In this document: positions 1 through 32,000 of the stretch, one piece after another | Position numbering within the stretch: position 1 is the first letter of the stretch | Layout of the letters: every line of letters starts with the position of its first letter | From: Candidatus Lokiarchaeum ossiferum | Lineage (GTDB): Archaea > Asgardarchaeota > Lokiarchaeia > Sigyniarchaeales > Promethearchaeaceae | Direction of reading: 5' to 3' | DNA length: 32,000 nucleotides | NCBI GenBank assembly: GCA_025839675.1 | Contig: CP104013.1 | Span: 5,310,001 to 5,342,000 of the forward strand | The notes under the pieces: generated by a model | What the model saw: the letters and a program-made list of their open reading frames with translations, nothing else | Databases searched by the model: none | Told to the model about the DNA's origin: nothing | Program-made: the position numbers and the translations under genes

Positions 1-8
1 GTTTTATT

Positions 9-923
9 TTAGAAATAGAGCATGATTTTTTGAACTTCTTCTTTCAATGCTGTGGTTTTTGCTAAAATCTCTTCTGGATTGGTGGTAGTAACATTATTAT
101 ATCCAATACTTAAGAAGAATTTTCGCTTGCTATGTGTAAAACGTGAGATTTGGATTGAAGTTGGCCCTGTTTGTAATGAAAAATCCGCCATATTCAATTC
201 CACTTTTTTAGACTCAAAGCTAGAAAATAATTCTGGTGCGACATTCTTCATCATTTCTTGGTCTACACTGGAAGCAAAATAAGACCCAATCTCGACGAAA
301 TTTTCAGAATATATTATGATAAAGTCAATATTTTCTTGGAAATTATTTTTTTCCACAAATTCTGAGAATATCACGCCAAAATTATCCATTAAAATCGAAT
401 TTCCCATTAATGCTTTCGATAATGCGTGAATGACTGAGATTGGATTGAATATGGAAGTATGGAAAATATCGGCTTCAAGAGGTTTCGCCATCTCAACGAA
501 TTTTTGCCCTACTGTTTCAGCAAGCCTCATTGTATCTGCATCAAGTTCCATTCCTGGATCCAGCTTGTTAATCACAATATTGATTTTCGCTTCAGGACTA
601 TATTCAAGAATGGCTACTCTCACTGCTTGGAAATAATTAATTGCATCATTAAAAGAACTTTGATCTTGAATATCAATGACATAAAAACATTCATCAATAT
701 CAGAAAAATTTATCTCAGCTTTTTTTATGTGCTTCTGGCGAAGTTTAGATTGGCCTCCAAGATCCCAAATGACGATTTCCTTATCAAGAAAGTTGATCTT
801 TGTTCTCTCTATTCCTTTTGTGGGTTTAAGTTTACTTAGGGCTTTAAATTCGCGCTGAAATGTTTTTACAATGCTTGTTTTGCCGGAGTTATCTATTCCT
901 ATAATGGGTATTTTGATTGCCAT
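9..923 (-). CDS. Rag/Gtr-family small GTPase with C-terminal roadblock-like domain (paralog 1)
   Basis: 304 aa. G1 GIDNSGKTS, G3 WDLGGQ, G4 NKLD. 'ILEYSPEAKI' and 'HTSIFNPISVIHALS' parallel the RagA segments 'ILQNSPDAKI' and 'RTSIWDETLYKAWS' recalled from memory. A ~130-aa alpha/beta C-terminal extension follows, as in Rag/Gtr C-terminal roadblock domains. Confidence 0.75.
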   Translation of the reverse strand: MAIKIPIIGIDNSGKTSIVKTFQREFKALSKLKPTKGIERTKINFLDKEIVIWDLGGQSKLRQKHIKKAEINFSDIDECFYVIDIQDQSSFNDAINYFQAVRVAILEYSPEAKINIVINKLDPGMELDADTMRLAETVGQKFVEMAKPLEADIFHTSIFNPISVIHALSKALMGNSILMDNFGVIFSEFVEKNNFQENIDFIIIYSENFVEIGSYFASSVDQEMMKNVAPELFSSFESKKVELNMADFSLQTGPTSIQISRFTHSKRKFFLSIGYNNVTTTNPEEILAKTTALKEEVQKIMLYF

Positions 924-995
924 GTTTATCTGCCATTTATATCAAGTAATACTATCTTAAATATTTTTTTTGAATATGAAAAAAAGAGAATCTTA

Positions 996-1901
996 TTAGA
1001 AATAGTTCATTAACTTCTTAATATCTTCCAAAAGATTAAACGAGTCCATTATTAGAGGTGATGCATCAAGAATTTTGGTAGAATCGTAGCCAAAAGTGAA
1101 ATAAAATGGTTCTTCTCCTATTTCAAATGCAATCATATATAATGTGATTTCTTTTACTTGAAGTGATATTTGCGACAAATTTAATTGTTTTTCTGTAAAA
1201 GTTTTAAATATTTCATGGGAAATATCTCGCATTTGTTGCTGATTAATTGCAGGATTGAAATAGTTTCCAATTTCCATCAGATTTTTTGTAAAAATCATTA
1301 TAAAATCACAACCATTTCCTTTGTTAATAAATTCCATGAATAATATTTGAAAATTATCATAAAGTGTTGTATTCTGGAAAATTGGCTTGGAAAATGCGCG
1401 TATAACATTTATTGGGTTGAAAATTGATGTCTTTGCAATTCTAATATTTAATGGTTGACTGAGTTCCAGAAATTTTTTTTGAAGGGTTTCATACATCTTG
1501 ATATGATCTTCACTGGCTTCAAAACCTGGATCAAATTTATTTATCAGCAAATTGATGGTAGCATCTGGAGAGTATTCCAAAATTGATTCTTTAATATCCC
1601 CAAAAAATGTCATTGATTCCGTCATTGCATCTTGATCTTGAAAATCAATAACAAAGAACAATTCTTCAATGCCGGAAAAATAGGTTTCTGCCTTCTTTTT
1701 ATAGGATTCGCGATATTTTTCTTGACCACCAAAATCCCAAACGACAATATCTGAATCAAGGAATTTTAGCTTGGAACGTTCAATTCCCTTGGTGGGTTTA
1801 ATGGCTTTTTCCAAGGTTTTAAATTCTCTTCGCAGAGTAAGGATTAAACTTGTTTTTCCTCCTCCCGCAATTCCTAAAATTGGTAACTTTCGAATAGGCA
1901 T
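996..1901 (-). CDS. Rag/Gtr-family small GTPase with C-terminal roadblock-like domain (paralog 2)
   Basis: 301 aa, collinear with and clearly homologous to ORF 9..923. G1 GIAGGGKTS, G3 WDFGGQ, G4 NKFD, 'ILEYSPDATI', 'KTSIFNPINVIRAFS'. Same two-domain architecture. Confidence 0.75.
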   Translation of the reverse strand: MPIRKLPILGIAGGGKTSLILTLRREFKTLEKAIKPTKGIERSKLKFLDSDIVVWDFGGQEKYRESYKKKAETYFSGIEELFFVIDFQDQDAMTESMTFFGDIKESILEYSPDATINLLINKFDPGFEASEDHIKMYETLQKKFLELSQPLNIRIAKTSIFNPINVIRAFSKPIFQNTTLYDNFQILFMEFINKGNGCDFIMIFTKNLMEIGNYFNPAINQQQMRDISHEIFKTFTEKQLNLSQISLQVKEITLYMIAFEIGEEPFYFTFGYDSTKILDASPLIMDSFNLLEDIKKLMNYF

Positions 1902-1959
1902 TATTATAACTTTAATTTTAAACTTTTTAAAGCTTAAAAGTAATCATTTTGTTCAAAAA

Positions 1960-2376
1960 CTACTTTTGAAGAGTTGAGAAATATTCCGAAATTGTGGTAT
2001 TCCATCTTGATAAAATAGACTCAATTTTGGAAGTAAGTTCTTTTGAACTTAAAGGTGAATATATGTAGAGATAGCCTTTATTTGTTTTTGGTGATATATC
2101 TTCTCGATTATTCAAAGTACATCGTTCTTTGAATTCTGTCAAGGTCACCGATTTTCGCTCCACTAATCCCTTTTTCATTAAAACTTTAAGGTTTTTCTGG
2201 ATTATTGAACGTTCGCTATCCATAACGTCAACTAAGTTTAAGATACAAGTTCCACTATTTTCCATTTCAACGATATTCATGAAACATTCTAATTGCTTCT
2301 TGCTTAAATTAAAAACGTGGCGTATGATATTTCCAACAAGAATCGATTTATCTGGTAATATAGAAGAAACTGTCAT
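1960..2376 (-). CDS. winged-helix transcriptional regulator (TrmB/MarR-like)
   Basis: 138 aa. 'LSKKQLECFMNIVEMENSGTCILNLVDVMDSERSIIQKNLKVLMKKGLVERK' fits the TrmB/MarR wHTH pattern (helix-turn-helix followed by a ...GLVER wing). Confidence 0.55.
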   Translation of the reverse strand: MTVSSILPDKSILVGNIIRHVFNLSKKQLECFMNIVEMENSGTCILNLVDVMDSERSIIQKNLKVLMKKGLVERKSVTLTEFKERCTLNNREDISPKTNKGYLYIYSPLSSKELTSKIESILSRWNTTISEYFSTLQK

Positions 2377-2447
2377 AAGAACTCAATATATTCATTGGTT
2401 GAAAAAATAAAATATTTGATATTATAAAAAAACTATAGGTGAAGAAA

Positions 2448-2876
2448 TTATTTCGTGTTTTTTTTTATTACAGTGTCAATTATGCTCGCAAATTGAGCTT
2501 TTGGCGCCATTCCGACTTGTCGATGTACTAATTTCTTATTTTTGATAAATAATGTGGTTGGGATACCAGACACTTGGAACTGCTGTGCAATTTGTCCTAA
2601 ATCATCAACATTTAATTTTGCGAAGATTACACCTTTCGATTTAAATTCCTTTTGAAGTGCCTCAAAAGCTGGTGCAAATGCTTTACAAGGTCCACACCAA
2701 GCTGCCCAAAAATCTACAATTATTATATTATCAATATAATCGTTAACTATTTCATTAAAATGGTCAACTGAACTTATATTGACCACGCTATCAGGGAGTT
2801 GTTTTGTTGTCATCATTTCTATCATCTTTTTTCGTCGTATTAATTCTAACTCTTTGTCTTGTGACATTTTTTTCAC
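2448..2876 (-). CDS. trxA: thioredoxin
   Basis: 142 aa. Canonical active site 'WAAWCGPCK' and the downstream 'GIPT' cis-Pro loop. Has an N-terminal charged extension. Confidence 0.9.
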   Translation of the reverse strand: MKKMSQDKELELIRRKKMIEMMTTKQLPDSVVNISSVDHFNEIVNDYIDNIIIVDFWAAWCGPCKAFAPAFEALQKEFKSKGVIFAKLNVDDLGQIAQQFQVSGIPTTLFIKNKKLVHRQVGMAPKAQFASIIDTVIKKNTK

Positions 2877-3127
2877 GTAAGTATTATCGAATGGTTGTGC
2901 ATTTTTTTTTCCATTCTATATTAGTATAAACGATCCATATATTTAAAGGTTGTGCAAAAAAAAAACCTTACTTTCATATTTATTTCTATTTTGCCTAGAA
3001 TGGAGATTGTTTACATTGGAATCTTTTGACCCTTTTTTTCCGAATATTTCGAATGGAACAACTTAAATTAGTCAAATATTTAGATCAAATAGATCTATAT
3101 GGAATTTACCGACACAGGTAATTAACC

Positions 3128-3427
3128 ATGGAAATAACAGAAGAAGCATGTGAATTTGTTTCTGAGCAATCAAGCATAATGCAAGATCCGGTAATAGTCG
3201 TGTTTGAACGAACTTATCGAGGTTGATGCGGTGAAACAAAAGTAATTAATGTGGCTCCTGCTGATCGAGAAAAAGTGATAAGCCCAGAAAACTATATTGA
3301 GAAGAGTATCCCAGAGTGTAAATTTCCTATATTCTTTGAATCGAATTTGCACCATTTATATGATTCTGCCAAAATTGATGTTGTTGGATGGTCTGCTTTT
3401 AGAAGATTGGCATTGACCCAAAATTGA
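3128..3427 (+). CDS. HesB/IscA-like small protein with in-frame UGA (candidate selenocysteine at codon 33)
   Basis: Not in the ORF track. ATG 3128, in-frame TGA at 3224..3226, then 66 further open codons to TGA 3425..3427. Translation: MEITEEACEFVSEQSSIMQDPVIVVFERTYRG-U-CGETKVINVAPADREKVISPENYIEKSIPECKFPIFFESNLHHLYDSAKIDVVGWSAFRRLALTQN. This is collinear with IscA ('ITLSDSAAARV', '[20 protein letters not shown]', '[21 protein letters not shown]'), with U at the IscA 'GCSG' Cys. AGGT lies ~10 nt upstream of the ATG. Confidence 0.6.
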
Positions 3428-3435
3428 ACATCAAA

Positions 3436-3505
3436 TTCTTCAGAATGAAGTGTATCCATAAACTCTTGGGGATACATGGACACCTATTAGCGAATAGGGG
3501 AAGAA
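3436..3505 (+). promoter_or_regulatory. candidate SECIS element in the 3' UTR of the UGA-containing ORF
   Basis: TGTATCC (3451-3457) pairs with GGATACA (3470-3476), plus G3450-U3477. The 12-nt apical loop ATAAACTCTTGG carries AAA at 3460-3462. AUGA (3445-3448) lies opposite GGA (3478-3480), allowing tandem sheared G3447.A3480 / A3448.G3479. An outer TTCTTC (3436-3441) / GAAGAA (3500-3505) helix encloses it and a second hairpin, CCTATT-AGCG-AATAGG (3483-3498). Confidence 0.45.
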
Positions 3506-3517
3506 AATGGATCAATA

Positions 3518-3525
3518 TTTTTTTT
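3518..3525 (+). terminator. oligo-T tract (T8), likely archaeal terminator after the SECIS-like structure
   Basis: T8 run about 90 nt after the stop codon at 3427 and just past the folded region. Archaeal termination commonly uses oligo-T tracts. Confidence 0.35.
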
Positions 3526-3626
3526 CTAGATATCTTACCAATCTTTCTCATTCCACAGCATTTTTTAATAATTGGTGAAATCTATAAGATATGTCTCCCA
3601 ATTTTAAATTTGTTTTTAAAAATCGA

Positions 3627-4055
3627 CTATTTTAACCCTTTTCGTGCTTTTCTTTGAATTATTTTAATTAATCTTTTTGAGATGGGATCTTTAGCTACAA
3701 TATCAGCAAAATCTAAGGGATTGAAAAAGATCTTAAGAATTTTCAATTTGTTTTCTTCAAAAATAAGTGTCTCTGCTTGATGGGATCTAATTATCTGGCC
3801 ATTTTTCAATTTTACTATGGCGTAGAATTCCTCATAGAACACATTACCTTCGGAAATAATTACTACAGGTTCGAAATCAAGTTGTGGTGTCTTTTCAAAT
3901 AACCATTTGAGCCATTGTTGTGCACCCTCTTTTCCTTTCAATGGAACATTGAGGGTGGTTATTTCACAATTTTCATGGAAAAATTTTAATATACTCGGAA
4001 TATTGCGTTCAGTTAAAGCTTTATCGAAATTTTCTGCAATTGTTTTGATATCCAC
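3627..4055 (-). CDS. NTF2-like / SnoaL-like fold protein (tentative)
   Basis: 142 aa. Size and alpha+beta cone pattern ('...ALTERNIPSILKFFHENCEI...', then beta-rich 'GNVFYEEFYAIVKLKNGQIIRSHQAETLIFEENKL') resemble SnoaL/NTF2-like proteins. No catalytic motif recognised. Confidence 0.35.
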   Translation of the reverse strand: MDIKTIAENFDKALTERNIPSILKFFHENCEITTLNVPLKGKEGAQQWLKWLFEKTPQLDFEPVVIISEGNVFYEEFYAIVKLKNGQIIRSHQAETLIFEENKLKILKIFFNPLDFADIVAKDPISKRLIKIIQRKARKGLK

Positions 4056-4182
4056 ATCAATTATTTAACTAAAATAATATTTAAGTCCATATCAAATAAT
4101 AAAATAAAACTTTTTTTAATCGAAAACTTAACATTTTTTCCTTCCTTTCATTAATCTATCGCTTCAAAATCGGAAGCATAAA

Positions 4183-5046
4183 GTGATTTCTGGACTGAAT
4201 TATATGACCCCCTCACCCCAAACAAAGGAAGAATGCCGCAAAATTTTCGAAAAAGGGCTTTCAATTTATAGTAAAAAGGACTATACTTCTGCATTACCTT
4301 ATTTTAAAAAAATGGACCATCGAGAATTTGAAGTTCTGAAATATTATCATCTCGGGTTAACTTACATTCAATTAGGTCAATTTGAAAATGGTTTAACTCA
4401 TTATCGAAAAATTCATGAGATTCCTCCTTCTGTTGAAGGAATAGAATACGATAGAATTATGTATAGTTTGTATATCAATATGGGATCAACTCTCCAAGTG
4501 CTCGCTCGAAGGAAACAAAAACCAGAATTATTTGAAGAGGCGATTACTTGCTATACTTATGCTTTACAAATCAAAGATTTTGATCCTCGAGTATGGAATA
4601 ATTTAGGAAACGCGTATCTTGATATGAATAAATTCCAAGATGCCATTAGATGTTTTAATAAAGCGATTAAATTAGATGATGAATTTCCTGAAGCCTACTA
4701 TTCTCTTTCCTTAGTTTACGAATCCATGAAGATGTATGAGAAAGCTGTGGAAGTATTAAAAAAAGGGTTGCGATGGAAGGCACGAAATAAAACATATTTG
4801 AATCGAATCGCGGGCTTAACCTTTGGGTTGGGAAATTTCCAAGAAGCTAAAGAATATGCTAAACGGGCAGTGGATGTAAAACCCGATGATCTTACTGCAA
4901 ATAAAAATCTCTCATTAATTTTATATAATCTTGGTGAATATGAAGAAGCATTCACATATTATCAGAAATTGTTATTGATTAATCCCGAATTCAAAGAGCC
5001 AGAAGTCGAAGGAATTTTTGAGGATCTTAAAAAAAAGATTTCATAA
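4183..5046 (+). CDS. TPR repeat protein
   Basis: 287 aa with repeated 34-aa TPR signatures (e.g. 'WNNLGNAYLDMNKFQDAIRCFNKAIKLDDEFPEAYYSLSLVYESMKMYEKAVEVLKKGL'). The track start is GTG 4183. An in-frame ATG at 4204 is an equally plausible start. Confidence 0.8.
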   Translation: MISGLNYMTPSPQTKEECRKIFEKGLSIYSKKDYTSALPYFKKMDHREFEVLKYYHLGLTYIQLGQFENGLTHYRKIHEIPPSVEGIEYDRIMYSLYINMGSTLQVLARRKQKPELFEEAITCYTYALQIKDFDPRVWNNLGNAYLDMNKFQDAIRCFNKAIKLDDEFPEAYYSLSLVYESMKMYEKAVEVLKKGLRWKARNKTYLNRIAGLTFGLGNFQEAKEYAKRAVDVKPDDLTANKNLSLILYNLGEYEEAFTYYQKLLLINPEFKEPEVEGIFEDLKKKIS

Positions 5047-5199
5047 ACAGAATAAAATATCAAATGCTAATTTTAGTTTCAAAAAAAACATCTCTTTTTT
5101 TTCCAAAATGGACCAATTTCCTCTATTAATCCACTTTTCACATGATCAAAACAAGAACGCAAGATAATCTTTTTAGGTTTGCCATCTAAAATAGACTAA

Positions 5200-6675
5200 A
5201 TGGATCGACTTGATATTCGTGATTGTAAAGCTGTGGAAGAAAAGTTAAATTTACATTTTGATTCAAAAATCAACAGCAAAATTCTTTTAAATAAAGGAGA
5301 AAATTTTGGATCCATTTCAGATGTTAAAGTTACGGATTATAATGGTGCCAGTGTTGTATATAATTTCGAATTTAATTATATAACAAAAGATTTGGAAGGT
5401 GGGTCTCGCCGTTTTATTTTAAATTTATACTTAGCGGATGACGAAGACCAATTATTTTTGCAGGATCAAATGAATGTAGAAGAAATCATCAAACTAGATA
5501 TCTATGAATTAAAGAAATTTCATTTTGAAAATAATCCTTCGGCTTTGGGTTTCAAATTTATGCTATTAGAATCTATTCCGAATCAAGATCCAATTGCCAA
5601 TATTCGAAAAAATCTGAATTTGAAAAATCCTCAAGCAGTTAAACAACGAATTGAAAAATATCTATCCAAATGGCGCTATCTCCATAAACGCGGTCAAAAG
5701 ATGTTAAAACGCAAGGAAAAATATGTTTGTGTCCATGAAGTAAAGGAATTGGCCTTTGGTTTAAACAACATTGTTTATAATCTTACTTTAAAATATACAA
5801 CTCCTGATGAAAACGAGCATCTAAGAGAATATATCTTGCGTGTTTATCCAAATAATCGAAATCTAATAAAACCGACTAATGAGGCCCAACGATATCATAA
5901 TCTTAGACGTATTGATATCCCTAAAGCAAATCTCTATATTTTTGAGAAATCTCTTAAGCCTCTCGGACACCGTTTTTTAATTTTAGATAAATTGCAAGGA
6001 ACTCCTATCTTAGAAACTATTAGATCCTTTAATCAAGATCAATTGGATAGTTTTATGGCAGATTTAGCCATGTATCTTGGAACGTTGCACTCCCATAGAT
6101 CCAAAAAATATGATTCTTATTATGTTAATGAGTCGATCACCAAAAAATTGCCCTTTGAACGATATATAATGTTGGAAATTAAAAATACTTTGAAAAATTT
6201 CCAAAAAATGGGATTAGATAAAGAGTTGGATGTTGATACACTCTATTTTTATAAATGGTTTCGAGGTCATCGACCATTGCTTAGATTGGATGCATTTTCT
6301 CTGGTTCATGGCGATATTCGACCAAGCAATATTATTGTACAAGATGACAAAATTTCTGGATTAATAGATTGGGAAATGAGTTGTTATTCAGATCCGGCTC
6401 AAGATATTGGGTGGTCATTGTTTTTCTTCAAATTATATGAAAATATGAAAAAACCCCGTGGTTTATTCTTTTCAGAATATTGGAAAGTCTGTGGAGACTA
6501 CAATGTTGAAGCGCGGGTTCGGTTCTATGAAATCTATGCGGCAGTAAAATTGTATATTTATACACGGCATACAGAAGATAAACAACCAGAAAAATATGCT
6601 AAAAATATCGATTTTTTTACACGTGTCAAAAACTTAGTACCCAAGTACATTGACAGCGTGACTCATCGAGATTAG
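5200..6675 (+). CDS. APH/choline-kinase-family protein kinase-like phosphotransferase with duplicated N-lobe-like module
   Basis: 491 aa. Catalytic loop 'LVHGDIRPSNIIV' and metal-binding 'GLIDWE' are typical of the aminoglycoside phosphotransferase family. Residues ~40-130 repeat the pattern of residues ~180-270. Confidence 0.7.
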   Translation: MDRLDIRDCKAVEEKLNLHFDSKINSKILLNKGENFGSISDVKVTDYNGASVVYNFEFNYITKDLEGGSRRFILNLYLADDEDQLFLQDQMNVEEIIKLDIYELKKFHFENNPSALGFKFMLLESIPNQDPIANIRKNLNLKNPQAVKQRIEKYLSKWRYLHKRGQKMLKRKEKYVCVHEVKELAFGLNNIVYNLTLKYTTPDENEHLREYILRVYPNNRNLIKPTNEAQRYHNLRRIDIPKANLYIFEKSLKPLGHRFLILDKLQGTPILETIRSFNQDQLDSFMADLAMYLGTLHSHRSKKYDSYYVNESITKKLPFERYIMLEIKNTLKNFQKMGLDKELDVDTLYFYKWFRGHRPLLRLDAFSLVHGDIRPSNIIVQDDKISGLIDWEMSCYSDPAQDIGWSLFFFKLYENMKKPRGLFFSEYWKVCGDYNVEARVRFYEIYAAVKLYIYTRHTEDKQPEKYAKNIDFFTRVKNLVPKYIDSVTHRD

Positions 6676-6724
6676 CCTTCTTTTTCAATATACTATTTTC
6701 CAAAATGTTTAAACTCATGAAACA

Positions 6725-7183
6725 TTGAATTTTTTTGTGTCGTCAAGTGATCCTCAATTTTCGGATTTTACCTTTACTGAATTACTTAATTTTGTTTCCA
6801 CCATTAGCCGCACTAAAAAACAATCTTCCCTCGGGGTGTGGAAGGATGGGCATGGTTTAGAATCAATGGACCATTTGGAAGCTAATGTGGATCAAATTCT
6901 TGAAGAATTGACAACCCGTGTCAAAAAAGTTTGGTCCTTAGAGCGAATTCAATCTAATTTTGCCAGAGCGGGTTTAAATTTACCCAATGAAATTCTTAAC
7001 ATCTTTAATATAACATCTTCTGAGTTGAATCGATTATTATACAAGTTTCCTCCTGCAATTGGGGCTGAGAACGTCAATGGTGTAGATGAAATCTGGCTGG
7101 TTATTAATAACATGAAATATTTGATGAAATCTGATGGTAAAATTTTTGTTTCAGAAATGCCCCGCAAAGAATTTTTTTCATAA
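6725..7183 (+). CDS. hypothetical protein, paralog A of a tandem pair
   Basis: 152 aa with a TTG start in the track. Shares 'ISRTK.QS..GVWKDGHGL.S.DHLEA.VD.IL.EL' and 'RIQ.NF....LNLP.E.LN....T...LN...YK' with ORF 7274..7708. No known family recognised. Confidence 0.6.
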   Translation: MNFFVSSSDPQFSDFTFTELLNFVSTISRTKKQSSLGVWKDGHGLESMDHLEANVDQILEELTTRVKKVWSLERIQSNFARAGLNLPNEILNIFNITSSELNRLLYKFPPAIGAENVNGVDEIWLVINNMKYLMKSDGKIFVSEMPRKEFFS

Positions 7184-7273
7184 CTTCAAGTTGCAAAGTT
7201 TTTCCCGTTTTTACCACGAATTTCGGTATAAAAACATATAAATGGTCAGAAAATCAGTTATAATTGACAAGAA

Positions 7274-7708
7274 ATGTATTTTGACGATGAGGATAATCCA
7301 TTCAAGAAATTTCAATTTGAAGAACTTGTAGAAATGGTTCGCACAATTTCGAGAACTAAAACTCAATCTCGCGAAGGAGTGTGGAAAGATGGGCACGGTC
7401 TTCAATCCATTGATCATTTAGAAGCTCATGTGGATGATATCCTTGATGAACTCGCCCGAAGAATTCGAGCAAATTTTACCATAGATCGGATCCAACGAAA
7501 TTTTCGTTATAATAAACTTAATCTACCCACAGAATTTCTAAATCTCTACAATTTAACTGCTGCCCAATTGAATTTCATGATATATAAAGATAAAAATTCT
7601 ATAGGGGCAATTTTAACAGATGGTAAGGAAGAAATTTTTATTAAACATGGGCCTGTGCGTTATGTCATGAATACTGAAGGAAATATCGCCGTGATAAAAG
7701 AAAATTAA
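7274..7708 (+). CDS. hypothetical protein, paralog B of a tandem pair
   Basis: 144 aa with an ATG start. Collinear homology to ORF 6725..7183 over its full length. Confidence 0.65.
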   Translation: MYFDDEDNPFKKFQFEELVEMVRTISRTKTQSREGVWKDGHGLQSIDHLEAHVDDILDELARRIRANFTIDRIQRNFRYNKLNLPTEFLNLYNLTAAQLNFMIYKDKNSIGAILTDGKEEIFIKHGPVRYVMNTEGNIAVIKEN

Positions 7709-7743
7709 TTAAAATTAAAGAAAAAAAGAAAAACGGATCTTTT

Positions 7744-8544
7744 TTATTGATAAAGTTTAGTAGCGGCTTCAATTATTGGTTTGAATTTAGCTGCTGAAAG
7801 AGACGCCCCTCCAATTAAGCCTCCATCAATGTCATTAATGGAAAGCAATCCTTCACAATTACTATCTTTCATTGATCCCCCATACTGGATGGGAATCGTA
7901 TTTCCGATTTCATTGCCAAATGTATCGATCAGCCATTTTCGGATAAATTTATGGATTGAATCTGCTTCGTCGGGGGTTGCAGTTTTGATTTCTGTGTCCG
8001 GGTTTAAAAATTTATTATTTATTGCCCAAACTGGCTCATAAGCGATAACAATATTCTTCATTTGTTCTGGGGAAACATCAGCTAACGATTCTTCAAGTTG
8101 CTTTTGGTTGACGGCTTCGGTTTGGCCATCTGCTTTTTCCTTAGCTGTTTCTCCAATACATAATACTGGTTTTAATCCTTTTTCTAACGCTTTTTTGACT
8201 TTTTGGTTAATATATGCATTATCTTCTCCAAAAATTCTTCTTCGTTCACTATGTCCTAAAAGAACATACTCGCAGCCACAATCCAAAAGAGAGTCTGCCG
8301 AAATTTCCCCGGTAAAAGCACCTTGATCCCGAAAATACATGTTTTGACCTGCTAATTTTAACTTGGTTCCTTTAATTGCTTGACCCACAGCAAATAATGC
8401 ATGATAGGAAGGAGCCACAAAAACATCCACTCCATTCATGTCAATTTCTTCAAGTGCAGTTGCAATTTCTTTTGCTACGGAAACTGCTTCATCCACTTTC
8501 ACAATCTGCATTTTCCAATTTCCACCGATTACAAATTTTCTCAT
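7744..8544 (-). CDS. tpiA: triose-phosphate isomerase, bacterial/eukaryotic type
   Basis: 266 aa. Motifs 'GGNWKM' (Asn/Lys), 'GHSERR' (His), 'AYEPVWAI' (Glu), 'IQYGGS' and 'DGGLIGGASL'. Differs from the archaeal-type TIM motifs (INFK / NHSE / EPPELIGTG). Confidence 0.9.
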   Translation of the reverse strand: MRKFVIGGNWKMQIVKVDEAVSVAKEIATALEEIDMNGVDVFVAPSYHALFAVGQAIKGTKLKLAGQNMYFRDQGAFTGEISADSLLDCGCEYVLLGHSERRRIFGEDNAYINQKVKKALEKGLKPVLCIGETAKEKADGQTEAVNQKQLEESLADVSPEQMKNIVIAYEPVWAINNKFLNPDTEIKTATPDEADSIHKFIRKWLIDTFGNEIGNTIPIQYGGSMKDSNCEGLLSINDIDGGLIGGASLSAAKFKPIIEAATKLYQ

Positions 8545-8878
8545 GAGATAACCCTATTTTTATATTTATTTGAAAGAACTTAAATGAACCTCTGTTTGGG
8601 GTGCCTTAAATTTTTCGTCCAAAAACCCGAAAAAAAAGTGGAAACAATATGATAGTTCAATTTGTTTTTATGAACAAGTATTAATGGAATATTCCTAACT
8701 CCCTTACTTTAACTCATTTCAGAAAATAGTTTTAGAATTTATTCATCCTTTTCTAAATGTTTACCACCAGAAGATCACTTGAACTCATTGGCAGAGTTGT
8801 GTAAAGCTTTTAAATGAGATAATTGGATAGCAAGGTTGATTTTTTAATAATAAAGTAAAAGAAAAAATATAAAAGAAT

Positions 8879-9625
8879 TCAATTGCCTGGAATAAATGGT
8901 TCAATGAAAGGTGTGAGTGAAATAGCAATAATCATACCTGCAATAACTTGTAAAAAGTTGAATGGTAATTCAAACAACGCACCTGCTATTCCATATGTGA
9001 AATATTGAACTGTAAAATATGTTGCTATCATGACCAATCCCCCTGGAATTATTGCAATTATTTTAGCTCCTATCATTTTATTGAGAAACAAGCTGAGAAC
9101 TATAATTGTTAAGCCAATCCCTGCACCTATAATGTACCAGAAAGTTGTTGATAATAAATGTGAAAATAAACTGGATCCAATATAACCAATTAGAAGACTT
9201 GTTATAATGCTGAAAATTGCAATGATAATTTTTATTAATTTATCAGAAAATTGTTGTTTTTTCAAAAATTGATAAATTAATCCTACTATTAATCCTTCTA
9301 ATCCTTTAGCAATGAATGTATAAGGTGCATAGTATGCATAATTCAAGAAAACATCTGCCATCGCGGACCCGACTCCTCCAGCGAAACCTCCAATAATTGG
9401 TCCAAATAAAATGGCTGAAATAAATACCATCAATTCACCAAAATTGAACATTCCTTCCGTCAAAGGTATTGGAATTGCCAGAATCATTGTAGAAACAGTT
9501 GTTAATGCTGTCATAATACTGCACAAGGCAATCTGAAGAGTAAGGGGCATTTTTTTGCCTGTATTTACTGATCGATTTTGCAAAGCATTTGTATGCTCCA
9601 CATTAGATTGTTGAGAAACTTCCAT
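8879..9625 (-). CDS. ECF-transporter S-component-like integral membrane protein
   Basis: 248 aa with ~6 TM segments. 'FNFGELMVFISAILFGPIIGGFAGGVGSAMADV' and 'FIAKGLEGLIVGLIY' resemble ECF S-component / vitamin-uptake family signatures. No adjacent ECF A/T genes. Confidence 0.5.
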   Translation of the reverse strand: MEVSQQSNVEHTNALQNRSVNTGKKMPLTLQIALCSIMTALTTVSTMILAIPIPLTEGMFNFGELMVFISAILFGPIIGGFAGGVGSAMADVFLNYAYYAPYTFIAKGLEGLIVGLIYQFLKKQQFSDKLIKIIIAIFSIITSLLIGYIGSSLFSHLLSTTFWYIIGAGIGLTIIVLSLFLNKMIGAKIIAIIPGGLVMIATYFTVQYFTYGIAGALFELPFNFLQVIAGMIIAISLTPFIEPFIPGN

Positions 9626-9743
9626 CGTGAAAACCTACTTATATCAAGTTGAGACTTGAATAGTCATATTATTTAAAGAAATTATACTATAAAAAGATAT
9701 CAAGTTGTAACTTTAGTAAAAACAGAGATTTAAAAAAAAATAA

Positions 9744-10235
9744 CTATAACGAAATTCCAAAGATCTTTCCACATTTTTTAACGTAATCCATAAATGAATA
9801 TAATTGTTCAACTCGTTCTTCTGGAGTATAAAAATTATAGGATTCGTCCATGTTCTCCATCTCTAAATCACGCAATCGATGATAAGTATTTCCTGAGGGA
9901 TCGATTACAAATAAAAATCTTCCATTGCGCATGTCCATGATTTCCACTTCGCTTTTCGAGCTATTTTTTGGATTAAATTTAAGATCCATAAGTAAAATGC
10001 GTTTTAGATATTTTCTTTCCAGATCGGTGCATAATTTTGTGAAATAATAAATTCCTACACTATCCTTAGCTTTGAGAAGAGCGTAAAATTGTGTTAAAAC
10101 ATATTTCATACTTTCCATTCTTTCCCGTTTCGCAGCTCGAGATTCCATTTTACTGAGAATCCATGCCAAAATAACACCTTCAAAAATAATTAGCGCCAGA
10201 TCCCAACCCATTTGATCAATTTCCATATTTTTCAC
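9744..10235 (-). CDS. hypothetical protein with N-terminal membrane anchor
   Basis: 163 aa. One hydrophobic helix ('WDLALIIFEGVILAWIL') followed by a soluble domain. No recognisable motif. Confidence 0.5.
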   Translation of the reverse strand: MKNMEIDQMGWDLALIIFEGVILAWILSKMESRAAKRERMESMKYVLTQFYALLKAKDSVGIYYFTKLCTDLERKYLKRILLMDLKFNPKNSSKSEVEIMDMRNGRFLFVIDPSGNTYHRLRDLEMENMDESYNFYTPEERVEQLYSFMDYVKKCGKIFGISL

Positions 10236-10436
10236 CTGTATAATGAATCATTACACTTATGTAATACTCAGAAATGTTTTTATTTAAACAAATTTTTTTT
10301 AAAATGCCTTGATTGATAAGAAAAAGACTTAAATAGAAGAATATCGACAAGTTTTGTGGTATTTTAATCGATAAAAAAATCATGAAAGAGTTTATGTTCT
10401 CAATTCAAAAATTTAAATTTGGCCCATTCCATAACA

Positions 10437-11003
10437 CTACAAACTGAATAAGATTGCTTCTACAATTAGAGATGCACAAATCACTCCAATATTCATCCAT
10501 AACAAGATAAAACCGCATTTTTTTATGTTTTTCATCTTTCTAAGTCTGTTTTTTGGGATATGATCAAGATCCAGAGTGTGAAAACCATAAGGCGCTTGAA
10601 TACAATCCCATAAGTTGAAAAAACTGCTAATTATAATACAAGAACATATAATAAACCAAGTTATTCTTAAGAAATTGGGTGTATCCATTACAAATGCCAC
10701 AAATACTAAAAAATAAAGGCTTGCCATATTTAAAATATAAATAAGCCCAAAAACATATCTACAAACAGCAAATATGAACAAATATATTTTGCTTACTGGT
10801 TTATAGTAAATTGCTCCAATCCAGCCAATACCCGATATGCAGGTTATAATAGTAATTAGTAGACTGAAATTACTTACAATTGGATTAATTGCGAAATTGC
10901 TTATTATCGAAAAGATAAGATTCTGTAAAAAAACAATTACTCTATACCAGTTATGCATTTTTTTCCATTTTTTCAAACTCATGTCTTTTTGGAGAACTTC
11001 CAT
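10437..11003 (-). CDS. hypothetical multi-pass membrane protein
   Basis: 188 aa with 5-6 hydrophobic segments. No recognisable family. Confidence 0.5.
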   Translation of the reverse strand: MEVLQKDMSLKKWKKMHNWYRVIVFLQNLIFSIISNFAINPIVSNFSLLITIITCISGIGWIGAIYYKPVSKIYLFIFAVCRYVFGLIYILNMASLYFLVFVAFVMDTPNFLRITWFIICSCIIISSFFNLWDCIQAPYGFHTLDLDHIPKNRLRKMKNIKKCGFILLWMNIGVICASLIVEAILFSL

Positions 11004-11123
11004 ACGAATACAATAGAATGATTCCTTTATAATTCTTTATTCCTTAATATAGAGTAGGTTTCTCATAGAATAGAATTGATTAAAAAGTCATTAGAAAAAA
11101 TAATTTCAATTCAAAAATTTAAT

Positions 11124-11783
11124 CTATTGAATTTCCTTTCTACCTGGATGAACCATTTCCCACATTGGGAGATTATAGGTTGGAATGGTTATTTTTTTGA
11201 CAACTTTAAATCCTAATTTTTCATAAAATCGGACGTTACGTTCCGATTCAGTTTCCAAATATAATGGAACTTTAGGGGGGAGATTTTCAATAAATTTTTG
11301 CATAAACTTTGATCCAATTCCTTGTCCTTGACGATCTGATGCAATTCCTAAGACATAGAGGTAGTAATAAGGTGCTTCAATATTTTTTCTTCGGTCTTTG
11401 GTAATTTGGGAGAATGTTTTACTCATCCGCCCTGCAATTTTTCCACCAAGTTTCATGGCAATTGGAATAGATCCACTTCGCATCATTCGCCATATTTTCA
11501 TTTCTACTTTGGATGAATCAAGCCACACTGCGATACCTTCAAGTTCGGAAGATGGAGCATAAATCATTCCATATTTTAATGCATACTTTAATGGTACTCC
11601 AAACAATACCGAAAACTTCTCGGGAGCATCAAATAATATTTCTTTCCATATAGGATCATCCCGAAAAGCTTCCCCCAAAATTTTACACGCTCGGTCAAAA
11701 TCTGAAGATTTCACGCGGTAGAATTCCTTAATTTCTGGTAGTTCAATATGAGTGGTCATGATCAGAGATAAGATTTTGTACAT
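11124..11783 (-). CDS. GNAT-family N-acetyltransferase
   Basis: 219 aa. Acetyl-CoA-binding motif A 'RQGQGIGSKFMQKF', followed by 'YLETESERNVRFYEKLGFKV', typical of GNAT. Confidence 0.8.
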   Translation of the reverse strand: MYKILSLIMTTHIELPEIKEFYRVKSSDFDRACKILGEAFRDDPIWKEILFDAPEKFSVLFGVPLKYALKYGMIYAPSSELEGIAVWLDSSKVEMKIWRMMRSGSIPIAMKLGGKIAGRMSKTFSQITKDRRKNIEAPYYYLYVLGIASDRQGQGIGSKFMQKFIENLPPKVPLYLETESERNVRFYEKLGFKVVKKITIPTYNLPMWEMVHPGRKEIQ

Positions 11784-11828
11784 TAAAAAGAATTACAAAA
11801 AAGAATTAATCGAAGTGTTATTCATCGA

Positions 11829-12002
11829 CTAATCTATATCAAAACATTCGTGTTCGTGACCTTTTTCAACATTCAAGTGAACATGAAGATTGTCTCTACC
11901 TAAAATCTTTATATTGTTTAAGTTGTGGCATTCATCATCTAGAATTGGATGTGAATGGATAATCGGCTCTTTTTTTTTTTCTCGTTTGAAGAAGTTTCTC
12001 AT
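11829..12002 (-). CDS. small His/Cys-rich hypothetical protein (57 aa, below the ORF-track cutoff)
   Basis: ATG (complement of 12000-12002) to TAG (complement of 11829-11831). Translation: MRNFFKREKKKEPIIHSHPILDDECHNLNNIKILGRDNLHVHLNVEKGHEHECFDID. It fills an otherwise empty 330-bp gap between co-oriented genes. Confidence 0.3.
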   Translation of the reverse strand: MRNFFKREKKKEPIIHSHPILDDECHNLNNIKILGRDNLHVHLNVEKGHEHECFDID

Positions 12003-12115
12003 AATATATTAGGAAAAATTGGACTAAATAAGCATCAGTGATTCATAAAATAAGGTAAAACCTTGATATGGATTATTATAATAAGAGAGTTTGAAAAAAA
12101 AATTGTTTTTATGAA

Positions 12116-13417
12116 TTAAGGTGTGTTTCGATTCATAACTCGGGGATAAGCAATTGTATCTCGAATGTGGTCTAAATTGCATACCCAGCGCATCATACGT
12201 TCGATTCCCATTCCAAACCCGGAGTGTTGGACACTTCCATATCGTCGGAGATCGAGATACCATTCATAATCGGCAATTTTAGATCCATCTCGTTTTAAAT
12301 TGTCAATAATCACATTAATATCTTCTTCCCGTTGACTTGATCCAATTAATTCTCCATAACCTTCGGGTGCTAAGAGATCATTCGCTTCTGCATATTTTCC
12401 ATCTAAAGTTTTCATGTAGAAGGCCTTAATTTTCCGTGGGAAATGGGTGACATGGACAGGTGATTTCAGATCTTCGGTTAATGCCCGTTCATGATGGGTT
12501 CCAAAATCTTCTCCCCATGGAATTTCGACTCCTTTCTTGTTTATAATATCAATGGCTTCATCATAATGGATTCGATCAAAAGGGCCTTCAATATTTAACA
12601 AATCTTGAGGATCTCTACCGAGAGCTTTCAATGCTTTTGGTTCATCTTGAGCAACTTTATGGATCATTGCACATACTAAACCATCTTCAAATTTTATTAT
12701 TCCATTTAAATCCAAAAACGCCGCTTCTGCTTCTAAATGCCAATATTCTGCAAGATGTCGGTTTGTTCTTGACTTTTCTGCTCGAAAACTTGGAGTTAAG
12801 GAGTAGACATTTTGATGGGCAAAGATTAATGTCTCTAAATATAATTGAGCAGATTGGGATAGAAACGCCTTTTTCCCGAAATAATTCAACTCAAAAAGGG
12901 TGCTTCCTCCTTCACATGAACTTCCTGTAATGATAGGGGGGGTCATTTCTACATATCCTTGTTGATCGAAGTATTCTCGAGCACCCTGCAATAATTTTGC
13001 TTTTACTCGGAAACTATGAGTTAATTTTTGACTTCGAACCCAAAGATGACGGTAATCTAAAAGAAAGGAATCACTCTGATCTTTTTGAATTGGAAATGTT
13101 TCTGCCATCTGAATAATAGTAAAGTTTTCAATTTGCATTTCATAACCATTTGGAGCGCGATTATCCTCTTTAATATTCCCTTCAATAATTACTGAGGATT
13201 CATATTTTACCTCACATAACATATTGAATAATTCTTCACTAAGTTGGTCTTTTTTTCCGGTGCATTGCAGTGTCTCAGTACCATCTCGTAGCACAATAAA
13301 GGCCATTTTTTTACTGTTACGCTGACGATACACCCATCCACGGATTTTGACTCTTTTTCCCACGAAATCGGGAGAAAGAACCTCTTGAATATAGTGATAA
13401 TCTTTTTCCATTTTCAT
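12116..13417 (-). CDS. asnS: asparaginyl-tRNA synthetase (class IIb)
   Basis: Class II motifs 'FRAEKSRTNRHLAEYWHLEAEAAF' (AsnRS-like) and 'GFGMGIERMMRWV', with an OB-fold N-domain 'VKIRGWVYRQR'. The track ORF extends to 13474, but alignment with archaeal AsnRS N-termini favours Met at 13417 (MKMEKDY) or 13411. Confidence 0.85.
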   Translation of the reverse strand: MKMEKDYHYIQEVLSPDFVGKRVKIRGWVYRQRNSKKMAFIVLRDGTETLQCTGKKDQLSEELFNMLCEVKYESSVIIEGNIKEDNRAPNGYEMQIENFTIIQMAETFPIQKDQSDSFLLDYRHLWVRSQKLTHSFRVKAKLLQGAREYFDQQGYVEMTPPIITGSSCEGGSTLFELNYFGKKAFLSQSAQLYLETLIFAHQNVYSLTPSFRAEKSRTNRHLAEYWHLEAEAAFLDLNGIIKFEDGLVCAMIHKVAQDEPKALKALGRDPQDLLNIEGPFDRIHYDEAIDIINKKGVEIPWGEDFGTHHERALTEDLKSPVHVTHFPRKIKAFYMKTLDGKYAEANDLLAPEGYGELIGSSQREEDINVIIDNLKRDGSKIADYEWYLDLRRYGSVQHSGFGMGIERMMRWVCNLDHIRDTIAYPRVMNRNTP

Positions 13418-13627
13418 CACGCTTAGTCCACATAGTTTAAACTCAAATTTTAATTTAATGATTGCTTTCCTCAAAGCCGAAGTAATAAATTGCCCTAAGA
13501 TATTTTAAAAGACTGATCAATATGATATTGAACAAAAAGTTGAAAAATTTATAGTTCCCCCTGATTTCGATTTACCTTCTACCCACTGATCTAACCCCTC
13601 AAATGGATTGGAAGGGACTTGATTCCT

Positions 13628-14089
13628 TTAATTTTCATGATGGGAAAAGATGTTCCGTTTAAAATCGATAACACGATTAAATGACCGGAAATATACAAAA
13701 ATTATTCCAAACATGTCAATAATTGGAAGGATTATCAAAACCGTACTCACGATGAAGAGGATTGTGCCCGGATCACTTACCATCATTAGAATAAATCCTA
13801 CAAATAAAATGATCGTATTTCCAAATAAACCAATGAATCGCCACTTGTTTTTTGAGGAAAAATTTTGTTCAGCATTCTCAATTTTTGTTTTTTCATCCAT
13901 GGTTAAAGCTTCATAATCCTTTTTACAGAATCCGTGATAATCGCATGAAGGGCAAAGACTTTTTTCGCAAACAATGCATTTCTCTAAAGGGTTTTCTGTG
14001 AAAATCTCTTTTGAGCATACATCGCAAATTTGCTTCACAATAAAATGGGAGTTAATATAGTCCGGATTTCCAAAATAGTCAAGCGCCAT
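13628..14089 (-). CDS. membrane-anchored zinc-finger protein (B-box-like Cys pattern, 2 TM helices)
   Basis: 153 aa. Cys pattern 'CDVC-x12-CIVC-x4-CPSC-x5-C', followed by two long hydrophobic helices. Confidence 0.5.
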   Translation of the reverse strand: MALDYFGNPDYINSHFIVKQICDVCSKEIFTENPLEKCIVCEKSLCPSCDYHGFCKKDYEALTMDEKTKIENAEQNFSSKNKWRFIGLFGNTIILFVGFILMMVSDPGTILFIVSTVLIILPIIDMFGIIFVYFRSFNRVIDFKRNIFSHHEN

Positions 14090-14380
14090 ACATTCTATTT
14101 AGATCAATTCTTCCTAAAAAAGATATTGATGTGAGGAGAGTTCGTTGCATGATTTTTTATTACATAAAAGTCATTTTTTTTACTTTAAATTATAGATACA
14201 GTACATGTTCAACAAGAGAAAATTGCCCCTTTTTTGAAGAAAAATTAATGCAAATTGTTTGAAATTGGTCCAATTAATATTATTCTTGATGAAAAGTAAA
14301 GTATAGTTACTTTTATTTTAAAAAGAACCTTAATCTTTTTAAATAACAATTCAAAAACAAACAGAAATGAGGTTCTTCCG

Positions 14381-15436
14381 TTGCATAATTTATATACTCT
14401 TAACGTTAAGTCAGATAAAATTCAAAAAGTCCATTATAATGTTGTCTATAAAAAGATCAATATGCTCCATGCCTATTATTCCGATTTGATCCAATCTGTA
14501 ATGATTTACCAAAATTCTCACAATCAGGTATATATCGAAGCTGAAAATGAAAAAGGGGTCACACAATTGACTGGTAAGATGGTCGCTATTGACAATGAGT
14601 CCATTCATAACGAAAACATTGACACAATTATTTCTAAATTTGAAAATTTTTCTATTTATAAGATTTCAACAGGATTTCCTGAAGAAGAAATTAAAATTTA
14701 TGGCAATACTAATTTAAAAACTGAAATATTACACATTTTTGAATCTGATGCAGATGTGGTGACTATTGGGATGGTAGACCCGTCCAATGAGTGTGATTTT
14801 GTGATTATATCCATTTTTTCTACCGATTCTCAAGTTCTATCTATGTTTGATTATAATTTTGAATTTCCAGAATTATTCCAACCCAATAGCAATGTTGATT
14901 TAGGTGAAAAAGAACTAAAACCGGATTTACTCGCTCAAAATGATCAGATTATCCGAACCGAATTAAAGAAGGAGAAAAAAGAAGATTCTAACTCGCGAAA
15001 AACTAAAAAACCAAAAAAATCTACAAAAACCCTTAAACTCCAATCCAATCAAGTGAAAAGCGAATCAAATTTAGATAAAAAGTCGGAAACTAATATTGTC
15101 CAGAAACCTGAGGTAAAATTACTCAATGCTGATACAACACCGCGATCTGTTGTGGAGCAAACAATTCCAATTTCTTCTTCTATGGTAATTTTAAAACAAT
15201 TTTCTTCAAAAATGCAATCTAAGGCTATTGAAATTGAAACATGGAAAGAAAAAGTTCATCATCAAAAATTGAAAAATGAAAAGTTGATAAAAAACCTTCA
15301 ATCTGAAAAATTAAATAATAAAAAACTCAAGCGAACCTTAAACGAAAAAGAGAAAGAATTACTAACTGTTTCAGCACAGTTGAAAGAGCTGCAAGATGAA
15401 ATTCTTCATCTTCATGATCTGATGCAATTGGAATGA
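14381..15436 (+). CDS. hypothetical protein: conserved ~165-aa N-domain, basic linker, C-terminal coiled coil (paralog A)
   Basis: 351 aa. The TTG start aligns exactly with the Met of paralog B ('HNLYTLNVKSD' vs 'SNLFIMDVKSD'), with GAGGT ~9 nt upstream. Shared motifs 'ISTGFPEEE' and 'FDY.FEF'. K-rich linker (res ~193-246). Heptad-rich tail (res ~275-351). Confidence 0.7.
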   Translation: MHNLYTLNVKSDKIQKVHYNVVYKKINMLHAYYSDLIQSVMIYQNSHNQVYIEAENEKGVTQLTGKMVAIDNESIHNENIDTIISKFENFSIYKISTGFPEEEIKIYGNTNLKTEILHIFESDADVVTIGMVDPSNECDFVIISIFSTDSQVLSMFDYNFEFPELFQPNSNVDLGEKELKPDLLAQNDQIIRTELKKEKKEDSNSRKTKKPKKSTKTLKLQSNQVKSESNLDKKSETNIVQKPEVKLLNADTTPRSVVEQTIPISSSMVILKQFSSKMQSKAIEIETWKEKVHHQKLKNEKLIKNLQSEKLNNKKLKRTLNEKEKELLTVSAQLKELQDEILHLHDLMQLE

Positions 15437-15679
15437 TCTATTTTTATCACTTTATTTTCTTTTTTTAAACTTAAAAATCACGTATTTATGGGTAATTGAC
15501 ACCCATTTCCTTGCCAATTTTGTGTAAAGATCCCTATTTTTGCTGGAATCCACGCAAAGTTTAAATAAGGGAAAATTAATTTACAAAAAATCCATGTATT
15601 TAAAATGGAGAAAATCTTTGGAAGATTACTACTAGAAATAACCTAAAAATCATTAGATTTATATTGGATGTATTGTAAG

Positions 15680-16600
15680 ATGTCAAATTTATTCATTATG
15701 GATGTTAAAAGTGATGTTACGAAAGTTTTGAATCATCTAACTTATAACAAATTAAAAATATTAGATCCGTTTTTTACTCAGTCGATTAAAGCTGTTTTTT
15801 CAACAGATATTTCTATGAATTCAATTTTAATTGAAACTCAGAAAAAATCGGAAGCATTAAGGATAACTAAAAAAATTGTCTCAATTGATTCCACATCCAT
15901 CAAGGTTTATGAAAATGAAGGGGGGTTGTCGAACATTGAGAATTATTGTGTATATAATATTTCTACGGGATTTCCGGAAGAAGAGGATTTAAATCTTGTT
16001 GGTTCGATTAATCTGAAAAATTTAATCACACATTTATTTTCAATGGGGCAAGAAGTGGTGAGAATTGGCCTTTGGGATTCGGAAAGTGATGAAGAAAATT
16101 ATGCTTCCTTAGTCATTTTTTCTCCTGAATCAGTTCTTTTAGAAAATTTTGACTACGAATTCGAATTTCAGGATGAAGAAGAACATGAATCTGAAGAAGT
16201 CCTGGAAGTGGATGAAGATCTTGATGTGGAGGATGAAATTGAAATGGATGCCGAAATTGAAGCAGATGACGAACCGCTAAAAGATGATAATTCTGTAGAT
16301 GAAGTCCAATCCTTAATAAAAGATGTCAATATTCGGGAAAAAAAAAAAAATGAGCCCCAGGAAATATCTTCATTAGCGCATGCCCAATCATTACTCGCTT
16401 CTTTGGAAAATCGCTATGAAAATTTACAGTTAGATTATGAATCAAACAATCGCGAAAATGCTCGATTAACTCAAAAATGTAAAGATTATGAACAAGAAAT
16501 AATTAAAATTACTGATGAGTTAAAAATTTCTCAAGATCAATTGCAGAAGTTGCAAAATGCAATAAATACTCTCATAAATCTCTCACAAATTGAAAAATAA
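15680..16600 (+). CDS. hypothetical protein: conserved ~165-aa N-domain, acidic linker, C-terminal coiled coil (paralog B)
   Basis: The track ORF starts at 15668 (MYCKM...). Met at 15680 (MSNLFIMDVKSD) aligns with the paralog A start. D/E-rich linker 'QDEEEHESEEVLEVDEDLDVEDEIEMDAEIEADDE'. C-terminal coiled coil. Confidence 0.7.
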   Translation: MSNLFIMDVKSDVTKVLNHLTYNKLKILDPFFTQSIKAVFSTDISMNSILIETQKKSEALRITKKIVSIDSTSIKVYENEGGLSNIENYCVYNISTGFPEEEDLNLVGSINLKNLITHLFSMGQEVVRIGLWDSESDEENYASLVIFSPESVLLENFDYEFEFQDEEEHESEEVLEVDEDLDVEDEIEMDAEIEADDEPLKDDNSVDEVQSLIKDVNIREKKKNEPQEISSLAHAQSLLASLENRYENLQLDYESNNRENARLTQKCKDYEQEIIKITDELKISQDQLQKLQNAINTLINLSQIEK

Positions 16601-16606
16601 TTTTAA

Positions 16607-17956
16607 TTATTTACCTAAATCTATCAAATCCCTCATTTTTTCTAACATTTCTTGCCCTTTGTTTGTTAATATATATAATGCTTTTTTTTGGTCTGGAATG
16701 GTATCAATAATCAATCCATCCTCAACAAGATTGTTGATATGTTGGTAAATTGACTGTAATGATTTCTTTTTACCCAAAGCTCCCCAAATTGCATAACCAT
16801 GATTTGCTTTTTTTTCTGCTACTAAATTTAGAATTTCAAATCTTTGGGTTGAGAACTCAGAAATACCCCACACTACCTTTTTTATATCCCTCATTTGTGA
16901 TGCAAAAACATTTAGAGCATTTAATCCAGAACCGGTTAAAATTGCCACAGAAGTCTTTGGATCAATTTGTTCTTTCTGTATAAGAGATTTTGCTGCCGAA
17001 ATTACTGATGCGGAAGCTGGTTCAATAAACAATCCTTCATATTTGGCAAGATCTAAGGCATCCTTTGTCATTTCGGAAGCGTCTATTTGTAATTCTTCTC
17101 CTTCTGTAAGTTTTAAAATAGAATTGACTTCATTAATCAAGAATGGATTTTCCAATTTAAGCGATTCCGCTAAAAATGCTCCATCGCTTTTTTTGAGAGA
17201 GACTGCAAATATTTTTGGAATTTTACTTATCCATTTTGAAGCCAGGGCATCTTGAAATCCTCTGTAAATTGACAATATCAAGGTTCCCGAACCTCGAGGT
17301 ACAATAATACTCTCGATATTTTTCATTTGGAGAATTAATTCTAAAGCGATTGTCTTTTGTCCCTCGATTGTGAGTAAATTATTATTTGGGGTGGGGAAGT
17401 AACTCTTTTTTGATAAAGTTAATTCATTGGCCAAAGAAATGGCTTCATCGAGATTTTTCCCTGCTTGAATCACTTCAGATCCATAAACTTTGATTTGTTC
17501 AATTTTGGCTAAATCCATCTGTTTGGGTAAAATGTTAGTGGAAGAAATCTGTCCTTTTGCACTATATGCCGCTAGGCTTATACCAAATGATCCTGTGCTT
17601 GCAGAAATGATTTTTGAAAAATTTTTTGATAGAATATCTGAAGTGATTAGGGCACTCGCACGATCACGAAATGAACCCGTTGGATTCCTAAATTCAAGTT
17701 TTAGATTTAAGTTTTTTAAATTTTCCATATTCTGAATTGGGATAACTGGAGTATTTCCCTCAAAAAGGGTGATTTGCTGTTCATATTTGGGTAAAAAAGG
17801 GATCAAAGACCACATTGATTTTAGTTCAATTTTTTCAATAGGAGGGCCGGTAATCGGATGAATAAAGATCAAATTATTGCAATTCGGACACCAAAGGTAT
17901 GGCACCTCAAATTCTTGGTTGCATTTATTACAAAAAGGTTTATTCTTCCATTTCAT
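16607..17956 (-). CDS. threonine-synthase-like (PLP fold type II) domain lacking the Schiff-base lysine, with N-terminal Zn ribbon and C-terminal PadR-type wHTH
   Basis: 449 aa. Zn ribbon 'CNKCN...CPNCN'. ThrC-family blocks 'NPTGSFRDRAS' (canonical NPTGSFKDR), 'SASTGSFGISLAAYSAKG', 'EGQKTIALEL', 'PRGSGT'. C-terminus 'ILNLVAEKKANHGYAIWGAL...SIYQHINNLVEDGLI...LYILTNKGQEML' matches the PadR pattern. Confidence 0.75.
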   Translation of the reverse strand: MKWKNKPFCNKCNQEFEVPYLWCPNCNNLIFIHPITGPPIEKIELKSMWSLIPFLPKYEQQITLFEGNTPVIPIQNMENLKNLNLKLEFRNPTGSFRDRASALITSDILSKNFSKIISASTGSFGISLAAYSAKGQISSTNILPKQMDLAKIEQIKVYGSEVIQAGKNLDEAISLANELTLSKKSYFPTPNNNLLTIEGQKTIALELILQMKNIESIIVPRGSGTLILSIYRGFQDALASKWISKIPKIFAVSLKKSDGAFLAESLKLENPFLINEVNSILKLTEGEELQIDASEMTKDALDLAKYEGLFIEPASASVISAAKSLIQKEQIDPKTSVAILTGSGLNALNVFASQMRDIKKVVWGISEFSTQRFEILNLVAEKKANHGYAIWGALGKKKSLQSIYQHINNLVEDGLIIDTIPDQKKALYILTNKGQEMLEKMRDLIDLGK

Positions 17957-18091
17957 CTTTAATTCCCTTATCTATTTCTATTTTGTTTTAAATCATATTT
18001 TACTTTTCCCACTTTTTCATTGTAATTATTATGAAATCAATTAAATTTTATTAAAGCTTAATCCATACCACATATAGAGAGCCTAAGAAGA

Positions 18092-18586
18092 ATGACAGAA
18101 AACAAAGAAAATACTCGCTATTCCCTTCTATCTCAGAAAATGGGGTTTAATCAAATGAGAAATTCCCTTTATTGGCTTCAAAGATATATGAAGCGTTTCA
18201 ATGTTTCTCAAGATGAGTTGGAACGGCGATACTTAGAGATGGGCAAAAATATTGGTGCAAGCTTTATAAAAGAGATTGCTCCGCAATCTAAAGAATTAAA
18301 AAATTTATTCCGAGAACTTTACAATTTGACTTTAAGTAGTAAAGTTAAAGTTTTACAAGAAGGAAATGTCTACACTATTCAAGATACTAAATGTGCTTTA
18401 TGTAAGTATCAATATGATGATATTGATTTAGCAGGATGTACGATAGAGATTGGGATGATTTCTGAAATGTTGGAAAGATTAGGTTATAATGTTATTGATA
18501 GTGCTGTCATTGAAAGTAAAACTTATGGGCATAAATCTTGTATCCATCAGTATACTGCCAACAAAGTGGGGTTTTTACATGAGTAG
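18092..18586 (+). CDS. V4R-domain protein (COG1719-like; Bet3/TRAPP-fold relative)
   Basis: 164 aa. The C-terminal 'CALCK...AGCTIEIGMISEMLERLGYNVIDSAVIESKTYGHKSCIHQY' fits the V4R pattern C..aG.l.G.....lG..v...E......G...C.f. Confidence 0.6.
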   Translation: MTENKENTRYSLLSQKMGFNQMRNSLYWLQRYMKRFNVSQDELERRYLEMGKNIGASFIKEIAPQSKELKNLFRELYNLTLSSKVKVLQEGNVYTIQDTKCALCKYQYDDIDLAGCTIEIGMISEMLERLGYNVIDSAVIESKTYGHKSCIHQYTANKVGFLHE

Positions 18587-20027
18587 TACTTTTAAGTGGA
18601 TTGCCATCAAAGCTGGAACATTATTGGGTCGAAATGTACCCTCCTTATTCTATCAGTTAATTTATCGAGAAATCTATCGGGAAATATTCGATTTGACTAA
18701 AAATGGGAAACAAACAATTGAGGATTCATATAAATTAGGATACGTATCCGCTCAAGAAAGTGCAGAACGCCAATTGGCCGTTTTCCGTATGTTTCCTTCT
18801 GATCCTATCAAAGTTTTGGAATATGTTCCATTAATGTGGCAAATTTATTTTGGTCAGCCTATGGGTGATTATACCACTGAATGGGATCACTCAGATCCAA
18901 TTCGCCCCATATTAACCTATAAAATAAAAAATGATCCCATGACTTTTGATATGGGAAAAGACCCATTGCGGGATAATCTTCCATGGGATAAATTATGGTA
19001 TGGAGAAAATGGCTATGGTGCATTAATGTCGGGATTACTTACTCAAGTAAGTAGTTTTGTTTTAAAAGTTAAAGGTAGGGATGAACGGATTACTTTAATT
19101 AACAGTAGTAATGCTCTCCATGGTGATACCCATTTTGAATTTCGTTGTCAAGTATTACCAACTGAAGATGAACTCCCTGATTTTACTTTTAACCATATTT
19201 CTGCTTCCAACTCACGTTCAAATGCTTCAGATTCTGCAGAAATAAAGAAAAATAATGAAATATGGGCAAAAATTACCGAAAATATTGATCTTGATAAATT
19301 GGATAATATGATGGAATCTCCAGAAGGATTGCTCCGTGTTCCGTTATCCAATGCCATAGAAAAAATATCTAAGATGCCTTCGGTAGAATTTTTGGATCAT
19401 TTCACGAATGATGAAGAAAAAATAATTCAAATACTTGGGTTTATCGGAATTCATTTATCAAATGAATGGGGACAATTACCAGAGACATTCTTTAAAAATA
19501 AGAGTTTTGCGAAAGTTTATGCTCATATTTTTCTATTCATGAAAAATAATGCCGAAAAATTTATTCCCGTTAATATTATTGGTGAATTTAAAGGATATTT
19601 GAGTGCCGTATTTGAAGGAATGGCACCAGAAACCTTTGTTACTAATTTACAGAATATTCCAGAGAAAAAAGTGCTCGATCTTTTCTTCTTAGGTGTAGAG
19701 AAAGCATTGAAGGATTTAGGAATTGATTTTTCAACTTTGAAACCTTCTCTTTATGAAGAGTTCAAGACGCATAATGTAAAAGAATCTGAGAAAAGTGCTT
19801 ATGACCAGGGACAGCAAGAAAAAAAGGATCTTCTTATAGCTCAATTAGTTGATCAGATGATGATTATTTCTACTGCAATCCTAAGCATTCCTTCACAAAT
19901 GGCTATGGTGCTTATTTATAAAGTTATTTCAAGTTCTGGTAGTCTTTTCAGTTCTTTATTCAAAACGATCCGAGATAGTGGGCAACAGATAATTGAACTA
20001 TCGGATAAATTGAAAGAATTCAATTAA
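18579..20027 (+). CDS. divergent V4R/Bet3-like domain protein with ~250-aa helical C-terminal extension and hydrophobic tail
   Basis: ATG 18579 overlaps the upstream stop (ATGAGTAG), implying coupling. The track start at 18489 lies inside the upstream gene. N-terminal ~225 aa end in 'GYGALMSGLLTQVSSFVLKVKGRDERITLINSSNALHGDTHFEFRCQV', V4R-like with the Cys ligands mostly lost. The C-terminal region includes 'MMIISTAILSIPSQMAMVLIYKVI'. Confidence 0.5.
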   Translation: MSSTFKWIAIKAGTLLGRNVPSLFYQLIYREIYREIFDLTKNGKQTIEDSYKLGYVSAQESAERQLAVFRMFPSDPIKVLEYVPLMWQIYFGQPMGDYTTEWDHSDPIRPILTYKIKNDPMTFDMGKDPLRDNLPWDKLWYGENGYGALMSGLLTQVSSFVLKVKGRDERITLINSSNALHGDTHFEFRCQVLPTEDELPDFTFNHISASNSRSNASDSAEIKKNNEIWAKITENIDLDKLDNMMESPEGLLRVPLSNAIEKISKMPSVEFLDHFTNDEEKIIQILGFIGIHLSNEWGQLPETFFKNKSFAKVYAHIFLFMKNNAEKFIPVNIIGEFKGYLSAVFEGMAPETFVTNLQNIPEKKVLDLFFLGVEKALKDLGIDFSTLKPSLYEEFKTHNVKESEKSAYDQGQQEKKDLLIAQLVDQMMIISTAILSIPSQMAMVLIYKVISSSGSLFSSLFKTIRDSGQQIIELSDKLKEFN

Positions 20028-20080
20028 TTCTTAAACCTAAATTAGAAAAATTTAATTTTTTTCATTTCTTTTTAAAAAAC

Positions 20081-20254
20081 ATGTCAGAAGAATTTACTTT
20101 TTATGAAGTAGATATCCAAGAAAAGCGTCAATTACCTTATACGATTACTGTAGAAAAGGTTGAAGGGGACATAATTTTTACCCATAACCAATGGGGAAAC
20201 TCTGTGCGATACCAGAAAGTCGATGATGATTACGAAATTTTGATCGACGAGTAA
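20081..20254 (+). CDS. small hypothetical protein (57 aa, below the ORF-track cutoff)
   Basis: ATG 20081 to TAA 20252-20254. Translation: MSEEFTFYEVDIQEKRQLPYTITVEKVEGDIIFTHNQWGNSVRYQKVDDDYEILIDE. Lies 53 nt after the V4R-like gene on the same strand and is followed by a T8 tract at 20276-20283. Confidence 0.4.
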   Translation: MSEEFTFYEVDIQEKRQLPYTITVEKVEGDIIFTHNQWGNSVRYQKVDDDYEILIDE

Positions 20255-20294
20255 TCGCAAACAATATCTTAATTGTTTTTTTTCTAATCGGTAT

Positions 20295-21245
20295 TTAAAT
20301 TTTAAAACTTTTCAATCCATGTATAATTGTGGCTTTTTCCGATGAATTTAGCATTGTTTGATTGCGTTCTAATTGTTTTACAATATTTTTATAATAAGTT
20401 TTGAATTTTTTAATGATCAACCACTCTATAGTGCCTGCGAGGAATGGAAATAAACCCATCACAATGTAGATAAGGCCTGAAAAATAAACTTGCAATACTT
20501 CTGCATCATTATCGATAGGAAAGCTTATATTTACTCTCCATAATCCCCGTAAACCTGCAGTTAAGAATATGAACAGGCTGTCAATCACAGTTATTGCCAA
20601 TATTATGAACCACCCAATAATTAGAATCATCTCATACCGTTTTCTGTTTTTTGTACTAAAGGTTGCAATAATAATATCCGGGGCTTTCGATTGGGCATGG
20701 TCGGAATTATCTAACATTATTTGATGCTGAATTTTAGTGCTAGAACCACTAATTGAAAACCATATTACCCAAAACCATGTCAAGCAATATATTAAAATCA
20801 CAGGCAAAATGAAAAAATGCGCATAATTATCCATCAATTGGGGGTGAATCTTTGCATCCAATCCTAAAATTAAGAGGATTATTATTTGTGAAAGGGAAGA
20901 TACCAAGAAAATATACCACAATAACTTTTCAGAACTTAACGGATTGATGGAAACGCAATCAGTTCTTGGTTGAGTTGATACCTTAAAAATCCAAAGTATA
21001 CAGAAAAAAATGGTGCCAAACCAAGTAATTATTGGAAACAAAAACAATTGGGGAGAAGTCCAACCTTCAATATAGATTAAAACAAGTCCAATTAAATATG
21101 GAATTATAGATAAAAGAAATTCCGGTGTATGCCAAAAATTGCTTATTTTGAGTTCTTCATCCCTTAATATTCCATGATCTGGCATCTTTACCTTCTTTGT
21201 AGTATCTTTTAATTTTAAAGGTTTGGAAATTACATTTATAAGCAT
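20295..21245 (-). CDS. hypothetical multi-pass membrane protein
   Basis: 316 aa with ~8 hydrophobic segments. No recognisable family. Confidence 0.5.
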   Translation of the reverse strand: MLINVISKPLKLKDTTKKVKMPDHGILRDEELKISNFWHTPEFLLSIIPYLIGLVLIYIEGWTSPQLFLFPIITWFGTIFFCILWIFKVSTQPRTDCVSINPLSSEKLLWYIFLVSSLSQIIILLILGLDAKIHPQLMDNYAHFFILPVILIYCLTWFWVIWFSISGSSTKIQHQIMLDNSDHAQSKAPDIIIATFSTKNRKRYEMILIIGWFIILAITVIDSLFIFLTAGLRGLWRVNISFPIDNDAEVLQVYFSGLIYIVMGLFPFLAGTIEWLIIKKFKTYYKNIVKQLERNQTMLNSSEKATIIHGLKSFKI

Positions 21246-21343
21246 GATTTATTAAGTGGATAAGGGGTACTTCTAAAAAAGATTCAAACTTTTATTAGCT
21301 CGCAATAATAAACAGAAATAAAATTTCTAAAACGTGTGAGTTT

Positions 21344-23371
21344 ATGCCCGAAACCGATCCCGACAAAATAGATTCCTTTCTTAAAACTACATCAAAAATC
21401 TTAGGTTATCATGATTTTTTTCCCTATGATTCTTATCGTCCAGAACAAGAGCGTGTTATTCAAAATATTTCTGAAGCAATTGCATTGGGAAAAAATGCCA
21501 TCTTAATCGCATCTAACGGGACTGGGAAAACAATAATGGCTCTTTCTGCTGCTTTACCAATCGCTTTGAATGATAAGAAACGAAAAATTTTATTTTGCTC
21601 AAGAACATACACTCAAAATGCCCGAGTTATTCAAGAAACTAAGGAAATAACTCAAAAATTTGCAAAACTGCAAATTCAAGAAACTATTGGGGCTGTAAGT
21701 CTGCGGGGTCGAAATGAAATGTGCCCCCATAAAACTCTTCAACGATTACAATTACCTCCTCAAGAATCAATGAGTTTGTGTTCTACTTTACGAAAGAATA
21801 AAAAATGTCGTTATTTTAATCAACTATTCAAAAGGAAAAAAACCAAAGGTTTTCAAGATGAAATTGATGCATTGGCAAATATGCCTTTAGATGCTCAAGA
21901 TTTGATGGATTTTTCTGAGCAAGATGATGTATGTCCTTATTTCCTAAGTAAGATATTATTAGAACATGAGGATATCATTGTGTGTAATTATCAATGGATT
22001 TTTGATCCAAATATTCGAGAAAACTTTTTAGAATCGTTGGGTGTGGGATTATCTGATTGTATTATCATTATGGATGAATGTCATAATCTTCCTGAAATGG
22101 CCAATGGGATCAATTCTTTCCGCTTAACTCCCTTTGGTTTGCGACAAGCTCTCAAAGATCTTGAAGTTACTCGTGCTAAATTTAAGTTGGTCAACTTTGT
22201 TAAAAATTTGCGAAAAATGCTCGAGGTTGTAAAAGATCGTATAACTGATGAGATGGAACTAGATCCCTCTAAATTTATCCAAACAATTTTAAACAAAAAC
22301 AAATTGGGGTCAGTCCGAGATATTAAAGACATTCTTCTTGATTTGAAAGATTATGGTGACGCTATCGAACAAGAAAAAATTGATCAAGGCCAAGTTCCCC
22401 GTAATTTTATTGCTCCAATATGCGAATTTTTTGAAAATTTTCTGGAACGTATTGATGATCCAGCATATTTTGCCTGTATTACTTTAAAAAATACCAGTAA
22501 GGGCAAAAGCGTTGCATTAGAATTGAAATGCTTATCTCCACGGTCCATCACAGATGCGATTTTCAAAGAGAGTTTTGCGACTCTATCGCTCTCCGGGACA
22601 TTACATCCCTTTACCTACACTCATTTATTGGGTTTAAATCATTCTGGGAAAATGCTCAAAATTATTAAAATGAAACCTCCGTTTCCAGAAGAAAATGTAA
22701 AGGTTCTTCTCACCGCAGAATTAAATACAAAAGGGGATCAGCGCACAATATCCATGTATCGGGAGATGTTAATTGCTATCAAACCCATATTATTGAATAC
22801 CCCAAAAAATGTTGGGATATTTTGTGCTTCATATGAAGTAGTCAATGGATTATGGGATAATGGTTTAGAAAGATTAGCTAAAATGTGTAATAAAAAAGCC
22901 TTTCGAGAAAAAAATGGGCTAACTGCGAGTGATAATGATATAATCGTGGAACAATTCCGTTCCTATGCAAGTCGCTCTGATTTCAATGGTGCAGTTCTAT
23001 TAGGGGTAAGTGGGGGACGAAATAGTGAAGGGGAAGATTTTCCAGGAGATCAAATGAATGCTGTGATTATATGTGGGGTTCCCTTTCAACGTCCCACACC
23101 TAGTGGAAATGCAAAGATTGCTTATTATGAGAAACTTTTTCCCCGTAAGGGGCGAGTTTTTGGCTATATTGCTCCTGCAATGCAGAGATCTAATCAAGGA
23201 TGTGGAAGGCCAATCCGTCGAATGACGGATAAAGGGTTGATTGTTTTAATGGATTATCGATTTGGGACTTATTCTCCCTATTTGTCTGATTGGGTCCGTC
23301 GTGCCATGGTTAAGGTGCCAAAACACACGGGAATCATTGAACAAGAAGTACAAAAATTTTTTGGCAAATAA
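21344..23371 (+). CDS. xpd: XPD/Rad3-family (DinG-like) 5'-3' DNA helicase with FeS-cluster domain
   Basis: 675 aa. Walker A 'ASNGTGKT', motif II 'MDECHNL', FeS Cys set ('EMCPHK', 'SLCS...KKCRYF', 'DVCPYF'), and C-terminal helicase motifs 'GVSGGRNSEGEDF' and 'QGCGRPIRR'. Confidence 0.9.
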   Translation: MPETDPDKIDSFLKTTSKILGYHDFFPYDSYRPEQERVIQNISEAIALGKNAILIASNGTGKTIMALSAALPIALNDKKRKILFCSRTYTQNARVIQETKEITQKFAKLQIQETIGAVSLRGRNEMCPHKTLQRLQLPPQESMSLCSTLRKNKKCRYFNQLFKRKKTKGFQDEIDALANMPLDAQDLMDFSEQDDVCPYFLSKILLEHEDIIVCNYQWIFDPNIRENFLESLGVGLSDCIIIMDECHNLPEMANGINSFRLTPFGLRQALKDLEVTRAKFKLVNFVKNLRKMLEVVKDRITDEMELDPSKFIQTILNKNKLGSVRDIKDILLDLKDYGDAIEQEKIDQGQVPRNFIAPICEFFENFLERIDDPAYFACITLKNTSKGKSVALELKCLSPRSITDAIFKESFATLSLSGTLHPFTYTHLLGLNHSGKMLKIIKMKPPFPEENVKVLLTAELNTKGDQRTISMYREMLIAIKPILLNTPKNVGIFCASYEVVNGLWDNGLERLAKMCNKKAFREKNGLTASDNDIIVEQFRSYASRSDFNGAVLLGVSGGRNSEGEDFPGDQMNAVIICGVPFQRPTPSGNAKIAYYEKLFPRKGRVFGYIAPAMQRSNQGCGRPIRRMTDKGLIVLMDYRFGTYSPYLSDWVRRAMVKVPKHTGIIEQEVQKFFGK

Positions 23372-23473
23372 TTTGTTCTCTAATATTTCATTTTGGACAT
23401 GTTTTTAAAAATTCACTATCTTGGGACAATTTAGAACTGGTATATTTTTTAAAATTCCTAACATAGTTCTTTT

Positions 23474-25306
23474 GTGAACAAAAAAAAAATATGGGTTATG
23501 GCTTTTGAATATGCCGGGATCGCAAAGTTTGGAGGGTTGGGGGAAGTTTCAGCCAATCAATGCCGTTCTTTAGCCACTGAACCCGAATTAGATTTGGAAC
23601 TATTCATGCCTTCGCATGGAAAACATCAAAAATTACGAGAAAAATTGCACCTCACACCTCTCAAAGATGAAAAAGGGAATAAATTGATTTTAAAGGGTCG
23701 TTTTGATCCTTTATACTTTGGAATTTCAAATAATGATAAAAAATTCACGAAATTATTCCCAGAAATTTTAGAGGACACAGATATTAACCATTTTAAAGCC
23801 GAAATTTGGCATGGTGTTCTTGACAATGTTCCTATTAATTTACTCGTTGGCACAAATTCTATTTCATCATACATTTTAAATGATACTGAAATTTATGGCG
23901 CTTCGACACTGAATGCGAAGTTAGGCTTGTTTTCTTTAGTAATGCGCGAGTACATGCGTTATACAATTTTCAATCATACAGATTCTATCCCAGATATAAT
24001 TCATATTCATGATCATCATCCAGTTCCTGCTTTATTATGTTGTAAACAGGAATTGAATTTGGTAGGCAAAGATGTTAGATCAATTATCACCATGCATTTA
24101 TTAACATGGCCTAGGAGAGATTTAGAATTTTTCTGGAAATGCGGCGTAAATAATGAGTTGATGCTGGTCAAAATTGGAACCCTCCGATTATGGCAAAGAA
24201 TGAGGGGTATTTTCGCTATTTGTAAAGGAAATGATGATGCCATTCCGACCTTGGAGAAGATTGGATGTGCGATTGCAGATAAGGTAATTGCAGTGAGTGA
24301 AAACTTCTTACATTCTGATATTATTCCCAATTGTGGGGGAGATATTATACGTTGGAAATGTGATTTTACATGGAATGGTTGTGATTGGGATTATCAAAAA
24401 CATCGTTCAATGGTATTTAATCGATTTCAAGAATATTTTGGCTCTAAAACAGAGGAAACAATCAAATCTTGGGATTTGCGTAAAGAATTTCTAACAAAGA
24501 TATTGGGAAATTTACCTGCGGATGAACCAAGAATTAACAGTTCTGAAGTAAAAGCTGTGATTGCTGAAGAATTTACAGACTTACCATATCATCCTGATGG
24601 TTCAGTGGATCCCTTTAAGGAAGATGGGCCTTTAGTGTTAGTTACTGGTCGCGTTTCTCCCCAGAAGGGTATTGAAACAATTTTTTCGGCCATTCCTAAA
24701 GTAATTGATGTTATTCCTAATGTTAAATTTCTCTTTTTAATGGTTCCCACTCCTTATTCCATTGATGATCTTCGATCTTATATGGTATTTGCTCGAAAAT
24801 ATCCTAATAATGTTCGCTTCATTTTTGGTATTGCTGGGAGTATTTATTTGTTAGCTCACCTTTCGGCTGATTTATATTGTTGTCCAAGCCGTTGGGAACC
24901 ATTTGGTATTGTCGCCTTAGAAGCAATGGTTTCTCGCTTACCCATTATTGCTACTTCTGTGGGTGGGTTAAAGGAATCAATCCTACATATCGAAGATCAT
25001 CCTTCTGATGGAACTGGCATCTTAGTTCCGGTAGAACATAGTGATTATCTCCGATATGGTATTATATCATTATTAAAAACCATGCAAATTGCTGAACAAA
25101 AAACAATTACTCCATCTCTTGCTCTTATCGATGTAGCATCACTTATTGAATACATTGTTCACCCAGTTCTCCATTCTCAAGTTAAACAAGATCTTTTATT
25201 TGGAGAAAAAATTCGGGATAATGCGTTAAAACGAGTGGAAACCACATTCCGATGGAAGACGGTTTCAATGAAATTAAAGACAGTATATTTAAGTTTGAAT
25301 TACTAA
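23474..25306 (+). CDS. glgA: glycogen/starch synthase-like GT-B glycosyltransferase (GlgA-like)
   Basis: 610 aa with a GTG start. N-terminal 'FEYAGIAKFGGLGEV' (K-x-GGL motif), 'VTGRVSPQKG', 'PSRWEPFGIVALEAM' (E-x7-E). Confidence 0.8.
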   Translation: MNKKKIWVMAFEYAGIAKFGGLGEVSANQCRSLATEPELDLELFMPSHGKHQKLREKLHLTPLKDEKGNKLILKGRFDPLYFGISNNDKKFTKLFPEILEDTDINHFKAEIWHGVLDNVPINLLVGTNSISSYILNDTEIYGASTLNAKLGLFSLVMREYMRYTIFNHTDSIPDIIHIHDHHPVPALLCCKQELNLVGKDVRSIITMHLLTWPRRDLEFFWKCGVNNELMLVKIGTLRLWQRMRGIFAICKGNDDAIPTLEKIGCAIADKVIAVSENFLHSDIIPNCGGDIIRWKCDFTWNGCDWDYQKHRSMVFNRFQEYFGSKTEETIKSWDLRKEFLTKILGNLPADEPRINSSEVKAVIAEEFTDLPYHPDGSVDPFKEDGPLVLVTGRVSPQKGIETIFSAIPKVIDVIPNVKFLFLMVPTPYSIDDLRSYMVFARKYPNNVRFIFGIAGSIYLLAHLSADLYCCPSRWEPFGIVALEAMVSRLPIIATSVGGLKESILHIEDHPSDGTGILVPVEHSDYLRYGIISLLKTMQIAEQKTITPSLALIDVASLIEYIVHPVLHSQVKQDLLFGEKIRDNALKRVETTFRWKTVSMKLKTVYLSLNY

Positions 25307-25327
25307 CTGATATTTACTAAAAAATAG

Positions 25328-26149
25328 ATGAACACCATGACACAAAAACTAGAAAAAATTGATCCTACTTGTGTGCCCTTTTTGGAAGGAAAACTTTCAC
25401 GTATCGTAATTGATGATGCCATTTGTGAAAATTTGAAGTCACAGGAAAAACCTCCTCTGTTTATCATTGGATTTGCTGGAGTTGGCTTAATTGGGACTAT
25501 TTTGGCCAATGAATTGGTGGAACAATTAAAAATGAAGCAAATAGGCCATGTATTAAGTGAAGATCTGCCTCCAATTACTGTGTTTTATGATGGAGTATTG
25601 AAACACCCATTTAGGTTGTATTACCAAGAAAAATTCAATCTTGTTGTATCTTTATGTGAAGTTCCTTTTAATCCAGGGTCATATAGCGACCTTGCTCGCA
25701 CTTTGATGAATTGGGCTTTGTCACAAGGTATTCAAGATGTTCTATGTGTCCAAGGTATGGCTGATGAATCTATCGCTGTACGTGATACTCCCTCTCCTGT
25801 ATTTGCTGCTGCTGAAGAAGAAATTTTGGAAAAAATTCTTGCTCATGGAGTTAAACGTCCACCAAAAGGATTGATAATGGGGGCAGAAGCTGCAATTTTA
25901 AATGAATGTTTAAATAATCAATTAAATGGAGCTGTTTTTCTTACTCCAGCTAATCCTCATCTTCCTTCTCCAGAAGGTGCTGCATCAATATTAGAAAAAA
26001 TGTCCGATGTTTATGGCTTTCCAATTAAGTTGGATGGTTTATTGAAGCAGAGTAGCGAAATTAAGCAACGATTACTGGAATTACAAAAGCAAACAAATAA
26101 TGTTCATTCCCAAAATCTTCCAATAGCTGGTAGAAATATATATAGTTAG
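25328..26149 (+). CDS. PAC2-family proteasome assembly chaperone (PbaA/PbaB-like) with C-terminal HbYX motif
   Basis: 273 aa. 'LFIIGFAGVGLIGTILANELV...' and the overall pattern match the PAC2 family. The last three residues, I-Y-S, form a hydrophobic-Tyr-X tail. Confidence 0.65.
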   Translation: MNTMTQKLEKIDPTCVPFLEGKLSRIVIDDAICENLKSQEKPPLFIIGFAGVGLIGTILANELVEQLKMKQIGHVLSEDLPPITVFYDGVLKHPFRLYYQEKFNLVVSLCEVPFNPGSYSDLARTLMNWALSQGIQDVLCVQGMADESIAVRDTPSPVFAAAEEEILEKILAHGVKRPPKGLIMGAEAAILNECLNNQLNGAVFLTPANPHLPSPEGAASILEKMSDVYGFPIKLDGLLKQSSEIKQRLLELQKQTNNVHSQNLPIAGRNIYS

Positions 26150-26301
26150 TCAAACTAAATGGCAATTTTTTTTTCAAATTTAAGCTTTATCGTTTCCTTT
26201 TTTTACCGATTAGCTTTTTTGACTCAAATTCTCGTTTTTATACCTTCGCAATGACAAAATTTAATATAAATGAAGATTTTTCTAACCTAAGGTATTTTAA
26301 A

Positions 26302-26592
26302 ATGAGTTCTGAAATTTTATTAGGTCGACAAGGACGTATTGTGAACTATCGCATGTCCAAAAAAATCATTCATCCTCGCTTTTCCATTCTCCAATTCCCT
26401 GGAATTGAAACCAGAGAAGATGCAGGTCGGGAATTATTAGGTCACGTAGTTGCTTGGGAAACCCCAACTGGCAAGTCTATCAGAGGAAAGATTACCCGAT
26501 TACATGGTCGAAACGGTGCAGTTTGTGCCCATTTCAAAGATGGTGGATTACCGGGTCAAGCCTTCGGTACATTTGTTAAAATTATTCGATAA
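26302..26592 (+). CDS. rpl35ae: 50S ribosomal protein L35Ae (eL33)
   Basis: 'GRIVNYRMSKK', 'GKITRLHGRNGAVCAHFKDGGLPGQAFGTFVKI' are typical of L35Ae. The track ORF starts at 26251, but Met at 26302 gives the usual ~96-aa length. Confidence 0.85.
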   Translation: MSSEILLGRQGRIVNYRMSKKIIHPRFSILQFPGIETREDAGRELLGHVVAWETPTGKSIRGKITRLHGRNGAVCAHFKDGGLPGQAFGTFVKIIR

Positions 26593-26595
26593 TTC

Positions 26596-26616
26596 TGTCA
26601 TCTGACACTTTTTTTT
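26596..26616 (+). terminator. hairpin plus T8 tract after rpl35ae
   Basis: TGTCA-TC-TGACA (26596-26607) followed by T8 (26609-26616), 4 nt after the stop codon. Confidence 0.45.
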
Positions 26617-26774
26617 CTCCCTCTCTACTTTTATATAGTCATTTGAATCAAGGTGAAATTTAGGTTCATTCGGTTCAAATTAAGTTCTTCCCTTGAAAAA
26701 AAAGTTGGAACGAAATAAAAGTCGAGAAGAAGATGAATCATTCCATAAATAGAACGTGATAATATCACCATCCG

Positions 26775-26930
26775 ATGTTTATCTTAGGTGGATCTTTATT
26801 ATTCATTGGAAATTGGATATCTATGTTAAAATGTCAAAGATGTGGAATAAAAATTTCTTTTGAGCAAGAAGAGAGATTTCAAAGGTTATGTCCAGAGTGT
26901 TACAATCAAATTTTCACTCCAGGCAAGTAG
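26775..26930 (+). CDS. small membrane-anchored zinc-ribbon protein (51 aa, below the ORF-track cutoff)
   Basis: ATG 26775 to TAG 26928-26930. Translation: MFILGGSLLFIGNWISMLKCQRCGIKISFEQEERFQRLCPECYNQIFTPGK. Hydrophobic N-terminus plus CxxC-x16-CxxC. An alternative start at 26823 would give the 35-aa ribbon only. Confidence 0.35.
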   Translation: MFILGGSLLFIGNWISMLKCQRCGIKISFEQEERFQRLCPECYNQIFTPGK

Positions 26931-27061
26931 GAATCTATTATTATTCAGAAAAAAAACTGAATGTAATATCTCCATATTACTTCTATATTAAACCCCTTTA
27001 GATTTTTAGGTAACTAATTCTCTATCTAGACTCTCAAAAACTAGAAAATAGGTTTCATGTT

Positions 27062-28954
27062 ATGCCAATGTATCCCCATGAAGTTTGCCCTCAATGCGGT
27101 GAAAATCCAAATATCACTTTCATCTGTGAAGATTGTCACGAAATCTTTTGTGAAGATTGCGTGGTGATAAAAACAGAAGAATTACTTGTGTGCATGCAAT
27201 GCAATAGTAAAAACGTGAGCGAGGATAAACATGGACATCATTTTTGTCGTGATTGTGGATCCCGGGATATGCGTAATCTGAAAAATTTAATTCCTACTTG
27301 TCGAAATTGTGATAGTGGCAATGTAATTCGAATCGAAGACAAACAAGAACAACTCCTTGATGATTATAAATCGATTATTTCCAATACTCGCAGTTTTGTG
27401 AATCCTTTTGAAAAAATGGTAGAGCGATTAAATCACTTTAAGTCAAATTTGTTTCAACTCCGCCAAGATTTTCCTCAGTGTCATCATTATCCTAATCTTG
27501 AAGCGGATTCGCAACTCCTCTTCAAAATGTTTGAAGCTGCTAAAACTAATCTATATGATCATGTCAATCGATTTTTCCAAGATATTCAGCGAAATATTCA
27601 TTATATTAATGAAATTCGGGTCACTCATCCGAGTAATTTCACATTTATCATGGAAATTTTGCGTCAGTTCGAAAGAGAGAGAATGAAAGTTGTTGATTTA
27701 GCGAATAGTGGGCTTCATCCCTTAGAATCACGTTTAGAACCGATTGAAGAAAAAATCGAATTTATGCAAACTATTCAAGCTCAATTTAATCCTTTTCTTG
27801 GGAAATTAAAATTGGAACCTGCAGAAAAAATTGTATTTGGAATAAAATGCAAGCTTTCAACAGGTGTTACTGAGGATAAAGATTTCAATAACAAAAATGG
27901 AACCATTCTTATAACTAGCAAGCGTCTCTATTTCTTCCATGAACAAGGGGTCTTTAAAAAGCGAAATGTTTTGCTAATTTCAGTGCAAATCACAGATCTC
28001 CAATATGCTGGTGTTAAAGGGAAAATTAACAAGAAAGTATCTTTGGAATTCTTGAATTCAATGTATAAATTTACACTTTCAAAAGAAAATCGGGACGAAT
28101 TAGTAGAATGGATTAGTAAAGCTCAAGATTTTGAAAGTCAACTCACTCAAGGAGATAATAATTTAAAGATCTTCTCCAAACATAAGATCCACATAAAGGT
28201 TTTTCGTGAAGAGTTAGAAAATGCCATATATGAATTGATTGGATTTCACGGGTCACGAAATCATAACTCCGCTGTTTCAACGAGCCATGCTGTGAATGCA
28301 AAGATGTATCGCACTACGAATCTTCCCGGACCAACAAAAATGACTCCTCCACAAATTCCTCATCAATATCCTTCTGGAACTTCTTCTTCCTCATTTCAAA
28401 ATCCTTACTTACCAAATATTCCAGATCTTAAAAAGAAATCGTATGTGAATAATAATTTTGATTCATTCGCTACTCCTGCAGGTCATTTTGGTTACCCTCA
28501 TGATCGGGGTTCATTAAATGAATATTTTGCAGAACCGGGTGTAATTTCTCCTCAGAGATCAATAGTGCAACCTGTACCGAGATATGGGGGTTATAACAAT
28601 CCTTCAACAAACCCTCCATTTCACCCTCGAAATTCTTCAAGAAATTCTTATCCTACTCCCCCAACTCCTCGTTTTGGGTCTAATCTAAATAGTCAAACCT
28701 CCCTTAATCAATGGTCCGCCCGTGGTTCGGAAGAACTAGAAATTAAGAACGAAATTAACCAGTTGCGCCAAGAAGAGTTTGCTCTCAATCAGACCTTAAA
28801 AATGCTTGAACAACGCTATGATGGGGGTTATATTCAAAATGTGGAATTTGTGAAGTCCTATAAAGAATTACAGCGTAAATATTACATGATTTCGAACCGA
28901 ATTACTCAGTTGCAGCAATATTTACAAGAAAATTTTAGCATGAATCAAAATTGA
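27062..28954 (+). CDS. multidomain protein: N-terminal Zn ribbons, helical region, PH-like (GRAM/bPH-type) domain, P/S/N/Y-rich disordered region, C-terminal coiled coil
   Basis: 630 aa. Zn ribbons 'CPQCG...CEDCHEIFCEDC...CMQCNS...CRDCGS...CRNCDS'. PH-like core 'NGTILITSKRLYFFHE...' (res ~255-356). Low-complexity region res ~400-555. Heptad region res ~556-625. Confidence 0.6.
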   Translation: MPMYPHEVCPQCGENPNITFICEDCHEIFCEDCVVIKTEELLVCMQCNSKNVSEDKHGHHFCRDCGSRDMRNLKNLIPTCRNCDSGNVIRIEDKQEQLLDDYKSIISNTRSFVNPFEKMVERLNHFKSNLFQLRQDFPQCHHYPNLEADSQLLFKMFEAAKTNLYDHVNRFFQDIQRNIHYINEIRVTHPSNFTFIMEILRQFERERMKVVDLANSGLHPLESRLEPIEEKIEFMQTIQAQFNPFLGKLKLEPAEKIVFGIKCKLSTGVTEDKDFNNKNGTILITSKRLYFFHEQGVFKKRNVLLISVQITDLQYAGVKGKINKKVSLEFLNSMYKFTLSKENRDELVEWISKAQDFESQLTQGDNNLKIFSKHKIHIKVFREELENAIYELIGFHGSRNHNSAVSTSHAVNAKMYRTTNLPGPTKMTPPQIPHQYPSGTSSSSFQNPYLPNIPDLKKKSYVNNNFDSFATPAGHFGYPHDRGSLNEYFAEPGVISPQRSIVQPVPRYGGYNNPSTNPPFHPRNSSRNSYPTPPTPRFGSNLNSQTSLNQWSARGSEELEIKNEINQLRQEEFALNQTLKMLEQRYDGGYIQNVEFVKSYKELQRKYYMISNRITQLQQYLQENFSMNQN

Positions 28955-29118
28955 AGTTTCAATTATGATCATTTTAAATGGAATTGAATCCATCTTTCTT
29001 ATTTTTAATGAACTTTACTTTCTTTTCATCAATGGTTTGATTTTTAATAGTGGTGAAGTTTTTCCGTTTGGTAAAAATCGATCATATAAAAAATGTTGTC
29101 TCCTTTAACTTTATATAA

Positions 29119-30003
29119 ATGAAAATACTTATTACTGGTGCCAATGGGTATGCTGCGAGCAATATAATAACAACGTTAAAGGAAAAGCATACTTTAATTT
29201 TAACTTCAAGATCCATTAAACCGAATGATCATGGATTACCAGTTTTTCAATTAAATTTGACCAATAAATTTGCTGTGGATAAGTTTTTAAATCAAATATC
29301 TCCTGATATTATCATCCACACTGCCGCAATAACCTCCATAGATTACGCAGAAATTCATCAACAAGAAGCTTATGCTTTGAATGTGGAAGCAGTTGAAGAA
29401 TTATGCAATTATTGTTCCACCACTACTACATGGTTTATTCATTTCAGTACAGATGCTATTTTTTCCGGAAATAATGCACCTTATTCAGAAAATAGCATTC
29501 CTTACCCAATTAATTATTATGGACTGACTAAATTGAATGCTGAGCAAGTTATTCAAAAGAATTCTCACCTTCTTTATACTATTTGTCGTCCATCAGTCAT
29601 ATATGGGTGGAAGATGCCCTATCATCGCGGAAATCTGTTTTACGATTTCTTTACTCATTTGAAGGCAGGTGAAACTATTTATGGCTCTCAAACTCATTAC
29701 GGAAATCCAACGTATATTGAGGATATTGGGAAATGCGTTGATCAAATTATTGAAAGGAAAGTGCATGGAATTATCCATTCTGTGGGACCTGTCACTTTAA
29801 ATAAATTTGAGTTCGCTCAATTGATTGCTTTCGTTTTCAAACTTGATCCAACTTTAATTAAACCTCTTTTTAATCATCCCGGGAAGGCACCTCGGTCAAA
29901 AAATCTTGTTTTGAATTATAAAAGGTCAATATTGAAGCTTGGAATGACGTTTTCTTCTCCTAAACAAGCATTTGAAGACCTCAAGAATTTTTTAAATGGT
30001 TGA
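29119..30003 (+). CDS. RmlD-like NAD(P)-dependent sugar-nucleotide reductase (extended SDR)
   Basis: 294 aa. 'MKILITGANGYAAS' Rossmann motif, 'HFSTDAIFSGNNAPYSENS', catalytic 'YGLTKLNAE' (YxxxK). Resembles dTDP-4-dehydrorhamnose reductase. Confidence 0.7.
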   Translation: MKILITGANGYAASNIITTLKEKHTLILTSRSIKPNDHGLPVFQLNLTNKFAVDKFLNQISPDIIIHTAAITSIDYAEIHQQEAYALNVEAVEELCNYCSTTTTWFIHFSTDAIFSGNNAPYSENSIPYPINYYGLTKLNAEQVIQKNSHLLYTICRPSVIYGWKMPYHRGNLFYDFFTHLKAGETIYGSQTHYGNPTYIEDIGKCVDQIIERKVHGIIHSVGPVTLNKFEFAQLIAFVFKLDPTLIKPLFNHPGKAPRSKNLVLNYKRSILKLGMTFSSPKQAFEDLKNFLNG

Positions 30004-30198
30004 TCAACTGAACTTATGTAAGATTTTTAAGATCGAACTGGGCTTTCATCAGAAGGTGATACGAAGAGATTGGGGTAAAAATATTACCATTATTGCAAGA
30101 AAATCTGAAACTGATCTAATATAGTAAAAAATTTCATATTTTGAATTGAAATTTCGTTTATTAAATTAATAATAGAGTGATTCATCACTTTTCCGTTC

Positions 30199-30215
30199 TT
30201 TTTTTTTTTTTTTTT
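30199..30215 (+). terminator. T17 homopolymer preceded by the GTGAT-TC-ATCAC hairpin
   Basis: GTGATTCATCAC (30177-30188) followed by a 17-T run. Possible + strand terminator ~190 nt after the RmlD-like gene. It abuts the stop of the convergent gene 30223..30993. Confidence 0.3.
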
Positions 30216-30222
30216 CTTTCCT

Positions 30223-30993
30223 TTATAATTGCAATTTATTCAGAATTTCTGATTTGTTTTTATTCTGGATAGTTATGGGGGATGATCGTGTGGTAGTGAT
30301 CATCCAAAGCATTACGCCAAGTAAATAGGCCCATTCTGAAATTGGCATTAATTTCCCTTGATTAATGAATTGAATAAGAAATATTATTAAAGCAATGTCT
30401 AAGAATAAATGAACTAGGCCTGCGAATATCATTTCTAACTTATAATTTTGTGAAAAATTGATATTCAAAATCGAACCTCCGTTGATATCTCGTAGTTTTT
30501 TAAGATTCAAGAAGAAATAAATATTTGCCACTAGACAAATTCCCACAAAAGTGATACCGGCAAAAATGCAATGAGGAATTTTAAATTCTGCTGGAAATAT
30601 TCCAACAAAACTAAAGGTTATGGATGAAATTGATCCTGTAATTAATAGAATTTGAGAAGCAATTGGTGTTCCTACGCACATGATTTGGGATAAATATAAT
30701 ACATGTGGCAGAAAAAGGATACCTGCGCAAATAATGCCTAAATTCCACACTTTTTGACCTCTGGGATTTAATAAAAGTGATCCTTGATCGCTAATTGTAT
30801 TTTTAAAAATGGAGTAAGGTCTTGAAAAATTGATTTGCGCGTATGTGCAAACAGTAATAATTAAAATTATTATACTAAATACAAAAGCACTATGAATTGT
30901 AGGGTTAGTTTTGACTTTTTTAATTACATTTTTGCAATTCAGAAATACCACTGTTTTATTAATTGTTAGACTTTCCATAATTATAATTCTCAC
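30223..30993 (-). CDS. hypothetical multi-pass membrane protein
   Basis: 256 aa with ~7 hydrophobic segments. No recognisable family. Confidence 0.5.
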   Translation of the reverse strand: MRIIIMESLTINKTVVFLNCKNVIKKVKTNPTIHSAFVFSIIILIITVCTYAQINFSRPYSIFKNTISDQGSLLLNPRGQKVWNLGIICAGILFLPHVLYLSQIMCVGTPIASQILLITGSISSITFSFVGIFPAEFKIPHCIFAGITFVGICLVANIYFFLNLKKLRDINGGSILNINFSQNYKLEMIFAGLVHLFLDIALIIFLIQFINQGKLMPISEWAYLLGVMLWMITTTRSSPITIQNKNKSEILNKLQL

Positions 30994-31040
30994 AGACTAA
31001 TTGTCTTATATTATTGAATAGAAAAACTATTCATTTAAAC

Positions 31041-31113
31041 ATTATAGTAATTTTCTCCGCAATTTATTCAAGAATAACGAAATATGCAGGTATTATAGTA
31101 ATTTTCTCCGCAA
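31041..31113. repeat. two perfect 22-bp direct repeats (ATTATAGTAATTTTCTCCGCAA) with 51-bp period in a divergent intergenic region
   Basis: Copies at 31041-31062 and 31092-31113, between gene 30223..30993 (-) and the radical-SAM gene starting at 31201 (+). Confidence 0.85.
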
Positions 31114-31200
31114 ATTATGATATGAAAAATTAAAAATCATATTCCCTTTTTTTTATTGTATTTTTTTATTTTAAAATTGTGAGTGGATGTTGATCAAATA

Positions 31201-32000
31201 ATGAAAATTGAATTTCGAGAAGCCAAATCAATCATAACCAAGAGTAATATACCTTCAATCGACTACGTCATTAACCCGTACACTGGCTGTCAACATGGTT
31301 GCATTTATTGCTATGCTGAATTCATGAAACGGTTTACTAATCACAAAGGGGACACCTGGGGGGAGTTTTTGGATGTCAAAATCTATCCTTGGGAAAAAAT
31401 CAAACCGAATAAATATGATGGGAAAGAATTGCTTTTGAGTTCTGTGACAGATCCTTATCTCCCCTTGGAAAAACAACATGAAAATACGCGTAAAATATTG
31501 ACTCATTTAAAGGATACTAATGGGAAAATCTCGATATTAACAAAATCCCAATTGGTTTTACGCGATTTAGATCTATTTAAAAAATTTAAGAATATCGAGG
31601 TGGGAGTTTCTTTGAATACTTTAGATAGTAAGTTCGCACGCAAAATTGAACCTTTTGCGTCTCGCCCGATTGATAGATTAAAAGCTTTGGAACAAATTCA
31701 TCAAGCTGGAATAAAAACCTATGTATTTATATCTCCAATCTTTCCTAAGATCACTAATTTTCAAGAAATTATGGAATATTCGGCAAATTATGCAGATTCT
31801 TTCATGTTTGAAAATTTAAATTATCGACCGCATAATGTTGGAAGAATTTATGATATAATTCAAGAGACTCGTCCCGAGCTTCTTGATTTTTATAAGACCC
31901 TTCGAAAAGATCAATCCTATTGGGAATTATTAAAAACAGAAATTGAAGTTTATTGTAAACGCCATCAAATTCAAAGCAAAATCGAGTTTCATCATGGTGG
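31201..32000 (+). CDS. radical SAM protein, SplB/COG1533-like (partial, runs off the window)
   Basis: Not in the ORF track because no stop falls in the window. ATG 31201. 'INPYTGCQHGCIYCYAEF' is a CxxxCxxC radical-SAM cluster motif in the context typical of the 'DNA repair photolyase'/SplB-like family. Open to position 32000. Confidence 0.75.
   Translation, partial: MKIEFREAKSIITKSNIPSIDYVINPYTGCQHGCIYCYAEFMKRFTNHKGDTWGEFLDVKIYPWEKIKPNKYDGKELLLSSVTDPYLPLEKQHENTRKILTHLKDTNGKISILTKSQLVLRDLDLFKKFKNIEVGVSLNTLDSKFARKIEPFASRPIDRLKALEQIHQAGIKTYVFISPIFPKITNFQEIMEYSANYADSFMFENLNYRPHNVGRIYDIIQETRPELLDFYKTLRKDQSYWELLKTEIEVYCKRHQIQSKIEFHHG

Follow-up and report, generated by a model that had tools for sequence, protein, structure and literature searches.

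The minus strand of the 32,000-nucleotide stretch of Candidatus Lokiarchaeum ossiferum DNA analysed here (the window) carries two adjacent genes, UP and DN, which encode paralogous Rag/Gtr-like GTPases with C-terminal roadblock-type domains. Taken as a whole, the locus probably holds an independently duplicated pair of RagA-like GTPase-roadblock proteins acting as a heterodimer, a reading that we favour with some reserve. We regard the pair as running parallel, in archaea, to the Rag heterodimer of eukaryotes, and not as its direct ancestor.

The gene pair and its products

The open reading frames of UP and DN encode proteins of 301 and 304 amino acids and are separated by 72 bp, which bears out the description, in a sequence-only reading of this DNA, of two co-oriented paralogues of about 300 aa; the strand is the minus strand. 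The UP protein matches a database protein of Ca. Lokiarchaeum ossiferum at 99% identity. The features of the locus are listed below, with stop codons included in the coordinates of UP and DN.

9..923, minus strand: DN gene (ORF), paralogous Rag/Gtr-like GTPase with a C-terminal roadblock domain, 304 aa
405..923, minus strand: DN GTPase domain, residues 1-173 (from motif coordinates and AF2 secondary structure)
876-899, 813-827 and 750-764, minus strand: DN motifs G1, switch I and G3 (DLGGQ)
558-569 and 447-458, minus strand: DN motifs G4 (NKLD) and G5 (TSIF)
12..404, minus strand: DN C-terminal roadblock-type domain, residues 174-304 (from AF2 and Foldseek)
924..995, minus strand: UP-DN spacer, 72 bp (read from the sequence)
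996..1901, minus strand: UP gene (ORF), Rag/Gtr-like GTPase with a C-terminal roadblock domain, 301 aa
1377..1901, minus strand: UP GTPase domain, residues 1-175 (from motif coordinates and predicted secondary structure)
1851-1874, 1785-1799 and 1722-1736, minus strand: UP motif G1, switch I Thr region and G3 (DFGGQ)
1530-1541 and 1419-1430, minus strand: UP motifs G4 (NKFD) and G5 (TSIF)
999..1376, minus strand: UP C-terminal roadblock-type domain, residues 176-301 (from AF2 secondary structure and full-length Foldseek alignments to Rag/Gtr chains)
1960..2376, minus strand: TrmB-like winged-helix protein, 138 aa, upstream of UP and co-oriented (Pfam TrmB, E 2.7e-4, under the gathering score)
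2448..2876, minus strand: thioredoxin, 142 aa, upstream and co-oriented, a conserved neighbour by synteny (Pfam Thioredoxin, E 3.5e-26)

UP and DN are 43% identical over 302 residues (BLASTP, E 2e-95), and motifs G1 to G5 are complete in both. G1 reads GIAGGGKT in UP and GIDNSGKT in DN, G3 reads WDFGGQ and WDLGGQ, and G4 reads NKFD and NKLD, respectively. The WDxGGQ, NKxD and TSIF motifs claimed earlier were thus located; the variant TSIW, claimed with them, is absent, G5 being TSIF in both proteins. Because all nucleotide-binding motifs and the switch-II glutamine are kept, UP and DN should both bind and hydrolyse GTP. Beta-1 starts at residue 2-4 and the P-loop at residue 9-10. The C-termini end in ...LMNYF and ...IMLYF, and no cysteine for lipid modification occurs in the last 10 residues of either protein. 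Identity between UP and DN is 52% in the G domain and 32% in the C-terminal domain; the higher divergence of the latter is as expected if a dimer interface had turned asymmetric.

Family and fold

For both proteins the best Pfam match is Gtr1_RagA (PF04670; cut-off 22 bits), with 74.0 bits and E 1.6e-20 for UP and 70.9 bits and E 1.4e-19 for DN, scores far above what chance would give. Arf is the next family, at 55.1 and 58.5 bits, respectively. UP and DN might accordingly be read as Arf/Arl-family GTPases with an unrelated C-terminal extension: the Arf model too scores above threshold, the NCBI and UniRef names point the same way (the NCBI name is 'ADP-ribosylation factor-like protein'), and the Rag-like class has been described as structurally near Arf as well (Tran et al., PMC10933270). 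Gtr1_RagA nevertheless outscores Arf in both proteins, and in phmmer searches of the PDB two Lokiarchaeal Rag-like structures came first, followed by RagA (E 3e-16 and 4e-13) and Gtr1, all above Arf/Arl chains. Proteins of the Arf/Arl/Sar group consist of a single domain of about 180 aa, in which an N-terminal amphipathic helix, often with a myristoylated Gly2, precedes the P-loop. UP and DN lack both the helix and Gly2, reach the P-loop almost at once, carry the Rag-type TSIF at G5 and, at 301 and 304 aa, possess a second domain. In Foldseek alignments Arf chains match about 175 columns, covering the G domain only, whereas Rag/Gtr chains match about 310 and include the C-terminal domain. We consider membership of the Arf family highly improbable.

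MglA consists of a GTPase only, its switch I is expanded, and its partner MglB is a separate protein. No MglA match was found in the Pfam or PDB phmmer searches of UP and DN. The MglA-MglB system resembles the pair in that a small GTPase works with roadblock-fold dimers, but its bacterial roadblock GAP dimer is a separate protein, whereas the roadblock of UP and DN is fused to the GTPase. In Promethearchaeum syntrophicum MK-D1, MglA-like proteins have been placed in a separate group (Tran et al. 2024, PMC10933270). The initial assignment to Rag/Gtr, and not to Arf or MglA, is upheld by the Pfam result and by the PDB ranking, and it is almost beyond doubt that UP and DN have the architecture of a Rag-like GTPase with a roadblock domain.

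AF2 monomer models of UP and DN alike had a pLDDT of 90.2 and a pTM of 0.87. The C-terminal domain, about 126 aa in UP and 131 aa in DN, is predicted to be alpha/beta, in agreement with the domain of about 130 aa first noticed in the sequence. Its topology in both models is a-b-b-a-b-b-b-a, formed in UP by helix 178-193, strands 198-205 and 210-215, helix 221-237, strands 244-249, 252-261 and 264-273, and helix 281-300. Foldseek returned full-length matches to RagA (TM about 0.66), Gtr1, RagC and Gtr2 over about 300-325 columns. This two-domain superposition, together with the topology, supports a roadblock fold for the domain. When the C-terminal domains alone were searched against Pfam with E up to 10, no family was matched, Robl_LC7 included; of the two Pfam families suggested for checking, only Gtr1_RagA was therefore recovered. 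An hhalign comparison of a profile of the archaeal C-terminal domains against those of eukaryotic Rags, whether all four or the A-type or C-type ones alone, yielded no significant match (probabilities 0.2-1.5%), and the two sets differ in having no detectable sequence similarity. As modelled, the C-terminal domain adopts a roadblock fold; its homology to Rag C-terminal domains is seen at the level of the predicted fold only.

Eukaryotic RagA/B-RagC/D and Gtr1-Gtr2 share with UP and DN the G domain joined to a C-terminal roadblock, the Rag-type G5 (TSI-aromatic), the lack of a lipid-anchor cysteine and two paralogues encoded together, with full-length TM values of about 0.6-0.67. They differ at G4, which is HKxD in RagA/RagC and NKxD in UP/DN, and in the N- or C-terminal extensions of RagC, which UP and DN lack. 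Eukaryotic Rags also work with the Ragulator/EGO scaffold, the GATOR1/FLCN GAPs and TORC1, whereas the window ORFs scanned with Pfam yielded no domain of roadblock, longin or LAMTOR-like type.

Origin of the duplication and conservation of the locus

A simple neighbour-joining tree was built from Kimura distances with bootstrapping, using four eukaryotic sequences only. UP sequences formed a clade at 84% and Promethearchaeum DN sequences a clade at 100%; UP, DN and a clade of singletons grouped at 70% inside the Asgard sequences. Deep nodes of the tree were weak, at 24-59%. It could be supposed that UP and DN correspond to the eukaryotic RagA/B and RagC/D lineages, as the product of a duplication older than eukaryotes with the heterodimer inherited. 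The architecture and the two-paralogue logic are indeed alike, and UP matches RagA with 63 bits, about equal to the 64-69 bits between RagC and RagA. In the tree, however, RagA/Gtr1 and RagC/Gtr2 form one clade with 91% bootstrap and without any archaeal sequence, and UP and DN are far closer to each other (43% identity) than to RagA (about 20-25%). In phmmer searches both UP and DN matched RagA/Gtr1, and neither gave a match to RagC. The pair is, moreover, confined to the Lokiarchaeum/Promethearchaeum lineage; elsewhere its slot is occupied by a single gene. By sequence comparison both copies are RagA-like and neither is RagC-like, and the locus does not unite a RagA/B-type with a RagC/D-type partner. 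An inherited pair therefore has very little probability, and the duplication is very probably lineage-specific, inside Lokiarchaeia, and independent of the eukaryotic A/C duplication. Because the duplication is placed there and both copies resemble RagA, not RagC, a duplication before the A/C split is unsupported. Of the two origins that the sequence-only reading had put forward, independent duplication is favoured by the position of UP and DN together in an Asgard-only clade, and the pre-split origin is opposed by the eukaryotic clade.

A UP-type gene followed directly by a DN-type gene was found in six other Lokiarchaeum/Promethearchaeum-like contigs (L001, L002, L003, which is MK-D1, L004, L005 and L066), the two genes lying 11-75 bp apart, so the tandem arrangement is kept beyond L. 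ossiferum. The spacer is just 11-21 bp in the Promethearchaeum loci. Across genera, identity is about 60% for UP orthologues and about 47-50% for DN orthologues. The order of the neighbourhood is constant at the pair loci: thioredoxin, winged-helix protein, pair, TldD/PmbA. The TrmB-like gene adjoins the Rag-like gene or genes in L001-L004, L007, L010, L011, L066 and L069. In Harpocratesius-like lineages the Rag-like gene is single-copy at the matching locus, an example being the Harpocratesius gene at L010, 6001-6921.

More distant relatives, found in Harpocratesius and other lineages, have one copy, several of them in the same syntenic slot (L010, L069); these single-copy relatives likely represent the pre-duplication state. 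Every UP-clade gene proper with a readable downstream flank was accompanied by DN. The one borderline case is P0015, a singleton whose place in the UP clade has only 54% bootstrap and which is followed by a membrane-protein gene in place of DN; its upstream side is unreadable.

The L. ossiferum spacer has a T7 run after the UP stop codon, and A8 followed by a BRE/TATA-like TATTTAAG element about 38 nt upstream of the ATG of DN. Given the T7 run and the promoter-like A8/TATTTAAG element, DN may have its own promoter within the 72-bp spacer. Strict co-transcription of UP and DN is not assured, since terminator-like and promoter-like elements both lie between them. The pattern of a T-run and then an A-run is common to the spacers of L. 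ossiferum and L001, and when spacers and upstream regions of different genera were aligned as DNA, these shared runs were the only convincing sign of a conserved promoter element.

Pairing of UP and DN

UP is 61% identical to MK-D1 protein WP_147663118.1, and DN about 47% identical to WP_147663117.1. UP and DN and the corresponding genes (L003, 5992-6888 and 6900-7820) match each other best in both directions, and their flanking genes are alike. The MK-D1 pair has the same gene order, GTPase-roadblock architecture and neighbourhood; it differs in belonging to another genus and in its spacer of 11 bp, compared with 72 bp holding possible internal signals in L. ossiferum. The one Rag-like operon pair of MK-D1 was predicted with AF2 to form a heterodimer through the roadblock domains, like Gtr1/Gtr2, while one of the two homodimers was not predicted and the other still was (Tran et al. 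2024, PMC10933270). In the alignment of Tran et al., no plain GTPase-roadblock proteins other than WP_147663118 and WP_147663117 have consecutive accessions; as these two are also orthologous to UP and DN and encoded 11 bp apart, we infer that they are almost certainly the modelled pair. The idea of a heterodimer was thus already stated in 2024 for the orthologous MK-D1 pair (PMC10933270).

The closest solved relatives are LokiRagO (PDB 8yl2) and LokiRagM (PDB 8zla, 9m28), with phmmer E values of 1e-25 to 1e-33. Foldseek aligned about 300 columns with 8yl2, at E 3e-20 to 3e-23 and TM 0.69-0.76. Both share the GTPase-roadblock core of UP and DN but are other paralogues; by sequence they match MK-D1 WP_147663357 (XGR) and WP_147662243 (GRX), proteins with extra domains. 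Their PDB entry titles give LokiRagO as homotetrameric and LokiRagM as monomeric, neither as heterodimeric. Literature searches found no paper on 8ZLA or the LokiRag structures, and none specific to L. ossiferum Rag proteins. Since LokiRagO crystallised as a homotetramer and LokiRagM as a monomer, a roadblock tail is no guarantee of a Rag-type heterodimer.

UP and DN could accordingly each act alone or as homo-oligomers (homodimer, tetramer or monomer), the tandem reflecting no more than shared regulation and a duplication of rather recent date. The oligomeric states of the solved paralogues fit this possibility, as do the homodimer predicted for one MK-D1 protein (PMC10933270), the promoter-like and terminator-like signals in the L. 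ossiferum spacer, and the single-copy relatives in Harpocratesius and other lineages, which indicate that a lone gene is functional. Yet the adjacency of UP and then DN has been kept across two genera despite the divergence of both proteins, the Promethearchaeum spacers are very short, UP-clade genes proper were not found without DN where the flank was visible, and for MK-D1 the heterodimer was predicted while one homodimer was not (PMC10933270). We regard separate action as the less probable course, though one with a real share of the probability. From the AF2 heterodimer published for the orthologous MK-D1 proteins and the conserved tandem order, a functional UP-DN heterodimer appears probable, at modest confidence. 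Among the best 150 relatives in an exhaustive search of representatives, which have lengths of about 300-500 aa, no tandem fusion of GTPase-roadblock units was found, and only two proteins, of 376 and 503 aa, were matched in two stretches.

In the heterodimer that we propose, UP and DN would associate pseudo-symmetrically through their two roadblock domains, with the beta-sheet edge and helix contacts known from Gtr1-Gtr2 and RagA-RagC. The complex would constitute a two-GTPase switch whose output is set by the combined nucleotide state. The genes very probably arose by tandem duplication inside Lokiarchaeia, and the copies have stayed adjacent in the Lokiarchaeum/Promethearchaeum lineage. A further, tentative proposal, which we think rather unlikely as a whole, is a convergent obligate Rag-type heterodimer: an ancestral self-associating Rag-like GTPase would have been duplicated, and UP would have lost self-association and now depend on DN, the pair possibly being wired to the TrmB-like regulator and thioredoxin, not to TOR.

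Beyond the 2024 description of MK-D1 (PMC10933270), to which little is otherwise added, the present analysis finds that the pair and its neighbourhood are conserved in more than one genus and that the state before duplication is likely preserved in single-copy relatives. Both L. ossiferum and MK-D1 are cultured Asgard archaea, and the conserved pair that they share provides a tractable system. To our knowledge, obligate heterodimerisation of two paralogues sets the Rags apart from all other small GTPases, and we know of no TOR in Asgards. The pair could tell whether roadblock-mediated GTPase heterodimers, with cross-talk between nucleotide pockets, existed before eukaryotes or arose in parallel; the evidence favours a parallel origin of the archaeal pair and the eukaryotic Rag GTPases.

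The Rag-like gene pair and the predicted fold of its products

The two Rag/Gtr-like GTPase genes, designated UP and DN, are:

996..1901, minus strand, UP, open reading frame of 301 aa
9..923, minus strand, DN, open reading frame of 304 aa

The genes are co-oriented and 72 bp apart, and share one reading frame (1901 minus 923 is a multiple of 3). Their description in the sequence-only reading as two adjacent, co-oriented GTPase paralogues was correct, and lacked only the strand. The products are clear paralogues, 43% identical across 302 residues (E 2e-95). Both retain the complete set of five G motifs: G1 (GIAGGGKT in UP, GIDNSGKT in DN), switch-I (KPTKG in both), G3 (WDFGGQ, WDLGGQ), G4 (NKFD, NKLD) and G5 (TSIF in both). 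A further 126-131 residues follow the G domain. UP is 99% identical to a Ca. Lokiarchaeum ossiferum protein that NCBI names 'ADP-ribosylation factor-like protein'. The G+C content of the window is ~31-35%.

Gtr1_RagA was the top Pfam model for both proteins (UP 74.0 bits, E 1.6e-20; DN 70.9 bits, E 1.4e-19; cut-off 22 bits), followed by Arf at 55 bits (UP) and 58 bits (DN). When all PDB sequences were searched with phmmer, both proteins matched best to the 'GTP-binding proteins' 8zla/9m28 and 8yl2, and next to human RagA (UP E 3e-16; DN E 4e-13) and Gtr1, with Arf/Arl chains ranking lower. The Foldseek entry titles are 'homo tetrameric RagA-like small GTPase from Asgard Lokiarchaeota (LokiRagO)' for 8yl2 and 'monomeric Rag-like small GTPase (LokiRagM)' for 8zla/9m28; by sequence these correspond to WP_147663357 and WP_147662243 of MK-D1, as aligned by Tran et al. 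(2024; PMC10933270). The family is large: 1022 representative clusters fall at E <= 1e-3, and 33 fall at E <= 1e-30. Neither UP nor DN has an N-terminal amphipathic helix or a C-terminal cysteine, which argues against membrane anchoring of the Arf or Rab type.

AlphaFold2 monomer models, made from an alignment of 39 rows, were confident (mean pLDDT 90.2, pTM 0.87). In these predicted structures the C-terminal domain of each protein is of full roadblock topology: a helix and two strands, then a second helix, three strands and a last helix. Foldseek searches of the PDB matched ~300-325 columns, covering both domains, to 8yl2 (E 3e-20 to 3e-23, TM 0.69-0.76), RagA (E about 1e-19, TM about 0.66), Gtr1, RagC and Gtr2; matches to the Arf family spanned only ~175 columns. 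A Pfam search with the C-terminal domains alone returned no family, and hhalign gave no significant match between the archaeal C-terminal domain and those of eukaryotic Rags. The roadblock assignment therefore rests on the predicted structures and on phmmer alignments that reach partly into the domain.

Conservation of the locus

When one genome from each GTDB species was scanned, 62 loci were recovered, to which UP and DN were compared by tblastn. A UP-type gene with a DN-type gene immediately after it was found in five of them (L001-L005), and a sixth pair on a metagenome contig:

L001, uncultured archaeon, 67% and 66% identity to UP and DN
L002, L004 and L005, Promethearchaeum MAGs, UP-DN-type pair
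L003, Promethearchaeum syntrophicum MK-D1, genes 5992-6888 and 6900-7820
L066, JGI metagenome contig, pair with a 13-bp spacer

The spacer is longer in Lokiarchaeum-like genomes (72-75 bp) than in Promethearchaeum (11-21 bp). In L. ossiferum (924-995) it contains a T7 run immediately after the UP stop codon, and A8 plus a BRE/TATA-like element, TATTTAAG, ~38 nt upstream of the DN start; the T-run and A-run are also present in L001.

The conserved neighbourhood runs from TPI through one or two uncharacterised small proteins, a kinase-like protein of APH type, a TPR protein, thioredoxin and a TrmB-like winged-helix protein to the pair, with TldD/PmbA beyond it on the opposite strand. Among more distant Lokiarchaeia, a lone Rag-like gene occupies the same slot, inverted, in Harpocratesius (L010) and in L069. 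In others, the thioredoxin and winged-helix genes are flanked by two DN-type copies (L007), or lone Rag-like genes lie in unrelated contexts (L006, L064, L067 and L068).

The genes for thioredoxin and the 138-aa winged-helix protein (window 1960-2876, minus strand) always adjoin Rag-like genes (L003, L007, L010, L066 and L069), including at loci with a lone or inverted one, and a functional link is possible. In single-copy lineages a ~600-aa multi-pass membrane protein with no Pfam match separates the Rag-like gene from TldD/PmbA (L063 1008-2792, L069 521-2434), the position of DN in paired lineages. Directly 3′ of the single-copy gene P0019 is a 170-aa ORF with no Pfam match (L064 4244-4756), which could encode a small longin- or roadblock-like partner. 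Rag-like genes also occur on two contigs (DATKTP01; L015, with two ~900 bp apart, and L019) from a MAG labelled as the bacterium Ca. Deferrimicrobium; these contigs are probably mis-binned from an Asgard genome. A Promethearchaeota MAG, LW40_45, has a clustered array of three related small-GTPase G domains in 3.4 kb (L036 3151-6525).

Other features of the window are:

14381-15436 and 15668-16600, plus strand, second tandem paralogue pair, 351 and 310 aa
6725-7183 and 7274-7708, plus strand, third tandem paralogue pair, 152 and 144 aa
16607-17956, minus strand, PLP-dependent enzyme (PALP) with N-terminal zinc-ribbon-like CxxC motifs

The second pair shares an N-terminal domain of ~170 aa with an 'ISTGFPEEE' motif, has coiled-coil or acidic tails, and gave no Pfam family beyond a sub-threshold EAD9 match. 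The third pair had no Pfam match; MK-D1 has a single gene at the syntenic site (L003 1813-2223), which confines this duplication to the Lokiarchaeum side. The PALP protein ends in a PadR/HTH_45 winged helix, an unusual enzyme-regulator fusion.

Origin of the duplication

The sequence-only reading had allowed either an independent duplication or one predating the eukaryotic A/C split. A neighbour-joining tree was built from 39 sequences (299 columns, 200 bootstraps), with the human (RagA, RagC) and yeast (Gtr1, Gtr2) sequences checked residue by residue against PDB chains, and with a provisional ARF1 sequence as the outgroup. RagA/Gtr1 and RagC/Gtr2 formed one clade (91% bootstrap), which counts against the earlier origin. 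UP sequences formed a clade at 84% and DN sequences grouped at 48-75%; together with a small singleton clade they joined at 70%, nested within Asgard-only sequences. In pairwise phmmer comparisons UP and DN matched RagA (63 and 53 bits) and also Gtr1, and neither matched RagC (RagA against RagC gave 64 bits). The tree, these comparisons and the occurrence of single-copy genes at the corresponding syntenic position support a tandem duplication within Lokiarchaeia, independent of the A/C split. As the tree is a simple one with weak deep nodes, it places the event only approximately within Lokiarchaeia.

Proposed heterodimer and relation to the MK-D1 pair

Several observations indirectly support a UP-DN heterodimer. 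Gene order and adjacency persist in both genera although the sequences have diverged by 40-50%, and wherever the flank was visible DN accompanied every UP-clade gene proper; the singleton P0015, which is followed by a membrane-protein gene, joins the clade at only 54% bootstrap. Identity between UP and DN is 32% in the C-terminal domain versus 52% in the G domain. For the MK-D1 pair, AF2 predicts a heterodimer through the roadblock domains, as in Gtr1/Gtr2, and does not predict one of the two homodimers (Tran et al., PMC10933270). WP_147663117 and WP_147663118 are the sole plain GTPase-roadblock proteins with consecutive accessions in that alignment, and their sequences are those of the L003 genes; from this we infer that they are the modelled pair.

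Against a heterodimer, the other MK-D1 homodimer was predicted in the same study, and sister paralogues crystallise as a tetramer (8yl2) and a monomer (8zla/9m28). The T7 run and BRE/TATA-like element of the L. ossiferum spacer also count against it, and no tandem fusion of two GTPase-roadblock proteins was found among the best 150 relatives. UP and DN each have a two-domain architecture, and we infer that they dimerise and are active as GTPases. In the proposed mechanism, the roadblock domains would hold the two active GTPases together as a pseudo-symmetric heterodimer, and partner proteins would read its combined nucleotide state.

Rag-like GTPases have long been listed among Asgard signature proteins, and a published study already describes the orthologous pair of MK-D1 with its predicted heterodimer (PMC10933270). 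The L. ossiferum locus is a further example of this pair. What is new is modest: both pair and neighbourhood persist from one genus to another, relatives with a single copy carry it at the same locus, and there is explicit evidence against identity with the eukaryotic duplication.

Follow-up and report, generated by a model that had tools for sequence, protein, structure and literature searches.

Can a reading frame that is interrupted once by TGA, in DNA from Candidatus Lokiarchaeum ossiferum, encode a selenoprotein, and if so, to which family would the protein belong and what might it do? In the 32,000-nucleotide stretch that we analyzed (the window), a frame of 99 codons on the + strand runs from an ATG at 3128–3130 to a terminal TGA at 3425–3427, and its only earlier in-frame stop is the TGA at 3224–3226, codon 33. 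The translation reads MEITEEACEFVSEQSSIMQDPVIVVFERTYRG*CGETKV...RRLALTQN*, with R-G-[TGA]-C-G around codon 33, and insertion of selenocysteine (Sec) at this codon would give a product of 99 residues, Sec33 and 98 standard amino acids. An earlier note made from the DNA letters had described a frame broken only by this TGA and overlapped by two minus-strand ORFs (3170..3355 and 3292..3483), and both our translation and the ORF list bear that description out. Gene callers cut the frame into a 32-residue ORF (3128–3226) and a 58-residue ORF that starts at a GTG (3251–3427). At this locus, the ORF list holds the latter C-terminal piece (GTG 3251..3427, + strand) together with the two minus-strand ORFs, and the public L. 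ossiferum record CP163304.1 carries the 32-residue ORF, the 58-residue 'hypothetical protein', and an antisense ORF of 61 residues. The window and CP163304.1 are 99.1% identical over 6,177 ungapped bases, and the two copies of the selenoprotein gene differ by one conservative change (I17V) and have identical 3' UTRs. By our estimate, a 99-codon frame with one stop would arise by chance at ~0.4% of start positions in DNA of 32.5% GC, and such positions are numerous. Because such a frame is not beyond chance by itself, the case for a real gene rests on comparison across genomes.

An exhaustive HMMER search with the ortholog P0001 as query returned 15 cluster representatives, and scans of genome and metagenome collections returned 12 loci, among them one in Promethearchaeum syntrophicum MK-D1 (L004) and a pair of paralogs in each Promethearchaeum MAG. 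A word-indexed protein search found just two relatives, and a profile search found no further named homologs. Multiple comparative results argue that the gene is real. First, in all 14 loci tested, the + frame had a single internal stop, compared to 1–13 in the other five frames, and this single stop was always TGA at the homologous codon, with TGA-TGY-GGN in the same register in all 17 TGA-type loci besides the window, MK-D1 included, at identities down to ~31%. Second, column 33 of all full-length database entries was either 'W' or 'C'. The DNA beneath the 'W' of P0001, P0007, P0010, and P0013 was TGA, with codons for Cys and Gly after it, and a true Cys codon, giving C-C-G, was found at this column in P0005/L014, P0008/L015, and P0016/L016; alignment of Sec or Cys with codon 33 in homologs, which the earlier note had proposed as a check, is thus what we observed. 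Third, differences from the 84%-identical ortholog L001 at codon positions 1/2/3 numbered 3/2/14 before the TGA and 9/5/30 after it, and the ratio of synonymous to non-synonymous codon changes was 11:5 before and 24:11 after, a pattern indicating that purifying selection acts on both halves of the frame flanking UGA-33. Finally, the invariant columns of a 13-sequence alignment (A7, C34, G35, I83, G87, and L94) include Cys34-Gly35 (3227..3232), which together with residue 33 form the family motif [G/S]-U/C-C-G.

If the automatic annotation were taken at face value, with its 32-residue, 58-residue, and antisense 61-residue ORFs, there would be no intact gene at this locus, only a nonsense-broken pseudogene or two small ORFs, and the minus-strand ORFs 3170..3355 and 3292..3483 would be the real ones. 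We consider this reading vanishingly unlikely, given that the stop has stayed at a single codon in deeply diverged loci, that the sequence before and after it is under purifying selection, that contiguous Cys forms exist, and that the predicted single-domain fold described below needs both halves. Conservation of the minus-strand ORFs, which the earlier note had named among the evidence that would count against its proposal, was not seen in orthologs, where the minus frames have 1–11 stops and the antisense translations diverge heavily. A second possibility is that the gene is intact and its UGA is decoded as Trp or Cys, either through a reassigned code or by near-cognate read-through, as the W in the database versions of P0001, P0003, P0004, and others might suggest. 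The fetched DNA beneath W is TGA, however, and the alternative residue in homologs is Cys and never Trp from a TGG codon. Moreover, TGA is the stop of four of the 28 large ORFs in the window and is also the terminal stop of the selenoprotein gene, and each TGA form is followed by a covarying SECIS, which the distant Cys forms lack, as we discuss next. Decoding as Trp or Cys is therefore extremely unlikely, and we proceed with UGA-33 as a putative Sec codon.

Just past the gene on the + strand, the window contains a SECIS core of the Lokiarchaeal, eukaryote-like type (3445..3480) composed of AUGA (3445–3448), a spacer base (A3449), a stem (3450–3457/3470–3477) closing a 12-nt apical loop (3458–3469, AUAAACUCUUGG), a second spacer base (G3478), and GA (3479–3480). 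The element lies 17 nt past the terminal stop and 221 nt downstream of the Sec codon, and its stem has eight Watson–Crick/GU pairs plus a basal A.G pair. All TGA-type loci have an element just 3' of the stop with the same organization: AUGA, one base, a 7–9-bp stem, a loop of 10–14 nt that starts with [A/G]UAAAC or AAAAAC and usually ends with G, the complementary arm, one base, and GA. The loop AAAC and the post-stem GA were invariant in SECIS alignments, and AUGA was present in all loci save L013/L014, which have UUGA. A lokiSECIS has been defined as AUGA, a 9-bp stem, an 11-nt loop that is A-rich at its start and has (A)G at its end, and GA (Mariotti 2016, PMC4989117), and L007, L012, L017, and L019 have exactly the 9-bp stem and 11-nt loop. 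The window element matches the published lokiSECIS in its AUGA before a ~9-bp stem, A-rich loop start, final loop G, GA, and location just past the stop, but differs from it in its 12-nt loop, longer by one base than the defined 11 nt as is also the case for SelD of the same organism, in a possible lower helix and second hairpin, and in serving a gene family new to lokiSECIS elements. Asgard eSECIS-like elements of types I and II have also been described (Huang 2024, PMC11227280), and the window loop, with a possible UAA/UUG ministem, resembles that of the type II SECIS of the SelD gene of the same organism.

Multiple tests support the SECIS assignment. First, in a 12-sequence alignment, both sides changed in seven of the eight stem pairs and 89.5% of cells were paired; none of 500 shuffles reached any of the four covariation measures, and slid registers paired only 15–56%. 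Second, a structural descriptor written from the published lokiSECIS definition matched the window once, compared to 0.11 matches expected per 32 kb on both strands, and matched each related locus once, always on the coding strand and just past the stop. The same descriptor had no match in L015 and L016, the distant Cys forms, whose 3' ends look like plain terminators. Rfam, in which lokiSECIS is not modeled, gave no SECIS or other family at the gathering threshold, nor any at E≤10 in 3400–3640. A covariance model built from the family SECIS cores (R1) recovered the family but scored the held-out L002/L009 at 9.9 bits and did not recognize the L. ossiferum SelD SECIS (8.6 bits); based upon these low scores, R1 over-fits the stem sequence.

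The core may be part of a larger structure. UUCUUC (3436–3441) can pair with GAAGAA (3500–3505) to form a possible extended SECIS (3436..3505, + strand) that encloses the core and a second small hairpin (CCUAUU 3483–3488/AAUAGG 3493–3498, + strand), and the window element might be a three-way-junction elaboration of lokiSECIS. A lower helix of differing sequence occurs at equivalent positions in most loci, and in a shuffle test on single sequences it beat the shuffles only in L012 and L013, making the extended element suggestive only. A run of eight T residues (3518..3525, + strand) that follows the SECIS, and has counterparts 3' of the SECIS in other loci, is a likely archaeal transcription terminator. 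At the other end of the gene, an AGGT (3116..3119, + strand) that is common to the window and L001 and lies 8 nt 5' of the ATG would serve in ribosome binding. Further upstream, a block at 3052..3096 (+ strand) is nearly identical between the window and L001 despite diverged flanks; it contains TTAAAT within 3052–3075 and the palindrome AGATCAAATAGATCT at 3082–3096, and is a candidate promoter and operator. A scan for sigma-70 promoters and terminators used bacterial models and was uninformative for this archaeal host.

Do the organisms that carry this gene use selenocysteine? The frame upstream of the annotated start of L. ossiferum SelD (P0044) reads ...CSMHG-TGA-KCK..., which makes this SelD Sec-containing, and its 3' UTR has its own SECIS, AUGA / GGAGAAACA / AUAAACCUUUGG / UGUUUCUUU / GA, in which the loop AUAAACCUUUGG differs from the window loop at two positions. 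For MK-D1, use of Sec has been published, with Sec-containing SelD, FrhA, FrhD, HdrA, and three PrxL proteins (Huang 2024, PMC11227280). As judged from SelD and its SECIS, the component of the Sec machinery that we checked in L. ossiferum, and from the published use of Sec in MK-D1, the Sec trait is present in the carrier organisms, in agreement with the statement of the earlier note that Sec is decoded in Lokiarchaeota. ARAGORN found no tRNA in the 32-kb window. The conserved TGA, the selection on both sides of it, and the covarying SECIS uphold the central claim of that note, namely that a selenoprotein gene had been missed by annotation, and from the sequence evidence it is very probable that 3128..3427 encodes a selenoprotein and that its SECIS is functional. 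By analogy with known archaeal and eukaryotic decoding, this SECIS would recruit a Sec-specific elongation factor carrying Sec-tRNA(Sec), allowing UGA-33 to be read as Sec, and the terminal UGA, just 17 nt from the SECIS, would be too close to be recoded.

To which family does the protein belong? The NCBIfam model NF041239, 'CC/Se motif family (seleno)protein', matched the window protein over its full length (residues 2–95 against positions 4–87 of the 91 in the profile), with an E value of 1.5e-5 and a score of 25 bits that is below the cutoff of 40. All 13 members tested matched this model, the only family model to match every one of them, again below the cutoff, with a best E value of 3.8e-9, and precomputed annotation records the corresponding Pfam family PF28096 (CC_Se_fam) on the distant members P0010, P0012, and P0015. 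In the local copy of Pfam, the window protein had no match, Fe-S_biosyn included; sequence searches of PDB chains gave nothing significant, and no homolog was named a selenoprotein in the database sources. Weak thioredoxin matches to PDB chains and to TIGR01068 were rejected as artefacts of the false 'W-C-G' created when Sec is translated as W. By these profile matches, the protein probably represents a diverged, archaeal offshoot of the CC/Se motif family (NF041239/PF28096). Like the Loki clade, this family, whose founding member is a hypothetical Moorella thermoacetica selenoprotein, consists of proteins of ~90–100 residues with a CC or Sec-containing motif. By contrast, members of the Loki clade are from archaea and rely on a lokiSECIS in the 3' UTR, rather than the in-frame SECIS of bacteria, the window protein scores below the family cutoff, and the motif is given as CxxU for the CC/Se family in a 2026 review but is U-C in the Loki clade.

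The earlier note had labeled the protein a HesB-like selenoprotein, and membership in that family (TIGR01911), which is found in Methanococcales and many anaerobic bacteria, would account for several of its features. Like the HesB-like selenoproteins, the window protein is a small single domain in the HesB/IscA fold class and has its one Sec at the Cys position of a hairpin tip, and the distant members P0012 and P0013 read U-C-G-P, which fits the HesB-like UxGP motif. The window motif is U-C-G-E, however, not U-x-G-P, and has an invariant Cys straight after the Sec. In addition, TIGR01911 matched none of the 13 members at E≤10, compared to 13 of 13 for NF041239; the Pfam model Fe-S_biosyn (PF01521) matched only one of the 13 (P0004), at an E value of 0.032 and below the gathering score; and the SECIS is a lokiSECIS, not the GAA_A type of Methanococcales. 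We therefore did not retain the HesB-like family label, which is very unlikely to be correct, and assign the protein provisionally to the CC/Se family.

The architecture that the earlier note had recognized, collinear with HesB/IscA, is nevertheless what structure prediction returned. An AlphaFold2 model built from a 12-sequence alignment (pLDDT 93, pTM 0.83) is a single domain that spans both halves of the UGA-interrupted frame, with predicted elements in the order H5–17, E21–32, E35–46, E56–59, E68–71, H72–77, E81–86, and E93–98. In a Foldseek search of the PDB, the top eight matches were IscA (1r94, 1x0g, 1s98), SufA (2d2a), HI1723 (2apn), and AQ_1857 (1nwb), with probabilities of 0.99–1.00, TM scores of 0.50–0.61, and full-length alignments; a ninth match (9a4q, probability 0.85) was the sole one between these and noise. 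In this model, Sec33-Cys34 forms the tip of the first β-hairpin, and the tip of the counterpart hairpin in IscA is SG-C35-SG (IscA sequence verified against 1s98). The faint Fe-S_biosyn match to P0004 is collinear (residues 4–91 against positions 2–87 of 110) and puts Sec37 of that protein near the column of IscA Cys35. Alignments of the family by hhalign to IscA alone or to an IscA/SufA/ErpA profile were not significant (E values of 0.07 and 0.27) and paired residues 59–86 with IscA 53–80, the same C-terminal block that the earlier note had picked.

These results are consistent with a protein that, as modeled, folds like an A-type Fe-S carrier of the IscA/HesB class. It resembles IscA, SufA, and ErpA (PF01521; 1r94, 1s98, 1x0g, 2d2a) in fold, in the order of elements, and in having a reactive residue at the tip of the first hairpin, but has only ~10% identity to them and has a Sec-Cys dyad in place of a single Cys. 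In the alignment, moreover, the family ends ...GWSxFRRLxL and lacks the C-terminal Cys-x-Cys (CGC) ligands of IscA. The adjacent Sec33-Cys34 pair provides the only conserved reactive residues, as judged from sequence. Of the earlier proposal that Sec occupies the cluster-Cys site of IscA, the hairpin-tip position is thus supported, and a role as a cluster ligand is structural analogy in a family without the C-terminal CGC. Taken jointly, the gene, Sec recoding of its UGA, the family, and the fold as described here are highly probable.

What might the Sec-Cys pair do? Neighboring genes offer one line of evidence. In the window, the gene order is two Gtr1/RagA-like GTPases, a TrmB-like winged-helix protein (1960..2376, – strand; Pfam TrmB E value 2.7e-4), a thioredoxin with a WCGPC motif (2448..2876, – strand; Pfam Thioredoxin E value 3.5e-26) that is divergent from the Sec gene, the Sec gene, a SnoaL-like gene, a TPR protein, and an APH-family kinase. 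The SnoaL-like gene is specific to the window, and the rest of the order recurs in L007 and L008 of Promethearchaeum and, as far as its shorter contig extends, in L013. A thioredoxin adjoins the Sec gene in six loci and in two arrangements, being divergent in the window, L007, L008, and L013 and downstream on the same strand in the deeply divergent L019/L020. This thioredoxin is a candidate redox partner, and the TrmB-like protein, homologs of which are also encoded beside the gene in L007 and L008 and in L017, a distant member (33% identity, E value 6e-17), is a candidate regulator of the pair. A-type carriers differ in having isc/suf neighbors. The second Promethearchaeum subfamily (L002–L006) has no adjoining thioredoxin and instead has a convergent PP-loop ATPase and a solute-binding protein.

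Because the sole conserved reactive residues are a vicinal Sec-Cys pair and the recurring neighbor is a thioredoxin, we favor a redox center at Sec33-Cys34, in which the pair would alternate between the selenol/thiol and selenenylsulfide states and would be re-reduced by the thioredoxin encoded next door. This proposal is tentative, and we put its chance at somewhat below even. Mammalian thioredoxin reductase has a C-terminal Gly-Cys-Sec-Gly (GCUG) redox center. By analogy only, the window protein likewise has vicinal Cys and Sec between glycines, could form a selenenylsulfide, and might work with thioredoxin; unlike in the reductase, the order is reversed (G-U-C-G), and the pair is part of a structured hairpin, in a small and unrelated fold, rather than of a flexible C-terminal tail. 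With the same gene and the same recoding, the dyad could instead be a metal or Fe-S ligand, the U33 and C34 of two protomers binding a cluster or a soft metal (Fe-S, Cu, Hg, or As) at the interface of a dimer, much like the hairpin Cys of A-type carriers. Such a role would suit an IscA/SufA fold in which the dyad occupies the tip that bears the ligand Cys in IscA, and is also in line with the CU/UC motifs of metal-binding selenoproteins tabulated in the 2026 review (GxUC and CU in the CopZ family, CU in MerB-like SaoL) and the QueC/ThiI type of the PP-loop ATPase next to L002–L006, as enzymes of this type often use Fe-S or a sulfur relay. On the other hand, the C-terminal CGC of IscA is missing from the family, and the recurring neighbor is a thioredoxin and not a set of Fe-S assembly genes; we regard metal binding as the main alternative to a redox center, and as less likely than not. 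Returning to the redox center, one could go further and view the Asgard CC/Se clade as a new selenoenzyme module, in which an IscA-fold scaffold would have lost its cluster ligands, gained a Sec-Cys selenenylsulfide, and acquired a dedicated thioredoxin and a TrmB-like regulator, the whole being an eighth Asgard selenoprotein family ancestral to Lokiarchaeales. In this full form, the proposal is doubtful.

The gene is of a known general kind, Asgard UGA recoding directed by lokiSECIS elements, and its protein family is new to archaea. Asgard selenoproteomes published in 2016, 2024, and 2026 comprise seven families, and the CC/Se family is not among them. The study of more than 400 Asgard genomes added an AhpF-N homolog and a DsbA-like protein (Huang 2024, PMC11227280), a 2024 study of Atabeya/Freyarchaeia listed HdrA, Prx-like, SPS, and VhuU, and the 2026 review repeats the Asgard families, cites only bacterial references for NF041239, and equates HesB-like proteins with TIGR01911 and the motif UxGP. 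Our literature search found NF041239 mentioned only in that review, and the main text of Peng 2016 contains no description of the Moorella protein. The suspicion of the earlier note that the protein extends the Asgard selenoproteome accords with these published lists, from which the family is absent. The 2016 and 2024 surveys probably overlooked the gene because it is short, because gene callers split it or mistranslate it with W, and because the homology searches started from archaeal families already known.

Work on the origin of the eukaryotic selenocysteine system takes the Asgard archaea as its point of reference, and their selenoproteome was catalogued in 2016 and 2024. L. ossiferum and P. 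syntrophicum MK-D1, the two cultured Asgard organisms, both carry the gene described here, so that lokiSECIS-directed insertion of Sec could be verified by proteomics on cultures that already exist. The public annotations of both need correction at this locus. For the uncharacterized bacterial CC/Se family, a link to the IscA fold and to thioredoxin would provide a first structural and functional hypothesis.

The selenocysteine (Sec) gene is also terminated by UGA, which lies 17 nt upstream of the AUGA of its SECIS element (window 3425–3448). Beyond this terminator, the reading frame next closes at the UGA within the AUGA core (3446–3448). Recoding of the terminal UGA, if it occurred, would extend the protein by U-TSNSSE only. 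The SECIS elements of the family may also contain a lower helix (window 3436–3505, with equivalents in homologous loci L002–L013), for which the candidate strands are UUCUUC/GAAGAA in the window, CCAAUCGU/ACGAUUGG in L002, AAAUCUCA/UGAGAUUU in L005, and UUAAUUCCCUU/AAGGGAAUUAA in L012. With this helix closed around two hairpins, the kink-turn one and a further small one, the element would be a three-way junction. Its location is consistent among loci, with statistical significance in L012 and L013 only.

Upstream, the intergenic region between the thioredoxin and Sec genes (2877–3127) contains two copies of GGTTGTGCA (2893–2901 and 2949–2957). TATTTAAAGGTTG (2941–2953) also occurs upstream in L007 and L008, and both a block at 3052–3075 and a perfect palindrome, AGATCAAATAGATCT (3082–3096), are shared with L001. 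We consider all of these sequences to be candidate promoter and operator elements, which perhaps serve the adjacent TrmB-like protein.

Two tandem genes for paralogous Gtr1/RagA-like small GTPases of ~300 residues (9–923 and 996–1901, both –), which are eukaryote-signature proteins, adjoin the thioredoxin/wHTH/Sec-gene cluster, and this arrangement is kept in L008. L008 also carries a homologue of a second tandem pair, paralogues of ~150 residues (6725–7183 and 7274–7708, both +) that share the motif SRTK.QS..GVWKDGHGL.S.DHLEA; a Pfam scan of the 6725–7183 product, the one paralogue scanned, gave no matches. In the second Promethearchaeum paralogue subfamily (L002–L006), the thioredoxin neighbour is absent, and in every locus a convergent gene for a PP-loop ATPase (e.g., L004 4398–5267, –) with weak QueC/ThiI/tRNA-thiolase-like matches follows the subfamily gene; an SBP_bac_3 solute-binding protein gene precedes the subfamily gene in L003–L005. 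The window Sec gene resembles L002–L006 in sequence and SECIS loop and shares its synteny with the other subfamily.

Public collections give the Sec codon as W in nine homologues (P0001, P0003, P0004, P0006, P0007, P0010, P0012, P0013, and P0015), the residue assigned when short contigs are translated with genetic code 4 or 25. The resulting false W-C-G produces spurious matches to thioredoxin (WCGPC). Other database entries are C-terminal fragments of 54–61 residues. In L021 (5900–6000), the annotated L. ossiferum SelD (312 residues) begins downstream of its own Sec codon, and the true start is ~38 codons upstream (MSSYNEIIKNYKLTEKCSMHG-U-KCK...), so that this selenoprotein is likewise truncated in the public record.

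Finally, L013 has TGA (Sec) where its close relative L014 has a Cys codon (protein P0005), and their 3' UTRs are near-identical, with a SECIS core of UUGA rather than AUGA in both (L013 1070–1104; L014 after 422). This difference suggests that a Sec/Cys switch took place very recently and that the SECIS was kept, and the UUGA-type element is possibly weakened and heading for loss.

Follow-up and report, generated by a model that had tools for sequence, protein, structure and literature searches.

A probable Asgard-type SECIS element downstream of a candidate CC/Se-motif selenoprotein gene in Candidatus Lokiarchaeum ossiferum

We present evidence that an RNA structure encoded at 3436-3505 in a 32-kb window of Candidatus Lokiarchaeum ossiferum DNA (the window being the whole stretch that was analyzed) is, with high probability, a functional SECIS of the Asgard type, i.e. 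the eukaryote-like type I form termed lokiSECIS. Its host is a 99-codon gene, 3128-3427, in whose 3' UTR it is located and whose reading frame is interrupted by a single in-frame TGA (Table 1). The assignment draws on comparison with homologous loci, and the product of the gene is a candidate small protein of the IscA/HesB fold, in which a U-C pair would stand in place of the C-C of homologues.

Table 1. Coordinates of the gene and of the parts of the downstream element within the window
Feature	Position	Strand	Basis
99-codon ORF, candidate CC/Se-motif (IscA/HesB-fold) selenoprotein gene	3128-3427, stop codon included	+	translation, homologues, codon comparison, fold
Proposed Sec codon: in-frame TGA, codon 33, motif R-G-U-C-G	3224-3226	+	
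Terminal stop TGA, with the AUGA core 17 nt downstream	3425-3427	+	
Outer (lower) helix, 5' strand UUCUUC	3436-3441	+	pairs with 3500-3505 in the MFE structure of 3433-3508
GAAUGA, forming the 5' side of the K-turn-like core: G3443, AAU bulge, then G3447 and A3448 as proposed partners in the tandem G.A	3443-3448	+	
Main SECIS stem (helix II), 5' strand AGUGUAUCC	3449-3457	+	pairs with 3470-3478
Apical loop AUAAACUCUUGG, 12 nt, AAA at 3460-3462, last base G	3458-3469	+	
Main SECIS stem, 3' strand GGAUACAUG	3470-3478	+	covariation
GAC: G3479 and A3480 as the opposite partners in the proposed tandem G.A, C3481 able to pair with G3443	3479-3481	+	
Second hairpin CCUAUU-AGCG-AAUAGG (3483-3488 / 3493-3498)	3483-3498	+	MFE structure
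Outer helix, 3' strand GAAGAA	3500-3505	+	MFE structure of 3433-3508
T8 run, probable archaeal terminator of the selenoprotein mRNA	3518-3525	+	

The TGA-interrupted gene and its protein family

Read from the ATG at 3128 in frame +2, the gene yields MEITEEACEF...RG-(TGA)-CGETKV...LTQN-(TGA), and the codon-33 context is R-G-(TGA)-C-G-E-T-K. TGA serves as the normal terminator of four of the 27 long ORFs in the window, which indicates that this codon has not been globally reassigned. Compared over 600 positions, the window and the corresponding locus (L002) of the L. ossiferum record CP163304.1 show 8 mismatches, none of them within 3436-3505. An orthologue (locus L001) with 79% nucleotide identity to the window gene ends in TAA at the position of the terminal TGA of the latter. 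Across codons 1-32, 11 codons differ synonymously and 5 non-synonymously between the two genes, and 14 of the 19 underlying base changes fall on third positions; across codons 34-99 they show 24 synonymous and 11 non-synonymous codon differences. This synonymous excess both upstream and downstream of the internal TGA indicates that the two sides are translated in one frame, and both halves of the ORF are under purifying selection.

An exhaustive profile-free search recovered 15 relatives. Many of the relatives have been deposited with a tryptophan at the critical column; in all ten distinct homologous genes that were read as DNA this residue proved to be a TGA at the same column as in the window gene (two further copies, L010 and L012, lie outside these ten). 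Three homologues (P0005, P0008 and P0016) instead have a cysteine there, forming a Cys-Cys pair, so that the conserved position is occupied by R-G-U-C-G in the window protein and by (G/S)-U-C-G or C-C-G in its homologues. Such an alternation between TGA and Cys at the codon-33 column reads as a classical Sec/Cys pair, and both the TGA and the reading frame are retained among homologues down to about 31% identity.

At the level of profiles, the NCBIfam model NF041239 ("CC/Se motif family (seleno)protein") recovered the window protein with 25 bits (E = 1.5e-5), which is under its 40-bit cut-off, and matched 13 of the 16 family members with a best E-value of 3.8e-9. The window protein is a distant relative of the NF041239 family. 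Precomputed matches to PF28096 were present for P0010, P0012 and P0015, those of P0010 and P0015 being marked as weak, and PF01521 matched one of the 16 members at the sequence level, while the window protein was not matched by TIGR01911 (HesB-like selenoprotein). An AF2 model, computed on the family alignment with the orthologue P0001 as first row, which shares 84% identity with the window protein, forms a single compact domain with a pLDDT of 94.5. The best eight PDB fold matches of this model are all of the IscA/SufA type (probability 1.00, TM 0.52-0.61, E = 8e-4 to 0.045). The window family resembles the CC/Se (NF041239, PF28096) and HesB-like (TIGR01911) proteins in its length of about 100 residues, in the U-C or C-C pair following a beta-strand, and in its predicted IscA/SufA/HesB-like fold. 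It departs from them in its provenance: the described family is bacterial (Moorella), whereas the window gene is archaeal and has its signal in the 3' UTR. In a bacterial selenoprotein gene a SECIS of the bacterial type is expected inside the coding sequence.

These observations bear on the possibility that the locus is a relic, in which a decaying pseudogene, or two small ORFs of 32 and 58 codons, is followed by a hairpin that no longer functions. The GenBank annotation of L. ossiferum agrees with such a reading, in that it cuts the gene into two hypothetical proteins of 32 aa and 58 aa, and the 58-aa ORF, which is 98% identical to an L. ossiferum protein on CP163304.1, would have to start at GTG. 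Against it are the retention of the TGA and of the frame among remote homologues, the apparent purifying selection on both halves, the single compact domain of the full-length model and the compensatory changes in the stem detailed below, in light of which we hold the relic reading to be very improbable.

Architecture and covariation of the downstream element

The preliminary description, which was made from the letters of the sequence, had proposed a eukaryote-like SECIS beginning 9 nt past the stop codon, and each of its coordinates was confirmed: the element starts at 3436 after the TGA at 3425-3427; the 7-bp perfect helix (3451-3457 / 3470-3476) is extended by G3450.U3477, such that the main stem consists of an A.G, a G.U and then seven Watson-Crick pairs; the 12-nt loop (3458-3469) carries AAA (3460-3462) at a fixed 11 nt past the AUGA; and the flanking AUGA and GGA are found at 3445-3448 and 3478-3480, respectively. 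The T8 run is likewise in place and is the only run of at least four T's between the stop codon and 3560, and it probably serves as a terminator. There is no oligo-T termination signal between the stop codon and the element, and runs of 5-9 T's occur at about the same distance 3' of the element in L001, L003, L004, L005, L007 and L008.

Upon folding of 3433-3508 (-18.4 kcal/mol, z = -2.95), the MFE and the centroid structures both coincide with the proposed three-way junction, and one of 200 shuffled sequences was equally stable. When the T-run is included (3428-3530), the core stem and the second hairpin stay in place, but the outer helix gives way to other pairings and the z-score shrinks to -1.89. 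Thermodynamics taken alone thus lends the structure moderate support: the proposed fold is favored without the T-run, and alternatives compete with it when the run is present. The bare motif (ATGA, nine positions with at least eight pairs, a loop of 8-15 nt, and GA or AA) occurs in the window at chance frequency, with four instances against 3.1 +/- 1.9 expected. What raises this particular instance above chance is its location right after the UGA-containing ORF, the covariation in homologues and the 39.7-bit covariance-model score presented in the next section.

The same architecture recurs 3' of nine other distinct TGA-containing homologues of the window gene, starting between 4 and 51 nt past the stop codon: each displays G-N-AUGA, a nine-position stem, a loop of 10-14 nt with AAA exactly 11 nt past the AUGA, and then GAC, with stem sequences that are unrelated to one another. 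Positions G1, A3, U4, G5 and A6 of the GAAUGA hexamer are invariant across the alignments A6, A9 and A10, AAA is invariant in all aligned elements, and the G, A and C of GAC are invariant in all Sec-linked elements; overall, 11 of 11 distinct Sec-linked elements read G-N-AUGA...GAC. A pattern scan of genome contigs with a two-sequence family alignment gave 33 matches, none of which was confirmed, and a search for related loci with a four-sequence alignment retrieved one metagenome locus, L005.

The stem shows compensatory change. In alignment A9, a MAFFT alignment of eight family elements that was checked by eye and not fitted to the structure (A10 was likewise checked by eye before use, and the MAFFT alignments A7 and A8 were discarded for misaligned stems), 87.5% of the cells pair; shuffles give 60.3%, and none of 500 reaches the observed value. 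Both partners have changed in eight of the nine stem pairs, and pairing falls to 22-51% when one strand is slid against the other by 1-3 columns. The pairing result was unchanged upon addition of the VhuD elements described below and removal of the window sequence, and RNAalifold, run unaided, returned the same stem, with compensatory changes in seven of its seven predicted pairs. Between the window and L001, U-A becomes C-G at 3453/3474, G.U becomes A-U at 3450/3477 and A.G becomes U.G at 3449/3478, and in the second hairpin of L001 a U-A pair is swapped for A-U. The ninth, core-proximal pair is non-standard in six of eight sequences (A.G, A.A or U.U), which, by the general rules for K-turns, looks like their 3b.3n position.

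These data weigh directly on the notion that the element is a chance structure of AT-rich DNA, or a plain terminator hairpin in which AUGA and GA occur by coincidence. The chance-level count of the bare motif and the modest z-score with the T-run are what one would predict if it were so, but covariation in independent lineages, the invariant GAAUGA, AAA and GAC columns and the E-value of 5e-7 from a covariance model built without the window sequence (see below) all contradict it, and we consider this explanation effectively refuted.

The outer helix and the second hairpin, also part of the preliminary description, are at their predicted coordinates and in the MFE structure of 3433-3508, and are plausible with weak to moderate statistical support. 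In homologues the outer helix varies in sequence between lineages and complementarity stays (GUAUC/GAUAU, CCCUA/UAGGG, AAUCUC/GAGAUU, AAGAC/GUCUU, CCGCGUU/AACGCGG and CCGAA/UUCGG). Runs of pairing with the own partner average 5.3 bp versus 4.1 bp with mismatched partners; per-sequence shuffles of the outer helix did not reach significance, and hence we retain it as plausible. Short AU-rich helices are easily found. The hairpin starts 1-3 nt after the GA in nine of nine Sec-linked elements tested, and its combined shuffle p-value over ten entries is 0.007, a figure in which the tenth entry (L060) is unreliable, having been taken at a wrong offset.

Searches with existing RNA models were negative within their respective scopes: Rfam gave no match in the entire window at the gathering threshold, none of its SECIS families matched 3000-3700 at E-values up to 10, and a tRNA scan of the window detected no tRNA. 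A reading of the element as a C/D sRNA was rejected, and the Rfam snoRNA and miRNA matches (E = 3-8) were treated as noise. No component of the Sec machinery is encoded within the 32-kb window.

Relationship to known SECIS classes and a proposed mechanism

To place the element among known forms, we used two covariance models: R1, built from the elements of the CC/Se family alone, and R2, built from five distant family elements and two VhuD elements, with the window and L001 left out. R2 recovered 3443-3482 as the sole significant match on both strands of the 32-kb window (39.7 bits, E = 5e-7); the runner-up, 12489-12530 (12.4 bits, E = 0.84), lies antisense in an aminoacyl-tRNA synthetase ORF, 12116-13474 on the reverse strand, and was rejected. 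Conversely, when run on a contig encoding HdrA-VhuD (LCGC14 marine-sediment metagenome, Loki's Castle), R1 detected an element directly after VhuD with 39.9 bits and an E-value of 2e-8, and in a second VhuD group it scored 33.4 bits; its matches in the HdrA-VhuD loci were confined to the VhuD elements. The VhuD 3' sequence reads, from the stop codon, UAG-A-AUGA-CCUAUUCAA-AAAAAUUUUAG-UUGAAUAGU-GAC. The GAAUGA hexamer thus occurs in the VhuD elements too. Next come a small hairpin (ACC-UUGCAAU-GGU) and a strand UUCGG complementary to an upstream CCGAA, so that the VhuD elements share the three-part layout seen in the window. Similar structures accordingly follow other selenoprotein genes of the lineage, namely the nine homologues and HdrA-VhuD on Lokiarchaeota-type metagenome contigs.

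The published lokiSECIS (Mariotti et al. 2016, PMC4989117) consists of AUGA, a 9-bp stem, an 11-nt loop and GA, and lies near the stop codon; its loop opens with five A-rich positions and closes with a G that usually has an A before it. Huang et al. (2024, PMC11227280) have named this form eSECIS-like type I in Asgard archaea. According to Mariotti et al., UGA is the stop codon of many Loki selenoprotein genes, close to the SECIS, and none of the SECIS covariance models that they tried, whether archaeal, eukaryotic or bacterial, gave a significant match (PMC4989117). The window element agrees with this class in its position in the 3' UTR near the stop codon, the gene's own stop being UGA; in having AUGA directly 5' of a nine-position stem and GA directly 3' of it; in a loop that starts A-rich (four of its first five bases are A) and ends in G; in its lower helix; and in the reciprocal recognition of the window family and the HdrA-VhuD element by covariance models. 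It deviates in its loop, which has 12 rather than 11 nt, begins with AUAAA rather than AAAAA and has G rather than A as the penultimate base, as well as in the first stem position, which is A.G in the window and likewise non-standard in the VhuD elements (C.U or U.G). The loops of L007 and of the VhuD elements have 11 nt and end in AG.

The comparison with other SECIS types upholds the earlier preference for the Loki or eukaryote-like form over the Methanococcus GAA_A form, as the element fits the lokiSECIS description (PMC4989117) and has no GAA/A bulge. With eukaryotic SECIS form 1 (SECIS_1), whose K-turn-like core is bound by SBP2, it shares the AUGA...GA core, unpaired loop A's at a fixed distance from this core (11 nt here), the 3' UTR site and a predicted effect on a UGA some way upstream; it differs in a shorter upper stem, a much closer stop codon and the lack of a match to the Rfam SECIS families. 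Like the euryarchaeal SECIS of Methanococcus and Methanopyrus, it is an archaeal 3' UTR hairpin with a likely role in Sec insertion, and the methanogen VhuD SECIS also carries AUGA and GAC/AAC (PMC4989117). Unlike the euryarchaeal form, it has neither the GAA/A asymmetric bulge nor the GC-rich 10-bp lower stem and the 3-bp G-C upper stem, its own stem being uninterrupted and AU-rich.

The base of the element is also reminiscent of a K-turn or a three-way k-junction, as these are generally defined: a 3-nt bulge lies between a closing G-C pair and predicted tandem G.A/A.G pairs, the 3b.3n pair is non-Watson-Crick (A.G, as in Kt-7), and a third helix is inserted on the non-bulged strand as in k-junctions. 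It differs from the L7Ae-bound box C/D K-turn in having neither the pair of boxes C (RUGAUGA) and D (CUGA) nor a guide region.

Two sets of loci complicate this picture. Among the Cys-form homologues, P0005 is the closest (locus L060, which keeps synteny with the TPR gene). Taken as a negative control, it was expected to lack a SECIS, an expectation that failed: it is followed by a hairpin with a perfect 9-bp stem, an ideal A-rich loop, AAAAACUUAAG, and a broken core, which reads GAAUUGA...GAU and not GAAUGA...GAC and scores 23.2 bits. Its bulge is of 4 nt versus 3 nt elsewhere, and GAU is found in this locus alone. Such a state fits a SECIS decaying after a Sec-to-Cys replacement (TGA to TGC), and the damaged core would amount to a small natural experiment that ties GAAUGA...GAC to the recoding of UGA. 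The second set comprises the PrxL selenoprotein subfamily (35 Asgard MAG loci), which has a differently organized, strongly conserved 3' UTR element that returned neither pattern nor covariance-model matches. The PrxL loci were therefore dropped as comparators for known lokiSECIS elements in favor of the HdrA-VhuD loci, and their distinct element implies that the AUGA-9-loop-9-GA form is not universal among Asgard selenoprotein genes.

The persistence of stem and loop in the Cys-form locus means that the hairpin is not strictly tied to a UGA codon, and it furnishes the sole evidence for a Sec-independent role. On this alternative, 3436-3505 would be a conserved 3' UTR structure serving another end, for example an L7Ae-bound K-turn acting in mRNA stability or 3'-end formation, with the link to UGA being secondary. 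A T-run always follows the element, making a part in 3'-end formation conceivable, and the core reads directly as a generic K-turn consensus. Yet oligo-T suffices for termination in archaea, the same class of element follows HdrA-VhuD, unrelated proteins sharing an in-frame UGA, and the Cys-form locus is disrupted exactly at the invariant core bases, as would be the case for decay following the loss of Sec. Hence, we rate a role unconnected with Sec as distinctly unlikely.

We accordingly prefer the SECIS reading, and propose that it might operate as follows. The mRNA would span the gene and the element and end at the T8 run. The base of the element would adopt a K-turn-like conformation, in which G3443-C3481 is followed by the AAU bulge, by sheared G3447.A3480 and A3448.G3479 pairs, suggested by the invariance of these bases, and then by the non-Watson-Crick A3449.G3478. 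Above this core, eight standard pairs would lead to the A-rich loop, holding the AAA 11 nt from the AUGA, and the lower helix together with the small second hairpin would probably close a three-way junction. This structure could recruit the Sec-specific elongation factor with Sec-tRNA(Sec), either directly or via a putative K-turn-binding protein; SBP2 was not detected in Lokiarchaeota (PMC4989117). The UGA at codon 33, 218 nt upstream, would then be read as selenocysteine, and the terminal UGA, at a mere 17 nt upstream, would be too close for recoding and would terminate translation, an idea put forward for Loki genes previously (PMC4989117).

Implications for archaeal selenoproteins

The SECIS class to which we assign the element is already published, and its occurrence in this gene family appears to be new. 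Asgard SECIS elements have so far been known only from metagenome-assembled genomes, in five widespread and two rare selenoprotein families. The host gene family sets the window apart from the published lokiSECIS type I instances, since the CC/Se-motif family is not listed for archaea in the 2024 Asgard survey (PMC11227280) or in the accessible portion of a 2026 review. The latter, in that portion, counts 11 archaeal selenoprotein families, shows the CC/Se family (NF041239) without the mark that archaeal families carry and does not mention it as occurring in archaea. To the extent covered by these sources, the present locus would add a selenoprotein family with an IscA fold and a U-C motif to the archaeal set. 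The literature collection that was searched contained no publication on selenoproteins of L. ossiferum.

At a practical level, one outcome of our analysis is that GenBank at present carries the gene as two hypothetical ORFs, and the R1 and R2 models could be used to list every SECIS in the L. ossiferum genome. Few Asgard archaea are in culture, and Ca. Lokiarchaeum ossiferum is among them. This makes the predicted presence of Sec at residue 33 of the 11-kDa protein directly testable by proteomics or 75Se labelling.

Finally, we tentatively raise a broader proposal, which is possible but less likely than not: that this gene encodes the first archaeal CC/Se-motif (IscA/HesB-fold) selenoprotein, in a cultured Asgard host, and that the Asgard SECIS is perhaps a three-way k-junction module and not a simple hairpin. 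Four parts may make up such a module: the lower helix, the K-turn core, closed by a G...C pair, the A-loop stem, and an accessory hairpin whose loop is often GCAA- or GCGA-like. Its sharing by unrelated genes, those of the CC/Se family and HdrA-VhuD, would, if true, point to a dedicated Asgard SECIS-binding factor.

Genomic neighborhood of the selenoprotein gene

The selenoprotein gene and a thioredoxin gene are divergently transcribed from either side of an intergenic region of about 250 bp, and this adjacency hints at a common redox context for the two. Within this region, about 30 nt 5' of the selenoprotein start codon, lies a palindrome that is identical in the orthologous locus L001 and could serve as a binding site for a regulator. 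The neighborhood also contains a gene for a TrmB-like regulator near the palindrome, and small GTPase genes of a kind typical of Asgard genomes.

Features of the window and of the compared loci
Feature	Position	Strand	Remarks
Arf/Roc/Gtr1-like small GTPases	9-923; 996-1901	-	two tandem paralogous genes, about 300 aa each
TrmB-like regulator	1960-2376	-
Thioredoxin	2448-2876	-	WCGPC motif; Pfam Thioredoxin, E 3.5e-26
Palindrome	3082-3096; L001:237-251		AGATC-AAATA-GATCT
Selenoprotein	3128-3427; L002:2878-3177	+ (window)
SnoaL-like	3627-4055	-	convergent with selenoprotein gene
TPR	4183-5046
Second-best SECIS-like match	12489-12530	+	ATGA, 8/9 pairs, GA; 12.4 bits, E 0.84
Aminoacyl-tRNA synthetase ORF	12116-13474	-
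Hairpin of Cys-form homologue	L060:430-469		9-bp stem

GenBank annotates the selenoprotein gene of Ca. L. ossiferum (the window gene; locus L002 on CP163304.1) as two separate hypothetical proteins, of 32 aa (WKT22_04817) and 58 aa; the selenoprotein itself is unannotated.

Retention and probable decay of the SECIS

The SnoaL-like gene is missing from two orthologous loci, L001 and the Cys-form locus L060, where the TPR gene comes directly next; across this indel the SECIS and T-run remain with the selenoprotein gene. In L060, the Cys-Cys homologue of the window gene retains a hairpin resembling the SECIS: the 9-bp stem is perfect, the loop reads AAAAACUUAAG, and the core has changed to GAAUUGA...GAU. 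This hairpin is probably a fossil SECIS, a remnant of the time before Sec was replaced by Cys. The second-best SECIS-like match in the window, antisense within the aminoacyl-tRNA synthetase ORF, was judged a chance match.

A conserved 3' UTR element in the PrxL subfamily

A PrxL selenoprotein subfamily (motif I-N-U-P-F-C-R-W-H) is represented by 35 Asgard loci, in which a strongly conserved 3' UTR element of ~75 nt lies about 5-95 nt past each stop codon. It combines an outer helix (GAUUUGG/CCAAAUC), an inner stem of 10-12 bp with compensatory changes, and an apical loop whose 3' part carries AUGA and whose 5' part, in the more divergent lineages, carries GAAAA; next comes a near-invariant unpaired block, UUAGCCA. 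The element departs from the AUGA-9-loop-9-GA form, and the SECIS covariance models do not pick it up. This conserved architecture may represent a distinct Asgard form of the SECIS.

Follow-up and report, generated by a model that had tools for sequence, protein, structure and literature searches.

A threonine synthase-like pseudoenzyme with a C-terminal winged helix, a candidate vitamin-B6-sensing regulator in Asgard archaea

What is the role of a protein that has the fold of threonine synthase (ThrC), an arginine where the enzyme has its Schiff-base lysine, and a winged helix-turn-helix (wHTH) at its C-terminus? The gene for such a protein, which we call ThrCL, lies in a 32,000-nucleotide stretch of the Candidatus Lokiarchaeum ossiferum genome (contig CP104013.1, positions 5,310,001 to 5,342,000), referred to here as the window. 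Its product is 100% identical to WP_371803793.1 / XEO79787.1 of this organism. The features discussed below are listed in Table 1, and homologous loci are designated by our own L numbers.

Table 1. Positions of ThrCL, its domains, its neighbors, and its predicted target and operators in the window
Feature	Position	Strand	Basis or remark
ECF-transporter S component, predicted target (PF07155, PdxU/HmpT family)	8879..9625	-	Pfam, PDB match, synteny
Promoter-proximal candidate operator TATTCAAG-TCTCAA-CTTGATAT	9641..9662	-	20.2 bits
Distal candidate operator TACTAAAG-TTACAA-CTTGATAT	9697..9718	-	19.6 bits
ThrCL (ThrC-like pseudoenzyme/wHTH gene)	16607..17956	-	ORF, 449 aa
PadR-like winged helix-turn-helix, aa 367-448	16613..16858	-	Pfam, profile search, model
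Fold-type-II PLP-enzyme domain, aa 62-342	16931..17773	-	Pfam PALP, Foldseek, column conservation
Ser123 codon TCA, position of the S-T-G-N Asn	17588..17590	-	alignment, codon reading
Arg97 codon CGT, Schiff-base lysine position	17666..17668	-	alignment, codon reading
N-terminal four-Cys zinc ribbon (C9, C12, C23, C26)	17879..17932	-	Cys conservation
Intergenic region between ThrCL and the divergent pair	17957..18091		operator motif absent
Divergent gene pair	18092-18586 and 18579-20027	opposite to ThrCL	

Domain architecture and the missing lysine

ThrCL is made up of a zinc ribbon, a threonine synthase-like fold-type-II PLP domain, and a C-terminal PadR-like winged helix. The four cysteines of the ribbon, which did not figure in an earlier note on this DNA, are unchanged across 70 Asgard orthologues; a zinc ribbon is also frequent in lysine-bearing relatives that have no wHTH. 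HMM searches and structure prediction recovered both of the domains that the earlier note had described. The Pfam PALP match covers the PLP domain with 177.9 bits (E 3.8e-52), and the structure model of the protein (pLDDT 92.7, pTM 0.87) has the threonine synthases 6nmx, 3aey, and 1uin as its nearest solved folds in Foldseek (TM 0.80 on target). The ThrC-family blocks reported in that note were likewise seen in phmmer alignments: NPTGSF-x-DR, S-T-G-x, the Gly loop, and T-G-x-G are all present, and column conservation extends over the cofactor pocket (F96, G122, P220-x-G222-x-G224, and T/S341-G342-x-G344).

The winged helix occupies the last ~85 residues, with an HGYAIW motif preceding the recognition helix SLQSIYQHI, in which Gln and Tyr are invariant among Asgard orthologues. 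Several methods indicate that it is PadR-like: the domain passes the cut-off of the related HTH_45 model (28.2 bits against 25.5), and a profile of it matches the archaeal wHTH protein RosR (3e-7) and many PadR structures (1e-6 to 1e-3). In the domain model (pLDDT 87.8), the elements run H-H-H-beta-beta-H, and Foldseek places it among MarR, RosR, and PadR regulators, the top match being PadR 6abt (TM 0.81).

ThrCL shares its fold with class II threonine synthases, but differs from them at two cofactor-contacting positions. When aligned by phmmer with three solved ThrC proteins (6cgq, 2d1f, and 1uim), Arg97 falls exactly on the Lys of NPTGSFKDR, and Ser123 falls on the Asn of ASTGN, the residue that in S-T-G-N contacts PLP O3'; both substitutions had been read correctly in the earlier note. 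Arginine is found at the lysine site in 89 of 89 full-length Asgard orthologues (46-89% identity), which excludes the base-calling error that the note had thought improbable and rules out a pseudogene or sequencing error as the source of Arg97. Ser occupies position 123 in 99% of the Asgard clade, and Asn occupies it in 95% of canonical relatives. The suggestion that lysine loss might co-occur with the wHTH was also upheld: when 50%-identity cluster representatives were counted, the lysine was absent from 76 of 81 wHTH-bearing proteins and from none of 59 without the extension (Fisher p = 4.6e-34). It is the one canonical position lost nearly throughout the wHTH-bearing family, being replaced by R, I, L, F, V, T, Y, M, and others, while the Phe that stacks on the PLP ring, the Gly-rich loop for the phosphate, and the T/S-G-x-G motif are retained. 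These comparisons support the prediction that in ThrCL a fold-type-II PLP scaffold, no longer catalytic, is linked to a PadR-like wHTH.

Linked vitamin-B6 genes and a candidate operator

Downstream of ThrCL, on the same strand, a PF07155 ECF-transporter S component (ECF-S) is present in 14 of the 19 Asgard loci for which 1.4 kb or more of flanking sequence was available. The only ECF transporters known for B6, PdxU and PdxU2/HmpT, belong to PF07155 (PMC9997740). The ECF-S of the window is a PF07155/COG4720 member (104.2 bits against a cut-off of 26.7), whose top PDB match is HmpT (4hzu_S, E 2e-9), followed more weakly by FolT (7e-4); beyond these two, no transporter structure was matched at E<=1. 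It is a candidate B6-vitamer transporter, with the reservation that substrate specificity is not readable from sequence. The Pfam family itself bears a riboflavin transport name. In the window, 7 kb of DNA and seven ORFs of 150 aa or more separate the ECF-S gene from ThrCL; in most other loci the two are adjacent. An S component of this family also adjoins more distant family members (31-36% identical) in which the lysine site is occupied by Arg, Tyr, Leu, or Lys.

In L010 and L072, the ECF-S slot downstream of ThrCL is filled by pdxS-pdxT, the genes for PLP synthase. Five Asgard loci have no ECF-S in the sequence available (L002, L010, L017, L026, and L038); L010 has pdxST instead, and neither gene type was within reach in the other four or in the Bathyarchaeia locus L006. 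Several loci are close relatives (L013 is the same as L014, L032 and L076 have identical upstream DNA, and L001, L027, and L036 are related), so independent lineages are fewer than loci. ThrCL is the sole gene with a DNA-binding fold that is common to the linked loci. ThrCL is linked to the importer in the majority of Loki- and Heimdall-type loci and to pdxST in only a few, a distribution that hints at which lineages take up B6 and which produce it. None of the 120 matches listed in a search for PdxS homologues was named Lokiarchaeum or Promethearchaeum, a hint, short of proof, of B6 auxotrophy.

A 22-bp dyad, for example TATACAAG-N6-CTTGTATA, is found upstream of every linked ECF-S gene and of pdxS genes. 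It has an 8-N6-8 layout with the core (C/A)AAG-N6-CTT(G/T), and lies just downstream of a TATA-like box. With a leave-one-out matrix built without the window, the two candidate operators of the window were the best of about 64,000 positions; the runner-up scored 12.6 bits, and the maximum over 200 shuffles was 18.2 bits. The promoter-proximal copy stops 15 nt short of the ECF-S ATG. Across independent loci, the top match fell within 200 nt upstream of the target gene in seven of nine cases, with a chance expectation of 0.015-0.06 per locus. A matrix derived from ECF-S sites alone had its top matches 12-46 nt upstream of pdxS in L010, L072, and L073, the last of which has no ThrCL in the 5 kb upstream of pdxS; together with L034, these are the loci in which pdxS-pdxT carries the dyad. 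The initial sites were chosen by eye, a circularity that is limited by the leave-one-out scans and the independent pdxS loci.

An RNA hairpin or an inherited promoter was judged a less likely identity for the dyad, because the distance separating its copies ranges from 16 to 56 bp and it precedes two unrelated gene types, ECF-S and pdxS. Further, as the dyad comes just after the TATA-like box, the transcript would contain at most part of it. Autoregulation is usual for transcription factors of this kind. It was not seen here, as no site of at least 11 bits occurs within 200 nt upstream of ThrCL itself in the loci scanned, except for one of 14.3 bits in L015.

Among the sequences compared, variants of the candidate operator track changes in the winged helix on two occasions. 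In L005 and L021, the operator reads ATCTCTAG-N6-CTAGAGAT, and the wHTH has YAPAI where HGYAIW is otherwise conserved. In a second large Asgard clade of ThrCL architecture (relatives of P0114; discussed later), the otherwise invariant first Gln of the recognition helix is replaced by A, E, or P, and the operators are TAAG-N6-CTTA, compared with CAAG-N6-CTTG elsewhere.

Proposed function and competing explanations

Taken with the loss of the lysine, these patterns indicate that ThrCL is probably a transcription factor and not an enzyme, one that senses PLP or another B6 vitamer and acts on genes for B6 uptake and synthesis; its DNA binding, its ligand, and the sign of regulation are parts of this reading that we infer. 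The earlier note had proposed a ligand-sensing regulator resembling MocR and GabR, and the linkage to B6 genes and the operator motif favor this as the best reading. As we envisage it, the ThrC-derived domain, with the Schiff-base lysine lost and the cofactor pocket kept, would be the sensor, and the C-terminal winged helix would contact DNA, with closure of the sensor domain relayed to it by the conserved KKVVWG linker. A ThrCL dimer would bind the 22-bp dyad that follows the TATA-like box at genes for B6 supply; in the window this is the PdxU/HmpT-type ECF-S gene, and other lineages have the PLP synthase operon pdxS-pdxT. Non-covalent binding of PLP or another B6 vitamer in the pocket would most likely leave the operator occupied, with B6 uptake and synthesis repressed; the position of the operator makes ThrCL a probable repressor. 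Such logic would be the same as that of bacterial PdxR, of the MocR family, reached independently from unrelated domains.

Other explanations share parts of this evidence. It is unlikely, though worth keeping in view, that ThrCL is a transcription factor for the same genes whose ligand is something other than free PLP, such as a PLP-amino-acid aldimine, an unphosphorylated vitamer, O-phosphohomoserine or threonine, or a different micronutrient that the ECF transporter carries. An internal aldimine with PLP is impossible without the lysine, Arg97 could pair with a carboxylate or phosphate, and the substrate of the S component is itself a prediction for a family named after riboflavin. However, the same operator precedes pdxS-pdxT, whose sole product is PLP, in all four of the pdxS loci named above, and the structural matches of the window's S component put HmpT above FolT. 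The regulon points to PLP or B6 vitamers as the ligand, and not to O-phosphohomoserine or threonine, which the earlier note had suggested along with PLP. O-phosphohomoserine is further disfavored by a Thr in ThrCL at the 1uim-aligned position that, from published ThrC structures, we take to be the substrate-phosphate arginine. Gene linkage alone cannot separate a regulator from a protein with another B6-related function, and the lack of an operator at ThrCL's own promoter would also suit a PLP carrier, buffer, chaperone, or transporter partner in B6 homeostasis, with the dyad bound by another protein. We consider this quite improbable, as the linked loci share no other gene with a DNA-binding fold, the wHTH is conserved down to the Gln and Tyr of its recognition helix, and wHTH sequence and operator change together.

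Two further readings fare much worse. The earlier note had named the divergently transcribed neighbors as the likely target. The divergent arrangement across 135 bp is indeed present, and the pair stays beside ThrCL in other Loki-type loci (L004 and L005), but Heimdall-type loci are without it, two inserted genes part it from ThrCL in MK-D1, and the motif scan found no operator-like site in the spacer and no copy of the motif at the pair itself (18092-20027). The linkage, limited to Loki-type loci, looks like lineage-level synteny, XPD helicase included, and regulation of this pair by ThrCL is very unlikely; the predicted conserved targets, by both synteny and operator motif, are instead ECF-S and pdxS-pdxT. 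Nor did a Pfam search support the V4R/Bet3-like identity given to the neighbors, as it gave no V4R or Bet3 match even at E<=10. That ThrCL is a working threonine synthase whose C-terminal domain is accessory would accord with public annotation: UniRef and JGI label ThrCL or its relatives "threonine synthase", and the NCBIfam model of that name, NF004170/PRK05638, aligns with ThrCL end to end over the same three-part architecture. Against this, ThrCL does not reach the curated cut-off of any ThrC model (NF004170, 270.9 bits against 421; TIGR00260, 98.2 against 167.1), and arginine replaces a lysine that is, to our knowledge, essential in every fold-type-II PLP enzyme; we give this reading almost no credence. 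Among ten proteins scored with NF004170, none reached 421 bits, the highest being 375.

Related regulators, lysine-keeping relatives, and annotation

PdxR and other MocR proteins consist of a GntR wHTH and an aminotransferase-like fold-type-I PLP domain. Archaea have no MocR regulators; in bacteria, the regulon of PdxR comprises pdxST, pdxK, and pdxU (PMC5320631). ThrCL resembles these proteins in joining an enzyme-derived PLP-fold domain to a winged helix, in having repeated boxes in the promoter (candidate operators in the case of ThrCL), and, with PdxR, in a regulon of pdxST and a PdxU-type transporter, which for ThrCL is predicted by comparative genomics only. The domains, however, are non-homologous: fold type I as opposed to fold type II, and an N-terminal GntR as opposed to a C-terminal PadR-like wHTH, with no GntR match to ThrCL in Pfam or in the wHTH profile search. 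MocR proteins also keep the PLP lysine that ThrCL has lost, and ThrCL, probably a repressor, occurs in Archaea, where MocR does not. If our reading is true, this is a clean case of convergence, in which bacteria and archaea each fused a different PLP-enzyme fold to a different winged helix to make a B6 sensor. The PadR family and archaeal RosR share with ThrCL the wHTH topology with a trailing helix, the HGY motif, and a dyad (a candidate one for ThrCL) with short half-sites about one helical turn apart. PadR proteins differ in placing the wHTH at the N-terminus, ahead of a dimerization or effector region, whereas that of ThrCL follows a 360-aa sensor, and ThrCL scores 21.7 bits with the PadR model (PF03551), under its threshold of 27.

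We know of no regulator of vitamin-B6 supply in Archaea. A candidate factor, operator, and core regulon for it are now in hand, and as all of the parts are present in the two cultured Asgards, L. ossiferum and MK-D1, where the ThrCL protein of the latter is QEE16251.1, the proposal is directly testable. Regulation of the PdxS/PdxT route was described as poorly characterized in a 2025 preprint on Asgard pdxST.

The second Asgard clade mentioned above, about 34% identical to ThrCL, has the same architecture, an ECF-S gene as neighbor, and a dyad of equal geometry, but unlike ThrCL it keeps both Lys and Asn (109 of 109 members with a readable motif, reading NPTNSFKDR / ASNGN); the neighbor at L034, a locus of this clade, is the start of pdxS. 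As the architecture and linkage are the same, loss of the lysine is not required for function, and the retained residues suggest that these proteins may bind PLP covalently or may even be catalytically active. It is possible, though on balance doubtful, that the path from enzyme to regulator has been preserved whole within one phylum. The lysine-keeping paralogues would then be "trigger enzymes", active or PLP-loaded, whose cofactor occupancy reports B6 status to the wHTH, while the window's clade and several other archaeal lineages would have dropped the lysine independently to become pure pseudoenzyme sensors. Together they would form a previously unrecognized pan-archaeal family of vitamin-B6 regulators under the "threonine synthase" label.

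Hundreds of archaeal "threonine synthases" and "PLP-dependent enzymes" of ThrCL type are likely to be systematically mis-annotated, and metabolic reconstructions for Asgard and TACK genomes should not assign threonine biosynthesis to them. The earlier note had not recognized the architecture as described. This stood in one respect, as we found no account of the family as a regulator in the literature searched, which included few subscription journals; it did not in another, as the architecture is covered by NF004170 and is widespread in Archaea. A few MAG annotations of such proteins already read "Transcriptional regulator".

A threonine synthase-like protein without its cofactor lysine

The protein encoded by ThrCL, the threonine synthase (ThrC)-like gene of the window, is 100% identical to WP_371803793.1/XEO79787.1 of Candidatus Lokiarchaeum ossiferum, and a second strain's copy, UYP48233.1 (NEF87_004518), falls in the same 90%-identity cluster. 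Public records name it 'pyridoxal-phosphate dependent enzyme', 'hypothetical protein' or 'Threonine synthase'. An AlphaFold model with 148 homologues in the input was confident (pLDDT 92.7, pTM 0.87), and the closest solved structures were threonine synthases (TM 0.80, target-normalised). The presence of a C-terminal winged helix (wHTH), described as PadR-type in the earlier note, was confirmed: HTH_45 scored above its cut-off and the PadR Pfam model below (21.7 bits), while a sequence profile of the domain had archaeal RosR (E 3e-7) and numerous PadR structures among its matches. Modelled by itself (pLDDT 87.8), this domain has the topology H-H-H-beta-beta-H and resembles MarR, RosR and PadR regulators, with PadR 6abt as the top match (TM 0.81). 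The linker joining the PLP domain to the wHTH (residues 356-376, window ~16829-16891; R-x-x-KKVVWGLSESSTTKFEIL) is among the top-conserved stretches of the Asgard clade, with Trp363 invariant, and contains the sole low-confidence segment of the model (residues 358-364); it is a candidate hinge for signal transmission.

Coordinates of ThrCL, its domains and codons, and associated features
Feature	Location	Strand	Remarks
ThrCL ORF	window 16607..17956	minus	449 aa
Zinc ribbon, four-Cys	ThrCL aa 9-26
Fold-type-II PLP-enzyme domain	ThrCL aa 62-342		Pfam PALP, E 3.8e-52
Winged helix, C-terminal	ThrCL aa 367-448		HTH_45, 28.2 bits, above cut-off
Arg97 codon	window 17666-17668	minus	CGT
Ser123 codon	window 17588-17590	minus	TCA
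ECF-S gene	window 8879-9625	minus	7 kb downstream of ThrCL, then triosephosphate isomerase
Candidate operator dyad, distal to ECF-S	window 9697-9718
Candidate operator dyad, proximal	window 9641-9662		end 15 nt before ECF-S ATG
~165-aa protein gene (divergent pair)	window 18092-18586
~485-aa protein gene (divergent pair)	window 18579-20027
Membrane protein gene	window 20295-21245
XPD-like helicase gene	window 21344-23371
Small opposite-strand ORF	L010 2229-2603
Small opposite-strand ORF	L013 8742-9089
Similarly placed ORF	L003 8680-9030		gene call only
Similarly placed ORF	L007 7387-7740		gene call only
Similarly placed ORF	L072 4310-4870		gene call only

The reported loss of the Schiff-base lysine was borne out by alignment to three solved threonine synthases, in which Arg97 lies beneath the lysine of NPTGSFKDR and Ser123 beneath the asparagine of ASTGN, by the codons, and by the orthologues: arginine is present in 89/89 full-length Asgard sequences and serine in 99% (46-89% identity; Loki, Heimdall, Thor and MK-D1). 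Both replacements are real and fixed. We compared conservation among Asgard-clade wHTH proteins, other wHTH proteins and 59 relatives that have the lysine but no extension; of the canonical positions, the lysine alone is lost across the wHTH-bearing family. The surrounding pocket residues Phe96, Gly122, Pro220-x-Gly222-x-Gly224 and Thr/Ser341-Gly342-x-Gly344 are kept, a pattern that would fit a catalytically dead protein still binding a PLP-like ligand.

Co-occurrence of lysine loss and the wHTH in homologues, raised in the earlier note, held for most cluster representatives. Of 81 representatives of 50%-identity clusters that have a C-terminal extension of at least 60 aa, 76 are without the lysine, having R, I, L, F, V, T, Y, M, H, S, A or N in its place; none of the 59 lacking the extension has lost it (Fisher p = 4.6e-34). 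There are exceptions, however: another large clade of Asgard proteins, ~34% identical to that of the window, has the same three-part architecture with NPTNSFKDR and ASNGN, lysine and asparagine being present in 109/109 members with a readable motif. Arginine-bearing relatives such as L030, P0125, P0135 and Bathyarchaeia P0098 share 41-45% identity with this clade but only 33-35% with the window clade, so lysine was replaced by arginine at least twice. Members of the lysine-keeping clade (loci L032, L033, L034 and L076; proteins P0114 and P0388-P0506) come from MAGs named Loki, Thor, Odin, Heimdall, Hod and Hermod, a few of whose annotations name them 'Transcriptional regulator'; they may act either as PLP-loaded sensors or as bifunctional enzymes.

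Vitamin B6 genes at ThrCL loci

Orthologue loci were surveyed in genomes and metagenomes. Of 19 Asgard loci whose downstream sequence extends for 1.4 kb or more, 14 have a PF07155 gene encoding an ECF-transporter S component (ECF-S) downstream of ThrCL on the same strand, often adjacent; in Heimdall-type loci it is accompanied by ECF ATPase and T components. In Loki-type L004 and L005, ECF-S adjoins ThrCL and precedes triosephosphate isomerase. The linkage recurs at L030, L032-L034 and L074-L076, whose ThrCL relatives are 31-36% identical and have Arg, Tyr, Leu or Lys at the lysine site, and includes the lysine-keeping clade; in L034, ECF-S and the start of pdxS lie divergent to one another beside the regulator gene. 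In Heimdall-type L010 and L072, the transporter is replaced by pdxS-pdxT, encoding PLP synthase (SOR_SNZ 321 bits, SNO 181 bits). PdxU and PdxU2/HmpT, the sole ECF transporters characterised to date for B6 vitamers (PMC9997740), belong to PF07155/COG4720, and HmpT is the top PDB match of the window ECF-S (4hzu_S, E 2e-9). This genomic context points to vitamin B6; of the ligands suggested previously (PLP, O-phosphohomoserine and threonine), the latter two are unsupported.

A PdxS homologue search returned only ~9 close relatives of the ThrCL-linked PdxS; the other named matches listed were from TACK or Thermoplasmatota archaea, with no Lokiarchaeum or Promethearchaeum names among those listed. 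This distribution is compatible with B6 auxotrophy and dependence on uptake in transporter-carrying lineages, but is not proof of either. Triosephosphate isomerase (window 7744-8544), which directly follows ECF-S in the window, L004 and L005, yields products that are PdxS substrates; its position may be coincidental synteny.

Heimdall-type loci also carry a small opposite-strand ORF (115-186 aa) between ThrCL and ECF-S or pdxS. Those of L010 and L013 have a hydrophobic N-terminus, Cys-Asp or Asp-Arg dipeptide repeats (CDPDCDPDC, DRDRDR) and no Pfam match. In Heimdall-type L002, L003, L007 and L072, ThrCL is preceded at ~50 bp by a same-strand ORF of 65-66 aa that may be co-transcribed with it; the one scanned (L003 5751-5951) had no Pfam match.

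A candidate operator

A 22-bp dyad of the form 8-N6-8 is found upstream of every linked ECF-S gene. In a Heimdall-type example, TATACAAG-N6-CTTGTATA, 8/8 arm positions are complementary; the dyad is ATCTCTAG-N6-CTAGAGAT in L005 and L021, TACTCAAG-N6-CTTGAGTA in L015, and TAAG-N6-CTTA in the lysine-keeping clade. Heimdall-type ECF-S promoters have one copy, and Loki-type and pdxS promoters two, 16-56 bp apart. A weight matrix from which the window was left out ranked the window dyads (20.2 and 19.6 bits) first and second among ~64,000 positions; in 200 dinucleotide shuffles, maxima averaged 12.6 bits and went no higher than 18.2. The third-ranked match (TATACAAGTTTCCTCCTGCAAT, minus strand, 7038-7059, within ORF 6725-7183) is probably due to chance, as its 12.6 bits equal the mean maximum of the shuffles. 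The matrix, derived from ECF-S sites only, had its top matches 12-46 nt upstream of pdxS in L010 (24.8 and 20.9 bits), L072 (22.2 and 21.6) and L073 (22.8 and 12.9). No ThrCL gene occurs in the 5 kb fetched upstream of L073 pdxS, suggesting regulation in trans. In seven of nine loci outside the matrix set, the top match fell in the 200 nt preceding the target gene (0.015-0.06 per locus by chance). ThrCL promoters had no operator site, except for one 14.3-bit match in L015.

The divergent gene pair, previously proposed as the target, did not hold up: the matrix scan found no site in the 135-bp spacer, and the pair is linked to ThrCL in Loki-type genomes only, with two genes intervening in MK-D1. 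Its V4R/Bet3-like label was likewise not supported, neither protein having a V4R or Bet3 Pfam match.

ThrCL is the sole DNA-binding-fold gene common to the linked loci. In L005 and L021, the half-site is CTAG, not CAAG, YAPAI replaces the otherwise conserved HGYAIW of the wHTH, and the recognition helix has SLQA, versus SLQS. In the lysine-keeping clade, the half-site is TAAG, the otherwise invariant Gln opening the recognition helix is replaced by A, E or P, and G-I-Y-G-K-K-I is found where others have HGYAIW. This covariation would tie the operator to ThrCL, as supporting evidence rather than proof, because it comprises two evolutionary events only.

A conserved element, AAAAG(A/G)TTTTAT(A/T), located 6-8 nt before the dyad start at Heimdall-type and pdxS promoters, looks like a BRE/TATA box. 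A protein on the dyad would cover the transcription start, the usual position of archaeal repressors, and from this position we infer that ThrCL acts as a repressor. The earlier proposal of a dead PLP enzyme reused as a transcription-factor sensor is supported and sharpened. Judged from sequence, ThrCL most likely represses a PdxU/HmpT-type importer in this genome, and PLP synthase in others, in response to B6; it would do so through the predicted dyad by putative DNA and ligand binding.

Relation to known systems and other window genes

The logic of ThrCL matches that of PdxR, a MocR-family regulator with a PLP-fold domain and a winged helix that controls pdxST, pdxK and pdxU; PMC5320631 states that Archaea lack the MocR family. 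Whereas PdxR combines fold type I with an N-terminal GntR wHTH, ThrCL combines fold type II with a C-terminal PadR-like wHTH and, unlike PdxR, lacks the cofactor lysine. By analogy, ThrCL would work like PdxR without belonging to its family. Nor does it conform to threonine synthase, since it is without the Schiff-base lysine and scores below every curated ThrC cut-off. NF004170/PRK05638, a curated equivalog model named 'threonine synthase' that spans the zinc ribbon, PLP domain and wHTH, aligns with ThrCL end to end at 270.9 bits; its cut-off of 421 was reached by none of ten proteins scored (ThrCL and nine relatives; best 375). The architecture is therefore already catalogued, under an enzyme name, and the many such proteins called threonine synthase in public records are probably systematic mis-annotations. 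The full-text literature searched contained no description of the family as a regulator, and a 2025 preprint on Asgard pdxST calls regulation of the pathway poorly characterised.

Beyond ThrCL, a cluster conserved in Loki-type loci (L001, L004, L005) encodes a ~165-aa protein, an overlapping ~485-aa protein, a membrane protein and an XPD-like helicase; Pfam has no match to either of the first two in the window. Window genes 14381-15436 and 15668-16600 are tandem paralogues with a common ~165-aa N-terminal domain (38% identity, E 1e-30). Both have the motif ISTGFPEEE; beyond the common domain, each has a low-complexity stretch, acidic or basic, and then a coiled coil at the C-terminus. Their only matches, to Spt5-NGN and EAD9, are weak.

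Follow-up and report, generated by a model that had tools for sequence, protein, structure and literature searches.

The closest described relatives of the proteins considered here are the Asgard TRAPPC3-like proteins, which are among the arguments put forward for a pre-eukaryotic origin of some components of the eukaryotic trafficking machinery. The published ones, Thor-TRAPPC3 (7yh2 and 7yh3) and MKD1-TRAPPC3, are single-domain proteins of about 160 residues with four cysteines, built in two layers, with four helices packed on a four-stranded sheet (Tran et al. 2024, PMC10933270). In 7yh2 the four cysteines are zinc ligands, and the two N-terminal helices form the TRAPPC3 dimer interface (Tran et al. 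2024, PMC10933270). They are described as single, homodimer-forming proteins: the Thorarchaeota protein crystallized as a homodimer, and AlphaFold2 predicts a homodimer for its counterpart from the cultured strain MK-D1 (Tran et al. 2024, PMC10933270).

Two other groups share the fold. The eukaryotic Bet3 family (Bet3/TRAPPC3, Trs31/TRAPPC5 and Trs33/TRAPPC6) lacks the zinc site (Tran et al. 2024, PMC10933270) and uses its paralogs in pairs, as heterodimers. In eukaryotic TRAPP, it is the core longin pair that contacts the Rab, flanked by the Bet3-family subunits. The prokaryotic V4R proteins (PF02830; PoxR, MopR, DmpR and MsvR) have cysteine-bound zinc and a hydrophobic ligand pocket, and the bacterial V4R sensors are homodimeric (Tran et al. 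2024, PMC10933270). Known ligands in these groups are palmitate for Bet3 and phenols for PoxR, and the interior of Thor TRAPPC3 contains cavities (Tran et al. 2024, PMC10933270).

Here we describe an Asgard TRAPPC3-like gene, A, that is followed directly by a gene for a divergent partner, B, in a window of 32,000 nucleotides from the genome of Candidatus Lokiarchaeum ossiferum. An ortholog of A has been published; the partner, which Tran et al. do not mention, treating the Asgard proteins as stand-alone homodimers, and the conserved A-B pairing appear to be new, as our literature search found no paper describing either. A divergent coupled pair would bring into the archaea a hallmark of the TRAPP core, the use of Bet3 paralogs as hetero-pairs. 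One of the two paralogs carries what is probably a membrane anchor, and certain lineages have it without zinc ligands, like eukaryotic Bet3.

The gene pair and its first member

ORF A (positions 18092-18586 of the window, plus strand; NEF87_004519) encodes an A-type TRAPPC3/V4R-fold protein of 164 aa, and ORF B (18579-20027, plus strand) the B-type partner of 482 aa. At the coupling junction (18566-18586, plus strand), a G-rich, Shine-Dalgarno-like GTGGGG (18566-18571) precedes the ATG of ORF B (18579-18581), which itself lies upstream of the TAG of ORF A (18584-18586). Read directly from the sequence, the two frames overlap by 8 nt, in ATGAGTAG. The initial annotation, which had called an overlapping pair of genes in an Asgard-like context, was right on both counts. 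The longest possible ORF B would start at 18489 and encode 512 aa, and one gene caller uses a 500-aa version (P0001). We take 18579 as the real start because the N-terminus MSSTFKW is kept in 20 of 20 aligned homologs. On the upstream side, ORF A shares an AT-rich intergenic region (17957-18091, plus strand) with a divergent PALP gene. This region, with a TATA-like aaattttattaaag at about 18044-18057, is the presumed promoter of an A-B(-C) operon, from which ORF A and ORF B would be co-translated on one mRNA.

ORF A is orthologous to the MK-D1 protein WP_147663132.1, that is, to the 'MKD1-TRAPPC3' already modelled by AlphaFold2 as TRAPPC3-like (Tran et al. 2024, PMC10933270); it is not new in itself, and the assignment of its fold leans on that published model. 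Its four cysteines (C101, C104, C116 and C150) all align with those of Thorarchaeota TRAPPC3 in 7yh2, with each position conserved in 80% or more of the 116 A-type sequences compared, and zinc binding is predicted from this match. The A-family profile aligns with 7yh2 over residues 29-152 (E=3.2e-4), and the helix-1 block NQMRN..Y.L.R.M is highly conserved. ORF A had been annotated as a canonical V4R protein with its cysteines retained. The cysteines are indeed all there; 'canonical' is a generous label, because the protein encoded in the window matches neither V4R (PF02830) nor TRAPP (PF04051) at the Pfam thresholds. Judged by E-value, PF04051 is found in 8 of 32 A-family members at E<=1 (best E=1.1e-4). 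In NCBIfam, ORF A matches only the V4R portion of MsvR, and well short of the cut-off (E=0.004). 'Asgard TRAPPC3-like protein' is a more fitting description of the product.

A divergent Bet3-fold partner with a helical extension

From its N- to its C-terminus, ORF B comprises a Bet3-fold domain, a disordered acidic linker, a helical domain, a hydrophobic segment and an amphipathic tail. The AlphaFold2 model of the full-length protein is of moderate confidence (mean pLDDT 66.8, pTM 0.40), with pLDDT values of about 70-84 in the N-domain (18636-19163, plus strand; residues ~20-195), whose predicted topology is a1-a2-(short helices)-b1-b2-a-b3-b4. When this model was submitted to Foldseek, the best 23 matches were all eukaryotic Bet3/TRAPPC3 (E 8e-5 to 1e-3, target TM 0.64-0.80). 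The match of the N-domain to Bet3 has a Foldseek probability of 1.00 and a target TM of 0.76-0.80 in single-protein entries of the mouse and human proteins (for instance, mouse Bet3 1wc8, E=1.9e-4, TM 0.77; 2j3w_E, TM 0.80). Bacterial V4R sensors, including the MopR, PoxR and DmpR sensor domains, Trs33/TPC6 and Thor TRAPPC3 rank below. The N-domain thus has the fold of the eukaryotic family, with an identity of only 11-18%.

None of the four zinc-ligand positions holds a cysteine in ORF B, where they are occupied by D119, T122, A148 and N178. Eukaryotic Bet3 has no zinc site either (Tran et al. 2024, PMC10933270), and the absence of the ligands does not, therefore, exclude a Bet3 fold. Most B-type proteins keep the four cysteines: all four are found in 59 of 106 aligned sequences, and seven fragmentary ones have a cysteine at each ligand position that they cover. 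As judged from this alignment, the cysteines were lost secondarily in one subclade, that of L. ossiferum and MK-D1. The earlier description of the first ~225 residues as a degenerate V4R domain that has lost its ligands holds for the fold and for the ligands; the domain itself extends from about residue 20 to 195.

The relationship between A and B is much less apparent at the level of sequence. ORF B has no match in Pfam or NCBIfam, the full B-family profile retrieves nothing from the PDB profiles at E<=10, and no similarity emerges when the two families, as represented in the L. ossiferum clade, are compared directly by hhalign (probability 0.3%). An exhaustive profile search with B did reach stand-alone relatives of ~190 aa (library-wide E 6e-14 to 1e-4), which retain a CPxC…C…C pattern (P0120 to P0141). 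Short B relatives match Pfam V4R weakly (E about 0.05). The profile of these short, cysteine-retaining proteins has just two matches in the PDB families, both weak: Thor TRAPPC3 (E=0.017) and yeast Bet3 (E=0.2). Compared with the A family by hhalign, it aligns CxxC on CxxC (E=4.8e-4, probability 32%). Since the direct comparison finds nothing, the paralogy of A and B is visible only through these cysteine-retaining relatives. On these grounds, we propose that ORF A and ORF B are anciently diverged paralogs of a zinc-stabilized TRAPPC3/V4R fold. Structure comparison and the cysteine-keeping sequence relatives both lead from ORF B to the Bet3/TRAPPC3 group, as the initial annotation had anticipated.

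The remainder of the protein has no counterpart in the Bet3 family, and it gives B in Lokiarchaeia about 280 additional residues. The linker (19164-19286, plus strand; residues ~196-236) is of low complexity and variable; over residues 204-236, pLDDT falls below 50 and the alignment is gapped and weakly conserved. It leads into an all-helical domain (19287-19778, plus strand; residues ~237-400) which, modelled alone, reaches a pLDDT of 76 and a pTM of 0.65. The profile of this C-domain has no match among PDB profiles at E<=10, and its model finds no real match with Foldseek (best E 1.8 in the PDB and 0.58 in BFVD). Readings as a BAR domain, a chemoreceptor or a large TRAPP subunit were dropped because the corresponding Foldseek matches were long-helix artefacts (rmsd >30 Å).

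The hydrophobic segment LLIAQLVDQMMIISTAILSIPSQMAMVLIY (19830-19919, plus strand; residues ~418-447), a candidate membrane anchor or hairpin, is centred on a near-invariant P-x-Q (P438 and Q440). With a threshold of 1.6 over at least 19 residues, the maximum of the 19-residue Kyte-Doolittle profile is 1.86 in ORF B and 1.63-2.34 in 19 of 19 full-length homologs, and the hydrophobic moment is low; the segment is probably a membrane anchor. It could instead be a buried or oligomerization helix, given its Ser, Thr, Pro and Gln residues, which make it polar for a membrane-spanning helix, and the 35 residues that come after it. These form the amphipathic tail (19920-20024, plus strand; residues 448-482), with a hydrophobic moment of 0.5-0.6, which AlphaFold2 renders as a helix with low confidence. 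The C-terminal half is thus predicted to be helical, as had been suggested, and the hydrophobic stretch is conserved; it does not end the protein as had been thought, since the tail follows.

Tight pairing across relatives

Among 80 metagenome loci, a B-type gene lies directly 3' to A in 77. Two of the other three have no room for one, so that the pairing is found at 77 of 78 informative loci, L029 being the sole exception. The same arrangement occurs at 16 of 16 further loci (9 of 9 genome loci, five of Helarchaeota type and two of clade 2). The distance from the stop of A to the start of B ranges from -17 to +18 nt in 74 metagenome loci, with a mode of +2, and from -17 to +6 nt in the nine genome loci; a Shine-Dalgarno-like motif precedes B in 72 of the 74. 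The gene pairing, which the initial annotation had made a test of its proposal, is thus conserved almost without exception and is near-universal in the relatives checked. The genes flanking the pair, in turn, differ between clades. Such conservation is suggestive of a complex of the two proteins that predates eukaryotes.

In both families conservation is highest in helix 1 (LFY.L.YRE in B, with a mean top-residue frequency of 0.78). As the N-terminal helices are where TRAPPC3 dimerizes, this conservation is a hint of an interface in A and B.

The neighbourhood shows more variation. The divergent PALP neighbour, which carries HTH_45/PadR-like helices (winged-helix), is kept only in the L. ossiferum/MK-D1 clade and is absent from the clade-2 and Helarchaeota loci. 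The 310-aa upstream protein and a 316-aa membrane neighbour have no family match. In Helarchaeota, B is short, and in two lineages its C-domain is found on a HAD phosphatase encoded near the pair. These HAD-IA proteins (for example, MHA1230702.1) carry the same helical C-domain as ORF B (B residues ~197-403; P0124 and P0131 to P0135), joined to an N-terminal HAD_2 hydrolase, whereas in ORF B it follows the Bet3-fold domain. The gene lies 0.8 kb from the A + short-B pair in one locus (L011) and 2.5 kb in another (L017). Some of these fusions end in a tail ('LSIP/LAIP') similar to the B hydrophobic segment, and one of the genes is preceded by a PF01553 acyltransferase (L018).

What the pair may do

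Our preferred reading, which we hold to be slightly better than an even bet as a whole, is that A and B are co-translated paralogs forming a heterodimer which B targets to a membrane or a partner, and which handles a hydrophobic ligand rather than promoting exchange on a GTPase. The heterodimer would form through the N-terminal helices, as in Bet3-family and V4R dimers; it is plausible in view of the tight and conserved pairing. In Lokiarchaeia, B would have gained its novel helical domain and hydrophobic segment, placing the dimer on a membrane or a partner, and the L. ossiferum/MK-D1 B proteins have also lost the zinc site, as eukaryotic Bet3 did. The most likely activity of the pair would be to bind a lipid or a small hydrophobic molecule, or to present one, at the membrane. 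Membrane association of B is suggested by its hydrophobic segment; against it, GFP fusions of Asgard proteins, TRAPPC3 proteins included, gave a diffuse signal when expressed in HeLa cells (Tran et al. 2024, PMC10933270). That the ligand may be a lipid or another hydrophobic molecule is proposed by analogy with Bet3, PoxR and the Thor cavities, and from the single acyltransferase neighbourhood. The link with HAD phosphatases likewise favours a role in the handling of lipids or small molecules over one in controlling GTPases. Such a role would call for some caution over the customary 'trafficking' interpretation of Asgard TRAPPC3 genes.

The rival readings differ in what they make of these data. 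The two proteins could be separate V4R-type ligand binders, A2 and B2, co-regulated in the same pathway and never forming a heteromer. The published homodimers, the Thor crystal and the MK-D1 prediction (Tran et al. 2024, PMC10933270), count against a heteromer and, together with the homodimeric bacterial V4R sensors, are what this reading has in its favour. We nevertheless consider it rather unlikely: genes that adjoin within 0-2 nt or overlap despite differing flanks are typical of subunits of fixed stoichiometry, only one A-type gene (L029) with enough downstream sequence has no adjoining B, and conservation peaks at helix 1 on both sides. At the other extreme, a Cys-rich V4R protein might act as a redox or small-molecule sensor, like MsvR or XylR/DmpR/PoxR, and pass its signal to a regulator such as the PALP-winged-helix protein. 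The MsvR match of ORF A, the MopR, PoxR and DmpR domains in the Foldseek list and the helices of the PALP neighbour all recall such systems. Neither A nor B, however, matches a DNA-binding or AAA+ output domain in Pfam or NCBIfam, unlike the known V4R sensors, and both stay below the Pfam thresholds; the PALP neighbour is limited to one clade, the very one in which B has lost the cysteines a redox sensor would need. This makes a sensor very improbable.

The initial annotation had favoured a TRAPP-like module, with Rag-like GTPases in the same window. In its fullest form, the pair would be a primitive exchange factor or tether, in which a membrane-anchored A/B scaffold, with unlinked longin and roadblock proteins, activates one of the numerous Rab/Rag-like GTPases of Lokiarchaeia. 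Several observations lean this way: the N-domain of ORF B is nearer to eukaryotic Bet3 than to bacterial V4R sensors by Foldseek, the loss of its zinc site parallels that of Bet3, eukaryotic Bet3 paralogs act as heterodimers, and a Heimdall protein fuses longin and TRAPPC3 domains (Tran et al. 2024, PMC10933270). The window does contain two Gtr1/RagA-like GTPases (9-923 and 996-1901, minus strand), as claimed, but they lie 16 kb from the pair and none occurs within 10 kb of it in the syntenic MK-D1 locus, and they were rejected as partners for this distance and lack of synteny. The conserved neighbourhood of the pair has no longin, roadblock or GTPase gene. For longins, which include the TRAPP subunits Bet5, Trs23 and Trs20, no hit came up in the scanned window ORFs (100 aa or longer) or in the called genes of the related loci inspected, a statement about linkage only; in eukaryotic TRAPP it is the longin pair, not the Bet3-family subunits flanking it, that contacts the Rab. 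In two clade-2 loci (L015 and L016), a Robl_LC7 gene does occur on the opposite strand, separated from the pair by a distance of two to three genes. Being mutually syntenic, these loci count as one observation, in genomes that hold dozens of roadblock genes. Finally, the linked partner in Helarchaeota is a HAD phosphatase and not a GTPase regulator. An exchange factor is thus unlikely, and the functional module as first put forward is unsupported, which leaves the overall interpretation of the initial annotation partly supported and its underlying observation confirmed. A still bolder proposal, decidedly unlikely in our view, would see in the pair a pre-eukaryotic, membrane-anchored heterodimer of Bet3 paralogs, ancestral to the Bet3-Trs31/Trs33 core, that recruits longin and roadblock proteins and regulates Asgard GTPases, zinc loss having occurred independently and mirroring that of the eukaryotic stem.

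The A-B pair may have a third gene in its operon. ORF C (20081-20254, plus strand), which begins 53 nt downstream of ORF B and encodes 57 aa, has no match in Pfam or NCBIfam. All loci of the Cys-less clade long enough to include it have it, in the same orientation: the window, seven loci from genomes and the metagenome locus L019. The system is a small experimental target: two proteins and a 57-aa peptide, in two cultured Lokiarchaeia, L. ossiferum and MK-D1.

The overlapping gene pair and its conservation

ORF A (18092..18586, + strand, 164 aa) and ORF B (ATG at 18579 to 20027, + strand, 482 aa) encode two divergent Bet3/V4R-fold paralogs, made from a single, tightly coupled transcript; B additionally bears a helical domain that is novel and a hydrophobic segment that is conserved. 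The overlap between the two genes, pointed out in the initial annotation, is read directly in the sequence: it spans 8 nt, 'ATGAGTAG', and the TAG stop of A (18584-18586) falls within codons 2 and 3 of B. A G-rich GTGGGG lies 8-13 nt 5' of the ATG of B. Ahead of 18579 the frame stays open for another 30 codons (18489-18578), which gives an alternative, longer B of 512 aa from 18489, and one public gene call (P0001) has 500 aa. Position 18579 is the true start, because the N-terminus MS/G-x-x-FKW opens all 20 aligned B homologs; P0001 thus starts 18 codons too early, within ORF A.

A comparison of synteny, which the initial annotation had proposed, bears out the pairing. Among species-representative genomes, all eight loci that encode B belong to Promethearchaeota and all eight have an A homolog directly upstream, with A-B junctions of -17, -8, -4 or +6 nt. 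On metagenome contigs, starting from A, a B-type gene is found directly downstream in 77 of 80 loci. Of the other three, two stop no more than 104 nt beyond A; only L029 (contig Ga0209536_100665004) has room, and its 509 nt downstream of A hold no B-type match, the sole such A-type locus with enough sequence. A frameshift or a misassembly could account for this, or the locus could be a genuine exception. The spacing from A stop to B start, counted in the 74 loci in which both ends can be placed, ranges from -17 to +18 nt and is +2 nt in 48, and 72 of the 74 have an SD-like motif ahead of B. Since the genes around the pair are conserved solely within subclades, it is the pair that forms the conserved unit.

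Assignment to the Bet3/V4R fold and loss of the zinc site

An exact-sequence look-up identified ORF A as NEF87_004519 of Candidatus Lokiarchaeum ossiferum B-35; the context had rightly been called Asgard-like. Against Pfam and NCBIfam, A has no match over threshold; a weak hit on the V4R region of MsvR is the sole hint. The profile of the A family (32 members) convincingly matches one solved structure, Thorarchaeota AB25 TRAPPC3 (7yh2, E=3.2e-4), with whose four Cys residues C101, C104, C116 and C150 of A align. Thor TRAPPC3 binds Zn2+ via four Cys, and its homodimer is similar to eukaryotic TRAPPC3/C6 (Tran et al. 2024, PMC10933270). Judged by sequence and ligand motif, A belongs in the Asgard TRAPPC3-like group. 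Its ortholog in the cultured relative Promethearchaeum syntrophicum MK-D1 is DSAG12_02084 (WP_147663132.1), modelled and named 'MKD1-TRAPPC3' (Tran et al. 2024, PMC10933270), and A alone was therefore already known. In the searchable literature, subscription-only papers being outside reach, this accession occurs only in Tran et al., and the accessions and locus tags of B in no paper; recent reviews, citing Tran et al., still say of Asgard TRAPPC3 proteins simply that they dimerise as their eukaryotic counterparts do.

ORF B has no sequence match in Pfam, NCBIfam or PDB, and a profile-profile comparison with the A family detects no similarity. Its AlphaFold2 model, based on 20 homologs, has a mean pLDDT of 66.8 (~70-84 over most of the N-domain). 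In the N-domain, the model predicts long N-terminal helices (22-40, 43-64), then short helices, strands 98-103 and 111-116, a helix (148-164) and strands 169-177 and 186-194. When this model was compared with the PDB by Foldseek, a check suggested at the outset, the top 23 matches were all eukaryotic Bet3/TRAPPC3, including mouse Bet3 1wc8 (E=1.9e-4, target TM 0.77), human Bet3 1sz7 (TM 0.78) and 2j3w_E (TM 0.80, rmsd 2.8 Å). Below Bet3 came the bacterial V4R sensor domains of MopR and PoxR (E 1e-3 to 2e-2), followed by Trs33/TPC6 and then Thor TRAPPC3 7yh3 (E=0.026, TM 0.70). An exhaustive search of 1.84 billion representatives with the B profile yielded just 60 proteins at E≤1e-3, among them stand-alone proteins of ~190 aa that cover B residues ~13-197 (library-wide E 6e-14 to 1e-4) and keep an invariant CPxC…C…C motif. 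Against PDB families, the profile of these relatives matches only Thor TRAPPC3 (E=0.017) and yeast Bet3 (E=0.2); against the A family, CxxC is aligned to CxxC (hhalign E=4.8e-4, probability 32%). Structure prediction, together with this indirect sequence bridge, places the N-domain of B in the Bet3 fold superfamily, of which B is a member neither by Pfam criteria nor by Zn ligands. The four ligand positions are D119, T122, A148 and N178 instead of Cys, so that the description of B as a degenerate V4R protein with its ligands lost holds, except for the extent of ~225 residues: the domain ends near 195.

Other lineages retain these ligands, and the loci fall into three states that make an evolutionary series. 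At Helarchaeota-type loci (L010, L011/L012, L013, L014, L017), A (167-185 aa) is followed by a short B (188-199 aa) that ends without the C-domain, and both keep their Cys. A second Lokiarchaeial clade (L015, L016 and most metagenome loci) pairs A with a long downstream B of 489 aa in which all four Cys are kept and the C-domain and hydrophobic tail are already present. All four Cys are lost from the long B of the L. ossiferum / MK-D1 / Harpocratesius clade. The B-type ligand columns (window residues 119, 122, 148, 178) read CCCC in 59/106 aligned sequences; seven are fragmentary, with Cys at each ligand position covered, and six are partial, NCAC (5) or CCAC (1), intermediate between CCCC and fully Cys-less. 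A few A-type proteins are also Cys-less (P0033, P0047, P0049, P0050), and P0049 (ACTSVU_01945) neighbours the Cys-less B P0022 (ACTSVU_01940), their locus tags being adjacent. Loss of the Zn site, found both in the B clade and in these A-type proteins, has therefore been repeated; the site is likewise lost in eukaryotic Bet3 (Tran et al. 2024, PMC10933270).

The C-terminal half of ORF B and possible modes of action

Beyond a variable, disordered linker (residues ~196-236), B contains a compact all-helical domain (~237-400; modelled alone, pLDDT 76, pTM 0.65). Searches with the domain model give no significant structural match (best E=1.8 in PDB, 0.58 in BFVD), and the sequence of the domain has no match in PDB. 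Next comes a hydrophobic stretch of ~30 residues, LLIAQLVDQMMIISTAILSIPSQMAMVLIY, whose 19-residue Kyte-Doolittle maximum is 1.86 in the window and 1.63-2.34 across 19/19 full-length homologs. The hydrophobic moment of the segment is low, a P-x-Q at its centre is near-invariant, and an amphipathic helix extends from the segment to the C-terminus. These features fit a candidate membrane anchor or hairpin, a buried oligomerisation helix being a possible alternative.

The C-domain is also found C-terminally on HAD_2 phosphatases (P0124, P0131 to P0135; match to B residues ~197-403), one of them annotated Helarchaeota and some ending in a comparable hydrophobic 'LSIP/LAIP' tail. Their HAD portion is that of a generic type-IA phosphatase, without specific assignment. 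In two Helarchaeota-type lineages, a HAD-C-domain gene lies upstream of the A and short-B pair on the same strand, at 0.8 kb in L011 (1144-2721) and 2.5 kb in L017 (5001-6608). That the C-domain is fused to B in one lineage and encoded nearby in another speaks for a joint role of the C-domain and the Bet3-like pair. At a further locus, L018, the HAD-C-domain gene (5001-6470) comes immediately after that of a PF01553 acyltransferase of 885 aa, a hint of lipid metabolism.

We lean slightly towards a heterodimer, which A and B would form via their N-terminal helices. These helices are the dimer interface in the Bet3/V4R fold (Tran et al. 2024, PMC10933270), and conservation peaks at helix 1 in each of the two families. 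With less confidence, the tail of B would place the dimer on a membrane, and, also with less confidence and by analogy, the pockets typical of the fold would bind a hydrophobic ligand; Bet3 binds palmitate and PoxR binds phenols (Tran et al. 2024, PMC10933270).

That A and B make separate homodimers agrees with the published homodimer data (Tran et al. 2024, PMC10933270) but leaves the invariant coupling unexplained, and we consider it unlikely. The initial annotation favoured a TRAPP-like module. Longin and GTPase features were sought and not found linked to the pair, so that A and B are not assignable to a TRAPP complex, and a TRAPP-like exchange platform appears a still poorer prospect. The Rag-like GTPases are indeed in the window, but the two Gtr1/RagA-like genes (9-1901) are 16 kb off and missing from the syntenic MK-D1 region, and a roadblock gene occurs near the pair in one clade only. 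A sensor, for which these proteins have the fold of MopR and PoxR but no output domain, is the least probable of these readings.

Neighbouring genes

Downstream of B by 53 nt, a small ORF of 57 aa (20081-20254, +) starts MSEEFTFYEVDIQEKRQLPYTITVEKVEGDIIFTHNQWGN…. A same-strand ORF of 57-60 aa is conserved in all Cys-less-clade loci with sufficient sequence, namely the window, seven genome loci and L019 from a metagenome, and in MK-D1 it is annotated as a gene of 60 aa. Clade-2 and Helarchaeota loci lack it. The ORF matches no known family and may encode a third subunit.

The Gtr1/RagA-type domains (Pfam E 1e-19 and 2e-20) lie in two tandem ~300-aa proteins (9-923 and 996-1901, both -) with ~130-aa C-terminal extensions; a TrmB-like regulator and a thioredoxin come next. 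The clade-2 roadblock (Robl_LC7) gene lies on the other strand, downstream of the pair by two to three genes (L015 7476-7847, -; L016 8254-8498, -), and, L015 and L016 being syntenic, counts as one observation. In L011, a 198-aa protein (2790-3386, +) with two CxxC pairs, zinc-ribbon-like and with weak Pfam matches only, is encoded between the HAD-C-domain gene and the pair. The window pair is flanked by a 310-aa protein (15668-16600, +), acidic and coiled-coil in its C-terminal half, and by a multi-pass membrane protein of 316 aa (20295-21245, -), neither with a family match; MK-D1 has genes of comparable size, 303 aa and 289 aa, at these positions. Divergent from ORF A is a PALP (threonine-synthase-like) enzyme (16607-17956, -) that carries a CxxC…CxxC motif at its N-terminus and a winged-helix (HTH_45/PadR) domain at its C-terminus; the divergent arrangement is syntenic in MK-D1.
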